This document shows, piece after piece, positions 1 to 64,000 of a stretch of 64,000 nucleotides of DNA; the stretch's first letter is position 1, and each line of letters begins with the position of its first letter. The notes under the pieces were generated by a model, which was not told the DNA's origin, made no database searches, and was given only the letters and a program-made list of their open reading frames with translations. The position numbers were made by a program, and so were the translations under genes. The stretch is from Zoogloeaceae bacterium (GTDB lineage: Bacteria > Pseudomonadota > Gammaproteobacteria > Burkholderiales > Rhodocyclaceae): assembly GCA_016791005.1 (NCBI GenBank), contig JAEUNY010000179.1, positions 253 to 64,252 of the forward strand, written 5' to 3'.

Positions 1-1
1 C

Positions 2-598
2 CTCGAGCGTGTCGACACCCGCGACGCCAGCTTCAGCGCCTGGGATCTTCGCGCGAGCATCGGGCGGGACTTCGACAAACTGGTGCTCAAGTCGGAAGGC
101 GAGTACGCCGACGGCGCGGTCGAGCACGCCCGCACCGAAGCCCTGTGGAGCCACGCCATCGCCAATTTCTGGGACGCTCAGCTGGGCTGGCGCCACGACG
201 GTGGGGCCGCACCCGAGCAGGACTGGCTGGCCTTCGGCGTGAGCGGGCTGGCCCCGTACTGGTTCGAGCTCGACACCACCGGCTACGTCGGCGAGGGCGG
301 CCAGACCGCGCTGCGCGTCGAGGGGGAATACGAGTTGCTCATTACCCAGCGCCTGATCCTGCAGCCGCGCATTGAAGTGACGGCTTACGGTCGGCGCGAT
401 GCGGCGCGCGGCGTGGCTTCCGGGCCGTCGGATGCCACCGCCGGGCTGCGTCTGCGCTATGAGTTCTCGCGCCAGTTCGCGCCTTACGTGGGCGTCGAGG
501 GCAACTGGCTGCTCGGTGGCACGGCCGGTCTGGCGCGTGCCGACGGGGAGCCCACCCGCAGCACGCGCTGGGTCGCCGGCGTGCGGTTCTGGTTCTAA
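2..598 (+). CDS. copB: Copper resistance protein B (CopB/PcoB outer-membrane family), 5' end cut by window edge
   Basis: The frame is open from base 2 with no start in the window. The translation (DLRASIGRDFDKLVLKSEGEY...ALWSHAIANFWDAQLGWRHD...) matches my memory of the CopB/PcoB C-terminal half. It ends in ...GVRFWF, an aromatic terminus typical of OM beta-barrels. Confidence 0.8.
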   Translation, partial: LERVDTRDASFSAWDLRASIGRDFDKLVLKSEGEYADGAVEHARTEALWSHAIANFWDAQLGWRHDGGAAPEQDWLAFGVSGLAPYWFELDTTGYVGEGGQTALRVEGEYELLITQRLILQPRIEVTAYGRRDAARGVASGPSDATAGLRLRYEFSRQFAPYVGVEGNWLLGGTAGLARADGEPTRSTRWVAGVRFWF

Positions 599-628
599 AG
601 CGGCTAGCGCAATGAAATGGAGTTCCAC

Positions 629-1009
629 ATGAAAATTGCTCGACTCTTGGTGGCCGCATACCTGGCGCTGATCGGCATCCAAACCTTTGCCCAGGGCATG
701 CAAGTTCCCACACCCTCGCCAGGGCTGATGCCGAGTCCGATGGGCGGCCAGCCGCTCTACGCGAGAGCTTGCGCGGTCTGTCATGGCGATGAGCTGACCG
801 GCACCGACAAGGGGCCACCGTTGCTGCACAAGATCTACGAGCCGTCGCACCATTCGGACGCCTCGTTCCAGATGGCGGTCAAGCACGGCAGTCGCGCCCA
901 TCACTGGCAGTTCGGCAACATGCCGCCGGTCGATGGCCTCAGCCCGGATGACGTCGCCCACATCACGGCATACGTCCGTATGCGGCAGCGGCGCGTCGGG
1001 ATCCAATAA
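629..1009 (+). CDS. Small periplasmic c-type cytochrome (monoheme)
   Basis: Signal-like N-terminus MKIARLLVAAYLALIGIQTFA and a single CAVCH heme-binding motif. GGAG lies 6 nt upstream of the ATG at 629. The ORF-track start at 617 has no SD. Confidence 0.75.
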   Translation: MKIARLLVAAYLALIGIQTFAQGMQVPTPSPGLMPSPMGGQPLYARACAVCHGDELTGTDKGPPLLHKIYEPSHHSDASFQMAVKHGSRAHHWQFGNMPPVDGLSPDDVAHITAYVRMRQRRVGIQ

Positions 1010-1030
1010 CTCGGGCCGGGGCCTTAGACC

Positions 1031-1651
1031 TTGAAAGCCTTTGCGCTCGGCGTGGTTTCCGCGATTGTTGCAGCCGGCGCAGTCGGCGCCGGGCTGGTGG
1101 GGACGGGCGCCATCAGCGGCGCGGCGAGCGAGCCGCATCACCCGGCGGTGTTCCGCCTGCTCGAATTCGCCCGCGAGCGCGCCATTGCGCGGGCGTCGGC
1201 GGGTGTGGTGGTGCCGGCGGATCTCGCGGAGGCGCACCGCGTCCGGCGCGGCGCCGGAAACTACGCGGCGATGTGCGTCCAATGCCATCTGGCGCCGGGG
1301 GCGACGACGAGCGAACTCCGGGAAGGGCTTTCGCCCCAGCCGCCGGATCTCACTCATCCCACGGCAGATTCCGCTCCCAACGTCGCGGCCCGGCGCTTCT
1401 GGGTGATCAAGCACGGCATCAAGGCCAGCGCAATGCCGGCCTGGAGCCGGGGCGGTCTCACCGATGACAACATCTGGGATCTGGTGGCCCTCCTCGCTGT
1501 GCTTCCGGCTATGGATGCCGCCGCGTACCGCGCCACGGTGGCGGCCAGCGCGGGTCATGTCCATGGCTCCGTCCCCATGGCGCCCCAAAACGACTCTCAC
1601 CCCCACGGGGCTGAAACGCACCACAGCCACGACAAGCCTCACCGTCACTGA
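1031..1651 (+). CDS. Membrane-anchored c-type cytochrome with His-rich C-terminal tail
   Basis: Hydrophobic N-terminal segment and a single CVQCH motif. The C-terminal tail HVHGSVPMAPQNDSHPHGAETHHSHDKPHRH is rich in His. The start is TTG according to the ORF track, so it is uncertain. Confidence 0.7.
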   Translation: MKAFALGVVSAIVAAGAVGAGLVGTGAISGAASEPHHPAVFRLLEFARERAIARASAGVVVPADLAEAHRVRRGAGNYAAMCVQCHLAPGATTSELREGLSPQPPDLTHPTADSAPNVAARRFWVIKHGIKASAMPAWSRGGLTDDNIWDLVALLAVLPAMDAAAYRATVAASAGHVHGSVPMAPQNDSHPHGAETHHSHDKPHRH

Positions 1652-1767
1652 ACCCAGCGTGGGTGAGCCACGGCGGTTGCAGTGCGGCAAACGCGGGATA
1701 TGCTTGAAGTGAGGGCGCAGGATGGGCAAGTCCGCCTTGTCACGGCGTTCTCGAACGGAGGTTCAGC

Positions 1768-4158
1768 ATGCACGGGCCGCCGGTGGGGGGCGCGCACGCC
1801 TCGGCGCACGGCCACCGTCATCTCCCGTATTTCCACGGCCGTGGCCAGGGCCAGCCTGACGCGGGGGTGATCCGCGATCCGGTGTGCGGCATGGAGGTGC
1901 CTGACGGCACGGCGAGCCCGAGCGCGGAGTACGCCGGGGTGGCTTACCGCTTCTGCTCATCGCATTGCCGCGACAAGTTCCTCGCTGACCCGGCAGCCTA
2001 TGTTGCCGCCCAGCCTGCGCCCACCCCCGTCGTGGCGGGCACCCGCTACACCTGTCCAATGCATCCGGAGATCATTCGCGACGCGCCTGGCGCCTGCCCC
2101 AAGTGCGGCATGGCACTAGAACCCCTGGTCGCGCCCGGCGCTGAGGAGGGGCCGAATCCCGAATTGGTCGATTTCACACGGCGCCTCTGGATTGGCGCTG
2201 TGCTCACGGTGCCCTTGCTCGTCCTCACCATGGGCCACTACGTCGGCCTCGGCTTCCCGCGCGACGCCTTGGGTGAGCGCACCGCGCAGTGGGTCGAACT
2301 TGCCCTGTCCACGCCGGTAATCCTGTGGGCGGGCTGGCCGTTCTTTGTGCGCGGGGTGCAGTCGTTTGCGACCCTTAACCTCAATATGTTCAGCCTGATC
2401 GCGATGGGCACTGGCGCGGCCTACTGCTTTAGCGTCGTGGCGCTCTTGGCGCCCCACGCTTTCCCCGCGGGATTTCGGATGGCCGACGGATCGGTCGGTG
2501 TCTATTTCGAGGCCGCGGCGGTCATCGTGACCCTGGTGTTGCTTGGGCAGGTCATGGAGTTGCGGGCGCGCGAGCGTACCGGCTCAGCGATCCGCGCGCT
2601 GCTCGACCTGGCGCCCAAGACCGCGCGGGTGGTGCGCCCCGATGGCCGCGAGGAAGAGATCGCCCTTGAAGCCGTGGTGGTGGGGGATCGCCTGCGGATT
2701 CGACCGGGCGAGAAGGTGCCGGTGGACGGGACCGTGGTGGCGGGACGCTCCTCGGTCGATGAATCAATGATTACCGGCGAACCGGTCCCGGTCGAAAAGA
2801 CCCCGGGGGACGCCCTCACGGGTGCCACCCTGAATGGCTCGGGCTCCCTCGTCATGGAGGCCCAGTGGATCGGCGCCGACACCCTGCTGGCGCAGATCGT
2901 CGGGATGGTTGCCAGCGCCCAGCGCTCCCGCGCACCGATCCAGAAATTCGCCGACGCGGTGGCGGGCAAGTTCGTCCCGGCCGTGATCGGCGTGGCGATC
3001 CTGGCCTTCGCCGGCTGGGCGCTATGGGGGCCGCCGCCGGTCTTCGCCTATGCGCTGGTGGCGGCCGTTTCGGTGTTGATCATCGCGTGCCCCTGTGCCC
3101 TGGGTCTGGCCACCCCGATGTCCATCATGACCGCCACCGGCCGTGGCGCGCAGGCGGGGGTACTGATCAAGAATGCCGAGGCGCTGGAGCGCTGCGAGCA
3201 GGTCGATACCCTCATCGTTGACAAGACCGGTACCCTCACCGAAGGCAAGCCGCAGCTGATCGGGGTCCAGGCGGTCGGCGAGGCGACGGAAGCGAAGGTG
3301 CTGCGCCTGGCTGCCAGCCTCGAACGCGGCTCGGAACACCCGCTGGCGGCCGCAATCCTAGCCGGGGCCCAGGAGCGTGGGGTCGCGCTCAGCCAGATTG
3401 AGGATTGTGAGGCGGTTACCGGCATGGGGGTCAAGGGACGGTTGCAAGGCGTGTGGATTGCGCTGGGCAATCGCCGTCTCCTGAGCGAGCTGCACGTTGT
3501 CCCGGGCGCCCTGGAGACTTGGGCCGATCAACGGCGCGACGCGGGCGAAACGGTGATGTTCGTGGTGGCTGGAGGGGAGGTCGTCGGCGGGGTGAGCGTG
3601 GCTGACCCGATCAAGGCCAGCACGCCGGCGGCCCTGGCCAGTCTCCACCAGCTCGGTTTCCGCATCATCATGGCCACCGGGGACAATGAACGGACCGCCC
3701 GGGCCGTCGCCGCGCGCCTTGGGATCGATGATATCCGCGCCGAGATCCTGCCGGCGGACAAGGCGGCCATTGTCCGCGAACTGCAAGTGGCGGGGCGTCG
3801 CGTGGCGATGGCCGGCGACGGCGTGAACGATGCGCCGGCCCTGGCCCAGGCTGATGTGGGCATCGCCATGGGAACGGGCGCCGACGTGGCCATCGAAAGC
3901 GCCGGTTTCACGCTGGTTAAGGGTAACCTGGAAGGCATCGTGCGGGCCCGCCGGCTGGCGAGCGCGACCATGCGCAACATCCGCCAGAACCTTTTCTTCG
4001 CGCTGTGCTACAACGCCGCGGGGGTGCCGCTGGCGGCCGGCCTCCTGTTCCCCTTCTTCGGCATCCTCATCAACCCGATGTTCGCGGCCTTTGCGATGAG
4101 CGCCTCGTCAATTTCGGTGGTCACCAACGCGCTACGCTTGAAGCATGCGCGTTTGTGA
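1768..4158 (+). CDS. Heavy-metal (Cu/Ag-type) P1B ATPase with N-terminal TRASH/YHS-like and Cys4 HMBD-like domains
   Basis: Catalytic motifs: CPC ([13 protein letters not shown]), DKTGTLT, TGDN and GDGVNDAP. N-terminus has VCGMEV...[12 protein letters not shown] (TRASH/YHS-like) followed by YTCPMHPEI...[11 protein letters not shown] His-rich leader precedes these. Confidence 0.93.
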
Positions 4159-4421
4159 CGAAGTCCGAGGGAAATCGCGGATGGAGGCCGTCGATGTCAG
4201 CTTGCATCATCCCGCGTCACTTCCTGGGCTTCCCTAGTATTGCGGGAACGCGAGATGAGCGCGAAAGGCATGGCTTTCGGGCCAAAACGGCCAAAATCAG
4301 TGCCGCGCAATAGTCAGGTCAGCACTTTATGGGCAATCGGGAATCCGTGATTGCGGGGTCTTCCTGAGTTCGCGTTCTGGAAAAGCAAAAAGCCCCGTCC
4401 GGTGATGGACTAGGGCTTATG

Positions 4422-4498
4422 CTGGTGGGCCCTGCGGGACTCGAACCCGCAACCAAAGGATTATGAGTCCTCTGCTCTAACCGATTGAGCTAAAGGCC
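4422..4498 (-). tRNA. tRNA with anticodon CAT, most likely tRNA-Ile2 (lysidine type); elongator Met not excluded
   Basis: The reverse complement GGGCCTTTAGCTCAATCGGTTAGAGCAGAGGACTCATAATCCTTTGGTTGCGGGTTCGAGTCCCGCAGGGCCCACCA folds as a cloverleaf (7-bp acceptor, CTCATAA loop, encoded CCA). It resembles E. coli ileX as I recall it. ileX also lies near rpoD in E. coli. Confidence 0.9.
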
Positions 4499-4529
4499 CG
4501 TTCTCGCCGGAGGCGGCAGGAAGTGGGTG

Positions 4530-6506
<1,977 letters not shown>

Positions 6507-6556
6507 GTTGTTCCTTCTAAGCGGGTGCGACGGTAGTCGCAAAACCCTGAATTATA

Positions 6557-8350
6557 TTACGAATCTGAGACCTTTGTGCGACGAGACAGTTCCGCGCGCT
6601 GCTGAATCAGGTCTCGGTACCTGGAAAGCTCCTCCAAAGACAGGCCTTCAGCCCCCGCTTTGCGTTGCATGGCCTGGAATTCCCGATCCAAATGACTCCA
6701 GCGTAGGTGGCTCACGGCGTCCTGAAAAACTTGTTCCGTGACGCTGCTTTCAAACTCTTCGTCAAGGCTTTGACCGACTTGTTGGGCGAGGACCGCTTCG
6801 TGCGGGGACTCGCGAAAATATTCCATCACCGTCGCGAGACTGCTCTGTGTGGACAACTCACCCACGTCAATTCCATCCACAAGTGCGGTCAGCGCTCGCG
6901 CCTCATCGGTGTCCGACGGTAACAGGGCGAGAGGAATGCGCGGCGCGAACACCGGATGGTGGGCAACGAGGCGCAGCAGGGTCCCGATTACCGTCGATGG
7001 GCTACTACGGCGCGACGGTTTGGGGGTTCGGACTATTGAAGGCTCCGGCCGAACTGGCGCGGGTGAAGGCTTCAGTCCCCAGGCGGATTCCAACTCAGGC
7101 TGGCTGAAGCCAGCGGCTTCCGAGACCATCTTGATGAGCTGCAGACGGAGGAGGGGGGCCGCGACGCGTTCGACGTAGGCCTTGGCTTCATGGGCAAAGC
7201 GGGCTCGCCCTTCGGCGGTAGCCATGTCGACCTCGGATTTCAAGCCGGCAATCAGGAACTCGGGTAGCGACTGCGCGCTATCGACCCGCTGCGCGAACTC
7301 CGTGGTGCCGTGGGCGCGGACAAAGGAATCAGGATCGTGCTCGGCCGGAAGGAGGAGGAAAGCGACTTGTTTGTTGTCAGCCAGGGATTCCAGGGTTCCT
7401 GCCATGGCCCGCCAGGCCGCTTTGCGTCCCGCGGCGTCGCCGTCGAAACAGAACACCACCCGGTCGGTATGACGGAAAAGGGCGTGGATGTGAGCGCTGG
7501 TGGTGGCGGTGCCCAGGGTTGCGACGCTCTGACCCACGCCGAATTGGGCGAGGGAGACGACATCCATGTAACCTTCGACGACGATGGCATGGCCGGCACT
7601 GCGGATTGCCTGGCGGGCCTGGAACAGCCCGTAGAGTTCTCGCCCTTTTTCAAATACGGCAGACTCCGGGGAGTTGAGGTACTTCGGCTCCCCGCTCTCC
7701 AGAATCCGTCCGCCAAACCCGACGATCTGCCCGCGGCCATTGACGATGGGAAACATGATGCGGTCGCGAAATCGATCATAAAGGCGGCCGCCCTCATGCT
7801 TGATCACGAGTCCGGCGTCGACCAAGGCGGGGACTTTTGGATAATCAGAGAAAATGGCAGAGAGTGACTGCCAGCCGTCTGGCGCGTAACCGATCCCAAA
7901 GCGTGCGGCGATATCACCGGTCAGTCCGCGTTGCTTCAGATAGTCGATGGCCCGAGGTGCATGCTTCAGCTGGTCACGATAAAAGCGAGCGGCCTGAGTC
8001 AGCACGTCGAGCAAAGGCGAGAGCTTCGGCTCCAATGCCGCGGCGCCCGATGACTGACGGTCATCGGGGACAGTCATGCCCGCTCGGGACGCGAGCTCCT
8101 TGATCGCCTCGACGTAGCCAAGACCCTGATATTCCATCAGAAAGCTCACTGCTGTGCCGTGAGCCCCGCAACCGAAACAGTGATAGAACTGCTTCGTCGG
8201 ACTGACTGAAAATGAGGCGGATTTTTCGCTGTGAAACGGGCAGCAGGCGAAATAGTTGGCCCCTCCCTTTTTCAAGGGTACGTAGGCTTCGATGACGCTG
8301 ATGATATCCACCCGACCCAGCAGATCCTGAATGAATGATTGGGGGATCAT
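6557..8350 (-). CDS. dnaG: DNA primase
   Basis: N-terminal zinc ribbon CCPFHSEKSASFSVSPTKQFYHCFGCGAHG and the TOPRIM EGYMDV motif. It sits in rpsU-dnaG-rpoD synteny. Confidence 0.96.
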   Translation of the reverse strand: MIPQSFIQDLLGRVDIISVIEAYVPLKKGGANYFACCPFHSEKSASFSVSPTKQFYHCFGCGAHGTAVSFLMEYQGLGYVEAIKELASRAGMTVPDDRQSSGAAALEPKLSPLLDVLTQAARFYRDQLKHAPRAIDYLKQRGLTGDIAARFGIGYAPDGWQSLSAIFSDYPKVPALVDAGLVIKHEGGRLYDRFRDRIMFPIVNGRGQIVGFGGRILESGEPKYLNSPESAVFEKGRELYGLFQARQAIRSAGHAIVVEGYMDVVSLAQFGVGQSVATLGTATTSAHIHALFRHTDRVVFCFDGDAAGRKAAWRAMAGTLESLADNKQVAFLLLPAEHDPDSFVRAHGTTEFAQRVDSAQSLPEFLIAGLKSEVDMATAEGRARFAHEAKAYVERVAAPLLRLQLIKMVSEAAGFSQPELESAWGLKPSPAPVRPEPSIVRTPKPSRRSSPSTVIGTLLRLVAHHPVFAPRIPLALLPSDTDEARALTALVDGIDVGELSTQSSLATVMEYFRESPHEAVLAQQVGQSLDEEFESSVTEQVFQDAVSHLRWSHLDREFQAMQRKAGAEGLSLEELSRYRDLIQQRAELSRRTKVSDS

Positions 8351-8452
8351 GGATGGAAGTCCGGTCTGAGGACGGGGGTGAGGGGCGAAGGTCCGAGGAG
8401 GGGACGGACGTTTGGGCGATGGCCACCCAGCCCTGTGGCAGGCCTTGTGGGA

Positions 8453-8902
8453 TCAGGCCGTCAGGCGGCTGCGAACGCGGGCAGAGACCTCCGCCATGTC
8501 GGCGCGACCCGCCAAACGTGCTTTGAGAATGGTCATGACTTTGCCCATGTGGGAGGGGGCGGTCGCATCGCATTCAAGCAGGGCCGCCGCAATGGCCGCG
8601 TCGATCTCCGCCGCGGAAATTTTGGCCGGCAGGTACGCTTCCAGCACACAGATTTCGAAGCGTTCCTTGGCTGCGAGTTCCGCGCGTCCCCCCGAGTCGT
8701 ACAGGGTTGCAGCGTCTTTTCGTTGCTTGACGAGTTTTTCGATTACGGCCTGAACCGCGTGGTCGTCCAATTCGATACGCTCATCGACTTCGCGCTGCTT
8801 GATCGCGGCCATCAGCAGGCGAATCGCCGAAAGGCGGTCGGCCTCTTTGGCTTTGAGGGCAGCGACCATCTCCTGTTGTATGCGCGCCTTGAGAGCTGAC
8901 AT
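8453..8902 (-). CDS. yqeY: GatB/YqeY domain-containing protein
   Basis: MSALKARIQQEMVAALKAKE...YLPAKISAAEIDAAI is typical of YqeY, at 149 aa. The longer ORF-track version overlaps rpsU and is rejected. Confidence 0.85.
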   Translation of the reverse strand: MSALKARIQQEMVAALKAKEADRLSAIRLLMAAIKQREVDERIELDDHAVQAVIEKLVKQRKDAATLYDSGGRAELAAKERFEICVLEAYLPAKISAAEIDAAIAAALLECDATAPSHMGKVMTILKARLAGRADMAEVSARVRSRLTA

Positions 8903-8993
8903 GGCGATCGGTTCCGTCGAAACAAAGCACAAAGCCACGAACCGCGATCGCTGTTGCAATCGCCGTTCGTGGCGGGCAAGACAATGCCTGGAA

Positions 8994-9206
8994 TCAGTAA
9001 AGCTTGGGCGGCAGCGTCTGGCTACGAATGCGCTTGTGATGGCGCTTGACGGCGGCGGCGAGCTTGCGCTTGCGCTCGGCGGTGGGCTTTTCATAGAACT
9101 CGCGGGAGCGCAGCTCCGTCAGGACGCCAGCTTTTTCAATGGTGCGCTTGAAGCGGCGGATGGCGACTTCGAACGGTTCGTTTTCCTTGACCCGAATACC
9201 CGGCAT
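8994..9206 (-). CDS. rpsU: 30S ribosomal protein S21
   Basis: [48 protein letters not shown] is a clear S21 sequence. Confidence 0.97.
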
Positions 9207-9336
9207 TGCTTGATTCCTTGGTTGCTCTTTGTACGAGTAAGCTAAAAATTATAACTAAGAACGAAAGAAATGAGTAGCTCTGCTATGAGTCGGTCGGAGC
9301 TTTTAGGTAAGCTCCTTCAATTTTTTGGAGGCCTGA

Positions 9337-10356
9337 ATGCGGGTGCTCGGGATCGAAACGTCCTGCGATGAAACCGGGGTGGCCGTCTACGACACCCATC
9401 GCGGCTTGCTGGCCCATTGTCTTCACTCGCAAATTCACCTCCATGCCCAGTACGGCGGCGTCGTGCCGGAATTGGCTTCCAGGGACCACATCCGGCGATT
9501 GCCGCGTCTGATCGCCCAGGTGTTGGTCGATGCGGGACTGGAGTCCGCTGAAATTGACGCCATCGCGTATACGGCCGGGCCAGGTTTGGCAGGTGCGCTC
9601 CTCGTGGGGGCAAGCGTTGCGCGATCGATGGCTTTTGCCCTCGGTGTGCCGGCGGTTCCAGTCCATCATCTGGAGGGGCACTTGCTCTCCCCGCTCTTGG
9701 GGGAGGGGAGTCTGGCGTTTCCTTTCGTGGCGCTCTTGGTGTCCGGCGGCCATACCCAGATCATGGATGTCCGGGCCGTCGGGGACTATCGGCTTCTTGG
9801 CGAAACCGTGGATGATGCCGCAGGAGAGGCGTTTGACAAGGTCGCAAAGTTGTTGGGCCTCCCTTACCCCGGTGGGCCGCAATTGGCGCGACTGGCAGAA
9901 GCGGGTCAGGCAGGGCGGTTTTCGCTGCCCCGTCCGATGAAGAATTCGGGAGATTTGAACTTCAGCTTCAGCGGATTGAAGACCGCAGTCATGACGGCGC
10001 GTACACGGGTGCTGGAGGCCGAAAACGGGCTTGCCGATCTGGCTGCCGAATTCCAGGAAGCCGTGGTGGATGTCCTGGTGTCCAAGGTGTCTGCTGCGAT
10101 GGCAGGGCATCCTGGGGTGAACCTGGTCGTCGCCGGCGGCGTTGGGGCGAATCGTCGCCTGCGATTCAAGCTTGATCGGCGGGCGGTGAAGGCTGGGTTT
10201 CGCGTGTTTTATCCGCCCCTGGAGCTTTGTACGGATAACGGTGCCATGATTGCTCTGGCGGGCGCTTTGCGCCTGCAAAAGGGGCTTGCCATTAACGACG
10301 GGTTAGAGGTTCGGGTGTCCCCGCGCTGGGATTTGGAAGCGGCGGGCTGTGCATGA
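9337..10356 (+). CDS. tsaD: tRNA N6-adenosine threonylcarbamoyltransferase
   Basis: [19 protein letters not shown]..., [14 protein letters not shown]. It is divergent from rpsU, as in E. coli. Confidence 0.96.
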
Positions 10357-10962
10357 TTAATCAGCTTTCTGAGTTTTTTTGGCTCCGATGCGGTTCTCCG
10401 TTCCGTTCAGGATGCGCTGGATGTTTGGTCCATGGCGCCAGATGAGCAGAGCCGCCATGACCACCGTGACGCCGACGAACGAAGCGGGGGCGGCCACGAG
10501 GAAGGCAACGATCGGTGCTGCGACGGCGGCGGCCAATGCCGCGGCCGACGACAATCGCGTCGAAATCGCTACGATCAGCCAGACCAAAAGGCTCCCCAGA
10601 GCAATCTTCCATCCGAAGCCCAGGAGGACTCCTAGCGCCGTTGCGACGCCCTTCCCCCCCTTGAAACCAAGGGTGACGGGAAACAGATGTCCAAGGAAGG
10701 CAAAAAGGCCCGCGGTGGCAATGGTCAGATCGTCAAATTGGAAATGGTGGGCGAGCACGACCGCCACCGTCCCCTTTGCGGCGTCTCCCAGTAAGGTTAA
10801 AAGCGCTGCGGCTTTGTTGCCGCTGCGCAGGACATTGGTTGCTCCTGGGTTGCCCGAGCCATAGCCGCGCGGGTCCGCCAATCCCATTATGCGGCTGACC
10901 AGTACGGCAAACGGGATGGATCCGATCAGATAAGCGGCAACAGCGACGAGAAGAATGGTCAT
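10357..10962 (-). CDS. plsY: Glycerol-3-phosphate acyltransferase PlsY
   Basis: MTILLVAVAAYLIGSIPFAVLVSR...GSGNPGATNVLR...FKGGKGVAT, giving a 201-aa polytopic protein. The 81-aa ORF-track N-extension is rejected. Confidence 0.93.
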   Translation of the reverse strand: MTILLVAVAAYLIGSIPFAVLVSRIMGLADPRGYGSGNPGATNVLRSGNKAAALLTLLGDAAKGTVAVVLAHHFQFDDLTIATAGLFAFLGHLFPVTLGFKGGKGVATALGVLLGFGWKIALGSLLVWLIVAISTRLSSAAALAAAVAAPIVAFLVAAPASFVGVTVVMAALLIWRHGPNIQRILNGTENRIGAKKTQKAD

Positions 10963-11004
10963 GACGTCCCCTAGAATGTGTTTAATTTTAATCCGAGAGA
11001 CGGT

Positions 11005-11382
11005 ATGGATTTCATCTTCATTGAGGAACTGCGTGTCGATGCAAGCGTCGGAATTTACCCGCGCGAGAAGGTTTCGGCGCAAACGCTGGAATTGAACATG
11101 ACTTTCGGCGTTCCAGACGCTGCCGCCGAGCGCGATGAAATTAACGACACGATTGACTACGCATTGGTAATCGAACGGATTCGTGAGGAGTTGTCTCGCC
11201 GGCACTTCAATTTGATCGAAACGCTCGGTGAATTTGTCGTGGGCCTGCTCTTTGATGAGTTCAAGGCGCCCTGGGTCCGCCTTCGTATTGCAAAGCTCGG
11301 CGTCATGCGCGGGGTTCGCCGAGTGGGGGTATTTATTCAGCGCGGACGGGAGGGTGTAACACTACCGCCCACCCCGATTTAA
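11005..11382 (+). CDS. folB: Dihydroneopterin aldolase
   Basis: MDFIFIEELRVDASVGIYPREKVSAQTLELNMTF...DYALVIERI matches the FolB pattern. It is adjacent to and divergent from plsY, as in E. coli. The start could instead be 10978. Confidence 0.88.
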   Translation: MDFIFIEELRVDASVGIYPREKVSAQTLELNMTFGVPDAAAERDEINDTIDYALVIERIREELSRRHFNLIETLGEFVVGLLFDEFKAPWVRLRIAKLGVMRGVRRVGVFIQRGREGVTLPPTPI

Positions 11383-11583
11383 TGCAGGCAGCTACTTGTT
11401 CATTATTGAAATGGAGTGTTGCGTGGGAACCCGAAGGTGATTCTGACCCCTCCGGAAGCGGGGCTATCCGGATGCAAGAAATCAATCCGTTTTGAGGCTT
11501 TGCGGGAATCGGCGCGTTCAAGATCGGCGTATGAAGGCGACAAGCGTAGATTGCCTGTCGCCCATTTGACTCGTCAGACTTGG

Positions 11584-11961
11584 TTACGCGGCAATCTGAA
11601 TCTGCTCCATTGTGCCGCCCGTTCCCAGCCAATCTTCTACCCATTTCGGCTTGCGACCGCGACCCGTCCACGCGAGATCCGAATTTTCTGGATGGCGATA
11701 TTTTGCGGGTACTTTGACTCCAGCGGTTTTGGATTTTCCGCGGGTTTTCTTTGCGGGGCTGGCTTCTGAGATTTTTTTAGTGGCCTCCGCGGCTTCTCCG
11801 GCCATGAGGTCATCAAGTGACATTCCCGCCTCCGCGGCGAGCTTTTGGACTTTTTTCAACAAGTCCTTACGTGCCGAAGACGTCCGGCGGGTAATTTCAC
11901 TTTCAATGCGTCCCTGCAGGCGACGTAGGTCAGCCAAGGTAAGGCTGGACAAGTCCATCAT
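11584..11961 (-). CDS. H-NS family nucleoid-associated protein
   Basis: Coiled-coil N-terminus, a Lys-rich linker, and the C-terminal DNA-binding motif AWTGRGRKPKWVEDWL. An AT-rich stretch lies upstream. Confidence 0.9.
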   Translation of the reverse strand: MMDLSSLTLADLRRLQGRIESEITRRTSSARKDLLKKVQKLAAEAGMSLDDLMAGEAAEATKKISEASPAKKTRGKSKTAGVKVPAKYRHPENSDLAWTGRGRKPKWVEDWLGTGGTMEQIQIAA

Positions 11962-12421
11962 TTTTCCTTTCTTTCGATTGATTGATCAGGTCCAGAAATC
12001 GAGAGATAAACCAAATCTCGGATTGATTTTCCAACATCCGTGATAGATTTTCAATTATTAAATTCTTCTGCAAAAATTTCAGGGTTGCATTTGAACCCGG
12101 TGTGGCATTCGGTTGTTTCGGGAGTGATTCTAAAACACGCAGCAAAGCCGGTCCTGGAGCAGGCTCCGTGGCGAATAAATTTCATTGACGCACCAACACG
12201 GGATGGGCAGAGATCATTGGCGATGGGCGTAAGAAAACCCGTCCCCCAATGATCTTCGATATTTCCTAACGGGAAAAATGGCCCAGTAGACAGATAAGTC
12301 CCCTGGAGCGGATGTTGTGCGAACCCGTTTTTTGGAGCTCTTTTTTTGGGCCCAAAAGAGGGCGGCCTAGTCCAGCTCCGCTCACAGGGGAGCGACAAAA
12401 AGCAGCGGGAGTTGATTCGTT

Positions 12422-12718
12422 TCAGGATTTCCAGTAGCCACGATCATGGGTGGCGTCTGACCAAAGTGCAGATCCCGCAGCTTCCTCGAACTCCGGAAAA
12501 TCCTGGTCGTGTTCCATGACGAGTCGGAAAATCGTCAGGGCATGGTCGGCGGGGAAGCCTTTCCGCTCGCCGTTTCGGGTATCGTTCATCAAGGTCATCA
12601 GGCGGCGTCGGCAAGACGCTGATCCCCATTCATCCACGATTACCTGCAAATGGGGAAATCGAGCCACGAGTGATGCGGTGTCCACCTTAGGAAAATGGGA
12701 TTTTTTGTCTTCGCTCAT
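12422..12718 (-). CDS. Hypothetical small cytoplasmic protein (98 aa)
   Basis: MSEDKKSHFPKVD... is preceded by AAGGAG 7 nt upstream of the ATG. I recognise no family. The ORF-track N-extension to 12889 is rejected. Confidence 0.55.
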   Translation of the reverse strand: MSEDKKSHFPKVDTASLVARFPHLQVIVDEWGSASCRRRLMTLMNDTRNGERKGFPADHALTIFRLVMEHDQDFPEFEEAAGSALWSDATHDRGYWKS

Positions 12719-13001
12719 GGGCAATCTCCTTCGTGTTCCATCGTCTTCCAGCCAGCCTGCTTTAGGGCCCCTCTTTTTTGGTAGGGCCCGGAATCCCTGG
12801 CATGGCTGTCGCAGCGGGAATCGTGTTAATCGACACTTTAGTTTGGGGTAAGTATGGCCGGTTTCGGTATCCGGCGCGCGAGGAATCATTCACGTCCGCG
12901 TAACAGGGTCTGCCATTGGGAATAGGCTCCGACTTCGGTGGTGCGATAATGGGGGCGGCTTATTACCCGCATTTCATTCTATTTATCAAAGCGAGTATTC
13001 A

Positions 13002-15479
13002 TTGGAAAGTTCAGAGGGCGCTTTATCTCTCGGCGAGTGTTACCACTGCGGACTCCCAGTGCCTCGGGGCACCGAGTATGTCGCAGTCGTGGATGGGATC
13101 TCGCGAAGGATGTGCTGTGCGGGGTGCGTGGCGGTGTCGGAAGCCATTGTGGCGAGTGGCCTCTCCGACTATTACCGGCATCGGGATGCTCTTCCGGAGT
13201 CAAAGCGGGAGGCGATGCCTGCCGAACTGCAGGAGGTGGGCTTATTCGACCACCCGGATTTTCAAAAGAGTTTCGTCCGGCCGCTCGAGGGGGGGGAGCG
13301 GGAGGCGAGCCTGATTCTGGAGGGGATCACCTGCGCGGCCTGCGTTTGGCTTAACGAGCAGCATGTTGGGCGTCTGCCCGGCGTCCGAACCATCGAGGTG
13401 AATTATGCGACGCGCCGGGCCCGTATCCGGTGGGATGAAGGGGTCGTGCGGCTTTCCGAGATCCTGGCGGCCATCCAGGCGATAGGTTATCGGGCCTATC
13501 CCTACGATGCGGCGCGATCCGAGCAGATTGGCCAGAAGGAGAGGCGCTCCGCCCTGTGGCGCCTATTTGTCGCTGGCTTCGGCATGATGCAGGTGATGAT
13601 GTACGCATTACCCGGCTACTTGGCGGGGGAAGGGGAAATGACCGCCGACATTGCGAGCCTGATGCGTTGGGCGAGCTTGGTCCTGACCGTGCCGGTGGTG
13701 ACTTACTCGGCGGCACCCTTTTTTCAGCGCGCATGGCGTGACGTGAAGTTGCGGCGGTTGGGGATGGATGTCCCGGTGGCACTCGGCGTCGGTGTGGCAT
13801 TTCTTGCAAGTTGCTGGGCAACTTTGACCGGAGAGGGGGAAGTCTATTTCGACTCGGTTGCGATGTTTGTTTTCTTCCTGCTTTGCGGGCGATACCTAGA
13901 GATGCTTGCGAGGCAGCGGGCGGTACGCGGTGTCGAGGAACTCAGTAAGGTCATTCCAGCGGTGTCCGAGCGGTATCTCGACTGGCCGAATGGGGATTGC
14001 GAGCGGGTGCCGGTGGTCAATCTGTCGCCGGGTGACGTCATCCGGGTTCGCCCGGGAGAGGTGATCCCTGCGGACGGTGAAGTCGTTGAGGGGGAAAGCG
14101 AGGTCAACGAGTCGTTGCTCACCGGGGAGAGCCGCCCTGTTGGAAAACGATGCGGGGGAGAGGTCACGGGCGGCACCATCAATATCACCAGTCCGCTGGC
14201 GATCCGCCTCGAGCATGTGGGGGATTCGACACGCTTGGCGGCCATCCAGCACCTCATGGAGCGGGCCGCCACCGAACGCCCCCGGGTCGTGGAAGCTGCA
14301 GATCGCGTCGCATCCTGGTTCATTTTGGCACTGCTCGTCTTGTCGGCGGTTACCGGGGCTTATTGGCTTGCTTTCGATCCTTCCAAAGCCCTGTGGGTAT
14401 GCGTGTCGGTGTTGGTCGTGAGCTGTCCCTGCGCTTTGTCGTTGGCGACCCCCGCTGCGCTGACGGTGGCTACCGATGCCCTGGCCCGGATGGGTGTCCT
14501 GATCACCCGAGGGCACGCAATTGAGGCACTGGCCGGGGCCCAGAGGGTGGTGTTCGACAAGACCGGTACCCTAACCCTGGGGTTGATGACGCTCACTGAT
14601 CAGCGCACGGCCGCTGGAGTTGATTCCAGTTGGGCACTGCAGTTGGCGCGAAGTCTCGAGGCCGGCTCTGAACATGCCATTGCGACGGGTCTGGGAGCTG
14701 CGGAGTCCGCGGTCGATGGTCCCGGAATCCGGGTGCTCGATCGACGAGCCGTGACAGGGCAGGGGGTGGAAGGCTTCTGGAACGGCGAACGCGTGCGAAT
14801 CGGTCATGCGAATTTCGTTTGGGAGCTGGTCAATGTGCCGATGCCAGATGAACTGAAGAACGACGCAGATGGTGCGGCAACGGTCGTCTTCCTTGGAATG
14901 GGGGCACGGTGGTTGGCGGCATTCCAGCTCACCGACACGATGCGCCCGGGCGCGACGCAACTGGTTCAGTATCTTCAATCGCGCGATATAGCGGTCTCGA
15001 TTTTCAGTGGCGACGGTCGTGCGGCAGTTGCGGCCGTGGCCGAGCAACTGGCGGTCAAGGACTATGCCGCTGGTCTGTCGCCCCAGGGTAAGCACGACGC
15101 GGTCATGGCCATGCAGGAGGGTGGGCGCTGCGTGGTGGCGATGGTGGGGGACGGGGTGAACGATGCGCCGGTCCTGGCAAAGGCCCAAGTGTCGGTCGCG
15201 ATGGGGGCGGGTACGGCCCTAGCCCGCAATCAGGCGGACGTCGTGTTGTTGAACGAGGATCTTGGCGCCTTGAAACGGGGGATAGCGATGGCGGTACGCA
15301 CTGTTGCGGTGACCCGACAAAACTTGTGGTGGGCTTTCGCCTACAATTTCACCGCAATTCCTTTGGCTATGGCGGGCTGGGTGACGCCATGGATGGCTGG
15401 CATCGGAATGTCGGCGAGTTCCTTGTTGGTGGTTTTGAATGCGCTCCGGCTTCGGTCGCGGAAAACGGACTTGGCCTGA
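13002..15479 (+). CDS. ccoI: cbb3-oxidase maturation Cu-transporting P1B ATPase (CcoI/FixI)
   Basis: N-terminal CYHCGLPVP motif, one HMA domain (GITCAACVWLNEQ), SCPC, FDKTGTLT and GDGVNDAP. It is followed directly by ccoS. The start is TTG according to the ORF track. Confidence 0.93.
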   Translation: MESSEGALSLGECYHCGLPVPRGTEYVAVVDGISRRMCCAGCVAVSEAIVASGLSDYYRHRDALPESKREAMPAELQEVGLFDHPDFQKSFVRPLEGGEREASLILEGITCAACVWLNEQHVGRLPGVRTIEVNYATRRARIRWDEGVVRLSEILAAIQAIGYRAYPYDAARSEQIGQKERRSALWRLFVAGFGMMQVMMYALPGYLAGEGEMTADIASLMRWASLVLTVPVVTYSAAPFFQRAWRDVKLRRLGMDVPVALGVGVAFLASCWATLTGEGEVYFDSVAMFVFFLLCGRYLEMLARQRAVRGVEELSKVIPAVSERYLDWPNGDCERVPVVNLSPGDVIRVRPGEVIPADGEVVEGESEVNESLLTGESRPVGKRCGGEVTGGTINITSPLAIRLEHVGDSTRLAAIQHLMERAATERPRVVEAADRVASWFILALLVLSAVTGAYWLAFDPSKALWVCVSVLVVSCPCALSLATPAALTVATDALARMGVLITRGHAIEALAGAQRVVFDKTGTLTLGLMTLTDQRTAAGVDSSWALQLARSLEAGSEHAIATGLGAAESAVDGPGIRVLDRRAVTGQGVEGFWNGERVRIGHANFVWELVNVPMPDELKNDADGAATVVFLGMGARWLAAFQLTDTMRPGATQLVQYLQSRDIAVSIFSGDGRAAVAAVAEQLAVKDYAAGLSPQGKHDAVMAMQEGGRCVVAMVGDGVNDAPVLAKAQVSVAMGAGTALARNQADVVLLNEDLGALKRGIAMAVRTVAVTRQNLWWAFAYNFTAIPLAMAGWVTPWMAGIGMSASSLLVVLNALRLRSRKTDLA

Positions 15480-15731
15480 ATGGAAATTCTGTATTTGCTG
15501 ATTCCCCTATCGGTTGTCCTGGTATTTCTAATCGGGGTCATTTTTTGGTGGTCATTGCGCAGCGGACAGTTCGACGATCTGGAGGGGCCCGCATACCGTC
15601 TTCTCATGGACGACGACAAACCGCACCGTGAGGGGGCGCCGGTGCGGACCGAAAAGCACGACACAGGGAGGCTTGACGATGATGCAGGTAGGCACGATTC
15701 GGCGCCGAATCCCACCCGGCGCGACAGTTGA
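15480..15731 (+). CDS. ccoS: cbb3-type cytochrome oxidase assembly protein CcoS/FixS
   Basis: MEILYLLIPLSVVLVFLIGVIFWWSLRSGQFDDLEGPAYRLLMDDD is the canonical CcoS sequence. Its ATG abuts the ccoI stop (TGAATG). Confidence 0.9.
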   Translation: MEILYLLIPLSVVLVFLIGVIFWWSLRSGQFDDLEGPAYRLLMDDDKPHREGAPVRTEKHDTGRLDDDAGRHDSAPNPTRRDS

Positions 15732-15935
15732 CCTACGTCAATGGCGCGGCCCGGAAAGTTTGACACTATCCTTCCCGAATCAGTGGTTTGCGGCACGAGC
15801 GCAGTCGCTCGTGGGGCAAGCTGCGGGATTTTTGTCTCTCTGTTGGGGTTGGGGGTGCGCCGCAAGCCGCACCCTTTTTTTTGGCCCGGATCCGCCGCCA
15901 GGCTTGCTTTTGCGCCTGTGCACCGCAATACAATA

Positions 15936-15949
15936 TTGATCTGCATCAA
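15936..15949 (+). promoter_or_regulatory. FNR/Anr box upstream of ccoN
   Basis: Perfect TTGAT-CTGC-ATCAA palindrome, 103 bp (box end to ATG) upstream of the ccoN ATG. This fits a class II FNR promoter, with the centre near -41.5 and a 5' UTR of roughly 70 nt. Confidence 0.8.
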
Positions 15950-16051
15950 CCGGTCAGGCCGATTGCAGCGTATGCTTCGCCGGGCGATTCCGGCGCCTTG
16001 CGCTGTGAGTCGGGGAGGCTCCAAAAGTTCTTAATCAAAGAGGTGACTCAC

Positions 16052-17476
16052 ATGCAATCGCAAGCGACTTACAACTATAAAGTCGTGCGCCAGTTCGCCA
16101 TCATGACGGTGGTGTGGGGGATTGTGGGCATGCTCGTCGGTGTCATCGCCGCCGCGCAGCTCGTCTGGCCCGAACTGAACGTTGCCGAATGGCTGCACTT
16201 TGGCAGGCTGCGTCCGTTGCACACCAACGCAGTGATCTTCGCGTTCGGGGGGTGTGCGCTTTTCGCTACGTCGTACTATGTCGTTCAGCGGACCAATCAC
16301 ACGACGCTCTTTGCGCCGTGGCTGGCATCCTTCACCTTCTGGGGTTGGCAGCTGATCATCGTGCTGGCGGCCATTACGTTGCCCCTCGGCTTTACTTCAG
16401 GGAAGGAGTATGCCGAGCTCGAATGGCCGATCGATATCTTGATCGCCGTCGTCTGGGTCGCTTACGCGGTCGTGTTCTTTGGCACCATTGGCAAACGCAA
16501 GACGTCACATATCTACGTTGCGAACTGGTTCTACGGTGCTTTCATCATCACGGTGGCGCTGCTCCATATCGTGAATAGTGCCGAAATCCCGGTGACGCTC
16601 ACGAAGTCCTACTCGGCCTACGCAGGCGTCCAGGATGCAATGGTGCAGTGGTGGTACGGGCACAACGCGGTAGGCTTCTTCCTGACGGCGGGCTTCCTCG
16701 GCATGATGTATTACTTCGTGCCGAAGCAGGCTGAGCGCCCGGTCTATTCCTATCGCTTGTCGGTGGTGCACTTTTGGGCCCTGATCTTCACCTACATGTG
16801 GGCGGGTCCGCACCACCTTCACTACACCGCGCTGCCGGATTGGACGCAGTCGGTCGGGATGATGTTTTCCCTGATCCTCATGGCTCCGTCCTGGGGTGGG
16901 ATGATCAACGGCGTCATGACCCTCTCCGGCGCCTGGCATAAGCTGCGCACCGATCCGATCCTCAAATTCCTGATCACCTCCTTGTCGTTCTACGGGATGT
17001 CGACCTTCGAAGGCCCGATGATGTCGGTGAAGACGGTGAATGCGCTGTCCCATTACACCGACTGGACGGTGGGCCATGTGCATTCCGGTGCGCTGGGTTG
17101 GGTGGCCATGGTGTCGATTGGCTCGATCTACTACCTCATCCCGCGGATGTACGGTAAGACCGAGATGTATTCCACCAAGCTCATCACGACCCACTTCTGG
17201 ATTGCCACCATCGGCGTGGTGCTCTACATCGCCTCAATGTGGATTTCCGGGGTCATGCAGGGCCTGATGTGGCGGGCGACCAACCCGGATGGCACCCTGA
17301 CGTATTCCTTCGTGGAATCCGTGAAGGCGAGCTATCCGTTCTGGACCATCCGGTTCATTGGCGGGGTGTTGTTCCTGAGTGGAATGCTGCTCATGTTCTA
17401 CAACGTGCTGAAGACGATTGCCGGCGAAAAGGCGTACAACGCCCCGGTACTCGCTCCCCAAGCCGCCCACGCCTAA
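16052..17476 (+). CDS. ccoN: cbb3-type cytochrome c oxidase subunit I
   Basis: [17 protein letters not shown]... in a polytopic protein with conserved His ligands. AAGAGG lies upstream of the ATG at 16052. The 88-aa ORF-track extension is rejected. Confidence 0.96.
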
Positions 17477-17494
17477 CCGAGGAGATCCAGAATC

Positions 17495-18109
17495 ATGGCA
17501 GGCTCTAAGCATGAAAAGATCGAAACCAGCGTCGGCTTGATGATCATTCTGACGCTCCTGGTCGTCAGCGTCGGCGGTCTGGTGGAGATCGTGCCCCTCT
17601 TCTTCCAGAAATCCACCACAACGCCGATTCCCGGTGTCAAACCCTACGAACCGCTGCGGTTGGTGGGTCGGGATGTTTACGTCCGGGAGGGGTGCTACAA
17701 CTGCCACTCCCAGATGATCCGGCCTTTCCGTGCGGAGACCGAGCGGTATGGTCATTACTCGGTGGCGGGGGAGTACGTGTATGACCATCCGTTTCAGTGG
17801 GGTTCAAAACGTACGGGTCCGGATCTGGCTCGGGTAGGCGGGCGTTATTCTGACCAATGGCACCGCATTCACCTGAACAATCCGCGGGATGTGGTTCCCG
17901 AGTCCAATATGCCCGCATTTCCTTGGCTGGAGCGCCCAGTGGTTTCCTCTGATATTGAGCTGAAGATGCAGGCCCTTCGTAAGGTGGGCGTCCCCTACAG
18001 CGATGAGGAAATTGCGGGCGCCAAGAAGGACCTCGAGGGCAAGACGGAGATGGAGGCAGTCATTGCCTATCTCCAGGGCCTCGGTATCGCCTTGCAGAAT
18101 GTCAAGTAA
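17495..18109 (+). CDS. ccoO: cbb3-type cytochrome c oxidase subunit II (monoheme)
   Basis: N-terminal TM segment, [12 protein letters not shown] heme motif, and position after ccoN. Confidence 0.95.
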
Positions 18110-18126
18110 CAGGCAGGAGTCGCGCC

Positions 18127-18318
18127 GTGGATATCAATGATGTTCGATCGATCCTCACGCTGATGGGCTTCCTTTGTTTCCTGGGCATTTGTGCCTGGGC
18201 CTATAGCGGCCACGCCAAGCGGGGCTTCGAGGAAGCGGCGCGTTTGCCCTTTACCGAAGATGACGTGCCCGCCGACCGTGTCGCCGGGCAATCAAAAGAA
18301 GGAAAAGCAAATGGCTGA
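18127..18318 (+). CDS. ccoQ: cbb3-type cytochrome oxidase subunit CcoQ
   Basis: 63 aa with a single TM segment (ILTLMGFLCFLGICAWAY), located between ccoO and ccoP. GTG start. Confidence 0.85.
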   Translation: MDINDVRSILTLMGFLCFLGICAWAYSGHAKRGFEEAARLPFTEDDVPADRVAGQSKEGKANG

Positions 18319-19234
18319 CTTTACCAGCGGCTTCTGGAACGCCTACGTGATGGTCCTGGTGGCCCTCAGTTTGGCGTACTGCATCTTTGTCTTGGTTTCC
18401 AACAATAAGGTCGATCGCTCCCACGAACTCAACCAGCTGCATGGCCACGTTTGGGACGAAAACCTGTGTGAGTACAACAACCCGCTGCCGCGGTGGTGGA
18501 TGTACCTGTTCTGGATTACCGTCATCTTTGGCATCGTCTATCTCATCCTCTATCCGGGTTTCGGGAATAACAAGGGGATATACGGCTGGAGCTCCGCTGT
18601 GGGTGAAAACTCGCAGTACCAGCAGGAGATGCGTAAGGCAAACGAAAAGTACGCGCCGATCTTCGACAAGTACGCCAAGATGGATCTCAAGGCGGTTTCG
18701 GCCGACGCCGAAGCCAAAGCCATGGGACAGCGGCTGTTTTTGACCTACTGTGCCCAGTGCCATGGTGGTGACGCCCGCGGTGCCAAAGGCTTCCCCAACC
18801 TGACGGACAACGACTGGCTCTATGGTGGAGCGCCGGACACCATCAAGACGACGATCCTGGGTGGCCGTCAGGGCATGATGCCGCCGTTCGGGCCCGCTCT
18901 GGGTGGGGATGGCGTCAAGGATGTGGCCAACTATGTCCGATCGCTCTCAGGTCTGGCCCACGATTCCTTGCGTGCTCAGCGGGGCAAAGACTTGTTCGCC
19001 CAGAACTGCGCGGCGTGCCATGGCCCCGAAGGCACAGGGAATCAAGGTATCGGTGCTCCGAACCTCACCGACAAGACATGGCTGTATGGTTCTGCGGAGG
19101 CCACAATCATCGAGACCGTGACGAAGGGACGTACGAACCGGATGCCTTCTTTTGAAAGCTTCCTCGGCGACGCCAAGGTTCACCTGCTGGCGGCCTACGT
19201 GTATGGGCTGTCCGCCAAGACGGCTGAAAAGTAA
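18311..19234 (+). CDS. ccoP: cbb3-type cytochrome c oxidase subunit III (diheme)
   Basis: MADFTSGFWNAYVMVLV TM segment and two heme motifs, CAQCHG and CAACHG. It overlaps ccoQ by 8 nt. The ORF-track extension from 18191 is rejected. Confidence 0.95.
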   Translation: MADFTSGFWNAYVMVLVALSLAYCIFVLVSNNKVDRSHELNQLHGHVWDENLCEYNNPLPRWWMYLFWITVIFGIVYLILYPGFGNNKGIYGWSSAVGENSQYQQEMRKANEKYAPIFDKYAKMDLKAVSADAEAKAMGQRLFLTYCAQCHGGDARGAKGFPNLTDNDWLYGGAPDTIKTTILGGRQGMMPPFGPALGGDGVKDVANYVRSLSGLAHDSLRAQRGKDLFAQNCAACHGPEGTGNQGIGAPNLTDKTWLYGSAEATIIETVTKGRTNRMPSFESFLGDAKVHLLAAYVYGLSAKTAEK

Positions 19235-19251
19235 TTGATCGGTTGATGGGT

Positions 19252-19288
19252 GATATCCCCGGGGCTTGCCCCGGGGATATTTCTTTAC
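19252..19288 (+). terminator. Rho-independent terminator after ccoP
   Basis: Perfect hairpin GATATCCCCGGGG-CTTG-CCCCGGGGATAT followed by TTCTTT. Confidence 0.7.
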
Positions 19289-19318
19289 TGCAAATTAGAA
19301 TCTCCGAATATTGCGAAC

Positions 19319-20764
19319 ATGAGCCAAGGTTCAGGAAATCCTAATCCCAAGGTAATCCCCGTGACCCCCGTTGAATCGGGGGGTGACGATTCACTTTATG
19401 CCGTGCGTCAGAAGGTGTATGTACGGTCGGTGACCGGGTGGTTCGCGACTTGGCGTTGGACTTTGGTCTGGGCCACGCAAATCCTGTTTTATGGTTTGCC
19501 CTGGCTCCAATGGAACGGCCGGCAGGCTGTCCTGCTGCACTTGGTGGAACGTAAGTTTTATATTTTCGGGTGGGTGTTTTGGCCGCAGGACGTCTTTTTC
19601 CTCGCAGTTCTGCTAATCATTTCCGCCTATGCCCTGTTTTTCTTTACCGCGATCGCCGGCCGACTCTGGTGTGGCTATGCCTGCCCGCAAACCGTATACA
19701 CCGAGATTTTTCAATGGATCGAGCAGAAGATCGAAGGTGACCGTAACAAGCGGATAAAGCTCGACAAGAGTCCATTTGGCGCGCAAAAGCTCGGTATCAA
19801 AGGGGCGAAGTACGGAGCGTGGATCGCCCTGTCTGTATGGACCGGTTTCACCTTCGTCAGCTATTTTTCACCCCTCAAAGAGCTGATTCATGAGGCAGTG
19901 ACCTTCAGTTTTGGCTCTTGGGAGCTGTTTTGGATTCTGTTTTACGGCGGCTTTACCTACCTGATGGCTGGGGTGATGCGGGAGCAAGTCTGCAAATACA
20001 TGTGCCCCTATGCCCGTTTTCAGGGGGTCATGTTCGATCCGGACACCCTGGTCATCACCTACGACGTCGAGCGCGGCGAGCCTCGAGGGACCCGCAAGAA
20101 GGGGGTCGATCCCCGAGTGGTGGGGAAGGGTGATTGCGTCGATTGCGGGATCTGCGTCCAGGTGTGCCCCACGGGTATCGATATACGGAACGGCCTGCAA
20201 TACGAGTGCATCGGCTGTGCGGCCTGTATCGACGCTTGCGACCAGGTCATGGAAAAGATGAGCTACCCCAAAGGGCTCATCCGCTATTCAACCGAAAACG
20301 CCATCAAAAAACACTGGGGCCGGAAGGAGATCTTCGGGCATGTACTGCGCCCGCGCACCCTCATTTATGGTGGGATCCTTGCAGCGATCTGTGTGGCCTT
20401 CCTTTGGGGACTGGCGACGCGTGCGCCTCTGCGAGTCGATATCCTGAGGGATCGGGCGACCCTCGCAAGGGAGGTCGATGGGGGCTGGATCGAGAACGTC
20501 TACCGGTTGCAGATCATGAATATGACCGAGGCGGAGCGTGCGTTCGAAATCACCGTTTCCGGCTTGGAGAACATCCGTCTAGAAGGCGGTAGCAAAGAAT
20601 TCCGCATTCCGGCCGCCGCGATCGAATCCGTAGCGATCCAGGTGCAAATACCGCCAGATGCCGCGAGGCCGGGATCGTCGAACCCGATCTATCTGGAGGT
20701 CAAGGCCGTGGACGATCCATCGGTCTTCGTCCGTGAAAAATCCACTTTCCTGATGCCGAACTGA
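19319..20764 (+). CDS. ccoG: cbb3 oxidase accessory protein CcoG/FixG (polyferredoxin-like)
   Basis: Contains CGYACPQ, CKYMCPYARFQ, CVDCGICVQVCP and CIGCAACIDAC clusters plus TM segments. Confidence 0.93.
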   Translation: MSQGSGNPNPKVIPVTPVESGGDDSLYAVRQKVYVRSVTGWFATWRWTLVWATQILFYGLPWLQWNGRQAVLLHLVERKFYIFGWVFWPQDVFFLAVLLIISAYALFFFTAIAGRLWCGYACPQTVYTEIFQWIEQKIEGDRNKRIKLDKSPFGAQKLGIKGAKYGAWIALSVWTGFTFVSYFSPLKELIHEAVTFSFGSWELFWILFYGGFTYLMAGVMREQVCKYMCPYARFQGVMFDPDTLVITYDVERGEPRGTRKKGVDPRVVGKGDCVDCGICVQVCPTGIDIRNGLQYECIGCAACIDACDQVMEKMSYPKGLIRYSTENAIKKHWGRKEIFGHVLRPRTLIYGGILAAICVAFLWGLATRAPLRVDILRDRATLAREVDGGWIENVYRLQIMNMTEAERAFEITVSGLENIRLEGGSKEFRIPAAAIESVAIQVQIPPDAARPGSSNPIYLEVKAVDDPSVFVREKSTFLMPN

Positions 20765-20765
20765 T

Positions 20766-21284
20766 ATGTCTCCTGTTGCTCAGCACCAAAAGACCGTGCC
20801 CTGGTACCGCCAGGGCTGGCCCTGGTTTCTCATTACCTTTCCCGCGGTCGCGGTTGTCGCTGGGATGATTACCCTATGGCTTGCCGTGTCGACCAGCGAC
20901 GGGTTGGTGGTGGATGACTACTACAAGCAGGGGCTGGCGATCCAGAAAACCATGGAACGATCTAAGCATGCCTTCGATCTGGGTCTGGAGGCCCAGGTCC
21001 GCGTGCATGCCGGCGGCGTTGAGGTTTTTTTGACCGGGAAGGGCGCCACCCCGGACAAAATCCGCGTGATCTTTGCCCATCCCACCCGGGTCGGATTGGA
21101 CCAGGTGATCGAATTGGAGGGTAGCGGCGGCCGGTTTGCCGGCAAGGTGGCAGATTTGATTGCCGGACGCTGGGACATCCAGATCGAAGACCTGGCCAAT
21201 GAATGGCGCCTGAACGGGAATCTGAATCTGCCTTCGGAAACCGAGGTGAGGTTGGCCGGCCGGGGACATCAGCCTGTCGAGTGA
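20766..21284 (+). CDS. ccoH: FixH/CcoH family protein
   Basis: VPWYRQGWPWFLITFPAVAVVAGMITLWLAV...DDYYKQGLAI is typical of FixH. It is adjacent to ccoG. Confidence 0.88.
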   Translation: MSPVAQHQKTVPWYRQGWPWFLITFPAVAVVAGMITLWLAVSTSDGLVVDDYYKQGLAIQKTMERSKHAFDLGLEAQVRVHAGGVEVFLTGKGATPDKIRVIFAHPTRVGLDQVIELEGSGGRFAGKVADLIAGRWDIQIEDLANEWRLNGNLNLPSETEVRLAGRGHQPVE

Positions 21285-21360
21285 GTTGTTCGGGGCCCGG
21301 TAGTGGAGTAACGGACGGCAGGGATGCAAATTCCCAATTATTGAAAGTTGTGGAGGCGAG

Positions 21361-21600
21361 ATGTTGAAATTGATTCAGGTGCTATGGCCGTCTTTTCTGG
21401 TGGCCGGACTCGCGGAAATCTTATTCTTTACCGTGATCAATCCGCAGGAGCTTTACCTCCTTGGTACCCCGGTCAGGTTTTCGCCTCTCGCAACCTATTC
21501 GATCGGCTTCTTCGGATTCTGGCTGGTCTGTGCGGCCTCTAGCCTAATGACCTTGTTCTTCCAACGGACGGCGGACGAAATCAACCATCCGGAAGGCTAA
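21361..21600 (+). CDS. Hypothetical small membrane protein (79 aa, 2 predicted TM)
   Basis: GGAGG lies 4 nt upstream of the ATG. There are two hydrophobic segments. I recognise no family. Confidence 0.55.
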   Translation: MLKLIQVLWPSFLVAGLAEILFFTVINPQELYLLGTPVRFSPLATYSIGFFGFWLVCAASSLMTLFFQRTADEINHPEG

Positions 21601-21677
21601 GCTTCCGAATTCGCGCTATCACTCAGCCCTTAATCCCCATCTCACAAGGGCCGCCCTCGCCGGTTATTGAAGCGACC

Positions 21678-22127
21678 TCAGCGATAGATCAGCACCGGAA
21701 TGGTGCTATGGGTCAGGACCTTCTGGGTTTCGCTGCCCAGCAGTAGACTCGCTAAGCCACGTCGACCGTGGGACGCCATAAAAATCAAGTCGCAGCCGTG
21801 TCGGCTGGCGGCATTGATGATCGCTTCATAGGGTACTTCATTGACCTCGGTGTCCGTGACGGCCGCCACCTCAGCAAGATCCGCGTGGGCCTTGGCCTTG
21901 GACAGAATTGCCGCAGCCTCTTGCGCACTGGCTTTAGCAAACTGCTCCGGCGTCGTCGGGTCGATGAGCGCGCCTTCCCCGTAGATGGGCATTGGAAAAT
22001 CAGGCTGGGCATAGAAAAAGGTGATCCTTGCGCCAGCTTCTTTGGCAAAAGATACAGCCCGCCGAACGGTGCTTTCGGAAAGGTCTGAACCATCGGTGGG
22101 AACCAGCAGATGCTTGAACATTTCCAT
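21678..22127 (-). CDS. Universal stress protein (UspA family)
   Basis: MFKHLLVPTDGSDLSE...LIFMASHGRRGLASLLLGSETQKVLTHSTIPVLIY, including the ATP-binding type G-2x-G-9x-G(S/T) motif. Confidence 0.9.
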   Translation of the reverse strand: MEMFKHLLVPTDGSDLSESTVRRAVSFAKEAGARITFFYAQPDFPMPIYGEGALIDPTTPEQFAKASAQEAAAILSKAKAHADLAEVAAVTDTEVNEVPYEAIINAASRHGCDLIFMASHGRRGLASLLLGSETQKVLTHSTIPVLIYR

Positions 22128-22182
22128 TTCCCTTCCTCAATGCAGGCAAATCATTATATGCGCCGACCAGCGTGACCACGGT

Positions 22183-22196
22183 TTGATGGGCGTCAA
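22183..22196. promoter_or_regulatory. FNR/Anr box shared by divergent uspA and phaC
   Basis: TTGAT-GGGC-GTCAA, one mismatch from consensus. The centre is about 62 bp from the uspA ATG and about 95 bp from the phaC ATG at 22284. Confidence 0.65.
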
Positions 22197-22283
22197 CGCC
22201 CATGCTTTCCCAGCGGGCAAGACTAGCATCTAGATGCGGTGCAGCAATTTTTGGGGGCGTTGCGAAGGACGAGGATTGTCATC

Positions 22284-24050
22284 ATGCAGAATGGGTCGAA
22301 GAATGGCCACGGCAACCACCACGGACGGAGCCTAGTGTCGCCACCGGTGGTTGCCGAGGTGGCGATGAAGGTGCTTCACGATTCGATCGAAGGGGCGGTG
22401 GATCCCCTTGGGATGATGGCCCCGATCGTCCATGCGCAGTTGGCCTGGATGGCCCATCCTCAAGAGCTGGCAGAGCGTTTGGTGGGCCTCTCTGCGGACC
22501 TTTGGGCCCTACACCTGCACTCCTGGCGACGGGCGTTCGGGATCCGGGACGCTGATCCCATCCGGCCCCATGAGGACGATACCCGGTTCGCGGACCCGGT
22601 TTGGACCGAATCTGCGGCTTGGGACATCCTGAAGGAGCATTACCTGGCTTTCACCCGCCATACCCAGGACATGCTCTACGCAACTCCGGGGCTCTCCGGC
22701 AAGGAACGTCGGCGGGCCGCCTTCTGGTGGCGGAAATGGCTGAATGCCATGGCTCCGACCAATTTCCTGTTCACCAATCCGGAAGCCATCCGTCTGGCGG
22801 TTGAGACCCAAGGGGAGAGTCTGCGTAAAGGGTTCATGAATTTCCTCGCGGATATTGAGCGGGGTGACGTGCGGATGGCCGATGCAAGCCATTTCACGGT
22901 TGGCGAGAACCTCGCCACGACAGCGGGAGCGGTGGTGTATCGGAGCGATCTCCTCGAAGTGATCCATTACGCTCCACGCCAGGCTTCGGTACATGGGCGC
23001 CCCGTTGTGATCATCACGCCGTGGATCAATAAGTTCTACGTTCTGGACCTCGAGCCGAAGAAGAGCATGGTGCGATACCTCCTCGATCAGGGGCTGGATG
23101 TCTTCATTACCAGTTGGCGCAACCCTGGCCCCGAACTCGCAGACACCCGTTTCGATCGCTACTTGCAGGACGGAGTGGGGAAAATCATCGAGGTGGCGCA
23201 ACGGGTGACCGGCAGCGCCAAAGTCCACGCGATTGGTTACTGCCTCGGCGGGACGGCGCTGGCAATCTACATGGCCTGGGCGAATCAGCACTTCCTGCCG
23301 GAATCGGTGCCGGTGGAGGATTGGACCCTGTTCGCCACGATGGTGGATTTTCGCCGCCCGGGGGACATCGAGGTGTTCATCGATGAAGCCAGCGTCGGAT
23401 TCATCATCTCGAACATGGCGCGTAAGGGTTACCTCGACGGGAAGGAGATGGCGGCCGCCTTTCGGTTGCTTCGCTCGAACAGCCTGATCTGGCATTACGT
23501 GGTTCATGGCTGGCTCTACGGCGAAGCGCCGCCGCCATTCGACGTGTTGTACTGGAACATGGACACTACCCGGATGCCGTACCGAATGCATGCGTGGTAC
23601 CTGCGGGAACTCTATTTGAAGAACCAGTTGGTGCAGGCGGACGCCCTGACCGTCGCGGGTGAGCCCATCGATCTCGGGCGAATCGTCCAACCTCTCTACG
23701 CCGTGGCGGCCCAGGACGACCATATCGCCCCAGCCCAGCAGACCTTCTACATCCACAACTACGTCAAGGGGCCCAAACGCTTCGTCCTCTCCAGCGCGGG
23801 CCATATCCTCGGGATCGTCAATCCGCCTGTGATTCCGCCCAAGCGCCGCTACTGGACGGCGGAAGTGCATCGCACCGACTCCTACCGGAGTTGGCGGGAG
23901 CGCGCCGAGGAGCATGAGGGCAGTTGGTGGGGCGACTGGATGGACTGGCTTAAGCCACGCAGCGGTGAGTTGGGTCCGCCACCCCCATTGGAGACCGAGG
24001 ATTTCCCGGCTCTTGGGCCGGCACCTGGGGCCTACGTGCTGGAGCGTTGA
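22284..24050 (+). CDS. phaC: Class I poly(R)-hydroxyalkanoate synthase
   Basis: Lipase-box GYCLGG plus the conserved ITPWINKFYVLDL and WNMDTTRMP motifs. The start at 22284 (MQNGSKNG) is preferred, but 22239 is possible. Confidence 0.92.
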   Translation: MQNGSKNGHGNHHGRSLVSPPVVAEVAMKVLHDSIEGAVDPLGMMAPIVHAQLAWMAHPQELAERLVGLSADLWALHLHSWRRAFGIRDADPIRPHEDDTRFADPVWTESAAWDILKEHYLAFTRHTQDMLYATPGLSGKERRRAAFWWRKWLNAMAPTNFLFTNPEAIRLAVETQGESLRKGFMNFLADIERGDVRMADASHFTVGENLATTAGAVVYRSDLLEVIHYAPRQASVHGRPVVIITPWINKFYVLDLEPKKSMVRYLLDQGLDVFITSWRNPGPELADTRFDRYLQDGVGKIIEVAQRVTGSAKVHAIGYCLGGTALAIYMAWANQHFLPESVPVEDWTLFATMVDFRRPGDIEVFIDEASVGFIISNMARKGYLDGKEMAAAFRLLRSNSLIWHYVVHGWLYGEAPPPFDVLYWNMDTTRMPYRMHAWYLRELYLKNQLVQADALTVAGEPIDLGRIVQPLYAVAAQDDHIAPAQQTFYIHNYVKGPKRFVLSSAGHILGIVNPPVIPPKRRYWTAEVHRTDSYRSWRERAEEHEGSWWGDWMDWLKPRSGELGPPPPLETEDFPALGPAPGAYVLER

Positions 24051-24290
24051 CCTCGGTCAAACGGGGTATTCCCTCGCCTCAAGTTTCAATGGTGGGGTCC
24101 GATAGGCTTCGGGCAGGGCGGGCCGATTTCCGCCTGCATTGATGCGCGGTTCGGTCTGCGGCATGGACGTTTGGTCGCCTCGCGCACTGTCTGAATTGAC
24201 CTAAGGACGTCAGACCATGTTGCCATCCCTTGCCCATCTGATGCTGGTGGATGTCCCCTCGGGACTTGGGCGTGACTGTGCGGGCCTTGC

Positions 24291-24929
24291 ATGAACGCGC
24301 CCGAATCCTTCTTCCAAGCGGCGGCCGGTGTTTCGTCCGAATCCCAGCTTGCGCGCATCGTTCGCTCCAACGAAGAGATCAAGTCGATCGTTGCGACGGC
24401 GTTCAAGATCAATCTGATGGCCTTGAACGCGATCTTTCTGGCCAAGCGGGCGGGAACCGCCGCGCTGGGATTTGGGGTGCTGTCAAACGAGTTGCGGCGG
24501 TTTGCCCAGGATCTGACGCAGCAGATGGCATTGCTGCGGGAGATGACGGCGGAGTCGGTGACCGCCGTCTCCAGCCTCATGCAGCAGCGCCGCCTCGATC
24601 GCATCCTGGACCTTGCCGTGCGGGCCTGCGAAGGGAAGGAAATTGCCGGCCTGGACGTCGTGATGGCTCGGGCCGAAGCGGCGTTCGGTGAGAAGTTTCA
24701 AAGACTCCGGCAATTCGACAAAGTCCTGCATCGCGCGCTCGAATCCACCGGGCAATTGGTCGAGCTCGGCGGGGTCCTGGCCCGCTCCGCCAAGATCGAG
24801 GCCGCCTACGGGGGCCAGTACAGTTCGTCCCTCATGCAGGTATCGACCGATTTCGCCGAAGTCATCGACCAGATCAAACTCTCGCTGGAGAAGCTGACCC
24901 GCGAGCGCCTCATCAAGGAGGGTTCATGA
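24291..24929 (+). CDS. Soluble 212-aa protein with MCP signalling-tip-like motif only (mini-receptor-like)
   Basis: IVATAFKINLMALNAIFLAKRAGTAALGFGVLSNELRRFAQDL resembles the MCP hairpin tip ([31 protein letters not shown]). I see no TM or HAMP segment. An in-frame stop at 24273 prevents a longer N-terminus. Confidence 0.6.
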   Translation: MNAPESFFQAAAGVSSESQLARIVRSNEEIKSIVATAFKINLMALNAIFLAKRAGTAALGFGVLSNELRRFAQDLTQQMALLREMTAESVTAVSSLMQQRRLDRILDLAVRACEGKEIAGLDVVMARAEAAFGEKFQRLRQFDKVLHRALESTGQLVELGGVLARSAKIEAAYGGQYSSSLMQVSTDFAEVIDQIKLSLEKLTRERLIKEGS

Positions 24930-25660
24930 AGCAATGTCGCACCATTTTCCAGGACGGGGATCATCGCTGGCTGGCTATCGTCCGGGACCCGAATCGGGCC
25001 GGACATGTCATCGACACCAATGAGTATCTGATCGAGTCGGGGGCCGAATCGCTGCTTTGCGATCCGGGGGGCATCGAAATTTTTCCTGCGGTGTTTTCAG
25101 CGCTCTGTGCCGAAACTGACCCCAATCGCGTCCGGGCCATCTTCGCCTCCCACCAAGACCCGGACATTATTTCCTCCCTGGCGCTGTGGCTCGATTTCAA
25201 CCCGGAGCTGAAGTGCTATACGAGTTGGCTCTGGGCGTCCTTTTTGCCCCATTTTGGCGGGACCGCGGAAACCTTCGCCTCGCTTCCCGATGAGGGGGCG
25301 TCGATCCGCATTGGCGACCTGGATCTCGAGGCCGTGCCAGCCCACTACCTCCACTCGTCAGGCAACTTCCACCTTTACGATCGGGGCGCCAAGATTCTCT
25401 TCAGCGGCGATGTGGGGGCAGCCCTGCTGCCGCCCGACCAGGATGACCTGTACGTGAAGAATTTCGACCAGCACATCCAATATGCGGCCGGTTTTCACCG
25501 GCGCTGGATGGGTTCCAACGAGGCCAAGCGGCGCTGGTGCGAGCGGGTCGCCGTCTTGAATATCGACATGCTGTGCCCCCAGCATGGCGCGATTTATCAG
25601 GGTGAGGATGTCGCGCGTTTCATCGACTGGTTCGACCAACTGACCGTAGGCGTGGTCTGA
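24926..25660 (+). CDS. Metallo-beta-lactamase-fold, flavodiiron-core-like protein without flavodoxin domain (ODP-like)
   Basis: DTNEYLI, SHQDPD, PAHYLHSSG, LFSGDVG and CPQHGAI align with the flavodiiron-protein ligand motifs as I remember them. The ATGA overlap with the upstream gene indicates translational coupling. Confidence 0.7.
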   Translation: MKQCRTIFQDGDHRWLAIVRDPNRAGHVIDTNEYLIESGAESLLCDPGGIEIFPAVFSALCAETDPNRVRAIFASHQDPDIISSLALWLDFNPELKCYTSWLWASFLPHFGGTAETFASLPDEGASIRIGDLDLEAVPAHYLHSSGNFHLYDRGAKILFSGDVGAALLPPDQDDLYVKNFDQHIQYAAGFHRRWMGSNEAKRRWCERVAVLNIDMLCPQHGAIYQGEDVARFIDWFDQLTVGVV

Positions 25661-25678
25661 CGCAGTCCTGACCCCCAG

Positions 25679-25717
25679 GAGCCGGCCGGCCAAGCATCGG
25701 TCGGCTCTTTTCTTTCC
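25679..25717 (+). terminator. Rho-independent terminator after the ODP-like gene
   Basis: GAGCCGGCC-N11-GGTCGGCTC stem (one G-U pair) followed by TTTTCTTTCC. Confidence 0.6.
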
Positions 25718-25789
25718 GTTTTGGGTCTTTGATAAGCTGGTTAGTCCCACGGTGCGCTGGGTTGGATTGATCCTTAAGTGCTCCGGTCC

Positions 25790-25985
25790 TTTTGGCCAGG
25801 TTTTGCAGATGAACTCATAGGGTGTCGGGCCCTTGAGCGTGTCGCCCCGCTGGAATTGCAACTCTCCTCGGCTGGTCCTTTTCTCTCGTTGCCGCCACGA
25901 TGCCGGCCCGATCAGCCCCTGCGAGTTCGCTAAATAGCGGGAGCCTCGAAAGATATCCGGGGATATCAATCTTGTCTGAGGCCAT
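25790..25985 (-). pseudogene. Frameshifted remnant of a Crp/Fnr-family (cNMP-binding domain) regulator
   Basis: One frame gives MASDKIDIPGYLSRLPLFSELAGADRAGIVAATRE. A -1-shifted frame continues KRTSRGELQFQRGDTLKG. Joined, they resemble the start of a cNMP-binding domain. No intact ORF or HTH follows. Confidence 0.35.
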
Positions 25986-26069
25986 GGAAAATCCCTCGGG
26001 TGCGGCGAAATCTTTTTGAACGCCCACGGGAGTCGCTGGGGAGCGGCTCCATTTTGCAAAGGTTTCGCC

Positions 26070-26456
26070 ATGCTTTATGCCCTGCTCAAGCAATGCCACG
26101 TCACCTGTGTCGGCCTGAGTTTCTGTGGTTTCCTGCTCCGTGGCATCTGGATGCTGCAGGGCTCGCGGCTCCTGGCGCGGCGTCTGACCCGGACTGTTCC
26201 CCATGTGATCGACACGCTCCTCCTCGCAAGTGCTATCGGATTGGCCTTGATCCTGGGCCAATATCCCCTCCAAAATGACTGGCTTACCGCGAAGGTCGTG
26301 GGCCTCCTAGTCTATATTGGCCTGGGGGCGCTGGCCCTACGGCCGGGGCGGCCGCGATGGCTGAGAGGGGTTGCGTGGGTGGCGGCCCTCGGAACCTTCG
26401 GATATATCGTGTCGGTTGCAATCACAAAGAATCCTGCTGGATTTTTGGCGGGATGA
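26070..26456 (+). CDS. SirB-like (SirB2 family) inner-membrane protein
   Basis: MLYALLKQCHVTCVGLSFCGFLLRGIWML...PHVIDTLLLASAIGLA...AKVVGLLVYIGLG, a four-TM pattern that I associate with SirB2. Confidence 0.65.
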   Translation: MLYALLKQCHVTCVGLSFCGFLLRGIWMLQGSRLLARRLTRTVPHVIDTLLLASAIGLALILGQYPLQNDWLTAKVVGLLVYIGLGALALRPGRPRWLRGVAWVAALGTFGYIVSVAITKNPAGFLAG

Positions 26457-26473
26457 AAAAATAGAGGAGAGGG

Positions 26474-27010
26474 ATGATGGAGGAAACACTTATCCGGCCG
26501 TTGCCGGGCTTTGATGATCCCATCGAAATGTTGGAGGCCTGTCACGGCCGCATGAAGAATCAGTTGGAAACCTTGCGGCGCCTGGCAGGATGGTTGCCGG
26601 AGCACGGCCCAGACGCGGCCGCCCGACAGGCCGCGGCGGCGATCCTCCGTTATTTTCGTTCGGCCGCAGTGCATCATCATCAGGACGAGGAGCGCGATGT
26701 GTTTCCTCGTCTACTCGCTCGAATCGATACGGTGGACCGTCATCGGGTCGAATGCCTGATTTCCAGCCTGCTTGCCGATCACAAGGCGCTTTTCGCCGCG
26801 TGGGACGCCTTGGCTGGCCCCCTCGACGCCATTGCCCAAGGCACCGGGGCGGAGCTGGATGCGGACGACGTCGCCTATTTCACCCAGCAATATCGCAATC
26901 ATCTCGAATGCGAGGAGGCGATGCTCTTCCCCTTGCTTCTACGCCATATGGAGCCTCAGGATCTGGCTGAAGTCGGAGAGAAGATGCGGACCCGCCGGCA
27001 GGAAAGGTGA
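26474..27010 (+). CDS. Hemerythrin (HHE cation-binding) domain protein
   Basis: CHGRMK...HHHQDEERDVFP...HLECEEAMLFPLL shows His/Glu ligand spacing typical of hemerythrin-like domains. A strong GAGGAG SD is present. Confidence 0.75.
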   Translation: MMEETLIRPLPGFDDPIEMLEACHGRMKNQLETLRRLAGWLPEHGPDAAARQAAAAILRYFRSAAVHHHQDEERDVFPRLLARIDTVDRHRVECLISSLLADHKALFAAWDALAGPLDAIAQGTGAELDADDVAYFTQQYRNHLECEEAMLFPLLLRHMEPQDLAEVGEKMRTRRQER

Positions 27011-27077
27011 GCGCTTGCGAAGAAGCACCCTTCCCCTTGCGGTCGTGCCGGGCGGGTGGGGAAGGGCGGGAGAGGCT

Positions 27078-27827
27078 TTAGGTGAACTGAGGGTGGTGCA
27101 TCAGCTTCTTGAGTCCGGGGATGTCCAGGATGCGGATGTGCTTTTGCTGGACCGAGACCAGTCCATCTTCCTGGAAGCGCGAAAAGGCGCGGGAAACGGT
27201 TTCCAGCTTCAGCCCCAGGTAAGAGCCGATTTCCTCGCGGGTCATGCGCAGATGGAACTCGGCCGGGGAAAAGCCCCGCGCCGTGAAGCGCTGGGACATG
27301 TTGAGCAGGAAGGCCGCCAGCCGCTCCTCGGCCCGCATGGAACCCAGGAGCATCATCACGCCGTGATCCCGGACAATTTCCCGGCTCATCACCTTGTGGA
27401 ACTGGTGCTGCAGGGCCTCCACCTCGCGGGATAGTTCTTCCAGCTTGGCGAAGGGGATGATGCAGACTTCGCTGTCTTCCAGGGCGACGGCGTTGCAGGA
27501 GTGGTGCTCGCTGCTGATGCCGTCCAGGCCAAGGATCTCCCCGGTCATCTGAAATCCTGTGACCTGCTCGCGGCCGTCCTCCAGAATCACGTCGGTCTTG
27601 AACGAGCCGGTTCGAATGGCGTAGATCGCTTCGAAGGCCTCGCCGGCCCGATAAAGATGCTGCTGGCGCTTGACCTTGCGTCGAGTCGCGACCAACTCAT
27701 CGAGGCGATCGATTTCGGTGTGGTCGAGACCGAAGGGGAGGCAGAGTTCCTGAAGGTTGCATTGAGAGCAGGCGGATTTGAGGCCGGCTACGGTAATCGG
27801 GACCACACTTGCACCCTTCATCTGCAT
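27078..27827 (-). CDS. fnr: Oxygen-sensing transcriptional regulator FNR/Anr
   Basis: With the start at MQMKG, the N-terminal cysteines fall at C20-x2-C23-x5-C29, as in E. coli FNR. An internal Cys (HHSCNAV) is also present. The C-terminal HTH is MTREEIGSYLGLKLETVSRAFSRF. Confidence 0.93.
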   Translation of the reverse strand: MQMKGASVVPITVAGLKSACSQCNLQELCLPFGLDHTEIDRLDELVATRRKVKRQQHLYRAGEAFEAIYAIRTGSFKTDVILEDGREQVTGFQMTGEILGLDGISSEHHSCNAVALEDSEVCIIPFAKLEELSREVEALQHQFHKVMSREIVRDHGVMMLLGSMRAEERLAAFLLNMSQRFTARGFSPAEFHLRMTREEIGSYLGLKLETVSRAFSRFQEDGLVSVQQKHIRILDIPGLKKLMHHPQFT

Positions 27828-27869
27828 GGCATCCTTTCGGAGTGTTCGGCGGCTCGCGCCCGACCCTGT

Positions 27870-27883
27870 TTGACCTGGATCAA
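27870..27883. promoter_or_regulatory. FNR/Anr box in the fnr-hemN divergent region
   Basis: TTGAC-CTGG-ATCAA. The centre is about 63 bp upstream of the hemN ATG (class II geometry) and about 49 bp from the fnr ATG, which fits autoregulation. Confidence 0.75.
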
Positions 27884-27939
27884 ACAGCGATTCAAGGCGT
27901 TCTGCGATCGTGTCGGGCACGCTATGGAGGGCCCCCACG

Positions 27940-29325
27940 ATGCACTCTGCGCTTCACTTCGACCCGCAACTCATTCGGCGATTCGACGTCAATGGGCCAC
28001 GGTACACGTCTTACCCCACCGCGGATCGCTTTGTTGAGGCCTTTGATGCCGACGCCTTCCTGTGCCGATTGAGGCAGCGTGCCGTCGGCGGCGTGGCAAA
28101 ACCGCTCTCATTATACTTCCACATCCCCTTCTGTAACACGATTTGCTACTATTGCGCCTGCAATAAAATCATCACCAAAGACCATGGAAGGTCGTCCAAG
28201 TATCTGAAATACTTGGAAAAAGAAGTGGCGATTCAGGCGGCCGCGGTGTCGGGTCCGCGCCAGGTGGCCCAGCTGCACCTTGGGGGCGGGACGCCCACCT
28301 TTCTGTCCCACGACGAATTGCGCGAGCTTCTTGCCATCGTCCGTCGCCACTTTACCCTTGCGCCCCATGGCGAGTATTCCATTGAGGTGGACCCCCGCAA
28401 GGTGGATGAGGCGACGGTTGCCCTCCTCGGGGAACTCGGCTTCAACAGGATGAGCGTGGGGGTGCAGGATTTCGACCTGGCGGTGCAGAAGGCCGTGAAT
28501 CGCGTCCAGAGCGTCGAGGAAACCCGGCGGGTGATGAACGCCGCGCGGCAATCGGGATTCAAGTCCGTCAGCCTCGACCTGATCTATGGCTTGCCCAAGC
28601 AAAACGTGATCAGTTTCAACCGCACCCTCGAGGAGGTCCTCGCCCTCTCGCCGGACCGGATCTCCCTGTACAGCTATGCGCATTTGCCGGGTTTGTTCAA
28701 ACCCCAGCGGCGGATCAATTCGGTCGATCTCCCCACTGCGGACACCAAGCTTCAACTCTTGCAACTCGGTATCCGGCGGCTTACCGAAGCGGGTTACGTC
28801 TATATCGGCATGGACCATTTCGCCAAGCCGGACGATGAACTGACCGTCGCCCAACGTCAGGGCCGCCTGCACCGTAATTTCCAGGGTTACTCCACCCATG
28901 CCGAGTGCGATTTGCTGGCTTTTGGAGTGTCCGCGATCAGCCAGGTGGGTCCCTGCTATGCGCAGAACGTCAAGAGCCTCGACGAGTACTACGATGCCCT
29001 GGATCGGCACACCCTGCCGGTCTTGCGGGGCGTAGAACTCAACGCCGACGACCTGCTGCGCCGGGCCATGATCCAGGCCCTGATGTGCCACTTCGAGGTG
29101 TCGATCGAATCCATCGAAATCGCCCATCTCATCTCCTTCAAGGACTATTTCGCTGCCGAACTGGCGGATTTGCAGGCCATGGAGGAAGCGGGTCTGGTGG
29201 AGGTGACGGACAAATGGATTACCGTACGGCCAGAAGGGCGACTGCTGGTGCGGGGAATCGCCATGGTCTTCGATCGTTACCTGCGGGCGGACCGGGAGCG
29301 AACCCGCTACTCGAAAGTGATTTGA
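27940..29325 (+). CDS. hemN: Oxygen-independent coproporphyrinogen III oxidase (radical SAM)
   Basis: FDVNGPRYTSYPTA and the radical-SAM motif CNTICYYCAC. The protein is 461 aa. Confidence 0.95.
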   Translation: MHSALHFDPQLIRRFDVNGPRYTSYPTADRFVEAFDADAFLCRLRQRAVGGVAKPLSLYFHIPFCNTICYYCACNKIITKDHGRSSKYLKYLEKEVAIQAAAVSGPRQVAQLHLGGGTPTFLSHDELRELLAIVRRHFTLAPHGEYSIEVDPRKVDEATVALLGELGFNRMSVGVQDFDLAVQKAVNRVQSVEETRRVMNAARQSGFKSVSLDLIYGLPKQNVISFNRTLEEVLALSPDRISLYSYAHLPGLFKPQRRINSVDLPTADTKLQLLQLGIRRLTEAGYVYIGMDHFAKPDDELTVAQRQGRLHRNFQGYSTHAECDLLAFGVSAISQVGPCYAQNVKSLDEYYDALDRHTLPVLRGVELNADDLLRRAMIQALMCHFEVSIESIEIAHLISFKDYFAAELADLQAMEEAGLVEVTDKWITVRPEGRLLVRGIAMVFDRYLRADRERTRYSKVI

Positions 29326-29390
29326 GAGCGAGGGGCGGCGCTTCCGGATTACCATTCCACTCATGACGCCGCCCGCCTATATTTTCCGCG

Positions 29391-30098
29391 ATGCCTGAAA
29401 CCGGTTACATCGCCATCTTTCTGGTGGGGCTCCTGGGGGGCACCCATTGCGTCGGCATGTGCGGTGGCATCGTCGGGGCCCTGACCGTCCAGATTCCCGG
29501 TGCGGTCCAGCGGCAGTGGCCGATCCACCTCGCCTACAACCTCGGGAGGATTGCGACCTACATCCTCCTTGGCGCCGCCATGGGCGCCCTGGGTACGGTG
29601 GGGCTTTTGTTCAATGACGTCCTCCCCATCCAGCTTGCCCTCTATGTGCTGGCAAACTTGATGTTGATTGCCCTTGGGCTCTACCTCACTGGATTCACCG
29701 CCGTGCTGGCGCCGGTGGAGCGCTTGGGTCATCGCATCTGGCGCCGTGTGCAGCCCTTGACCCGACGTTTCCTGCCGGCCCGCTCCCCACTCCAGGCGTT
29801 ACCCTTGGGAATGCTGTGGGGGCTGGTGCCCTGCGGATTGATCTACAGCGTTCTTGCCACTGCGCTGGTCACGGGCTCCGCGACCCGGGGCGCTGCCCTG
29901 ATGGCCGCCTTCGGCCTTGGGACCTTGCCCAACCTCCTGCTCGCTGGCTTGCTTTTCAAGCGCTTGCGCGATGTCACCCGCAATTCCAAGGTCCGTTACG
30001 CCGCCGGCCTCCTTGTGCTGGCCTTCGGCGTGTTTGGGCTGGTCCTCGCCCCAAGTCTTGGAGGGAAGCTCTGGGACGGCGTGCTCTGCCACGTCTAG
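29391..30098 (+). CDS. DsbD_2/UreH-like (TauE/SafE-annotated) polytopic membrane protein
   Basis: GGTHCVGMCGGIVG motif in TM1 and about six TM segments. The same position next to hemN/anr/ccoI is seen in Pseudomonas, from memory. Confidence 0.7.
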   Translation: MPETGYIAIFLVGLLGGTHCVGMCGGIVGALTVQIPGAVQRQWPIHLAYNLGRIATYILLGAAMGALGTVGLLFNDVLPIQLALYVLANLMLIALGLYLTGFTAVLAPVERLGHRIWRRVQPLTRRFLPARSPLQALPLGMLWGLVPCGLIYSVLATALVTGSATRGAALMAAFGLGTLPNLLLAGLLFKRLRDVTRNSKVRYAAGLLVLAFGVFGLVLAPSLGGKLWDGVLCHV

Positions 30099-30511
30099 GA
30101 ATGCGGCGACTCTTCCGTCCCTGACAGCGTATGAAGGATTGGGCAGGGTTCCGCTCCCGGGCCCGCTTCGCAGCAGCGGACCAACTCTGCCAGGGCCTGC
30201 CGCATGGCTTCCAGCCGGGTCAGCTTTTCCTCGATCTCCCGCAGCTTGTCCTGAGCCGCTTTGCGGGCCGCGTTGCGATCGCTCATCTCGTCCAGTTCCA
30301 GAAGGCCCGCCACTTCGTCCAGGCTGAAACCCAGGCGCTGGGCGTGGCGGATGAAGCGCAGCCGGTCCAGCGCGGCCTGGCCGTAGCGGCGGGCGCCAGC
30401 GGCGCCGCTGGGGGTGCCGATCAGGCCACGGCGCTGGTAGTAGCGAACGGTCTCGACACCTACTCCGGCCGCACGCGCCAGCCGACCAATGGTCAAATTT
30501 GGTGAATCCAT
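30095..30511 (-). CDS. MerR-family metal-responsive regulator (MerR/CueR-like)
   Basis: N-terminus [25 protein letters not shown]...RLGFSLDEVAGLLEL is very close to Tn501 MerR as I recall it. The C-terminal cysteines are VRCCEAGPGAEPCP. No Cys is present at the MerR Cys82-equivalent position. Confidence 0.88.
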   Translation of the reverse strand: MDSPNLTIGRLARAAGVGVETVRYYQRRGLIGTPSGAAGARRYGQAALDRLRFIRHAQRLGFSLDEVAGLLELDEMSDRNAARKAAQDKLREIEEKLTRLEAMRQALAELVRCCEAGPGAEPCPILHTLSGTEESPHS

Positions 30512-30515
30512 GGGG

Positions 30516-30547
30516 TTGACTCCGTACCTGGGTACGGAGATTAGACT
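30516..30547 (+). promoter_or_regulatory. MerR-type promoter/operator for copA
   Basis: TTGACT (-35), then a 19-20 nt spacer containing the perfect dyad CTCCGTACC-TG-GGTACGGAG, then TAGACT (-10). The dyad arms are the same as the mer operator arms TCCGTAC/GTACGGA. Confidence 0.8.
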
Positions 30548-30603
30548 CCAATCGACGCTTCCCCGCAGCCTGTTCGACGGGAAGCCCGAACCAGGAGACC
30601 GTG

Positions 30604-33006
30604 ATGAGTGAAACTGCCATCGACCCGCAATCAGATCTGGATCTGCCCATCACGGGGATGACGTGCGCCGCCTGCGCCACGCGGGTCGAGAAGGTCCTCA
30701 ATCGCTTGCCCGGCGTCGCGGCAACCGTCAATTTTGCCGCGGAGCGGGCGCGGGTTCGGCTGAACACCGTCGACACGGATCCAACGACGGTGGTGGCCGC
30801 GATCCGCAAGGCCGGGTTCGACGTCCCCGCCCTGGATCTGGACCTGGCCATCAGCGGCATGACCTGCGCCGCCTGCGCCACCCGGCTCGAGAAGGTGCTC
30901 AATCGTGTCCAGGGGGTGTCGGCGACGGTGAATTTCGCGACGGAGCACGCTCACCTTGCCCTGCAACCCGGTGCGGCCAGCCTTGACGAGGTGATCGGCG
31001 CCGTCGAGCGAGCCGGGTTTGGCGCCCAGGAGTCCGGGCTTGCCGGCCGGGAGCAGGAAAAAGCCCGCAAGGCGGCGGACTTCCGCGCCGAGCTGCGACG
31101 TTTCTGGATCTCGGTGGCCCTTACCTTGCCATTGCTGGCCCAGATGCCGGCCATGTTTTCGGGCGACTGGGGCGGGGGCCACCACGACCTGATCCCACGC
31201 TGGCTGCAGCTCGCCCTGGCGACGCCGGTGCAATTCTGGGTCGGGGCCCGCTTCTATCGCGGCGCCTGGTCGGCCCTGCGGGGCGGTGGGGCGAACATGG
31301 ATGTGCTGGTGGCCCTCGGCACGAGCATGGCCTATCTCTATAGCCTAGTGGTCACCCTGGCCGGCATGGCCCACGCCCATGTCTATTTCGAGGCATCGGC
31401 CAGCGTCATCACCCTGATCCTGATGGGCAAGCTCCTGGAGGCCCGGGCCAAGGCCCGCACCTCCGCCGCGATCGAGGCTTTGCTGAGTCTGGCGCCGAAG
31501 GTGGCCCGGGTCGAAAAGGATGGTCAGGTGATCGAAGTCCCGGTGGACAGCCTCAAGGTGGGAGACCGCTTCCTCTTGCGGCCCGGCGACGCGGTGCCGG
31601 TGGACGGGGTGATCGAATCCGGCGAATCCGGCGTGGATGAGGCGATGCTCACCGGCGAGAGTCTGCCGGTGGAAAAGCGATCGGGCGACAAGGTCTTTGC
31701 CGCGACGGTGAATGGCGCCGGCGTGCTCCGCTGCCGAGCGACCGGAGTCGGGCGCCAGACGCTCCTGGCCGGGATCGTGCGGATGGTGGAAGCCGCCCAG
31801 GGCTCAAAGGCCCCGGTGCAGCGCCTGGCGGATCGCATTTCGGCCGTCTTCGTCCCGGTGGTGGTGGCGATTGCCTTGGTCACCTTCCTTGGTTGGTGGC
31901 TGTGGGCGGGGGATTTTGCCCAGGCCCTCATCAATGCCGTGGCGGTTCTGGTGATCGCCTGCCCCTGCGCCCTGGGATTGGCGACGCCGACGGCGGTGAT
32001 GGTGGGGACGGGGCAGGGCGCCCGGGCCGGCATTTTGGTGAAGAACGCCGAAGCACTGGAACTCGCCGAGCGGGTGGAGGTGCTGGCGGTGGACAAGACG
32101 GGCACCCTCACCGAGGGCAAGCCCCGGGTCCAGACCGTGGTCCCCCTGTCCGGTTTCGCCGAAGGGGAGGTGCTGCGGCTGGCCGCAGCCCTGGAGGCCA
32201 CCAGCGCCCACCCCGTGGCCGCCGCTGTGGTCGCTCATGCGGCGGTGGCCGGCCCGCTTCCCGCCGCCCAGGATGTTCAGGCCGTGGCCGGCAAAGGGGT
32301 GCGTGGCCGGGTCGAAGGACGTGCGGTGGCGCTGGGTTCCCCCGCCTTCCTGGCTGAGGAGGGTTGTGTCTTCGATGCTGAGACGGTTTCTAAGCTGGCG
32401 TCGGCAGGCCAATCCCTGGTCGCGGTCGGGGTGGATGGCCAGGCGGCGGGTTTGATCGGCGTGGCCGATAGCCTGCGGCCGGATTCCCCGGCGGTGGTGG
32501 CACGGCTGCGGGCCGCGGGGGTGCGGGTGGTGATGCTCACCGGGGATCATCCCGCCACCGCGGCGGCGATCGCGGCCGCTGCGGGTATTACAGACTTTGA
32601 TGCCGGAGTTCTGCCCGGGGACAAGGCAGCGGCCGTGGCGGCGCTGCGCAAGGAGGGTGCCCGCGTGGGAATGGCCGGCGACGGCATCAACGACGCCCCC
32701 GCCCTGGCGGCGGCGGATGTGTCGTTTGCAATGGGTAGCGGGTCCGACGTGGCGGTGGAGGCGGCGGACATCACCCTCGTCAAGGGGAGCCTCGCCGGTG
32801 TGGTGGATGCCATCGGCCTTTCCCGGGCGACCCTGGCCAAGATCCGCCAGAATCTGTTCTTTGCCTTCATCTACAACGTGCTGGGCATTCCCCTGGCGGC
32901 CCTGGGCTACCTCAATCCGGTGATTGCCGGTGCGGCCATGGCCCTGAGTTCGGTGTCGGTGGTGTCCAATTCCCTGTTGTTGCGCCGTTGGCGGCCAGGG
33001 CGGTAA
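30604..33006 (+). CDS. copA: Cu(I)-translocating P1B ATPase with two N-terminal HMA domains
   Basis: Two [10 protein letters not shown](V/L)EKVLNR motifs, CPC, DKTGTLT and [13 protein letters not shown] lies 6 nt upstream of the ATG at 30604, and a GTG at 30601 is also possible. Confidence 0.95.
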
Positions 33007-33026
33007 TTTGTGAAAGGAGTCATAAA

Positions 33027-33233
33027 ATGGAAAACGTAGTGATCAAACTAGGTGGGATGAGTTGTGGAGGTTGCGTCAGAAATGTCACTCAGGTCCTGAC
33101 GCAACTCCCCGGCGTGGCGGCGGCTCAGGTGTCGCTGGAGGCCGGTGAGGCCCGGGTGGAGTTCGATCCGGGCCAGGTCAGCCTCGCCGCGCTGCGCGAG
33201 GCGGTGGAGGGAGCGGGCTTCGACGCGGCCTGA
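33027..33233 (+). CDS. copZ: Heavy-metal-associated (CopZ-like) metallochaperone
   Basis: 68 aa with a GMSCGGCVRNV motif and the ferredoxin-like fold pattern. Confidence 0.88.
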   Translation: MENVVIKLGGMSCGGCVRNVTQVLTQLPGVAAAQVSLEAGEARVEFDPGQVSLAALREAVEGAGFDAA

Positions 33234-33301
33234 GAGGCAGGAAGTCAGGCCGCCGTCAGGACAATCCCTTATAATCCGCAAACTTTTTCAAGGGAGGGAG
33301 T

Positions 33302-33826
33302 ATGGGCTTCGATCAAGTCAAATCTGGCAAAGACCTGCCGAACGACATCAATGTCATCATTGAGATCTCCGCTCAGGGGGAGCCGATCAAATTCGAGGTG
33401 GATAAGGACAGCAGCTGCGTGTTCGTGGATCGCTTCATGGGCACCTCCATGCGCTATCCCTGCAACTACGGCTATGTGCCTCATACCGTGGCGGGCGACG
33501 GCGATCCGGTGGACGTGCTGGTGGTGACGCCCTTCGCGCTGGCGCCGGGAGTGGTGATCCGCTGTCGTCCGGTCGGGGTTCTCATGATGCAGGACGAGGG
33601 CGGCGAAGACGCGAAAGTGGTGGCGGTTCCCGTCTCCAAGCTCACGCCCCTGTACGACAACGTGAAGACGGCGGAAGATCTGCCCGAACTGCTGCGCAAG
33701 CAGATCGTGCACTTCTTTGAGCACTACAAGGACCTGGAAGCGGGCAAGTGGGTCAAGGTGCTGGGCTGGGGCTCCCTGGAGGATGCCCACAAGGAGATCG
33801 TCAACGGGGTCAATGCTGCAAAGTAA
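33302..33826 (+). CDS. ppa: Inorganic pyrophosphatase (family I)
   Basis: [21 protein letters not shown]...[23 protein letters not shown]. Confidence 0.96.
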
Positions 33827-33846
33827 GGGCACGACTGCTTGACGCC

Positions 33847-33875
33847 AGGCCCGCTTCGGCGGGCCTTGTTTTTTC
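33847..33875 (+). terminator. Rho-independent terminator after ppa
   Basis: AGGCCCGC-TTCG-GCGGGCCT followed by TGTTTTTTCG. Confidence 0.8.
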
Positions 33876-33901
33876 GTGGGTGGCGGGTGGGGTCAGAATC
33901 G

Positions 33902-35128
33902 ATGCAGGAAGCGGCGGGAACGATAACGGACGGCAACGGCTGGTGGGGCGTGGTCCTGGCGGCGACGGTGGTCTTGCTGGTGACCACCGGGCTACGCCTG
34001 ACCCTGGGGCTTTTCGTGTCGCCCCTCAACAGCGCGACCGGCCTTGGGATCGTGACTATCAGCCTGGTGATGGCGGTGTCGCAACTGACCTGGGGCGTGG
34101 CCCAGCCGGTGTTCGGCGCCCTGGCCGATCGCTACGGCGCCCTCCGAGCCCTGGTGGTCGGGACTGTGATGCTCGCCCTGGGCCTGGCCGCAACCCCCTT
34201 CGCCCGTAGCGAGGCGACCCTGATGCTTTGCATCGGCGTCCTCATCGCGGCGGGGGCTGGGGCTGGAAGCTATTCGGTGGTGCTTGGCGCGACGGCCCGG
34301 GTCATTCCTCCCCATCGCCGAGGGTTCGTGTCCGGCTTCGTCAACGCAGGAGGCTCCTTCGGGCAATTTCTCTTCGCGCCCTTCCTGCAGGTCTTGATTG
34401 CCGGGTTTTCCTGGGTGCATGCGTTTTTTACCAGCGCGGTGATCGTCCTCGCAACGCTGCCCTTGGCGTGGAAAGTAGGCCGGGCGGCGCCGGCTCAGCC
34501 AGTGGCGGCGGCTGGGGAGGGCTTGCGCGCCCAACTGACCCAGGCCCTGGGGGATCGCAGTTACTGGTGCTTGCATGCCGGCTTCTTCACCTGCGGTTTC
34601 CACATCGCCTTCCTGGTTACCCATCTGCCGGGGGAGGTGGGCCTGTGTGGCCTGCCGGCGTCGGTATCCGCCGCATCGCTGGCCATCATCGGCCTGGCCA
34701 ACATCGCGGGCTGCCTGGGGGCCGGCATGCTGTCCCAGCGCTATCGCATGAAGGGGCTGCTGGCGGCGATGTACGCTTCACGGGCGGCGCTGGTCGTCTT
34801 GTACCTGATGGCGCCGAAGACGGAATGGACCTTCTACTTCTTCGCCGCCGGTCTGGGGGTCACCTGGCTCGCCACGGTGCCGCCCACCGCCGGGCTGGTG
34901 GGCAAGCTTTTCGGCCTGCGCTATTTGTCGACCCTGTTTGGCCTGACCTTGCTGTCGCACCAGATCGGCGCCTTCTTCGGCGCCTGGCTGGGGGGCATCG
35001 CCCTGGCCCGCAGCGGTAATTACGATTGGATGTGGTACGCGGATATTGTCCTCGCTTTGGCAGCGGCGCTGGTCAATCTGCCGATCCGGGAGGCGCCGGT
35101 GATCCGCGCGACCAAGGCGGCGGCCTGA
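33902..35128 (+). CDS. MFS transporter
   Basis: About 12 TM segments and a GALADRYG loop motif. The start at 33902 is chosen because the ORF-track start at 33839 lies inside the ppa terminator. Confidence 0.8.
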   Translation: MQEAAGTITDGNGWWGVVLAATVVLLVTTGLRLTLGLFVSPLNSATGLGIVTISLVMAVSQLTWGVAQPVFGALADRYGALRALVVGTVMLALGLAATPFARSEATLMLCIGVLIAAGAGAGSYSVVLGATARVIPPHRRGFVSGFVNAGGSFGQFLFAPFLQVLIAGFSWVHAFFTSAVIVLATLPLAWKVGRAAPAQPVAAAGEGLRAQLTQALGDRSYWCLHAGFFTCGFHIAFLVTHLPGEVGLCGLPASVSAASLAIIGLANIAGCLGAGMLSQRYRMKGLLAAMYASRAALVVLYLMAPKTEWTFYFFAAGLGVTWLATVPPTAGLVGKLFGLRYLSTLFGLTLLSHQIGAFFGAWLGGIALARSGNYDWMWYADIVLALAAALVNLPIREAPVIRATKAAA

Positions 35129-35144
35129 GGGGCGGACCGCGGGC

Positions 35145-36356
35145 GTGAAGGAAAGCGTGTCTTCCACCGGGGCGGGTCTGCCCAGGGGCATCTGGGTCCT
35201 GGGCGGAGTCAGCCTGCTCATGGATATTTCGTCAGAGTTGATCCACGGGCTGCTGCCGATCTATCTCGTCACCGTTCTAGGCGCCAGCGCCCTGGTGGTC
35301 GGGGTGGTGGATGGCCTGGCGGAGGCCACGGCCCTCATCGTCAAGGTGTTCTCCGGTGTCGTGAGCGACTACTGGGGGCGGCGCAAGCCGCTGGCCTTGT
35401 TGGGCTATGCCCTGGGTGCTCTGGCCAAGCCCCTGTTCCCGCTTGCTGCGAGCCCGGCCTGGGTGCTGGTGGCGCGGCTGGTGGATAGGGTGGGGAAGGG
35501 CATCAGGGGCGCGCCCCGGGACGCCCTGGTGGCCGATCTGGCGCCCCCCGCCCTGCGGGGCGCCGCCTTTGGCCTGCGGCAATCCCTCGACACGGTGGGG
35601 GCCTTCCTGGGCCCGGTCCTGGCCGTGGGCTTCCTCACCCTCTGGCCGGATGACCTGCGCTCGGTATTCTGGGTTGCGGTGATTCCCGCCTGGCTGGCGG
35701 TGCTCCTCCTGGCGGTGGGCATCCGCGAGGCGCCGCGCTCGGTGGCGGCGCGGCGCGAGAATCCTCTGGCCGGCGGGCGTTGGCGCTCCCTTTCATCCGC
35801 CTATTGGGGCGTGGTGGCCTTTGGTGGGCTGTTCACTCTGGCTCGCTCCAGCGAGGCCTTCCTCATCCTGCGGGCCGGGGAGGGTGGGTTGCCCGTGAAT
35901 TGGGTGCCCCTGGTGTTGATCGTCATGAATGTCGCCTACGCCGCCACCGCCTACCCCGTGGGGCGCCTTTCGGACCGGATGGGGAGCCGCGGCCTGTTGG
36001 CGGTGGGGCTGGTCACGCTGATCGCCGCGGATCTCGCCCTGGCCGCCTGGCCAGCCGGATTCGGCCTCTGGCTTGGGATCGGCCTGTGGGGCGTGCATAT
36101 GGGCCTGACCCAGGGGCTCCTGGCCGCTCGGGTGGCCGAGGTTGCGCCGGTGGCCCTGCGGGCCACGGCCTTCGGCGTGTTCAATCTGGTGGCCGGCGTG
36201 GCGATTTTGGCCGCGAGTGTGCTCTCCGGCTGGATCTGGGAGGCTGCCGGGCCCGCCTATACCTTCCTGATGGGGGCGGGCCTGGCGGTATTGACGCTCC
36301 TGGCCTTGGCGCGCGGCGGGGGCGGGCCGCGACCGGCCGAAGGGGATCAGCCTTGA
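35145..36356 (+). CDS. MFS transporter
   Basis: About 12 TM segments and SDYWGRRKP (the MFS D-R-x-G-R-R-like motif). GTG start is uncertain, with 35157 as an alternative. Confidence 0.8.
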   Translation: MKESVSSTGAGLPRGIWVLGGVSLLMDISSELIHGLLPIYLVTVLGASALVVGVVDGLAEATALIVKVFSGVVSDYWGRRKPLALLGYALGALAKPLFPLAASPAWVLVARLVDRVGKGIRGAPRDALVADLAPPALRGAAFGLRQSLDTVGAFLGPVLAVGFLTLWPDDLRSVFWVAVIPAWLAVLLLAVGIREAPRSVAARRENPLAGGRWRSLSSAYWGVVAFGGLFTLARSSEAFLILRAGEGGLPVNWVPLVLIVMNVAYAATAYPVGRLSDRMGSRGLLAVGLVTLIAADLALAAWPAGFGLWLGIGLWGVHMGLTQGLLAARVAEVAPVALRATAFGVFNLVAGVAILAASVLSGWIWEAAGPAYTFLMGAGLAVLTLLALARGGGGPRPAEGDQP

Positions 36357-37555
36357 CGGAAGGGGGTGCGCTCGCCGAGTTCGTCCATCCACCCGGCGAC
36401 GCCCTCGCGCTCCCGGGCGAGATAGCGGGCCACCGCGTCGGCAAAGGCCGCCTCGCGCAGCCAGTGGGCGGACCAGGTGGCGACAGGCTGGAGGCCCCGG
36501 GCGAGCTTGTGTTCGCCCTGGGCGCCGCCTTCGAGGCGGTCGAGTCCAAGGCGGATGGCCTCCTCGATGGCGGCGTAGTAACAGGCTTCAAAATGCAGGC
36601 AGGGGACGTATTCGGTGGCGCCCCAGTAGCGGCCGTAGAGGGCGTCCGATCCCTGCAGGAACCACGCGGCGGCGATGGGCGCCCCACCCCGACTGACCCG
36701 CAGGAGGCGGACTGCATCCGGGGTCGCTTCCGCCAGCCGGTGGAAGAAGGCGCGGGTGAGGTAGGGCGTGGAGCGGTGGGCGGCGTAGGTCAGGGTGTAG
36801 CAGTGATGAAAAAAATCCCAGTCGTCGGCCTGGGCCGTGTGGCCGTCCAACCAGATAAATTCCAGCCCTTCCCTCGCCCGGCGGCGCTCCTGGCGGATCT
36901 TCTTCCGCTTGTCGTGATTGAGTTGGGCGAGGAAATCGTCGAAGCTTCGATATTGGGCGTTCTGCCAATGGAACTGGACGTTCTGGCGCAGGAGCAGTCC
37001 CTGTTCCTGCAGGCAGGGAAGTTCGGCGGGGTCCGGAAAGAGGAGATGGAAGGAGGCGAGGTCTTCGTCCCGCGCCGCGGCCAGCACCTGGTCCAGGAGC
37101 CGCGCGCGGTAGGCGTCGTCGCCGGCCAGCAGGCGGGGCCCGGGAAGGGGCGAAAAGGGGATTGCCGCCACCCATTTGGGGTAGTAGGCGAGGCCATGGC
37201 GGCGATAGGCGTCGGCCCAGGCCCAGTCGAAGACGTATTCGCCGTAGGAGTGAGTCTTGGCGTAGAGCGGCATGGCCGCCACCAACTCGCCGCCGGTCCA
37301 CAACGTGGCGTGGCGGGGCGTCCAGCCCGTGCCGGGTCCGACGCAGCCGGTGGTCTCCAGGCCCTGGAGGAAGGCGTGGCGGAGGGCCGGGTGGCCGCCG
37401 GTGAGGCGGTCCCAGGCCGGGGCCGGGATGTTGGCCAGGGATGGGACGAAGCGGAATTGCGGTGCGGACACGAGGGAAGGGTCGGGCGAGGTTGCCAATT
37501 TTTGAAGCAGCCCAGCCAGTGTACCGGGGAGCAAGCCGATTCCGGCTTTTTCCAC
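36347..37555 (-). CDS. FemAB-like/GNAT-fold protein (DUF482-type)
   Basis: MPLYAKTHSYGEYVFDWAWADAYRRHGLAYYPKW...RYWGA..LHFEACYY resembles the DUF482 family as I remember it. The exact start is uncertain. Confidence 0.7.
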   Translation of the reverse strand: MEKAGIGLLPGTLAGLLQKLATSPDPSLVSAPQFRFVPSLANIPAPAWDRLTGGHPALRHAFLQGLETTGCVGPGTGWTPRHATLWTGGELVAAMPLYAKTHSYGEYVFDWAWADAYRRHGLAYYPKWVAAIPFSPLPGPRLLAGDDAYRARLLDQVLAAARDEDLASFHLLFPDPAELPCLQEQGLLLRQNVQFHWQNAQYRSFDDFLAQLNHDKRKKIRQERRRAREGLEFIWLDGHTAQADDWDFFHHCYTLTYAAHRSTPYLTRAFFHRLAEATPDAVRLLRVSRGGAPIAAAWFLQGSDALYGRYWGATEYVPCLHFEACYYAAIEEAIRLGLDRLEGGAQGEHKLARGLQPVATWSAHWLREAAFADAVARYLAREREGVAGWMDELGERTPFRQG

Positions 37556-37641
37556 AACGTGTTCCCCAGGTTTGTTAACAGGGGATGGGGATATCCGGCA
37601 TGAGTCGGTCCCCGGCTTTTGCGTAGAAGGCGTAGTGATCG

Positions 37642-39264
37642 GTGATGAAGCAAGCGTTCAGAGTGGCAGTGGCCCAGATCAACGTGGTGGTGGGGGATCT
37701 GGAAGGCAACGGGCGCCGGATCCGCGAGGCCTTGGAGGCGGCCCGCGCCGCTGGGGCCGACCTGGTGGTGACGCCGGAATTGGGGCTGTGCGGATACCCC
37801 CCGGAGGATCTCCTCCTACGACCGGATTTCTATCGTGCCTGCGCGACGTCGCTGGACGAACTCAAGGCATGGACCCAGGGTATGACCCTGGTGGTGGGCT
37901 ATCCGGAGGCCTATGGGGACTTTCGCTACAACGCCGCCGCGGTGATCCGGGACGGCGCGGTGATCGCCCATTACCGCAAGCATCGCCTGCCCAACTACGA
38001 GGTCTTTGACGAAGAGCGCTACTTTGACCGCGGCACAGATGCCTGCGTGTTCCTTCACCGGGGGTGGCGGATCGGGGTGAATATTTGCGCAGACCTGTGG
38101 GAGCCGGAACCCCCGGCGGTGGCGCGGCGGGCTGGTGCCGAGGTGCTGCTGGCCCTCAACGCCTCGCCCTTCCACCTGGACAAGCAAACCCGTCGATGCG
38201 AGGTCCTGCGCGCCCGGGTGGCAGAGACCGGCATGCCGGTGCTCTACACCAACATGGTGGGCGGCCAGGATGAACTGGTCTTCGATGGCGCGTCCTTCGC
38301 CCTCGATGCCGATGGTGGCCTGGCCTACCAGACGGCGAATTTCGAGGAAAGGCTGGATCTGCTCACCTTCGATGGTCGGTGGCAAGGCGGCACCAAGGCC
38401 GCGCCAACCACCCCCGAGGCGGACGTGTATTCGGCGCTGCGGGTCGGCGTGCGGGACTACCTGGGCAAGAACGGCTTCCCCGGCGCCATCATCGGGCTGT
38501 CCGGCGGGATCGATTCCGCCCTGACCCTGGCGGTGGCGGTGGACGCCCTGGGGGCGGACCGGGTGCGGGCCGTGATGATGCCCTCGCCCTACACCGCCCA
38601 GATGAGCCTCGACGACTCCCGGGAGATGGTCCGCCGCCTGGGCGTGCGCTACGACGAGATCCCCATCGCACCGGCGATGGAAACCTTCGCCCAGCTTCTG
38701 GCGCCCCAGTTTGCCGGCCTGGCGGCTGACACCACCGAGGAAAACCTGCAATCCCGCATCCGGGGCATGATCCTGATGGCCCTGTCCAACAAGACCGGGT
38801 CCCTGGTGCTGACCACCGGCAACAAGAGTGAGATGGCCACCGGCTACGCTACCCTGTATGGCGACATGGCGGGGGGCTTCGCGGTGCTCAAGGACATCTA
38901 CAAGGTGCTGGTGTATCGCCTCTCGAACTGGCGCAACGCCCAGCCCGGCGGCGCAGTGATCCCGGCCAACATCATCGAGCGGCCCCCCTCCGCCGAGCTG
39001 AAGCCGGACCAGAAGGATCAGGATTCCCTGCCGCCCTACGAGGTGCTCGACGCCATCATCGAGGCCTACATGGAGCGGGACGAGTCGCCGCGCCAGATCA
39101 TCGCCCAGGGCTTCCCGGAGGCCGAGGTGCGGCGGGCGGTGGGCATGCTCAAACGCAATGAATACAAGCGTCGCCAAGCGCCGGTGGGGATCCGCGTCAC
39201 TGCACGGGGATTCGGCAAGGATTGGCGATATCCGATAACATCGCGGTATCGGGACGAATACTGA
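37642..39264 (+). CDS. nadE: Glutamine-dependent NAD+ synthetase
   Basis: N-terminal nitrilase/CN-hydrolase domain (ELGLCGYPPEDL) and a C-terminal synthetase domain with SGGIDSA. The start is GTG 37642 or ATG 37645. Confidence 0.94.
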   Translation: MMKQAFRVAVAQINVVVGDLEGNGRRIREALEAARAAGADLVVTPELGLCGYPPEDLLLRPDFYRACATSLDELKAWTQGMTLVVGYPEAYGDFRYNAAAVIRDGAVIAHYRKHRLPNYEVFDEERYFDRGTDACVFLHRGWRIGVNICADLWEPEPPAVARRAGAEVLLALNASPFHLDKQTRRCEVLRARVAETGMPVLYTNMVGGQDELVFDGASFALDADGGLAYQTANFEERLDLLTFDGRWQGGTKAAPTTPEADVYSALRVGVRDYLGKNGFPGAIIGLSGGIDSALTLAVAVDALGADRVRAVMMPSPYTAQMSLDDSREMVRRLGVRYDEIPIAPAMETFAQLLAPQFAGLAADTTEENLQSRIRGMILMALSNKTGSLVLTTGNKSEMATGYATLYGDMAGGFAVLKDIYKVLVYRLSNWRNAQPGGAVIPANIIERPPSAELKPDQKDQDSLPPYEVLDAIIEAYMERDESPRQIIAQGFPEAEVRRAVGMLKRNEYKRRQAPVGIRVTARGFGKDWRYPITSRYRDEY

Positions 39265-39322
39265 GGGATCCGCGTCAGCTGGCGCGTTCATCCCGGCACT
39301 TCAAGCAATCAAGGAGTCGTGA

Positions 39323-39661
<339 letters not shown>

Positions 39662-39676
39662 GCATCGCCCCAGCCC

Positions 39677-39710
39677 CACAAAAAAGCCCGCGTCAGCGGG
39701 CTTTTTTGTG
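39677..39710. terminator. Bidirectional rho-independent terminator between glnB and smr
   Basis: CACAAAAAAGCCCGC-GTCA-GCGGGCTTTTTTGTG, a perfect 15-bp stem flanked by A- and T-runs. The smr-like ORF stop codon (TGA, complement of 39693-39695) lies in the loop. Confidence 0.85.
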
Positions 39711-40757
39711 GGTGGAACCGGCTGGAGGGGGCGGCTTGCTCGGGCGCGGGGCGGCGCTCGGGGCCTTCAGGAGCACCAGCAGGGCGCCTTCCCCGCCGTC
39801 ATGGGGGCGGGCCTGGCAGAAGGCAAGAATCTCCGAGCGCTGCGCCAGCCAGCCCCGCGAGAGCTGCTTGAGGAGGCCCACGCCCCCCGGGGAGCCCAGC
39901 CCCTTGCCGTGAATCACCCGCAGGCAGCGGTGTCCCTGCTGAAGCTGGTGGGCGAGGAAACGGGAGAGGGCCTCCCGGGCGGCTTCCCGGTTGAGGCCGT
40001 GGAGGTCGATCTCCCCCTGAACCACCCAGCGCCCGCGCCGCAGGTCGATGAGCACCCGGCGGGGCAGGCCGGTCTGGAGGAAGGCGGCTTCGTCGCCCAT
40101 GTCGAGGCGGTCATCGAAACTGAGGGGCGTATGCAGGGCGTCGTGGAGGACGGCCCGCTCGTCCTGCTCGCGCTGCCGCGGCAGCGGCGCCGGCGCGGCG
40201 GGTTGCAGGTGCACCCGGTCCCCGGCGTCCAGGGCCTGGGCCCCCGCGACGGCGTGTCGAAAGAGCTGGCCGGCGTCGTTGGGGTCGATGTGGCTCGGCA
40301 ACTCCGATGGAAACGGCGCTTCGCCGCGGATTTCCCGGCCGGGGTCAGGGCGCGCCTTGGCCTTGGAGCCAGAGAGCTCCGCCCGCCCGGTGTCCCGCAG
40401 GGGGGCTACGCCCGACAGGGCCTCCCGCAGCAGCTCCGCCTCCGTAGCCGGAGCACGGCGGCGATGGGGAGCGGGCGCTTCGGCCTCGGCCTCCTTCGGC
40501 ACCCGAGGGCGTGGGACCGGCCGGGGCTTGGGGGTTTCCAGTTCCGCTCGGCCGGAATCCGCCAGCGGGCGGGCATCCCCGGCCGCCGCGCGAAAAAGCG
40601 CCGCCCCGTCGTCCTCGGGGGCCTCGTCTTCGGCACCGGTTTTGGGCGCCGGCTTGGGCGACGGACGGGCAGCCAGGCGCCGGCGCAATTCCGCCAGACC
40701 CGTCTTGGATTCATCCGTCTGGCCAGGGGCCGAAGGGGGAGCGATCTTCTTTTTCAT
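39693..40757 (-). CDS. Smr (MutS2-type small nuclease) domain protein with long Pro/Ala/Glu/Arg-rich N-terminal region
   Basis: C-terminal EIDLHGLNREAAREALSRFLAHQLQQGHRCLRVIHGKGLGSPGG is an Smr domain. The N-terminal roughly 230 aa are low complexity, so the true start is uncertain. Confidence 0.75.
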   Translation of the reverse strand: MKKKIAPPSAPGQTDESKTGLAELRRRLAARPSPKPAPKTGAEDEAPEDDGAALFRAAAGDARPLADSGRAELETPKPRPVPRPRVPKEAEAEAPAPHRRRAPATEAELLREALSGVAPLRDTGRAELSGSKAKARPDPGREIRGEAPFPSELPSHIDPNDAGQLFRHAVAGAQALDAGDRVHLQPAAPAPLPRQREQDERAVLHDALHTPLSFDDRLDMGDEAAFLQTGLPRRVLIDLRRGRWVVQGEIDLHGLNREAAREALSRFLAHQLQQGHRCLRVIHGKGLGSPGGVGLLKQLSRGWLAQRSEILAFCQARPHDGGEGALLVLLKAPSAAPRPSKPPPPAGSTHKKAR

Positions 40758-40793
40758 CGTCCGATTGGTGCGAAGCGGAAACCCCGGCGATGG

Positions 40794-41129
40794 CTAGGTG
40801 AAGAACGGCGAAACGAGGCCAAGTGCCAGGCCAAGGGACAAGGGGGCCGGGGCGCTGGCAGTCAGCAGCGTCCCACTCGACTTGCCCACCCACTCCAGCC
40901 GCTCCGTTGATGGCCGGAACCAGCCGCGCCAGAGTATCCGCTCTTCCGCCCAGATACCCAAGAAGAGGATCGCCAGCGCGCACCCGGCGATGAGTGCGGC
41001 GACCACCGCCCCGTGCTTGGGCAGGGCATCGCCAAGCGCCGTGGAGACGAGATGGCCGACCATGAGCGCGAAGGCCAGGGAAGCGAGGTAAACGAGGGCC
41101 TTGAGGCTGGATGGGGCGGTGGGTGACAT
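40794..41129 (-). CDS. Hypothetical membrane protein (111 aa)
   Basis: MSPTAPSSLKALVYLASLAFALMVG... with about three hydrophobic segments. No family recognised. Confidence 0.4.
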   Translation of the reverse strand: MSPTAPSSLKALVYLASLAFALMVGHLVSTALGDALPKHGAVVAALIAGCALAILFLGIWAEERILWRGWFRPSTERLEWVGKSSGTLLTASAPAPLSLGLALGLVSPFFT

Positions 41130-41362
41130 GAGGTCTGACGCCGGACTCACCAGCCCTTGCGGTATGGACGCCTCGCCGATCCGACCCATGGACAGTGTAG
41201 GCTGCGGAGCAGGGGTGCCGTCATCGACGCACGAAGAACCCCAAGCCAGGGGGCAAGGGAGACCGCGCGCCATGGCGCTGATTGCGACCGAAGAGGCGGT
41301 GGAAGGCGGGGCGTCGACACCATCATGGGCAAAGGCACAGAAGTGCTCCGATCAGGCAACGC

Positions 41363-42229
41363 CTACTTCTTCGCGACGACCTGGCCAAGAACAATCCGCC
41401 CCTCCTGAAGATTTCGTCCTTGGTTCTGCGCCATGGCCTGAAAGTCGGCGCCCATCAGCACGTGGAATCCGAGGGGCGGAAACCCTTCCTTGCGGATCTT
41501 TTCGGCCAGCGCCACAAACCAGGTGCGGGCCAGTTCCGTGGTATCCGACCAGTCAGTCACGGTGAATCCGGCTTCTCCGAGAAGATCACGCAGTTCATCG
41601 GGCGCCACGAGGAAGCTGGTATCCGGCGTGCGGGCCCAGGGTACGGGGAAGAGCACCGGGCCAGTGGGGCCCGCCAAGATGTCGTAGATGGCGAGGGTGC
41701 CCCCCGGCTTGAGGACCCGGTGCATCTCGCGGTACAGCCGGGCCTTGTCCGGAATGTTCATGGCCACGTGCTCGGTCCAGACTACGTCGAAGGATTGATC
41801 CTCAAACGGCAGGCTGGTCGCGTCGCCCTGGCGATACTCAACGAGATGCGAAAGACCGGTCCTGGCGGAGAGGGCCTTGGCGGCGCGGCAGTATTCATCC
41901 GTAAGGTCGATACCGGTGACGTGACAACCGAATTCCGTCGCGAGGCAACGCGAGGTCCCGCCCACGCCGCAGCCAACATCGAGTACGCGGTGGGTCGCAT
42001 CCAGCCCCGCCGCCCGGGCGAGTTCGAGGGTGGCCATCCGCCCGCGGATGTGAAATTGATCGATGGGCGCCAAGTCTTCGGGGGTGAGGCGGTTTACGTC
42101 CTTGCCGGCCTTGAGCAGCGCCGCCAGGATGACCTCGCTCAGATCTTCGCGGGTGTAGTGGGTCTGGATTGCAGTATTGACATGAGTTTGCGTGGACACG
42201 GTCCACCTCCCGTTGAGTTTGCTTTTCAT
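41363..42229 (-). CDS. Class I SAM-dependent methyltransferase
   Basis: Motif I VLDVGCGVGGTS, motif post-I GIDL, and LKPGGTLAI. The start could instead be 42289. Confidence 0.85.
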   Translation of the reverse strand: MKSKLNGRWTVSTQTHVNTAIQTHYTREDLSEVILAALLKAGKDVNRLTPEDLAPIDQFHIRGRMATLELARAAGLDATHRVLDVGCGVGGTSRCLATEFGCHVTGIDLTDEYCRAAKALSARTGLSHLVEYRQGDATSLPFEDQSFDVVWTEHVAMNIPDKARLYREMHRVLKPGGTLAIYDILAGPTGPVLFPVPWARTPDTSFLVAPDELRDLLGEAGFTVTDWSDTTELARTWFVALAEKIRKEGFPPLGFHVLMGADFQAMAQNQGRNLQEGRIVLGQVVAKK

Positions 42230-42335
42230 CGAACTGACCCGTGCCGAGCACCCCGTGACCGGGCACTCTTGCCAGGCAGCGCACGCCATTGATTGCCGAC
42301 CATCGCCTTCCAGCAGTGGGTCGGGATTGGGACGT

Positions 42336-42611
42336 TCAAGCCGGCCATCGGGAGGCCCCCGCCGCCATCTCGCACAGGGCGTCAGTTTCGTCGAGGTCCC
42401 GCAGCAAGAAAACCACCTGCCCGTCGTCGCGCAAATTTTGCTGCATATAAGTGCTTCTCGCCTGCGCCTCGTCGGTCAGATTATTGACTACCCGGTTTTC
42501 GGCGCAGGTCCCCTGGAACACCGCAAATATTGCGAGGTTTGCGGGTCGCGAGGGATGCTGGAATGCAAGACTTGGCCCTTTTTCTTGAAGTACGACGCCA
42601 GTTTTAGGCAC
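42336..42611 (-). CDS. Hypothetical protein (weak call)
   Basis: ORF with a GTG start overlapping the VOC gene stop by 8 nt. No motif recognised. It may be non-coding. Confidence 0.3.
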   Translation of the reverse strand: MPKTGVVLQEKGPSLAFQHPSRPANLAIFAVFQGTCAENRVVNNLTDEAQARSTYMQQNLRDDGQVVFLLRDLDETDALCEMAAGASRWPA

Positions 42612-43041
42612 TCAGTTGTTCGGCAAGGGCAACAATAATCCCTTCAGGGCCGCGTATATAGGCCAGTCGATACGTGTTCTCGTAGTTCATTTCCCCGATG
42701 AGCTGAGCACCGTGGGCAAGCATGCGCGAGACGATAGCGTCGATCTCCTCAACCGCAAACATGATGCGGCGCATGCCGAGGGCGTTCACCGGTGCTTCCT
42801 CAGGGCCGAAGCGGATCGCGCTGGGGGTGTGAAACTTGTCCAACTCCACGCCTTGGCCATCGGGGGTGCGGAGGGTGACAAGGGTAGCCTTCACATCTTT
42901 GAGGCCGATGAGGGCACCAACCGCAGGCCCTTCGACAACTGCCTCACCCTCCACCTTGAGCCCCAGTTCGAGGAAGAATGCCTTCGTTGCCTCAAGATCA
43001 TCAACAACGATCAGGACATTGTCCATGCGTTTGATCGGCAT
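42604..43041 (-). CDS. VOC (glyoxalase/bleomycin-resistance/dioxygenase) family protein
   Basis: RMDNVLIVVDDLEATKAFFLELGL...GVELDKFH...GMRRIMFAVEEIDAI shows the paired beta-alpha-beta-beta-beta module pattern. Confidence 0.8.
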   Translation of the reverse strand: MPIKRMDNVLIVVDDLEATKAFFLELGLKVEGEAVVEGPAVGALIGLKDVKATLVTLRTPDGQGVELDKFHTPSAIRFGPEEAPVNALGMRRIMFAVEEIDAIVSRMLAHGAQLIGEMNYENTYRLAYIRGPEGIIVALAEQLSA

Positions 43042-43264
43042 GCGCTTGCTCCTGCAATGCTTCCGTAACCTGAGATGCCCCGAGTCTGGCGCAATGCCCT
43101 TCGGTCAATGCGGCCTGAGAGGAGTGATGTCCCGCGCCGTCAGGCAGTGTAGGCCGGAAAAGCTGAAATCGCCTTCCGCAGGAGGCTCCAGGGGCCGATC
43201 ACGCGTCGGATCGTTGGGGGCGGGAGAGATGGCGGGGCGGGGGGGTGTCAGGGATGTTGGAATA

Positions 43265-43278
43265 CAAGACCTGACCCC
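43265..43278. repeat. Inverted copy of the GGGGTCAGGTCTTG motif
   Basis: CAAGACCTGACCCC is the exact reverse complement of the motif repeated at 43770-43804. It lies on the other side of the phosphatase-like gene. Confidence 0.7.
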
Positions 43279-43282
43279 ATTT

Positions 43283-43315
43283 GCTCGAAGGGAACCTGCA
43301 AGCGCAGCTTGCAGG
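43283..43315 (-). terminator. Possible terminator hairpin downstream of the phosphatase-like gene
   Basis: Perfect 9-bp stem CCTGCAAGC-GCA-GCTTGCAGG. On the minus strand it is followed by TTCCCTTCG, a weak U-tract. Confidence 0.35.
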
Positions 43316-43352
43316 CGGTCCCTCTCGACGGAGTGGTTAGAGCGCGGTTGCC

Positions 43353-43679
43353 TCATGACGGTAGGTGCCGTGTGACCTTGGCCTTGAGCAGCTTGATGAG
43401 CACGGGGTCCATGAACTCGTACTCATCAGGGATATCGAGGCAGATTATGCGCTGATCTTTGATGTGTTTTTTGAACTTGGACGTGAGCTTGTTTCGATGC
43501 GCCTTCTCCATGACGAAAACAATATCCGCCCATTCAACCAACTCGCCTGTTACCGGATTTTCAGCATCGTGATTCAGCCCCGCCGAGGTGCACTCAATGC
43601 CTGGATGAGAGGCGAAGATTTGCTCTGCAGTGGGACTGCGAAGACGGTTTTGGCTACAAATGAACAGGACGTTGCGCAT
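43353..43679 (-). CDS. Short low-molecular-weight phosphatase/ArsC-superfamily protein (108 aa)
   Basis: N-terminal P-loop VLFICSQNRLRSP (C-x5-R-S). GC content is visibly lower than in neighbouring genes. Confidence 0.75.
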   Translation of the reverse strand: MRNVLFICSQNRLRSPTAEQIFASHPGIECTSAGLNHDAENPVTGELVEWADIVFVMEKAHRNKLTSKFKKHIKDQRIICLDIPDEYEFMDPVLIKLLKAKVTRHLPS

Positions 43680-43744
43680 AGATCAGAGTGAAGCGCTCTA
43701 ACGTGACTTCGACTGCACGTCCGGTGCAGCATAACGTGCCGCGC

Positions 43745-43804
43745 TGCGGAATCGGGGTCATGCGGAATCGGGGTCAGGTCTTGCGGAATCGGGGTCAGGT
43801 CTTG
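43745..43804. repeat. Three tandem direct repeats (16/21/21 bp) upstream of the phosphatase-like gene
   Basis: The unit TGCGGAATCGGGGTCA occurs at 43745, 43761 and 43782. The last two copies are extended by GGTCT. Confidence 0.85.
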
Positions 43805-43972
43805 CAAAGCAACACCCCCACCCCCCAACTTAATCGCCCGTGACGCCAGTGAGTGCCAAACCGGCCCTCAATCCCCAAACACCGCCGAAGAATAAACCTC
43901 CTGCACGTCGTCGAGCGACTCCAGTCCGCATAGGTCGCAATAACCAAATGTCATTCCGCCCTGTGCAATACC

Positions 43973-44959
<987 letters not shown>

Positions 44960-45116
44960 TTATAGCCGAGGCCCCGGCGGCGCTTTTTCATGGGTCCGAT
45001 CGCGCAAATCTATGGAACGGCGCGTGATCCGCGACACACCTGCCGTGAAAGTTGTAGTTTTCCTTATACTGTCCGTTATTGCGTTCATTGCGTTTTTTTG
45101 CAGGATGGGAGCACCG

Positions 45117-45788
45117 ATGAGTCAGCCCAATGCCGTATCCACCATCGCGCTGAAGACCTTCCCCCTGTTCCAGGGTCTGCCCGATGATCGTCTTGCGGCG
45201 ATTGCCCGCTGCGCGATGATGCGGCGCATTCCCCGGGGCCAGACGGTGGTGCGGGCGGGGGACCGGACGGATTTCGTCTATTTCGTCCTGACCGGCAGCC
45301 TCAAGGTGACGGTGAGCGACGAAGACGGACGTGAGGTGATCCTGTCCATCCTCGGCCAGGGCGAGCTCTTCGGTGAGATGGGCATGTTCGGCGAGCAGCC
45401 GCGCTCGGCGACGGTGCTGGCGGTGGTTCCGGTGGACCTGGTGCAGATCGCCAAGCACGATTTCCGCCGCATCATGGAAGAGAATTTCGACATCGCCTGG
45501 CGCATCATGTGCAACCTCGCCCAGCGCCTGCGCAATGCCGACCGCAAGATCGAGAGTCTGGCGCTGATGGACGTGTACGGCCGGGTGGCGCGCCTGCTCC
45601 TGGATATGTCGGAGGACGTGGGGGGCGAGGTGATCGTGACCCGCAAGATCTCCAAGCAGGACATCGCCAAGATGATCGGCGCATCCCGCGAGATGGTGAG
45701 CCGGGTGATGAAGGACCTGGGAGTCCAGGGCCTCATCGAGGAAACCGATCGCGGTGTCATCCTTCGGGAGCGCCTCAACGAGGTTTGA
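45117..45788 (+). CDS. Crp/Fnr-family regulator of the CRP/Vfr/Clp type (no FNR Cys cluster)
   Basis: cNMP-binding domain (FPLFQGLPDDRL...GELFGEMGMF...RSATV) and HTH ISKQDIAKMIGASREMVSRVMKDL. GGGAG lies 5 nt upstream of the ATG at 45117. Confidence 0.88.
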   Translation: MSQPNAVSTIALKTFPLFQGLPDDRLAAIARCAMMRRIPRGQTVVRAGDRTDFVYFVLTGSLKVTVSDEDGREVILSILGQGELFGEMGMFGEQPRSATVLAVVPVDLVQIAKHDFRRIMEENFDIAWRIMCNLAQRLRNADRKIESLALMDVYGRVARLLLDMSEDVGGEVIVTRKISKQDIAKMIGASREMVSRVMKDLGVQGLIEETDRGVILRERLNEV

Positions 45789-45915
45789 TTCCCCGCCGTC
45801 CGTCCTGGGCGCGGCGTTCTACAAGTCCTTACCTTGAGGCCGCCGCCCCCGGCGCGGGGTGGCCTATAATCCCGCCGGTGTTTCATCCCGCCGCAGTTCT
45901 GTGGCCTCGTTCCCC

Positions 45916-48204
45916 ATGCACGCCCGCTCCGCCCAACGCTATCAACCGCTTCCCGAGCGTATTGCCAGCCTGCTTCAGGAAACCCGCTGGTTGTTGCTGG
46001 GGGTGGTTTCGCTGTACATCGCCCTTGTCCTGATTGGCTACAACAAGGCGGACCCGGGCTGGTCCCACGCCACCGGGAACGGTGCGGTCACCAACCCGGG
46101 TGGGCGCTTTGGCGCCTGGCTGGCGGACCTCCTGTTTTACGTGTTCGGGCTGTCGGCCTGGTGGTGGGTGATCTACTTTGCCTTCGGCCTGGTCTGGGGG
46201 TTTCGCCGGATGGCGGCGGAGTTCAAGGCGGATCGCCGTTCGTCGGTAGTGGTGGCGGCTGGATTTGTCATGGTGCTGGTGGCGAGCTGCACGCTGGAAG
46301 CCTTGCGCTTCCATTCGTCCTCCGCCCGTCTGCCCCTGGCACCCGGGGGGCTCCTGGGGATGGAGCTGGGTCGCCTGACCCTGAAGTATTTGGGATTCAC
46401 CGGCGGTACGCTGGTGTTGTTGGCGGTGCTGGCTTCGGGCTTGAGTCTGGGAACCGGGGTCTCATGGTTGAACGCGGTGGAGCGGTTTGGCCAGGCGCTG
46501 GAAAACCTGGGTCTCGGGGCTCTGAGGTTCTTCTCCACCTGGCAGGACCGCAAGGCGGGCCGCGAAGTGGCCCAGCAACGGGCCGAGGTGGTGCAGACCA
46601 AGCGGCGCAAGAGCGGAGACGGGGCGCCGCCGCCGGTGCGCATTGAACCCGCGCCCCAGGAAGTGCCCAAATCCGAGCGGGTCGAGAAGGAGCGACAAAA
46701 GCCCCTCTTCACCGACATGGCGGGGGGGATGTTGCCACCCCTGTCGCTGCTGGACGCCCCGAGCCAGGACGTGGCCCCGCCGCCCCCCGACACGCTGGAA
46801 TTCACCTCCCGCCTGATTGAGCGCAAGCTGGCCGACTTCGGCGTCGAAGTGGCGGTGCTGGCCGCGTATCCCGGGCCGGTGGTCACCCGCTATGAAATCG
46901 AACCGGCCACTGGCGTCAAGGGTGCGCAGGTGGTGAATCTGGCCAAGGACCTGGCCCGGGCCCTCTCGCTGGTGTCGGTGCGAGTCGTGGAAACCGTCCC
47001 GGGCAAGTCGTGCATGGCGCTGGAACTGCCCAATCCCAAGAGGCAGACGGTGCGCCTCTCCGAGATCCTCGGCTCCAAGGCCTACCACGACATGGGCTCC
47101 CCCATCACCGTGGGGCTCGGGAAGGACATCGCGGGCCACCCGATGGTGGCGGATCTTGGCAAGATGCCGCACCTCCTGGTGGCGGGGACCACCGGCTCCG
47201 GGAAGTCGGTGGGGATCAACGCCATGATCCTTTCGCTGCTCTACAAGTCGGAGCCCTCCGAGGTTCGCCTGATCATGGTGGACCCGAAGATGCTCGAATT
47301 GTCCATCTACGAGGGCATTCCCCATTTGTTGGCACCGGTGGTGACCGACATGAAGCACGCGGCCAACGCGCTCAACTGGTGCGTGGGCGAGATGGAGAAG
47401 CGCTACCGCCTGATGTCGGCGGTGGGGGTGCGGAATCTGGCCGGCTTCAACAAGCATGTGCTGGAAAACCGCAAGGCCGGCACGCCCCTCAAGAATCCGT
47501 TCTCCATCACCCCCGATAATCCCGAGCCCCTCGACACCCTGCCCCACATCGTGGTGGTGGTGGATGAACTCGCCGACATGATGATGGTGGTGGGCAAGAA
47601 GGTGGAGGAGCTCATCGCCCGCCTGGCCCAGAAGGCGCGGGCGGCCGGCATCCACCTCATCCTGGCCACCCAGCGGCCCAGCGTGGATGTGATCACCGGC
47701 CTCATCAAGGCCAACATTCCGACCCGCATCGCCTTTCAGGTGTCGAGCAAGATCGACTCGCGCACGATTCTCGACCAGATGGGGGCCGAGGCCCTGCTGG
47801 GCATGGGGGATATGCTCTATCTGGCCCCCGGCACCGGGCTGCCGGTGCGGGTCCACGGTGCCTTCGTGGCGGACGACGAAGTCCACAAGGTGGTGGATTA
47901 CCTCAAGCAGCAGGGGGCGCCGGACTACGTGGACGGCATCCTTTCCGGCGCGGAGGAAGAGGGCGAGGGCGCCCTTGCGGGGGAGGAGGGCAGCGAAGGC
48001 GAGGCCGATCCTCTTTACGACCAGGCGGTCGAGGTGGTGCTGAAGACCCGCCGGCCCTCGATTTCCCTGGTCCAGCGCCACCTGCGGATCGGCTACAACC
48101 GGTCGGCCCGGTTGATCGAACAGATGGAACGTTCCGGCGTCGTCTCCGCCATGGGGTCGAACGGCAACCGGGAGGTTCTGGTGCCGCCGCGGGAGGGAGA
48201 CTGA
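45916..48204 (+). CDS. ftsK: DNA translocase FtsK
   Basis: N-terminal TM domain, Pro-rich linker, Walker A GTTGSGKS, and the C-terminal gamma domain ([39 protein letters not shown]). The start may be 45859. Confidence 0.95.
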
Positions 48205-48205
48205 C

Positions 48206-48856
48206 ATGGTGGGCAAAATAATGTCGCCGAGCCGCTTCGCCTGGGGGCGGAGGGTGTTTCTGGCTGGGCTGCTCGCGCTCCTCCCCTGGTCGGCCTGGGC
48301 GGATGGCCTGTCGCAATTGCAGCGCTTCGTGGAGGATCGTCGCGGGGCTGAGGGGACGTTTGTCCAGACCGTCCAGTCCCGCGCGGGGCGCAAGCCCCAG
48401 GTCTCGGAGGGCCGCTTTGCCTTCCAGCGACCCGGGCGTTTTCGTTGGGATTACCTCAAGCCCTATCCCCAACTCCTGGTGGGCGACGGCCAGAAGCTGT
48501 GGTCCTGGGACAAGGATCTCAACCAGGTGACGGTCAAGCCCCTGGGGGATGCCCTCGGCGCCACCCCGGCGGCCATTCTCGCGGGCGACCAGCCCCTGGA
48601 GCGGAATTTCATCCTCGAAGACGGGGGCCAGCGGGACGGCCTGGAGTGGGTGGAAGCCCGCCCGCGCAGCGCCGAGGCGAGTTTCCAGTCCATGCGTCTG
48701 GGGTTTTCCGAAGGGGTGCTCCAGCGCATGGAACTGGCGGATAACTTCGGCCAGACCACCGAACTGGTCTTTACCCGCCTCACTCGCTCGGCCCGCATCG
48801 AACCGGACACCTTCCGCTTCGTCCCGCCCGCCGGGGCCGACGTGATCGGCCAGTAA
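48206..48856 (+). CDS. lolA: Outer-membrane lipoprotein carrier protein
   Basis: Signal peptide, F.Q....G..S.G.F pattern, and ftsK-lolA-rarA synteny. Confidence 0.9.
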   Translation: MVGKIMSPSRFAWGRRVFLAGLLALLPWSAWADGLSQLQRFVEDRRGAEGTFVQTVQSRAGRKPQVSEGRFAFQRPGRFRWDYLKPYPQLLVGDGQKLWSWDKDLNQVTVKPLGDALGATPAAILAGDQPLERNFILEDGGQRDGLEWVEARPRSAEASFQSMRLGFSEGVLQRMELADNFGQTTELVFTRLTRSARIEPDTFRFVPPAGADVIGQ

Positions 48857-48866
48857 TCCGGCCGTC

Positions 48867-50198
48867 GTGGCGGACCTCTTCGACACCCTGGCGCCCCCTC
48901 AGGTGCCGTTGGCTGAACGCCTCAGGCCGCAGCACATCGACGAGGTGGTGGGGCAGCGCCATCTGCTGGCGCCGGGCAAACCCCTGGCCCTGGCCTTTGC
49001 CTCGGGCAAGCCCCATTCGATGATCCTCTGGGGCCCGCCGGGCGTGGGCAAGACGACCCTTGCGCGCCTGACGGCCGCCGCCTTCGATGCCGATTTTCTC
49101 GCGTTGTCCGCCGTGTTTTCTGGCGTCAAGGACATCCGCGAAGCTATGGCCCGGGCCAACGAGGCCCGCACGCGGGGGCGTCACACCATCCTATTCGTGG
49201 ATGAGGTGCATCGTTTCAACAAGGCCCAGCAGGATGCCTTCCTCCCCTTCGTCGAGCAGGGGCTCATCACCTTTATCGGGGCTACCACGGAAAACCCATC
49301 CTTCGAGGTGAACTCAGCCCTGCTGTCCCGGGCCAGTGTTTATACCCTGGAACCCCTGGACGCCGAGGCGCTTGGGATGCTCTTCGATCGGGCGTCTGCG
49401 GTCGCTGGGCCCGGATTGGATTTCGAGGCGGCCGCCCGGGATCGCCTCATCGGGCTTGCGGACGGCGATGCGCGCCGGCTCCTCAATCTGGTCGAACAGA
49501 TCGCGACGGCGGCCATGTCGGCTGGGGTCTCGTCGGTGAGCGGCGATTTCGCGGCGGAGGCATTGGCCCGTAACCTGCGGCGCTTCGACAAGGGGGGCGA
49601 GGCGTTTTACGACCAGATCTCTGCCCTCCACAAATCGGTGCGTGGCTCACACCCCGACGCGGCCTTGTACTGGTTGTGCCGCATGCTCGATGGCGGTGCC
49701 GAGCCGCTCTACCTAGGGCGTCGGCTGGTGCGGATGGCCGTCGAGGATATTGGTCTGGCCGACCCGCGGGCCCTGGAAATCTGCCTCAATGCCTGTACGA
49801 CCTTTGAACGCCTGGGGTCGCCCGAGGGGGAACTGGCCCTGGCCGAGGCGACGGTGTTCCTGGCCTGTGCCGCCAAGTCCAATGCGGTCTACAAGGCCTA
49901 CAAGGCGGCGCGCAAGTTTGTCAGCGAAGATGGCTCCCGACCGGTTCCGCTGCATTTGCGCAATGCGCCCACCGGGCTGATGAAGGAACTGGGCTACGGC
50001 GAGGGCTATCGCTACGCCCACGACGAGCCGGGCGCCTACGCGGCCGGGGCGTCCTACCTGCCGGAGGGCATGGCTTCCCCGGGCTGGTACCAGCCCACCG
50101 ATCGCGGCCTGGAAGGCGCAATCGGGGAAAAGCTGGCCCGCCTCCGGGCCCTGGACGAGGCGTCTGCGGCTAATCCTGGCAAGCGGAAAGGGCCATGA
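48867..50198 (+). CDS. rarA: Replication-associated recombination protein A (AAA+)
   Basis: [21 protein letters not shown], Walker [25 protein letters not shown] start. Confidence 0.95.
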
Positions 50199-50433
50199 AG
50201 CGCCGGCAGGCCTGACGGGCCTGGTCGGCCTTGAGGATGTGACCATTGCGGTCGGCGCGGGCTTCCAGATCACGCAGGTAACGGGTGATGACCAGAATGC
50301 CTTCCGGCGTCTGCACCATGCCACACAAGATCTGGGCGGCGGCCACGTCGGGAATTTGTTCGTGTTCGGCGATCAGGGCAACGTCCTCCTCCAGGATGTC
50401 GCAATAGTCGAGACAGTCTCTGATTGACAGCAT
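50170..50433 (-). CDS. Hypothetical small protein (87 aa)
   Basis: GAGGAG lies 6 nt upstream of the ATG. It overlaps the rarA 3' end convergently by 29 nt. No family recognised. Confidence 0.5.
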   Translation of the reverse strand: MLSIRDCLDYCDILEEDVALIAEHEQIPDVAAAQILCGMVQTPEGILVITRYLRDLEARADRNGHILKADQARQACRRFMALSACQD

Positions 50434-50607
50434 GGTGTTCTCCTCAAGTGTGGAATCAAATGGCGCCCTCTGCGGGGCGCTGGAATTTTTAGTGTGCCCA
50501 ATAGACCGCGCCGGAATATAAAGTTTCCGTGAATATTTTTGTCATTTGATTGACTGCGGCTATGGCAGTCGGTTTCGGGGCGCGTGGGCGGTGCCGCCAC
50601 CGGTTAG

Positions 50608-53438
<2,831 letters not shown>

Positions 53439-53544
53439 GGAAGGTCCAGGGGGGAGATGGGCGGGATTCTGCGCTCCGGAGCAGGGCGCGACAAGCCGGA
53501 GTGGGCCTAAGCGAGGACGCTGTGCCGTGCCGTCATCGCGCTGG

Positions 53545-53572
53545 TTGCCCGGCCGAGCGCTACGGTTATAAT
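53545..53572 (+). promoter_or_regulatory. Sigma-70-like promoter for tRNA-Ser
   Basis: TTGCCC-16 nt-TATAAT followed by a GC-rich discriminator (TCGCCCC), about 40 nt upstream of the tRNA. Confidence 0.45.
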
Positions 53573-53612
53573 TCGCCCCTTCGCACGGCGTGCTGGTTAT
53601 CGCGGCGCGAAT

Positions 53613-53705
53613 GGAGAGGTACCGAAGTGGCCATAACGGCGCCGACTCGAAATCGGATGGTCTGGGAAACCAGGCACGGGGGTTCGAATCCCCCCCTCTC
53701 CGCCA
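53613..53705 (+). tRNA. tRNA-Ser (anticodon CGA)
   Basis: GGAGAGGTACCGAAGTGG...GACTCGAAATC... with a long variable arm, TTCGAATCC T-loop and encoded CCA. Confidence 0.93.
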
Positions 53706-53730
53706 GTCTCCCGGCTTTTTTCTGATGGAC

Positions 53731-53759
53731 TTGCTGCACTGGCAATGTATCGATAGAAT
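53731..53759 (+). promoter_or_regulatory. Sigma-70-like promoter for tRNA-Val (and possibly thrS read-through)
   Basis: TTGCTG-17 nt-TAGAAT, ending 12 nt before the tRNA 5' end. Confidence 0.45.
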
Positions 53760-53771
53760 GTCGGGCTTCTC

Positions 53772-53848
53772 AGGCGCGTAGCTCAGCTGGTTAGAGCACC
53801 ACCTTGACATGGTGGGGGTCGTTGGTTCGAGTCCAATCGCGCCTACCA
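53772..53848 (+). tRNA. tRNA-Val (anticodon GAC)
   Basis: AGGCGCGTAGCTCAGCTGGTTAGAGCACCACCTTGACATGGTGGGGGTCGTTGGTTCGAGTCCAATCGCGCCTACCA. It is close to E. coli tRNA-Val(GAC) as I recall it. Confidence 0.93.
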
Positions 53849-53940
53849 ATACTGGGAGGCAAGACGTGGTGGCTGATCGAACTTACGCGGATTGCCGCGG
53901 AAATTCATAGCAAGTACCACTGTCTTGTTGGAACACAAAA

Positions 53941-53966
53941 GTGCGGCTTGTCCGCACTTTTTTTTT
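53941..53966 (+). terminator. Hairpin plus U-run between tRNA-Val and thrS (terminator and/or thrS operator)
   Basis: GTGCGG-CTTGT-CCGCAC followed by T9. The stem can extend through AAAA/TTTT. It ends 17 nt before the thrS ATG. Confidence 0.7.
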
Positions 53967-53983
53967 GCTGGGGTCCAATCACG

Positions 53984-55900
53984 ATGCCGCGTATCACCCT
54001 ACCGGACGGCTCTGTCCGCTCATTCGATCAGCCGGTCACGGTGGCGGAGGTGGCTGCGTCCATCGGCGCCGGACTCGCGCGGGCGGCTTTGGCGGGGCGG
54101 GTGGATGGCCGGTTGGTCGATACCAGTCATGTGATTGGCCAGGATGCGCAGTTGGCAATCGTGACGGACAAGGATGCAGATGGCCTGGAGGTCCTGCGCC
54201 ATTCCACTGCGCACTTGCTTGCCTATGCGGTCAAGGAACTGTTTCCCGACGCCCAGGTGACGATTGGGCCGGTGATCGAAAACGGTTTTTACTACGATTT
54301 CTCCTACAGCCGGCCCTTTACGCCGGAGGATCTGGAGAAGATCGAGCGCCGTATGGTCGAACTCGCCCGCAAGGATTTCCCCGTGACCCGGGAGGTCTTG
54401 CCCCGGGACGAGGCGGTGGCCTTTTTCAAGGGCCTGGGGGAGCACTACAAGGCCGAGATCATTGCCTCCATTCCTGCTGCCGAGGACGTCTCCCTCTATC
54501 GCGAAGGGGATTTCGTCGACCTTTGCCGTGGACCCCACGTGCCGAGCACCGGGCGGTTGAAGGTCTTTAAGCTCATGAAGGTGGCGGGCGCCTATTGGCG
54601 CGGCGATTCGCGCAACGAGATGCTGCAGCGGATCTATGGCACGGCCTGGGCGCGCAAGGAAGATCAGGACCAATACCTTCACCGCCTAGAAGAGGCGGAG
54701 AAGCGGGATCACCGTCGCCTTGGTCGGCAGTTGGACCTTTTCCATCTCCAGGACGAAGCGCCGGGCATGGTGTTCTGGCATCCGGCGGGCTGGACCCTGT
54801 GGCAACAAATCGAGCAATACCTTCGGGCGTTGCTGACCCGGGCCGGCTATCGGGAGGTGAAAACCCCGCTGGTGATGGATCGTCACCTTTGGGAGCGTTC
54901 CGGCCATTGGGAGAACTATCGCGAGAACATGTTCACCACCGAGTCGGAAAAGCGGGACTACGCCATCAAGCCGATGAACTGTCCGGGGCATGTGCAGATA
55001 TTCAACCATGGCCTGCGCTCCTACCGGGATTTGCCGCTACGTCTGGCTGAATTTGGCTCCTGCCACCGCAATGAACCCTCGGGCGCACTCCATGGCCTTA
55101 TGCGCGTGCGCGGGTTTGTGCAGGATGACGCCCACATCTTCTGCACCGAGGAGCAGATCGTCTCCGAGGTGGCGGCGTTCAACAGCCTTCTGATCGACGT
55201 GTATCGCGACTTCGGTTTTACCGAGATCGCCGTGAAGCTCTCGCTCCGTCCCGACAAGCGGGCCGGTTCAGACGAGGTGTGGGATCGCGCAGAGGCGGGG
55301 CTGCGGGAGGCCCTGGCGGCCTCAGGTCAGACCTGGGAAGAGCTTCCCGAGGAGGGCGCTTTCTATGGTCCGAAGATCGAATACCAGATCAAGGATGCCC
55401 TCGGCCGCTCCTGGCAGTGTGGCACGATGCAGCTGGATTTCGTTCTGCCCGAGCGCCTCGGTGCGGAGTTTGTGGCGGAGGACAACGCCCGTCACCGTCC
55501 GGTCATGCTGCACCGTGCGATTCTTGGGTCGCTGGAGCGCTTCATCGGCATCCTCATCGAACATTACGCGGGTGCGTTCCCGTTCTGGCTCGCGCCGACC
55601 CAGGCCGTGGTCATGAATATATCGGAAGGCCAATCGGAGTACGCCGCAAATGTGCAAAAGTCCTTAGTCGACGCGGGTTTCCGCGTCGAGGCGGATTTGC
55701 GGAACGAAAAGATTACTTATAAAATACGAGAACATAGCGTTCGCAAGCTGCCCTACCAAATTGTCGTCGGTGACAAGGAAAAGGCAGCGAATCTGGTGGC
55801 CGTTCGCATCCGAGGTGGCCAAGACCTCGGTCAAATGTCCCTCGAAGCCTTGCTCGAGCGCTGGCAGCGTGATCTTGATGCGCGTGCCGGCACGGCCTGA
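53984..55900 (+). CDS. thrS: Threonine--tRNA ligase
   Basis: [24 protein letters not shown] (TGS domain), HSTAHLL, class II core, C-terminal anticodon-binding domain. The ORF-track N-extension overlaps tRNA-Val and is rejected. Confidence 0.97.
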
Positions 55901-55928
55901 TTTTGTGTTTGGCATGGAGAGTTAAACC

Positions 55929-56453
55929 ATCGCTCAGGATAAAAAACAGCGCGTAAACGAAGAAATCAGCGCGCCGGAAGTGCGGTTGATCGACGCAGAG
56001 GGTGAGCAGGCCGGCATTGTGTCGCTGCAAACGGCCTTGAACATGGCCGAGGACGCAGGGCTGGACTTGGTTGAAATTGCCCCGATGGCGAAACCGCCCG
56101 TATGTCGGGTGATGGATTTTGGCAAGTTCAAGTACCAGGAATCCAAGCGGGCCCACGAGGCGAAGCTCAAGCAGAAGCAGATCCAGGTCAAGGAAGTGAA
56201 GCTGCGACCGGGTACCGACGAGAACGACTACCAGATCAAGTTGCGCAATCTGAAGCGCTTCCTGGAAGAAGGGGACAAAGCCAAGGTCACCCTCCGGTTT
56301 CGCGGCCGGGAAATGGCGCACCAGGAGTTTGGTTTGCGCCAATTGGAAAGAATTCGAACTGACCTGGAGGAACTGGGCCAGGTCGAGCAGATGCCCAAGA
56401 TGGAAGGGCGTCAGATGGTCATGGTGATTGCGCCCAAGAAAGTGGTGCGCTGA
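55929..56453 (+). CDS. infC: Translation initiation factor IF-3, apparent AUC start codon
   Basis: The in-frame translation from ATC 55929 gives [31 protein letters not shown]..., a conserved IF3 N-terminus. TAA at 55923 blocks any upstream start, and GGAGAG lies 7 nt upstream. The first canonical start (GTG 55980) would delete conserved residues. Confidence 0.9.
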
Positions 56454-56582
56454 CCAACAGAAGTTTGGACCCCGCTGGACGGGGCCGAACACGGAGAAAT
56501 CTCCGTAAAACAAGTGGTGTCAGGTTGTCAAAGTGCTGTGGTCGGCACTACCTGGCAGCATGTTATGAAAGAAGGAGCAGTC

Positions 56583-56780
56583 ATGCCCAAAATGAAGACC
56601 AAGAGCGGGGCCGCCAAGCGGTTCAAGGTCCGCTCGAGCGGAAGCATCAAGCGTTCTCAGGCGTTCAAGCGCCACATCCTGACCAAGAAGACCACCAAGA
56701 GCAAGCGCCAGCTGCGCGGCATGACGGCTGTTCATGCCAGCGATGAAAAGCTGATCCGCGCCATGCTGCCTTACGCTTGA
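56583..56780 (+). CDS. rpmI: 50S ribosomal protein L35
   Basis: [16 protein letters not shown]... Confidence 0.96.
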
Positions 56781-56792
56781 TAGGAGAACGAG

Positions 56793-58252
<1,460 letters not shown>

Positions 58253-58256
58253 CACC

Positions 58257-60638
58257 ATGCAATTCTCAGAAAATTGGCTTCGAACCCTGGTGAGTCCGGA
58301 GTTGGACAGTGACGGCCTTGGCCACCTTTTGACCATGGCTGGCCTGGAAGTGGAGGAGCAGCACCCTGCGGCGCCGCCTTTCGAAAAGGTTGTGGTCGGC
58401 CATATCTTGGCGACGGAGCCCCATCCCAATGCCGACAAGCTTCGCGTCTGTCGGGTGGACGTGGGCGAGGCCGCGCCCCTGCAGATCGTCTGCGGCGCGC
58501 CGAATGCGGCGGCGGGCTTGAAAGTTCCCTGCGCACTGGTGGGCGCGGCCCTGCCGGGGTTCGAGATCAAGGCGGCAAAGCTTCGGGGGGTCGAATCATT
58601 CGGCATGCTGTGTTCGGCCAAGGAACTCGGCGTTTCTGCCGATCAGGACGGGCTTCTGGTTCTGGCGCCGGAATCGGCCCCGGGTGCCAATGTGCGGGAC
58701 CTCTTGGGGCTCGACGATACTCTCTTCACCATCAAGCTCACGCCGAACCGGGCGGACTGCCTCAGCGTGGTCGGTATCGCCAGGGAGGTGGCGGCGATCA
58801 CCGGGGCGGCGATGACCCTTCCGGCTGTCGACGCCGTAGCCCCGACGATCGAGCGGCAGCGGGCCGTCGTCCTCGACGCGCCAGCGGCTTGTCCGCGGTA
58901 TTGCGGGCGGGTGATTGCAGGGGTCGATGCGCGGGCGGCGACGCCCTCGTGGATGCGGGAACGGCTCGCGCGATCCGGAATCCGTTCGATCAGCGCCCTT
59001 GTGGACGTCACCAATTACGTCATGCTGGAGCTTGGGCAGCCGCTCCATGCCTTTGACAACACTCGTTTGGCAGGCGCGATCCACGTCCGTTTTCCCGTCC
59101 CAGGGGATGAAGTGGAGTTGTTGAATGGCCAGGTGATTACCCCTGACGCCGATACCTTACTCATTGCCGACGACGCGAAGGCCTTGGCTCTGGCGGGCAT
59201 CATGGGGGGCGAGCAGAGCGGGGTGACCCTCGATTCCAACGAAATATTCCTGGAGAGCGCCTTCTTTGCCCCTGAGGCAGTGTCGGGTCGGGCCCGTCGA
59301 TATGGTTTCTCGTCCGATGCTTCCCATCGCTTCGAACGAGGAGTCGATTTCGCACTCCCGGTGCAAGCGATGGAGCGCGCGACTCGCCTCATTCTGGATA
59401 TCTGCGGCGGCGAGGCGGGCCCGATTGTGGAAGCCGTCTCCGTAGAGAACCTACCGTCCCGCCCATCCGTCCCCCTGCGGCCCGATCGGGTGAGGCGCCT
59501 GCTCGGCATCGAATTGCCCGACGCCGCTATCGTCGATTTGTTGCGGCGAGTGCATCTCAGTGTGGAGCCGGCCGGATCCGAATACCGGGTCCAGGGGCCT
59601 TCCTATCGCTTCGATATCGAGATCGAGGAAGATTTGGTAGAGGAGGTGGCGCGTTTGCATGGTTACGAAAATATGCCGGCGCCTGAGCCCCGAGGATTGC
59701 TGGCGATGCTGCCCCAGACGGAGTCTGGTCGCAGCCCTTGGGCCGTCCGTCGCCTGTTGGCGGAGCGGGATTACCAGGAAGTGGTGAATTACGCCTTCGT
59801 CGAAGACGGCTGGGAGCGGGATTTCTGCGGAAATGCGGCGCCAATCCGCTTGGCAAACCCGATCGCTAGTCAGATGAGCGTGATGCGCAGCAGTCTGATC
59901 GGTGGGCTGGTGGCCACCTTGCTGACGAACCAGAAACGCCAGGCCGACCGTATTCGCGTTTTTGAGATCGGGCGATGCTTCATGCGCGAAGAGGCTGGCC
60001 ATGGGGTCGTTCCCGGTTACCACCAACCTCTCAAACTGGGATTGCTTGCGGCGGGTCCGGCGCTCCCCGAGCAATGGGGGGCACCCACGCGGTCGGCGGA
60101 TTTTTTTGATGTGAAGGGCGACCTAGAGGCTCTATTCCTTCCCCTCGAACTTGAATTTTCCCGGCTCGCTCATCCCGCCCTCCACCCGGGGCGCGCCGCC
60201 CGGGTGGATCTGGACGGGCAACCGATCGGAATCCTGGGTGAACTTCATCCATTGTGGGTTCAGCGCTATGGTCTCAGCGCGCCGCCCATCGTTGCCGAGC
60301 TTGATTTCGATGCCGTGCTGCGGGCCCGCCAACCACGCTACGAAATGGTGTCCCGCCTACCTGCGGTGGAGCGTGATCTGGCCTTCATCCTGGATTCCGG
60401 TATCCCGGCGGGAGCGCTCCTGGCGGCTTTGAGGGCGGTCGCGCCGGCGATTGTCAGGGGGGTGTCCCTCTTCGACGAATACCACGGCAAGGGCATCGAT
60501 TCTGGAAAAAAGAGCCTTGCTTTCAGGGTGTTGTTGCAAGATACTCAGCGGACGCTTGAGGAGAATGAGGTCGAGGAAGCCGTCGGCGTAATCATCAAGC
60601 ATGCTGCGGAGGCGTACGGTGCAAAGCTGCGGGGATAG
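58257..60638 (+). CDS. pheT: Phenylalanine--tRNA ligase beta subunit
   Basis: MQFSENWLR..., tRNA-binding domain ([15 protein letters not shown]), B3/4 and B5 domains, [10 protein letters not shown]-terminus. Confidence 0.96.
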
Positions 60639-60648
60639 TGAAACAACA

Positions 60649-60957
60649 ATGATGACCTTGACCAAGGCGGAGTTGGCGGAGTTGCTGTTTGAGCGCGTCG
60701 GACTCAACAAGCGGGAAGCGAAGGACATGGTGGAAGGCTTCTTCGAGGAAATCCGCCTTGCCCTTGAGCGGGGCGAATCGGTGAAGCTCTCCGGGTTTGG
60801 GAATTTCCAGCTCCGCGACAAGCCCCAGCGGCCAGGGCGTAACCCGAAGACCGGCGAGGAAATCCCGATCACCGCCCGCCGTGTCGTCACCTTTCATGCC
60901 AGCCAAAAACTCAAAGCTGCGGTCGAGCAGTTGAGCGATGCAGAACAACCCGCCTGA
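60649..60957 (+). CDS. ihfA: Integration host factor alpha subunit
   Basis: [34 protein letters not shown]...[26 protein letters not shown]. Confidence 0.96.
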
Positions 60958-61318
60958 GGCTCCGCTCGAGCCACTGCCGCCGATTCCCGCAAAGCGCTAT
61001 TTCACGATCGGTGAGGTCAGCGATTTGTGCGGCGTCAAGCCCCACGTTCTTCGCTATTGGGAACAAGAGTTCACCCAATTGCGACCGACCAAGCGGCGCG
61101 GTAATCGTCGTTACTACCAGCACCACGAAGTGGTCCTCGTGAGGCGCATCCGCGAACTGCTCTACGGCCAGGGCTTCACGATTTCCGGTGCCCGCCATCA
61201 ATTGGAAGGTCAGGCCATCCACGCCCAGGAGGAAGAGGAAGAAGCCACCCGGCTCCGGGGGGTTCTTCACGAGGTCCGGGAAGAATTGAAGGATCTCCTC
61301 GTTTCCCTCAATAGTTAA
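60938..61318 (+). CDS. MerR-family transcriptional regulator conserved downstream of ihfA
   Basis: [25 protein letters not shown]...[19 protein letters not shown] is a MerR HTH without a metal-binding C-terminus. It overlaps ihfA by 20 nt. Confidence 0.85.
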
Positions 61319-61489
61319 ACCGACAGGTCGTTCGGGCGAAGGGATTCATCTGTTTCCCGTGGGGCGCAAAATGAGCTGGCGCCGGCCCACCTGACCTCCC
61401 GATGCCTGAATGTTAGGCGTTCGCGAGCCCCCAGGGGGTGCCTCAATCGGTCTGATCGACCTGCGTTATGCCTCGCATCACCACCAAGC

Positions 61490-61517
61490 AAAAGCCCCGC
61501 TGAGGCGGGGCTTTTTG
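61490..61517. terminator. Rho-independent terminator (A/T-flanked, potentially bidirectional)
   Basis: AAAAGCCCCGC-TGAG-GCGGGGCTTTTT. Confidence 0.8.
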
Positions 61518-61664
61518 GATTCTGCCGGGGGCGGGCTTCAGAGCTGTGCTGTCCAGCTTTACACGATGACCTACGTCCGGATCAATCAATGATTTCCGCG
61601 TCGCTCTCGCATTGTTTCTTCGGTCGGGTGGGCCACAAACAACTGGCCCGGAAACAGGGTCTTG

Positions 61665-61739
61665 TGGTGGGCGGTGCAGGGTTCGAACCTGCGACCCCTG
61701 CCGTGTGAAGGCAGTGCTCTACCGCTGAGCTAACCGCCC
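61665..61739 (-). tRNA. tRNA-Val (anticodon CAC)
   Basis: The reverse complement GGGCGGTTAGCTCAGCGGTAGAGCACTGCCTTCACACGGCAGGGGTCGCAGGTTCGAACCCTGCACCGCCCACCA has a 7-bp acceptor, TTCACAC loop and encoded CCA. Confidence 0.9.
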
Positions 61740-61841
61740 CAACCGGGAAGAGGCGAGATTTTAGGGTGGAGAGCGGGCGTCGTCAAGGTGGCGGCGTCTT
61801 CGCGTAAAATCCTGCCTTTCGATCGTTTCCTTACGTTTTTC

Positions 61842-63239
61842 ATGGCATCCAGCATTCGCACCCGATTCGCCCCCAGTCCCACCGGATTTCTGCATATCGG
61901 TGGCGCCCGAACCGCGTTGTTTTCCTGGGCTTTTGCCCGCCGGCATGGCGGCCGGTTCATATTGCGGATCGAGGATACCGATGTCGCCCGCTCCACGCCG
62001 GAGGCGGTGCAGGCCATCCTGGATGGCATGCGCTGGCTTGAGCTTGAATGGGACGAAGGGCCGTTCTACCAGATGCAGCGGATGGACCGCTACAAGGCGG
62101 TAATCCGCGAGATGCTAGCGGCCGGGACGGCCTATCACTGCTACATGGCGCCGGAGGAACTCGAGGCCCTGCGGGAGGCCCAGCGTGCTCGGGGTGAAAA
62201 GCCTCGTTACGATGGACGCTGGCGACCTGAGCCGGGCAAGGTTCTGCCGGATCAGCCGGCCGGGGGGCAGCCTGTGGTTCGCTTCAGGAACCCAGCCGAC
62301 GGCGTGGTGGGCTGGGACGACGAGGTGAAGGGGCGTATCGAGTTTGCCAATGCGGAACTGGACGACCTGATCATCGCCCGGGCCGACGGCACGCCCACCT
62401 ACAATTTCTGTGTGGTGGTGGATGATTGGGACATGGGCATCACCCACGTGGTGCGGGGAGACGACCATGTGAATAACACCCCGCGGCAGATCAACATCCT
62501 GCGTGCCCTCGGGGCTGAAGTGCCGCGCTACGCTCACCTTTCGATGATCCTGGGGGACGATGGGCAGAAGCTTTCCAAGCGTCATGGCGCGGTCAGTGTC
62601 ATGCAGTATGCCGAGGATGGCTATCTGCCCGAGGCCGTCATCAACTATCTGGCCCGTTTGGGCTGGAGCCACGGGGACGATGAAATCTTTTCGCGGGACC
62701 AACTGGTGGCGTGGTTCGACCTCGACCACATCACCCCCTCGGCGGCCCAGTTCAACACTGAAAAGCTCAACTGGCTCAACGCGCATTACATCAAGCAGGC
62801 GGAGCCCGCGCGACTGGCCGGCGAGGTGGCCAACCGGCTTGCCCGCCGAGGCGTTGATCCGGAGACCGGGCCACCCCTGGAGGCCGTGGTGACCCTCTAT
62901 CGCGAGCGGGTGCAGAACCTCAACCAGTTGGCGGATGAGTCAGAAGGGTATTTACGGCCCTTGCATCCGGCGCCGGAATTGATTGCCCAGCATCTGACCG
63001 AAACGGCCAAATCAGCTCTGGCGAGCCTTAAGGCCCGCTTGGCCACCGTGGCCTGGGAAAAGCCTGCCCTGAATCAGGCGATCAAGGACACCATGGCGGA
63101 ACAGGGCCTGAAGATGCCCCAGGTGGCCATTCCCCTGCGGGTGGCCCTGCTCGGGACCCCGCAGACGCCGTCCATCGACGCCGTATTGGAAGTCCTGGGG
63201 CGGGAGCGGGTCCTGGAAAGGTTGGCGCGCTACGTTTGA
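61842..63239 (+). CDS. gltX: Glutamate--tRNA ligase
   Basis: [25 protein letters not shown] (HIGH motif), KLSKRHG (KMSKS motif). The start is ATG 61842. The ORF-track extension is rejected. Confidence 0.96.
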
Positions 63240-63316
63240 CGTCCGGCTCCATGCGCCGATGAATCGGGGCCGTACCGAGGGCGGCCCTGTGGTTTCGGAG
63301 CCGGAAAGAGGCTGCT

Positions 63317-63994
63317 TCAGAAGCTGCCCCGGGCGGCGGAATGTGGCGGCGCGGTGGCGAGCTCTCCATTCGGGCTGATCGCGACCCGGTCACCCTGGCG
63401 CCAGCTCGGCGCCGCCTTGCGAGTGAGGACGCGGCGCTGGCCATCGTCCATGCGTACGACCACCTCGTACTGCGTCGAAGTGCGGACTCGCTTCTCGACC
63501 TGGTGGCCGGCATAGCCACCCGCCACGGCTCCGGCGATTGTGGCGATGGCGTTGCCCGAGCCTTTGCCAACCTGATTGCCCAGCACGCCACCCACGACAC
63601 CCCCGGCGATCGCGCCGAGGCCCGTGCCTTCTCCGTTGGCCTGGATCTGGCGAACCGACTCCACCACGCCGCAATGGGCGCAGTCGCTGACTAGCACCGC
63701 ATGGCCAGCATCGGCCGGCGGCAGGTCCGTACGGGAACTGGCGGCGGACCGGCTCGGCGTGGCCTCGGCCCGGGGGCGGGCTTCGACCGGGTTCGCGCGG
63801 GGATCGTAAAAGACCGCTTCCCCATCGGAAGGATGTACGGTCGATGCAGGTTCTTGGCCGGCTTGTGGAGACGTGTCCACTGGGGTGGCGTGGGCGAGAT
63901 TTTCGCGGTCCGCCGGCTTGCCGAGCAGGCCAGTCAATTGGGCCAGCCCGGCGAGGCTGAAGACGGTCAAGGCAATCGCCGCGACCCACAGCAC
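63317..63994 (-). CDS. Glycine-zipper (Rick_17kDa_Anti-like) domain membrane/envelope protein, N-terminus possibly beyond window
   Basis: GLGAIAGGVVGGVLGNQVGKGSGNAIATIAGAVAGGYAG is a glycine zipper preceded by CAHCGVVESV. The N-terminal TM segment starts at the window edge. Coordinates are taken from the ORF track, and my hand count of the last lines is off by one. Confidence 0.7.
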   Translation of the reverse strand: MLWVAAIALTVFSLAGLAQLTGLLGKPADRENLAHATPVDTSPQAGQEPASTVHPSDGEAVFYDPRANPVEARPRAEATPSRSAASSRTDLPPADAGHAVLVSDCAHCGVVESVRQIQANGEGTGLGAIAGGVVGGVLGNQVGKGSGNAIATIAGAVAGGYAGHQVEKRVRTSTQYEVVVRMDDGQRRVLTRKAAPSWRQGDRVAISPNGELATAPPHSAARGSF

Positions 63995-64000
63995 GGGGTG

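Follow-up and report, generated by a model that had tools for sequence, protein, structure and literature searches.

ODPs are described in three papers (PMC7666581, PMC6978683, PMC7319448) as auxiliary Fe/O2 sensors that act through a soluble, sensor-less MCP, and the arrangement of an MCP gene and an ODP gene in one operon is published as well (Muok et al. 2019 as summarised in PMC7319448; also PMC7666581). Aer2/McpB, a soluble haem-PAS receptor for O2, is found in the F7 (Che2-type) clusters of P. aeruginosa, V. cholerae, and others (PMC7184735). The gene pair analysed here, ORF1 and ORF2, lies in a 64 kb window (the whole stretch of DNA under study) and resembles TDE2498/TDE2496 of Treponema denticola and ODP/TM14 of Thermotoga maritima in two respects: its di-iron ODP stands alone and shares 39-42% identity and the conserved residues with theirs, and the ODP gene is coupled to one for a cytoplasmic MCP-type protein without a transmembrane or sensor domain. 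Pairs like the one here come from Beta- and Gammaproteobacteria, whereas the ODP systems compared with it come from Treponema and Thermotoga. PDB entries 6qnm, 6qrq, 6qwo, and 6r9n belong to these ODP systems, and 3g67 is TM14. The pairing of an ODP with a receptor is already known, and it is the miniature receptor partner that is undescribed; the earlier note on this DNA had called the locus the window's best candidate for an uncharacterised system, which holds for this receptor variant but not for the published operon association of ODP and MCP. Our literature searches found no described mini or tip-only MCP and no described proteobacterial ODP pair, and we know of no member of the proteobacterial mini-MCP/ODP clade that has been studied experimentally.

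Operon layout and the identity of ORF2

Both reading frames (Table 1) are present as previously noted, with an ATGA stop/start overlap at 24926-24929 (+) and a terminator-like hairpin with T-run after the pair. The overlap and the Shine-Dalgarno sequence in front of it (24915-24929) would permit translational coupling of ORF1 and ORF2. A chance pair of open reading frames is excluded because the ORF1 family comprises about 1200 close homologues with many invariant columns. The hairpin and T-run likely mark the 3' end of the operon; terminator-like sites in the region are not more numerous than in shuffles, and only the position of this one directly behind a stop codon is meaningful. Upstream neighbours in the window are FixG/FixH, Usp, and PhaC, and downstream follow SirB, hemerythrin, an Fnr-type regulator, HemN, DsbD_2, and a CcoI-type ATPase. 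This agrees with the setting given before (phaC upstream, hemerythrin/fnr/hemN downstream, no che genes in view), and tblastn found no che genes anywhere in the 64 kb. An apparent CheR match in the window was spurious, coming from a mis-clustered ORF, and was rejected.

Table 1. Positions of the features discussed (whole-window numbering; residue numbers refer to ORF1 or ORF2).
Feature	Position	Strand	Basis or remark
FNR-type box TTGATGGGCGTCAA, 1 mismatch, usp/phaC intergenic	22183-22196	.	motif match
FNR-like box TTGACCTCGGTCAA with 2 mismatches, 237 nt 5' of the ORF1 ATG and located at the phaC stop codon	24047-24060	.	doubtful relevance
ORF1 (mini-MCP), 212 aa	24291-24929	+	ORF call
Block 1 of ORF1, residues 26-90, homologue of the MCP hairpin tip (protein-interaction region), holds FKINLMALNAIFLAKRAGTAALGFGVLSNELRRFAQDL	24366-24560	+	Pfam, PDB, hhalign
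Turn motif R53-A-G-T-A-A-L-G-F-G62 = Tsr R388-A397	24447-24476	+	alignment, per-position table
Variable region of ORF1, residues 96-145, upper h2 and h3 with connecting loop 113-120	24576-24725	+	alignments, AlphaFold
Block 2 of ORF1, residues 146-202, conserved LVELGgVLARSAKIEAAYGG..S..L.QVS.DF	24726-24896	+	invariant columns, hhalign
Shine-Dalgarno AAGGAGG of ORF2	24915-24921	+	4 nt 5' of the ORF2 ATG, from sequence
ORF2 (ODP), 244 aa	24926-25660	+	Pfam, PDB matches, alignment
H76-Q-D78-P-D80, first metal-ligand motif of the ODP	25151-25165	+	alignment with solved ODPs and T. maritima FDP chains
Intrinsic-terminator-like hairpin, 13 pairs (8 G-C), then T-run	25677-25709	+	directly after the ORF2 stop

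The pair had been placed in an FNR-controlled block, and direct FNR control of the two genes is unsupported: relatives have not conserved the two-mismatch box of the phaC stop codon in front of their mini-MCP gene, and such boxes are no more frequent there than in control windows. The usp/phaC intergenic box could drive a phaC-ORF1-ORF2 transcript, since the stretch from phaC to ORF1 holds no predicted terminator and is thus compatible with co-transcription. Among related loci, L008, L010, and L036 alone have similar boxes, at about -2000 to -2165, and conserved FNR boxes are located downstream of the ODP gene and between fnr and hemN.

ORF2 covers the complete Pfam ODP profile PF19583 (residues 29-221 on profile positions 1-194 of 194; 243.2 bits, cut-off 27.2) and aligns end to end with the solved ODPs 6qrq (E 6.2e-65, 42% identity) and 6qnm (E 6e-58, 39% identity). 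Every column that is invariant between these two ODPs is retained in the alignment, including H76, D78, D80, H143, D162, and H220, and H140 is also present. The first six are presumably the metal ligands, a role that we assign from knowledge of FDPs and ODPs. The second His of the flavodiiron motif H-x-E-x-D-H is replaced by I81 (H-Q-D-P-D-I in ORF2), and the protein consists of a single domain with a metallo-beta-lactamase-like core, the flavodoxin domain being absent. Pfam Lactamase_B is matched as well (E 3.6e-16), similarity to T. maritima FDP chains (E 4e-6) and NorV (E 4e-5) is weak, and the NorV NCBIfam model scores 22.6 bits against a cut-off of 635. As judged from these profile and sequence matches, ORF2 is a member of the ODP family and not an FDP, in line with its earlier identification as a stand-alone ODP-type di-iron protein with a beta-lactamase-like core and without flavodoxin.

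Tip homology and predicted fold of ORF1

ORF1 had been read as a soluble, MCP-derived protein without sensor domain, and profile comparisons bear this out. Over residues 19-95 it matches Pfam MCPsignal (PF00015; profile 24-108 of 172) with E 1.9e-7, but at 31.5 bits the proposed MCP-signal match stays below the gathering threshold of 34.6, as it does in 6 of the 7 further family members tested. MCP tips in the PDB are matched at E ~3e-5, and block 1, which is near-invariant across the mini-MCP family, aligns with 12 canonical MCPs in hhalign (97.8%, E 1e-12). Sequence comparison thereby identifies block 1 as a homologue of the MCP hairpin tip. Pfam detected no HAMP, PAS, or other domains in ORF1, and the alignments of its family contain no xWxxF-type C-terminus. 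The tip motif follows after no more than about 42 residues, and canonical methylation helices would not fit.

By these alignments Tsr numbering equals ORF1 numbering plus 335. Within the turn motif, G55, G60, and F61 are retained, while the equivalents of Tsr E391, G393, and R394 have become T, A, and L. Across the family the equivalents of E385, E391, and G393 are replaced, and that of R394 is replaced in this copy of ORF1. From the list of contact and switch residues of the MCP tip in Table 1 of PMC13098124 (Tsr), the equivalents of I377, L380, N381, R388, G390, G395, F396, V398, E402, and R404 are kept both where the pair is embedded in che clusters and where it stands alone. N27-E28-E29 is invariant in the family, and indels between its members fall in residues 96-145.

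The second conserved part of ORF1, block 2, is specific to the mini-MCP family; its E170 is invariant, and its helix is broken at Y173-G174-G175 (nt 24807-24815). When the C-half was compared with the canonical MCP tip, hhalign aligned E170 with Tsr E385 and YGG with R388-G390 (P 2.7e-4), and in both AlphaFold models a 3-residue helix break falls exactly at YGG, the tip-aligned position. The two halves of ORF1 also align with each other (hhalign P 6e-4 to 1e-3); this match was weaker in other runs, and the first alignment of 57 sequences gave no signal at all (E 0.5), so that it appears only with more diverse sequences. Statistics for a duplication are modest (P 1e-3 to 3e-4), and Pfam does not match MCPsignal to the C-half alone. 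On the strength of these alignments, residues 163-188 probably form a second, degenerate tip hairpin. An alternative HMMER match, itself weak, relates block 2 to the glycine-hinge segment of Tsr and Aer; a circular permutation with block 2 as the glycine-hinge N-arm segment was rejected for the weakness of this match and its unfit register.

Two AlphaFold models (pLDDT 87 and 88, pTM 0.77) fit a bundle of four helices of 37-56 residues, namely h1 (13-55), h2 (57-112), h3 (121-171), and h4 (175-211) with turns near 56 and at 172-174 and a loop at 113-120. Foldseek superimposes both models on Maquette-3, a compact four-helix bundle of 70 A (PMC7994573), at an rmsd of 6.7-6.9 A over ~195 pairs, and gives 33.5 A to the long hairpin of TM14 and 63 A to that of TM1143. 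In idealised models, a bundle should give 13 and 35 A, whereas 37 and 3 A are expected of a long hairpin. The search of both models against the PDB returned only generic helical bundles and no meaningful homologue, and it was used for shape only. In the three-state secondary-structure string, helix 13-112 is unbroken, with pLDDT 95 at residues 51-60 of the second model; it is the superposition statistics alone that place a likely U-turn at residue 56. Covariation at Neff 83 was enriched for h1xh4 and h2xh3, which was not reproduced at Neff 212, and no h1xh2 couplings were seen. Helix 13-112 could also be read as one arm of a long hairpin that turns at 113-120, and the first covariation run seemed concordant with this. 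The reading was dropped because the covariation was not reproduced, because Maquette-3 is a compact bundle of 70 A, and because idealised geometry disagreed with the rmsd pattern. From the models we therefore infer that ORF1 is a compact single-chain four-helix bundle and not a long antiparallel hairpin with two equal arms that would fall into a heptad class (24H-64H). The puzzle of a short N-arm and a long C-arm has an explanation in this: the C-half appears to hold a second tip, a degenerate one, whose hairpin folds back and completes the predicted four-helix bundle.

Gene linkage and che clusters in relatives

The ORF1 family is discrete and uncurated, with 177 clusters at E<=1e-30 that are nearly all 190-215 aa long (~200 aa). 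In all 80 loci examined from other species, the mini-MCP gene lies directly upstream of the ODP gene with a gap of -4 to +30 nt, and four look-ups that started from the ORF1 side agree with this linkage, so that the two genes form a conserved and often translationally coupled pair, as had been proposed. They are not the orphans for which the earlier note tentatively took them: around 25 of the 80 species carry the pair between cheW and cheR in the order cheA-MCP-cheW-miniMCP-ODP-cheR-cheD-cheB, and Sulfuricella T08 has MCP-cheY-STAS-cheA-MCP-cheW-miniMCP-ODP-cheR-cheD-cheB. This che context also runs counter to the suggestion that the output might not be chemotaxis. In Rhodocyclales the pair is found consistently within phaC-(NMO)-pair-hemerythrin-sirB-fnr-hemN, the same cbb3/fnr/hemN island as in our window, and the NMO-family gene overlaps the start of the mini-MCP gene in one subclade (L004).

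The positions that contact CheW and the P5 domain of CheA are at least as strict in the stand-alone group as in the che-embedded group, with N46 kept in 58/59, R53 in 57/59, F61 in 59/59, and R69 in 58/59 of the stand-alone members. This conservation argues for the same partner as in the che-embedded group. Architecture and length of the mini-MCP are the same in both groups. No fused domains were found in atypically long members, whose extra length probably reflects mis-called starts, and no other candidate partner gene is shared by every stand-alone locus.

Proposed mechanism, rival readings, and known systems

The best explanation, to which we give somewhat better than even credence, is a two-protein cytoplasmic sensor of O2/Fe(II) in which an ODP and a tip-like transducer feed a Che-type pathway; taken by itself, the output of the pair is probably the Che pathway. 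ORF2 would hold two irons through H76, D78, D80, H143, D162, and H220, and by analogy with the Treponema and Thermotoga ODPs its conformation is expected to differ between the apo, diferrous, and O2-bound (peroxo) states. ORF1, which lacks sensor, HAMP, and methylation helices altogether, would serve as the cognate transducer of ORF2, with the ATGA overlap coupling the amounts of the two proteins. With two MCP-tip hairpins in tandem on one chain, it may be a natural stand-in for the tip by which an MCP dimer controls the kinase. Hairpin 1 retains most of the residues with which canonical receptors contact CheW/CheA-P5 and switch the tip, and the diverged hairpin 2 would offer a family-specific surface as the putative dock for the ODP. 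The state of the ODP would then be passed to CheA/CheW directly, at the level of the array baseplate, and in Zoogloeaceae/Rhodocyclales the pair may have been relocated from a che cluster into a microaerobic respiration island. The analysis shows the identity of ORF2, the tip homology of block 1, the strict linkage of the two genes, and the che context in relatives; the four-helix topology, the ODP dock, the binding of CheA/CheW, and the physiological output are inferred. More tentatively, and with slightly more doubt than belief, we propose a class of natural tip-only chemoreceptors that carry two diverged tip hairpins per chain, reproduce no more than the four-helix kinase-control tip of a dimer, and receive their input from a di-iron O2/Fe sensor docking at the baseplate in place of transmembrane, HAMP, or methylation helices. 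In Rhodocyclales these would have left the che operon and become part of the circuitry of the microaerobic island, maybe linking a Che kinase or another partner to respiration or PHA.

It seems unlikely that the same two proteins have a Che-independent output here, the pair having been exapted as a sensor of O2/Fe (or NO) for PHA synthesis or for cbb3/HemN-linked respiration via hemerythrin, SirB, or an Fnr-linked partner. This is in essence what the earlier note had suggested. The window free of che genes, the embedding of the Rhodocyclales pair between phaC and hemN, the overlapping NMO-family gene of one subclade, and the lost equivalents of E385, E391, and G393 would all fit such a change. 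However, the contact positions (N46 and F61 among them) are at least as strict in the stand-alone group, and architecture and length are shared between the groups; moreover, longer members carry no fused output domains, and the stand-alone loci have no alternative partner gene in common. We hold it to be quite unlikely that ORF1 forms a homodimeric hairpin with arms 13-112 and 121-211 and a turn at 113-120, its tip motif straightened mid-helix opposite the YGG kink at a glycine-hinge-like level. There would then be no pseudo-dimer, and the ODP-coupled Che input would be unchanged. The matched arms of ~100 and 91 residues, the unbroken helix string with its high pLDDT around the tip, the weak HMMER alignment of block 2 to the glycine-hinge N-arm of Tsr/Aer, and the first covariation run, which was enriched only on the anti-diagonal (i+j near 225-243) without h1xh2, are what such a hairpin would produce. 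Against this, the models lie close to a 70 A bundle and 33-63 A from long MCP hairpins, a hairpin of 150 A is incompatible with the rmsd pattern by idealised geometry, block 1 is homologous to a segment that is U-turned in every solved MCP, and the covariation in question was not reproducible.

Very improbable in our view is an enzymatic ORF2, either a di-iron protein that scavenges O2, NO, or peroxide or a metallo-hydrolase, with ORF1 as a structural or chaperone-like helper that does not signal. Its fold belongs to the metallo-beta-lactamase superfamily, distant similarity links it to flavodiiron NO/O2 reductases, and its neighbourhood is relevant to oxidative and nitrosative stress; yet a flavodoxin or any other domain for electron input is absent, its gene is strictly coupled to an MCP-derived one and in many genomes is flanked, as part of the pair, by cheW and cheR, and it is ~40% identical to ODPs that PMC7666581 and PMC6978683 present as characterised sensors.

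If the favoured reading of an ODP feeding a Che-type pathway through ORF1 is true, a natural tip-only protein of ~200 residues under a separate soluble sensor would provide a minimal asymmetric model of tip-to-kinase signalling that lends itself to structural work, reconstitution in vitro, and the design of synthetic sensors. How CheA is turned on and off by conformational signals at the tip is an open problem of chemotaxis, and all studied receptors, to our knowledge, send their signal down a long helical bundle. If true, O2/Fe(II) sensing by ODPs would also reach beyond spirochaetes and Thermotoga into many Beta- and Gammaproteobacteria of environmental importance (Zoogloea, Dechloromonas, Azonexus, Gallionella, Sulfuricella, Methylobacter), F7-like chemosensory clusters would have a di-iron counterpart to Aer2, and a mini-MCP family would have been largely missed by annotation at Pfam thresholds.

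Flavodiiron proteins (FprA, ROO, NorV) share the beta-lactamase-like di-iron core of ORF2 at the level of a weak match but have a flavodoxin domain and H-x-E-x-D-H, whereas ORF2 lacks the former and has H-x-D-x-D-I. CetA/CetB of Campylobacter and CetA2/CetB2 of M. gryphiswaldense (PMC12442639) likewise divide a cofactor-bearing sensor and an MCP-type transducer between two proteins. Their sensor is a PAS-FAD protein and their transducer a membrane-anchored full MCP, however, with no sequence relation to ODP or mini-MCP. Two subunits on one chain with four signalling helices, as in ORF1, have been engineered in the single-chain scTsr receptors (PMC4692393). These are laboratory fusions of full-length receptors or kinase-control modules, whereas ORF1 is natural, comprises only the tip region, and has strongly diverged halves. 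DosM of V. cholerae cluster I (Briegel et al. 2016, cited in PMC10653840) is reported to be a receptor that occurs naturally, is soluble, and carries two MCP signalling hairpins per chain. It is said to be long, with its hairpins opposed in direction and bridging two baseplates, whereas both turns of ORF1 are predicted at one end of a short bundle.

Closer in genomic setting is Aer2, which like the pair in relatives lies between cheW and cheR-cheD-cheB in clusters with cheY, STAS, and cheA, both being cytoplasmic O2-sensing inputs. The Sulfuricella T08 cluster resembles the F7 layout of PMC7184735, a likeness by gene order and not a formal classification. Aer2 combines PAS-haem, HAMP, and a full 36H signalling hairpin in one polypeptide, whereas here sensing by the ODP and signalling by a tip-only protein are divided between two. 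Among receptors paired with ODPs, TM14 is a canonical long homodimeric hairpin with its tip mid-chain, near residue 108 of a 213-residue construct, in contrast to the short segment before the tip of ORF1. ORF1 further departs from TM14 in its probable second, degenerate tip-like hairpin, in the compact four-helix bundle that is predicted for it, in leaving no space for methylation helices, and in a Pfam score below the threshold.

The gene pair and its ODP component

The two genes singled out in the earlier note are borne out by the six-frame ORF list and the sequence as same-strand neighbours that share an ATGA overlap, and the terminator placed downstream of them corresponds to a predicted terminator-like hairpin with a T-run. 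The low-oxygen neighbourhood described for them is likewise real, with FixH, Usp and PhaC encoded upstream and SirB, hemerythrin, an Fnr/Crp-family regulator, HemN, DsbD_2 and a CcoI-type P-type ATPase downstream, and tblastn of the 64-kb window with CheA, CheW, CheR, CheD, CheB, CheY and MCP (methyl-accepting chemotaxis protein) queries found no che genes, in line with the earlier note. A 79-aa hydrophobic ORF without a Pfam match lies between fixH and usp (21361-21600), and the same slot in the related locus L004 holds small unannotated genes (DUF3149; an 88-aa product).

Features of the gene pair and its surroundings (nucleotide positions in the window unless residues are given)
Feature	Position	Strand	Description	Basis
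ORF1 (mini-MCP)	24291-24929	+	212 aa	six-frame ORF list, sequence
ORF2 (ODP)	24926-25660	+	244 aa	six-frame ORF list, sequence
ATGA overlap	24926-24929	+	ORF1/ORF2	sequence
Shine-Dalgarno	24915-24921	+	AAGGAGG, strong, 5' of ORF2 start	sequence
Terminator-like hairpin	25677-25709		followed by T-run	hairpin prediction
FNR-like box	24047-24060		two mismatches
FNR-type box	15936-15949		perfect match, upstream of ccoN
FNR-type box	22183-22196		usp/phaC intergenic, 0-1 mismatch
FNR-type box	27870-27883		fnr/hemN intergenic, 0-1 mismatch
ORF1 block 1	residues 23-90		near-invariant	family alignment
ORF1 block 2	residues 146-202		near-invariant, LVELGgVLARSAKIEAAYGG..S..L.QVS.DF	family alignment

Judged by its sequence, ORF2 is an unambiguous member of the ODP (oxygen-binding di-iron protein) family. 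The protein scores 243 bits over the full Pfam ODP profile (PF19583; cut-off 27.2) and matches two solved ODPs end to end (6qrq/6qwo and 6qnm/6r9n; phmmer E 6e-65 and 6e-58), with flavodiiron proteins as next-best PDB matches at about 1e-6. Every residue common to both solved ODPs in the alignment is present, including H76-Q-D78-P-D80, H140, H143, D162 and H220, and ORF2 has no flavodoxin domain, in agreement with its earlier description as a stand-alone beta-lactamase-like di-iron protein. The isoleucine reported in place of the second histidine of the flavodiiron H-x-E-x-D-H motif is indeed there but is not an anomaly: solved ODPs have valine at this position, and a non-histidine residue is a signature of the family. 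The nearest public relative, a Zoogloeaceae MAG, encodes an ODP with 94% identity to ORF2.

ORF1 as a proposed minimal MCP tip

Close homologues of ORF1 number about 1200, all of about 200-215 aa, are called "chemotaxis protein" or "hypothetical protein" in their sources and have no NCBIfam model. When 1.84 billion representative proteins were searched with a profile, 177 clusters (50% identity) scored at E<=1e-30 and 589 at E<=1e-10; the top 150 are nearly all 190-215 aa long with end-to-end matches, and canonical MCPs are confined to the far tail. The MCPsignal profile proposed as a check does match ORF1 (E 1.9e-7), yet its score stays under the gathering cut-off and the match spans residues 19-95 only. 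Of 7 other family members tested, 6 also fall below the cut-off, so that annotation or neighbourhood surveys using this threshold will miss the ODP partner in these proteobacteria. Members P0304, P0362, P0296, P0256, P0305 and P0365 score 23-31 bits against a gathering threshold of 34.6.

In the family alignment, a variable stretch with indels (residues 96-145) divides two near-invariant blocks. Block 1 is robustly homologous to the MCP hairpin tip by profile comparison, as the earlier note had read it: hhalign gives 97.8% (E 1e-12) against 12 canonical MCPs from related loci, and HMMER matches solved MCPs, TM14, Tsr and Aer among them, at E 7e-11 to 1e-8. In Tsr numbering (ORF1 number plus 335), and with the CheA-P5/CheW interface residues listed in Table 1 of PMC13098124, the family keeps equivalents of I377 (as L42), L380, N381, R388, G390, G395, F396, V398, E402 and R404. 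The family departs from the canonical tip in that the E391 and G393 equivalents are replaced and the E385 equivalent is always hydrophobic. Because trimers and complexes still form in Tsr E385I/L/M mutants, with altered signalling (PMC6681711), such replacements are compatible with array binding. Near the start of helix 1, N27-E28-E29 (24369-24377) is invariant or near-invariant across the family and could be a deamidation or methylation site, since many relatives have the pair flanked by cheR, cheD and cheB; it fits the canonical E-E-x-x-A-S/T consensus poorly.

Block 2 searched alone has no Pfam match. On a 290-column canonical MCP profile it aligns best with that same tip segment, through its stretch LARSAKIEAAYGGQYSSSLMQVSTDF and at 35% identity. 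The comparison with the canonical tip moved from P 0.01-0.04 with 81 sequences to 2.7e-4 with 448 diverse ones, and the two halves of ORF1 resemble each other at P 6e-4 to 1e-3, one heptad off the canonical-tip register; in the canonical register, the invariant E170 stands at the E385 position, a residue lost from block 1. A weak alternative HMMER match places block 2 on the glycine-hinge segment of Tsr and Aer. Taken together, internal tip duplication is graded as probable, not proven.

Two AlphaFold2 runs, with a 57-sequence and a more diverse 68-sequence alignment, agree on ORF1 (pLDDT 87 and 88, pTM 0.77; 84-88 across the five second-run models) and predict helices 13-112, 121-171 and 175-211, broken only at 113-120 and the invariant Y173-G174-G175. 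The unbroken first helix hinted at two long helices in a hairpin, apparently backed by an initial covariation analysis. A larger sequence set did not show this signal again, and a hairpin shape of the models is incompatible with Foldseek statistics and idealised geometry. The models superpose on Maquette-3 (6z0c chains B and D; PMC7994573), whose single chain forms a compact four-helix bundle of about 70 A, at 6.7-6.9 A over ~195 aligned pairs (TM 0.45-0.51), compared with 33.5 A for the long MCP hairpin of TM14 and 63 A for that of TM1143. Among idealised C-alpha traces, a long hairpin lies 37 A from the maquette and 3 A from TM14, a three-helix bundle with a protruding helix 33 and 25 A, and an up-down-up-down four-helix bundle 13 A (ungapped) and 35 A; only the last of these shapes fits the models. 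The predicted chain would thus reverse in a very tight U-turn around residue 56, at the tip motif, pass through the connecting loop 113-120 and turn again at YGG, with both turns at the same end. The conserved blocks would form the lower ~30 residues of all four helices, and a short two-helix stalk would be built from the variable stretches of h2 and h3. This modelled N-C-N'-C' topology is that of an MCP dimer tip built from one chain, and it explains the earlier note's puzzle of a short N-arm and long C-arm.

Genomic settings and regulation

An ODP alignment run against one genome per species (GTDB) yielded 595 relatives. Among the best 80, which were fetched, an ORF1-family gene lies directly upstream of ODP on the same strand in all 80 (gap -4 to about +30 nt), and four look-ups from ORF1 homologues gave the same arrangement; the pair is thus conserved across genomes, a point the earlier note had left to be checked. 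Two contexts dominate. In Rhodocyclales (Zoogloea, Dechloromonas, Azonexus, others and the window) the order is phaC-(NMO)-miniMCP-ODP-(hemerythrin)-sirB-fnr-hemN, adjoining cbb3 oxidase and fixGH genes. About 25 of the 80 loci instead read cheA-MCP-cheW-miniMCP-ODP-cheR-cheD-cheB, in Gallionella, Sulfuricella, Hydrogenophilales, Methylobacter and Chromatiales-like Gammaproteobacteria. Five Rhodocyclales-type pairs labelled as Bordetella parapertussis, Nitrososphaerota archaeon, Bacteroidota, Sorangium or Ignavibacteria MAGs (L018, L033, L040, L055, L069) probably reflect mis-binning of contigs and not a genuine presence in these taxa. In one subclade (L004, also L045, L046, L052, L054, L059, L061, L062, L075) a 417-aa NMO-family gene (nitronate monooxygenase-like, PF03060; L004 6751-8004), absent from the window, is placed between phaC and the mini-MCP and shares 4 nt with the start of the latter, which suggests an NMO-miniMCP-ODP transcription unit.

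Direct FNR control of the pair, which the earlier note set within an FNR-controlled block, is not supported: the box at 24047 has two mismatches, and comparable boxes precede the mini-MCP in 6 of 57 related loci, no enrichment over the 16% seen for control windows. Conserved FNR-type boxes occur in these relatives in two other places, the fnr-hemN intergenic region and directly 3' of the ODP stop before the hemerythrin gene, the latter well conserved in 23 of 57 Rhodocyclales-type loci (e.g. TTGATGGCGGTCAA) at about +1350 to +1420 nt from the mini-MCP start (stand-alone loci, L010-L075). The window has no such box directly 3' of ODP (25661-26015), where the terminator is followed by sirB and then the hemerythrin gene. 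Its intergenic boxes at 15936, 22183 and 27870 fit an FNR-controlled microaerobic island, with a window-wide box count not above chance. Terminator prediction gives nothing between phaC and ORF1, so co-transcription of the pair from the phaC promoter is possible but unproven.

A probable two-protein oxygen sensor and its known counterparts

The best-supported reading is a two-protein ODP-type O2/Fe(II) sensor whose transducer would be a new, minimal, single-chain MCP tip, with ORF1 presumably binding both ODP and CheA/CheW. The earlier note, whose observation stands and whose interpretation was only partly right, had proposed that the output in this lineage may not be chemotaxis at all. The lack of che genes in the window speaks for this alternative. 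Against it, the stand-alone Rhodocyclales proteins are at least as strict at CheW/P5-contact positions as the che-embedded ones, and we consider it rather unlikely. In two che-embedded clusters (L087, 15705-18381; L088, 13800-16418), cheB is followed by genes for a FIST-domain protein and a PAS_7/HATPase_c histidine kinase, and cheY is separated from cheA by a STAS (anti-sigma antagonist) gene. These genes hint at a possible non-flagellar output of such clusters, in stress or partner switching, of the kind considered for early F7 systems (PMC7184735).

If verified, a sensor with a tip-only receptor would be a useful model for tip-to-kinase signalling, and ODP sensing would extend to many environmental proteobacteria. 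In published work, ODP is described as an auxiliary Fe/O2 sensor with conformation-dependent interaction with a sensor-less soluble MCP that modulates CheA (PMC7666581, PMC6978683), and operons of ODP and MCP genes are already on record (PMC7319448). This principle covers the pair as such; the new part is the partner architecture and its alternative genomic settings, which the searched literature does not describe. The che-embedded order, as in Sulfuricella sp. T08 (MCP-cheY-STAS-cheA-MCP(4HB-HAMP)-cheW-miniMCP-ODP-cheR-cheD-cheB-FIST by precomputed Pfam) and similarly on a 1.16 Mb contig, resembles, by gene order rather than formal classification, the F7-type layout of Ortega et al. (anti-sigma antagonist, cheY, cheA, cheW, aer2-like receptor, cheR, cheD, cheB; PMC7184735, section 10), with the mini-MCP-ODP pair in the slot of the soluble O2 receptor Aer2.
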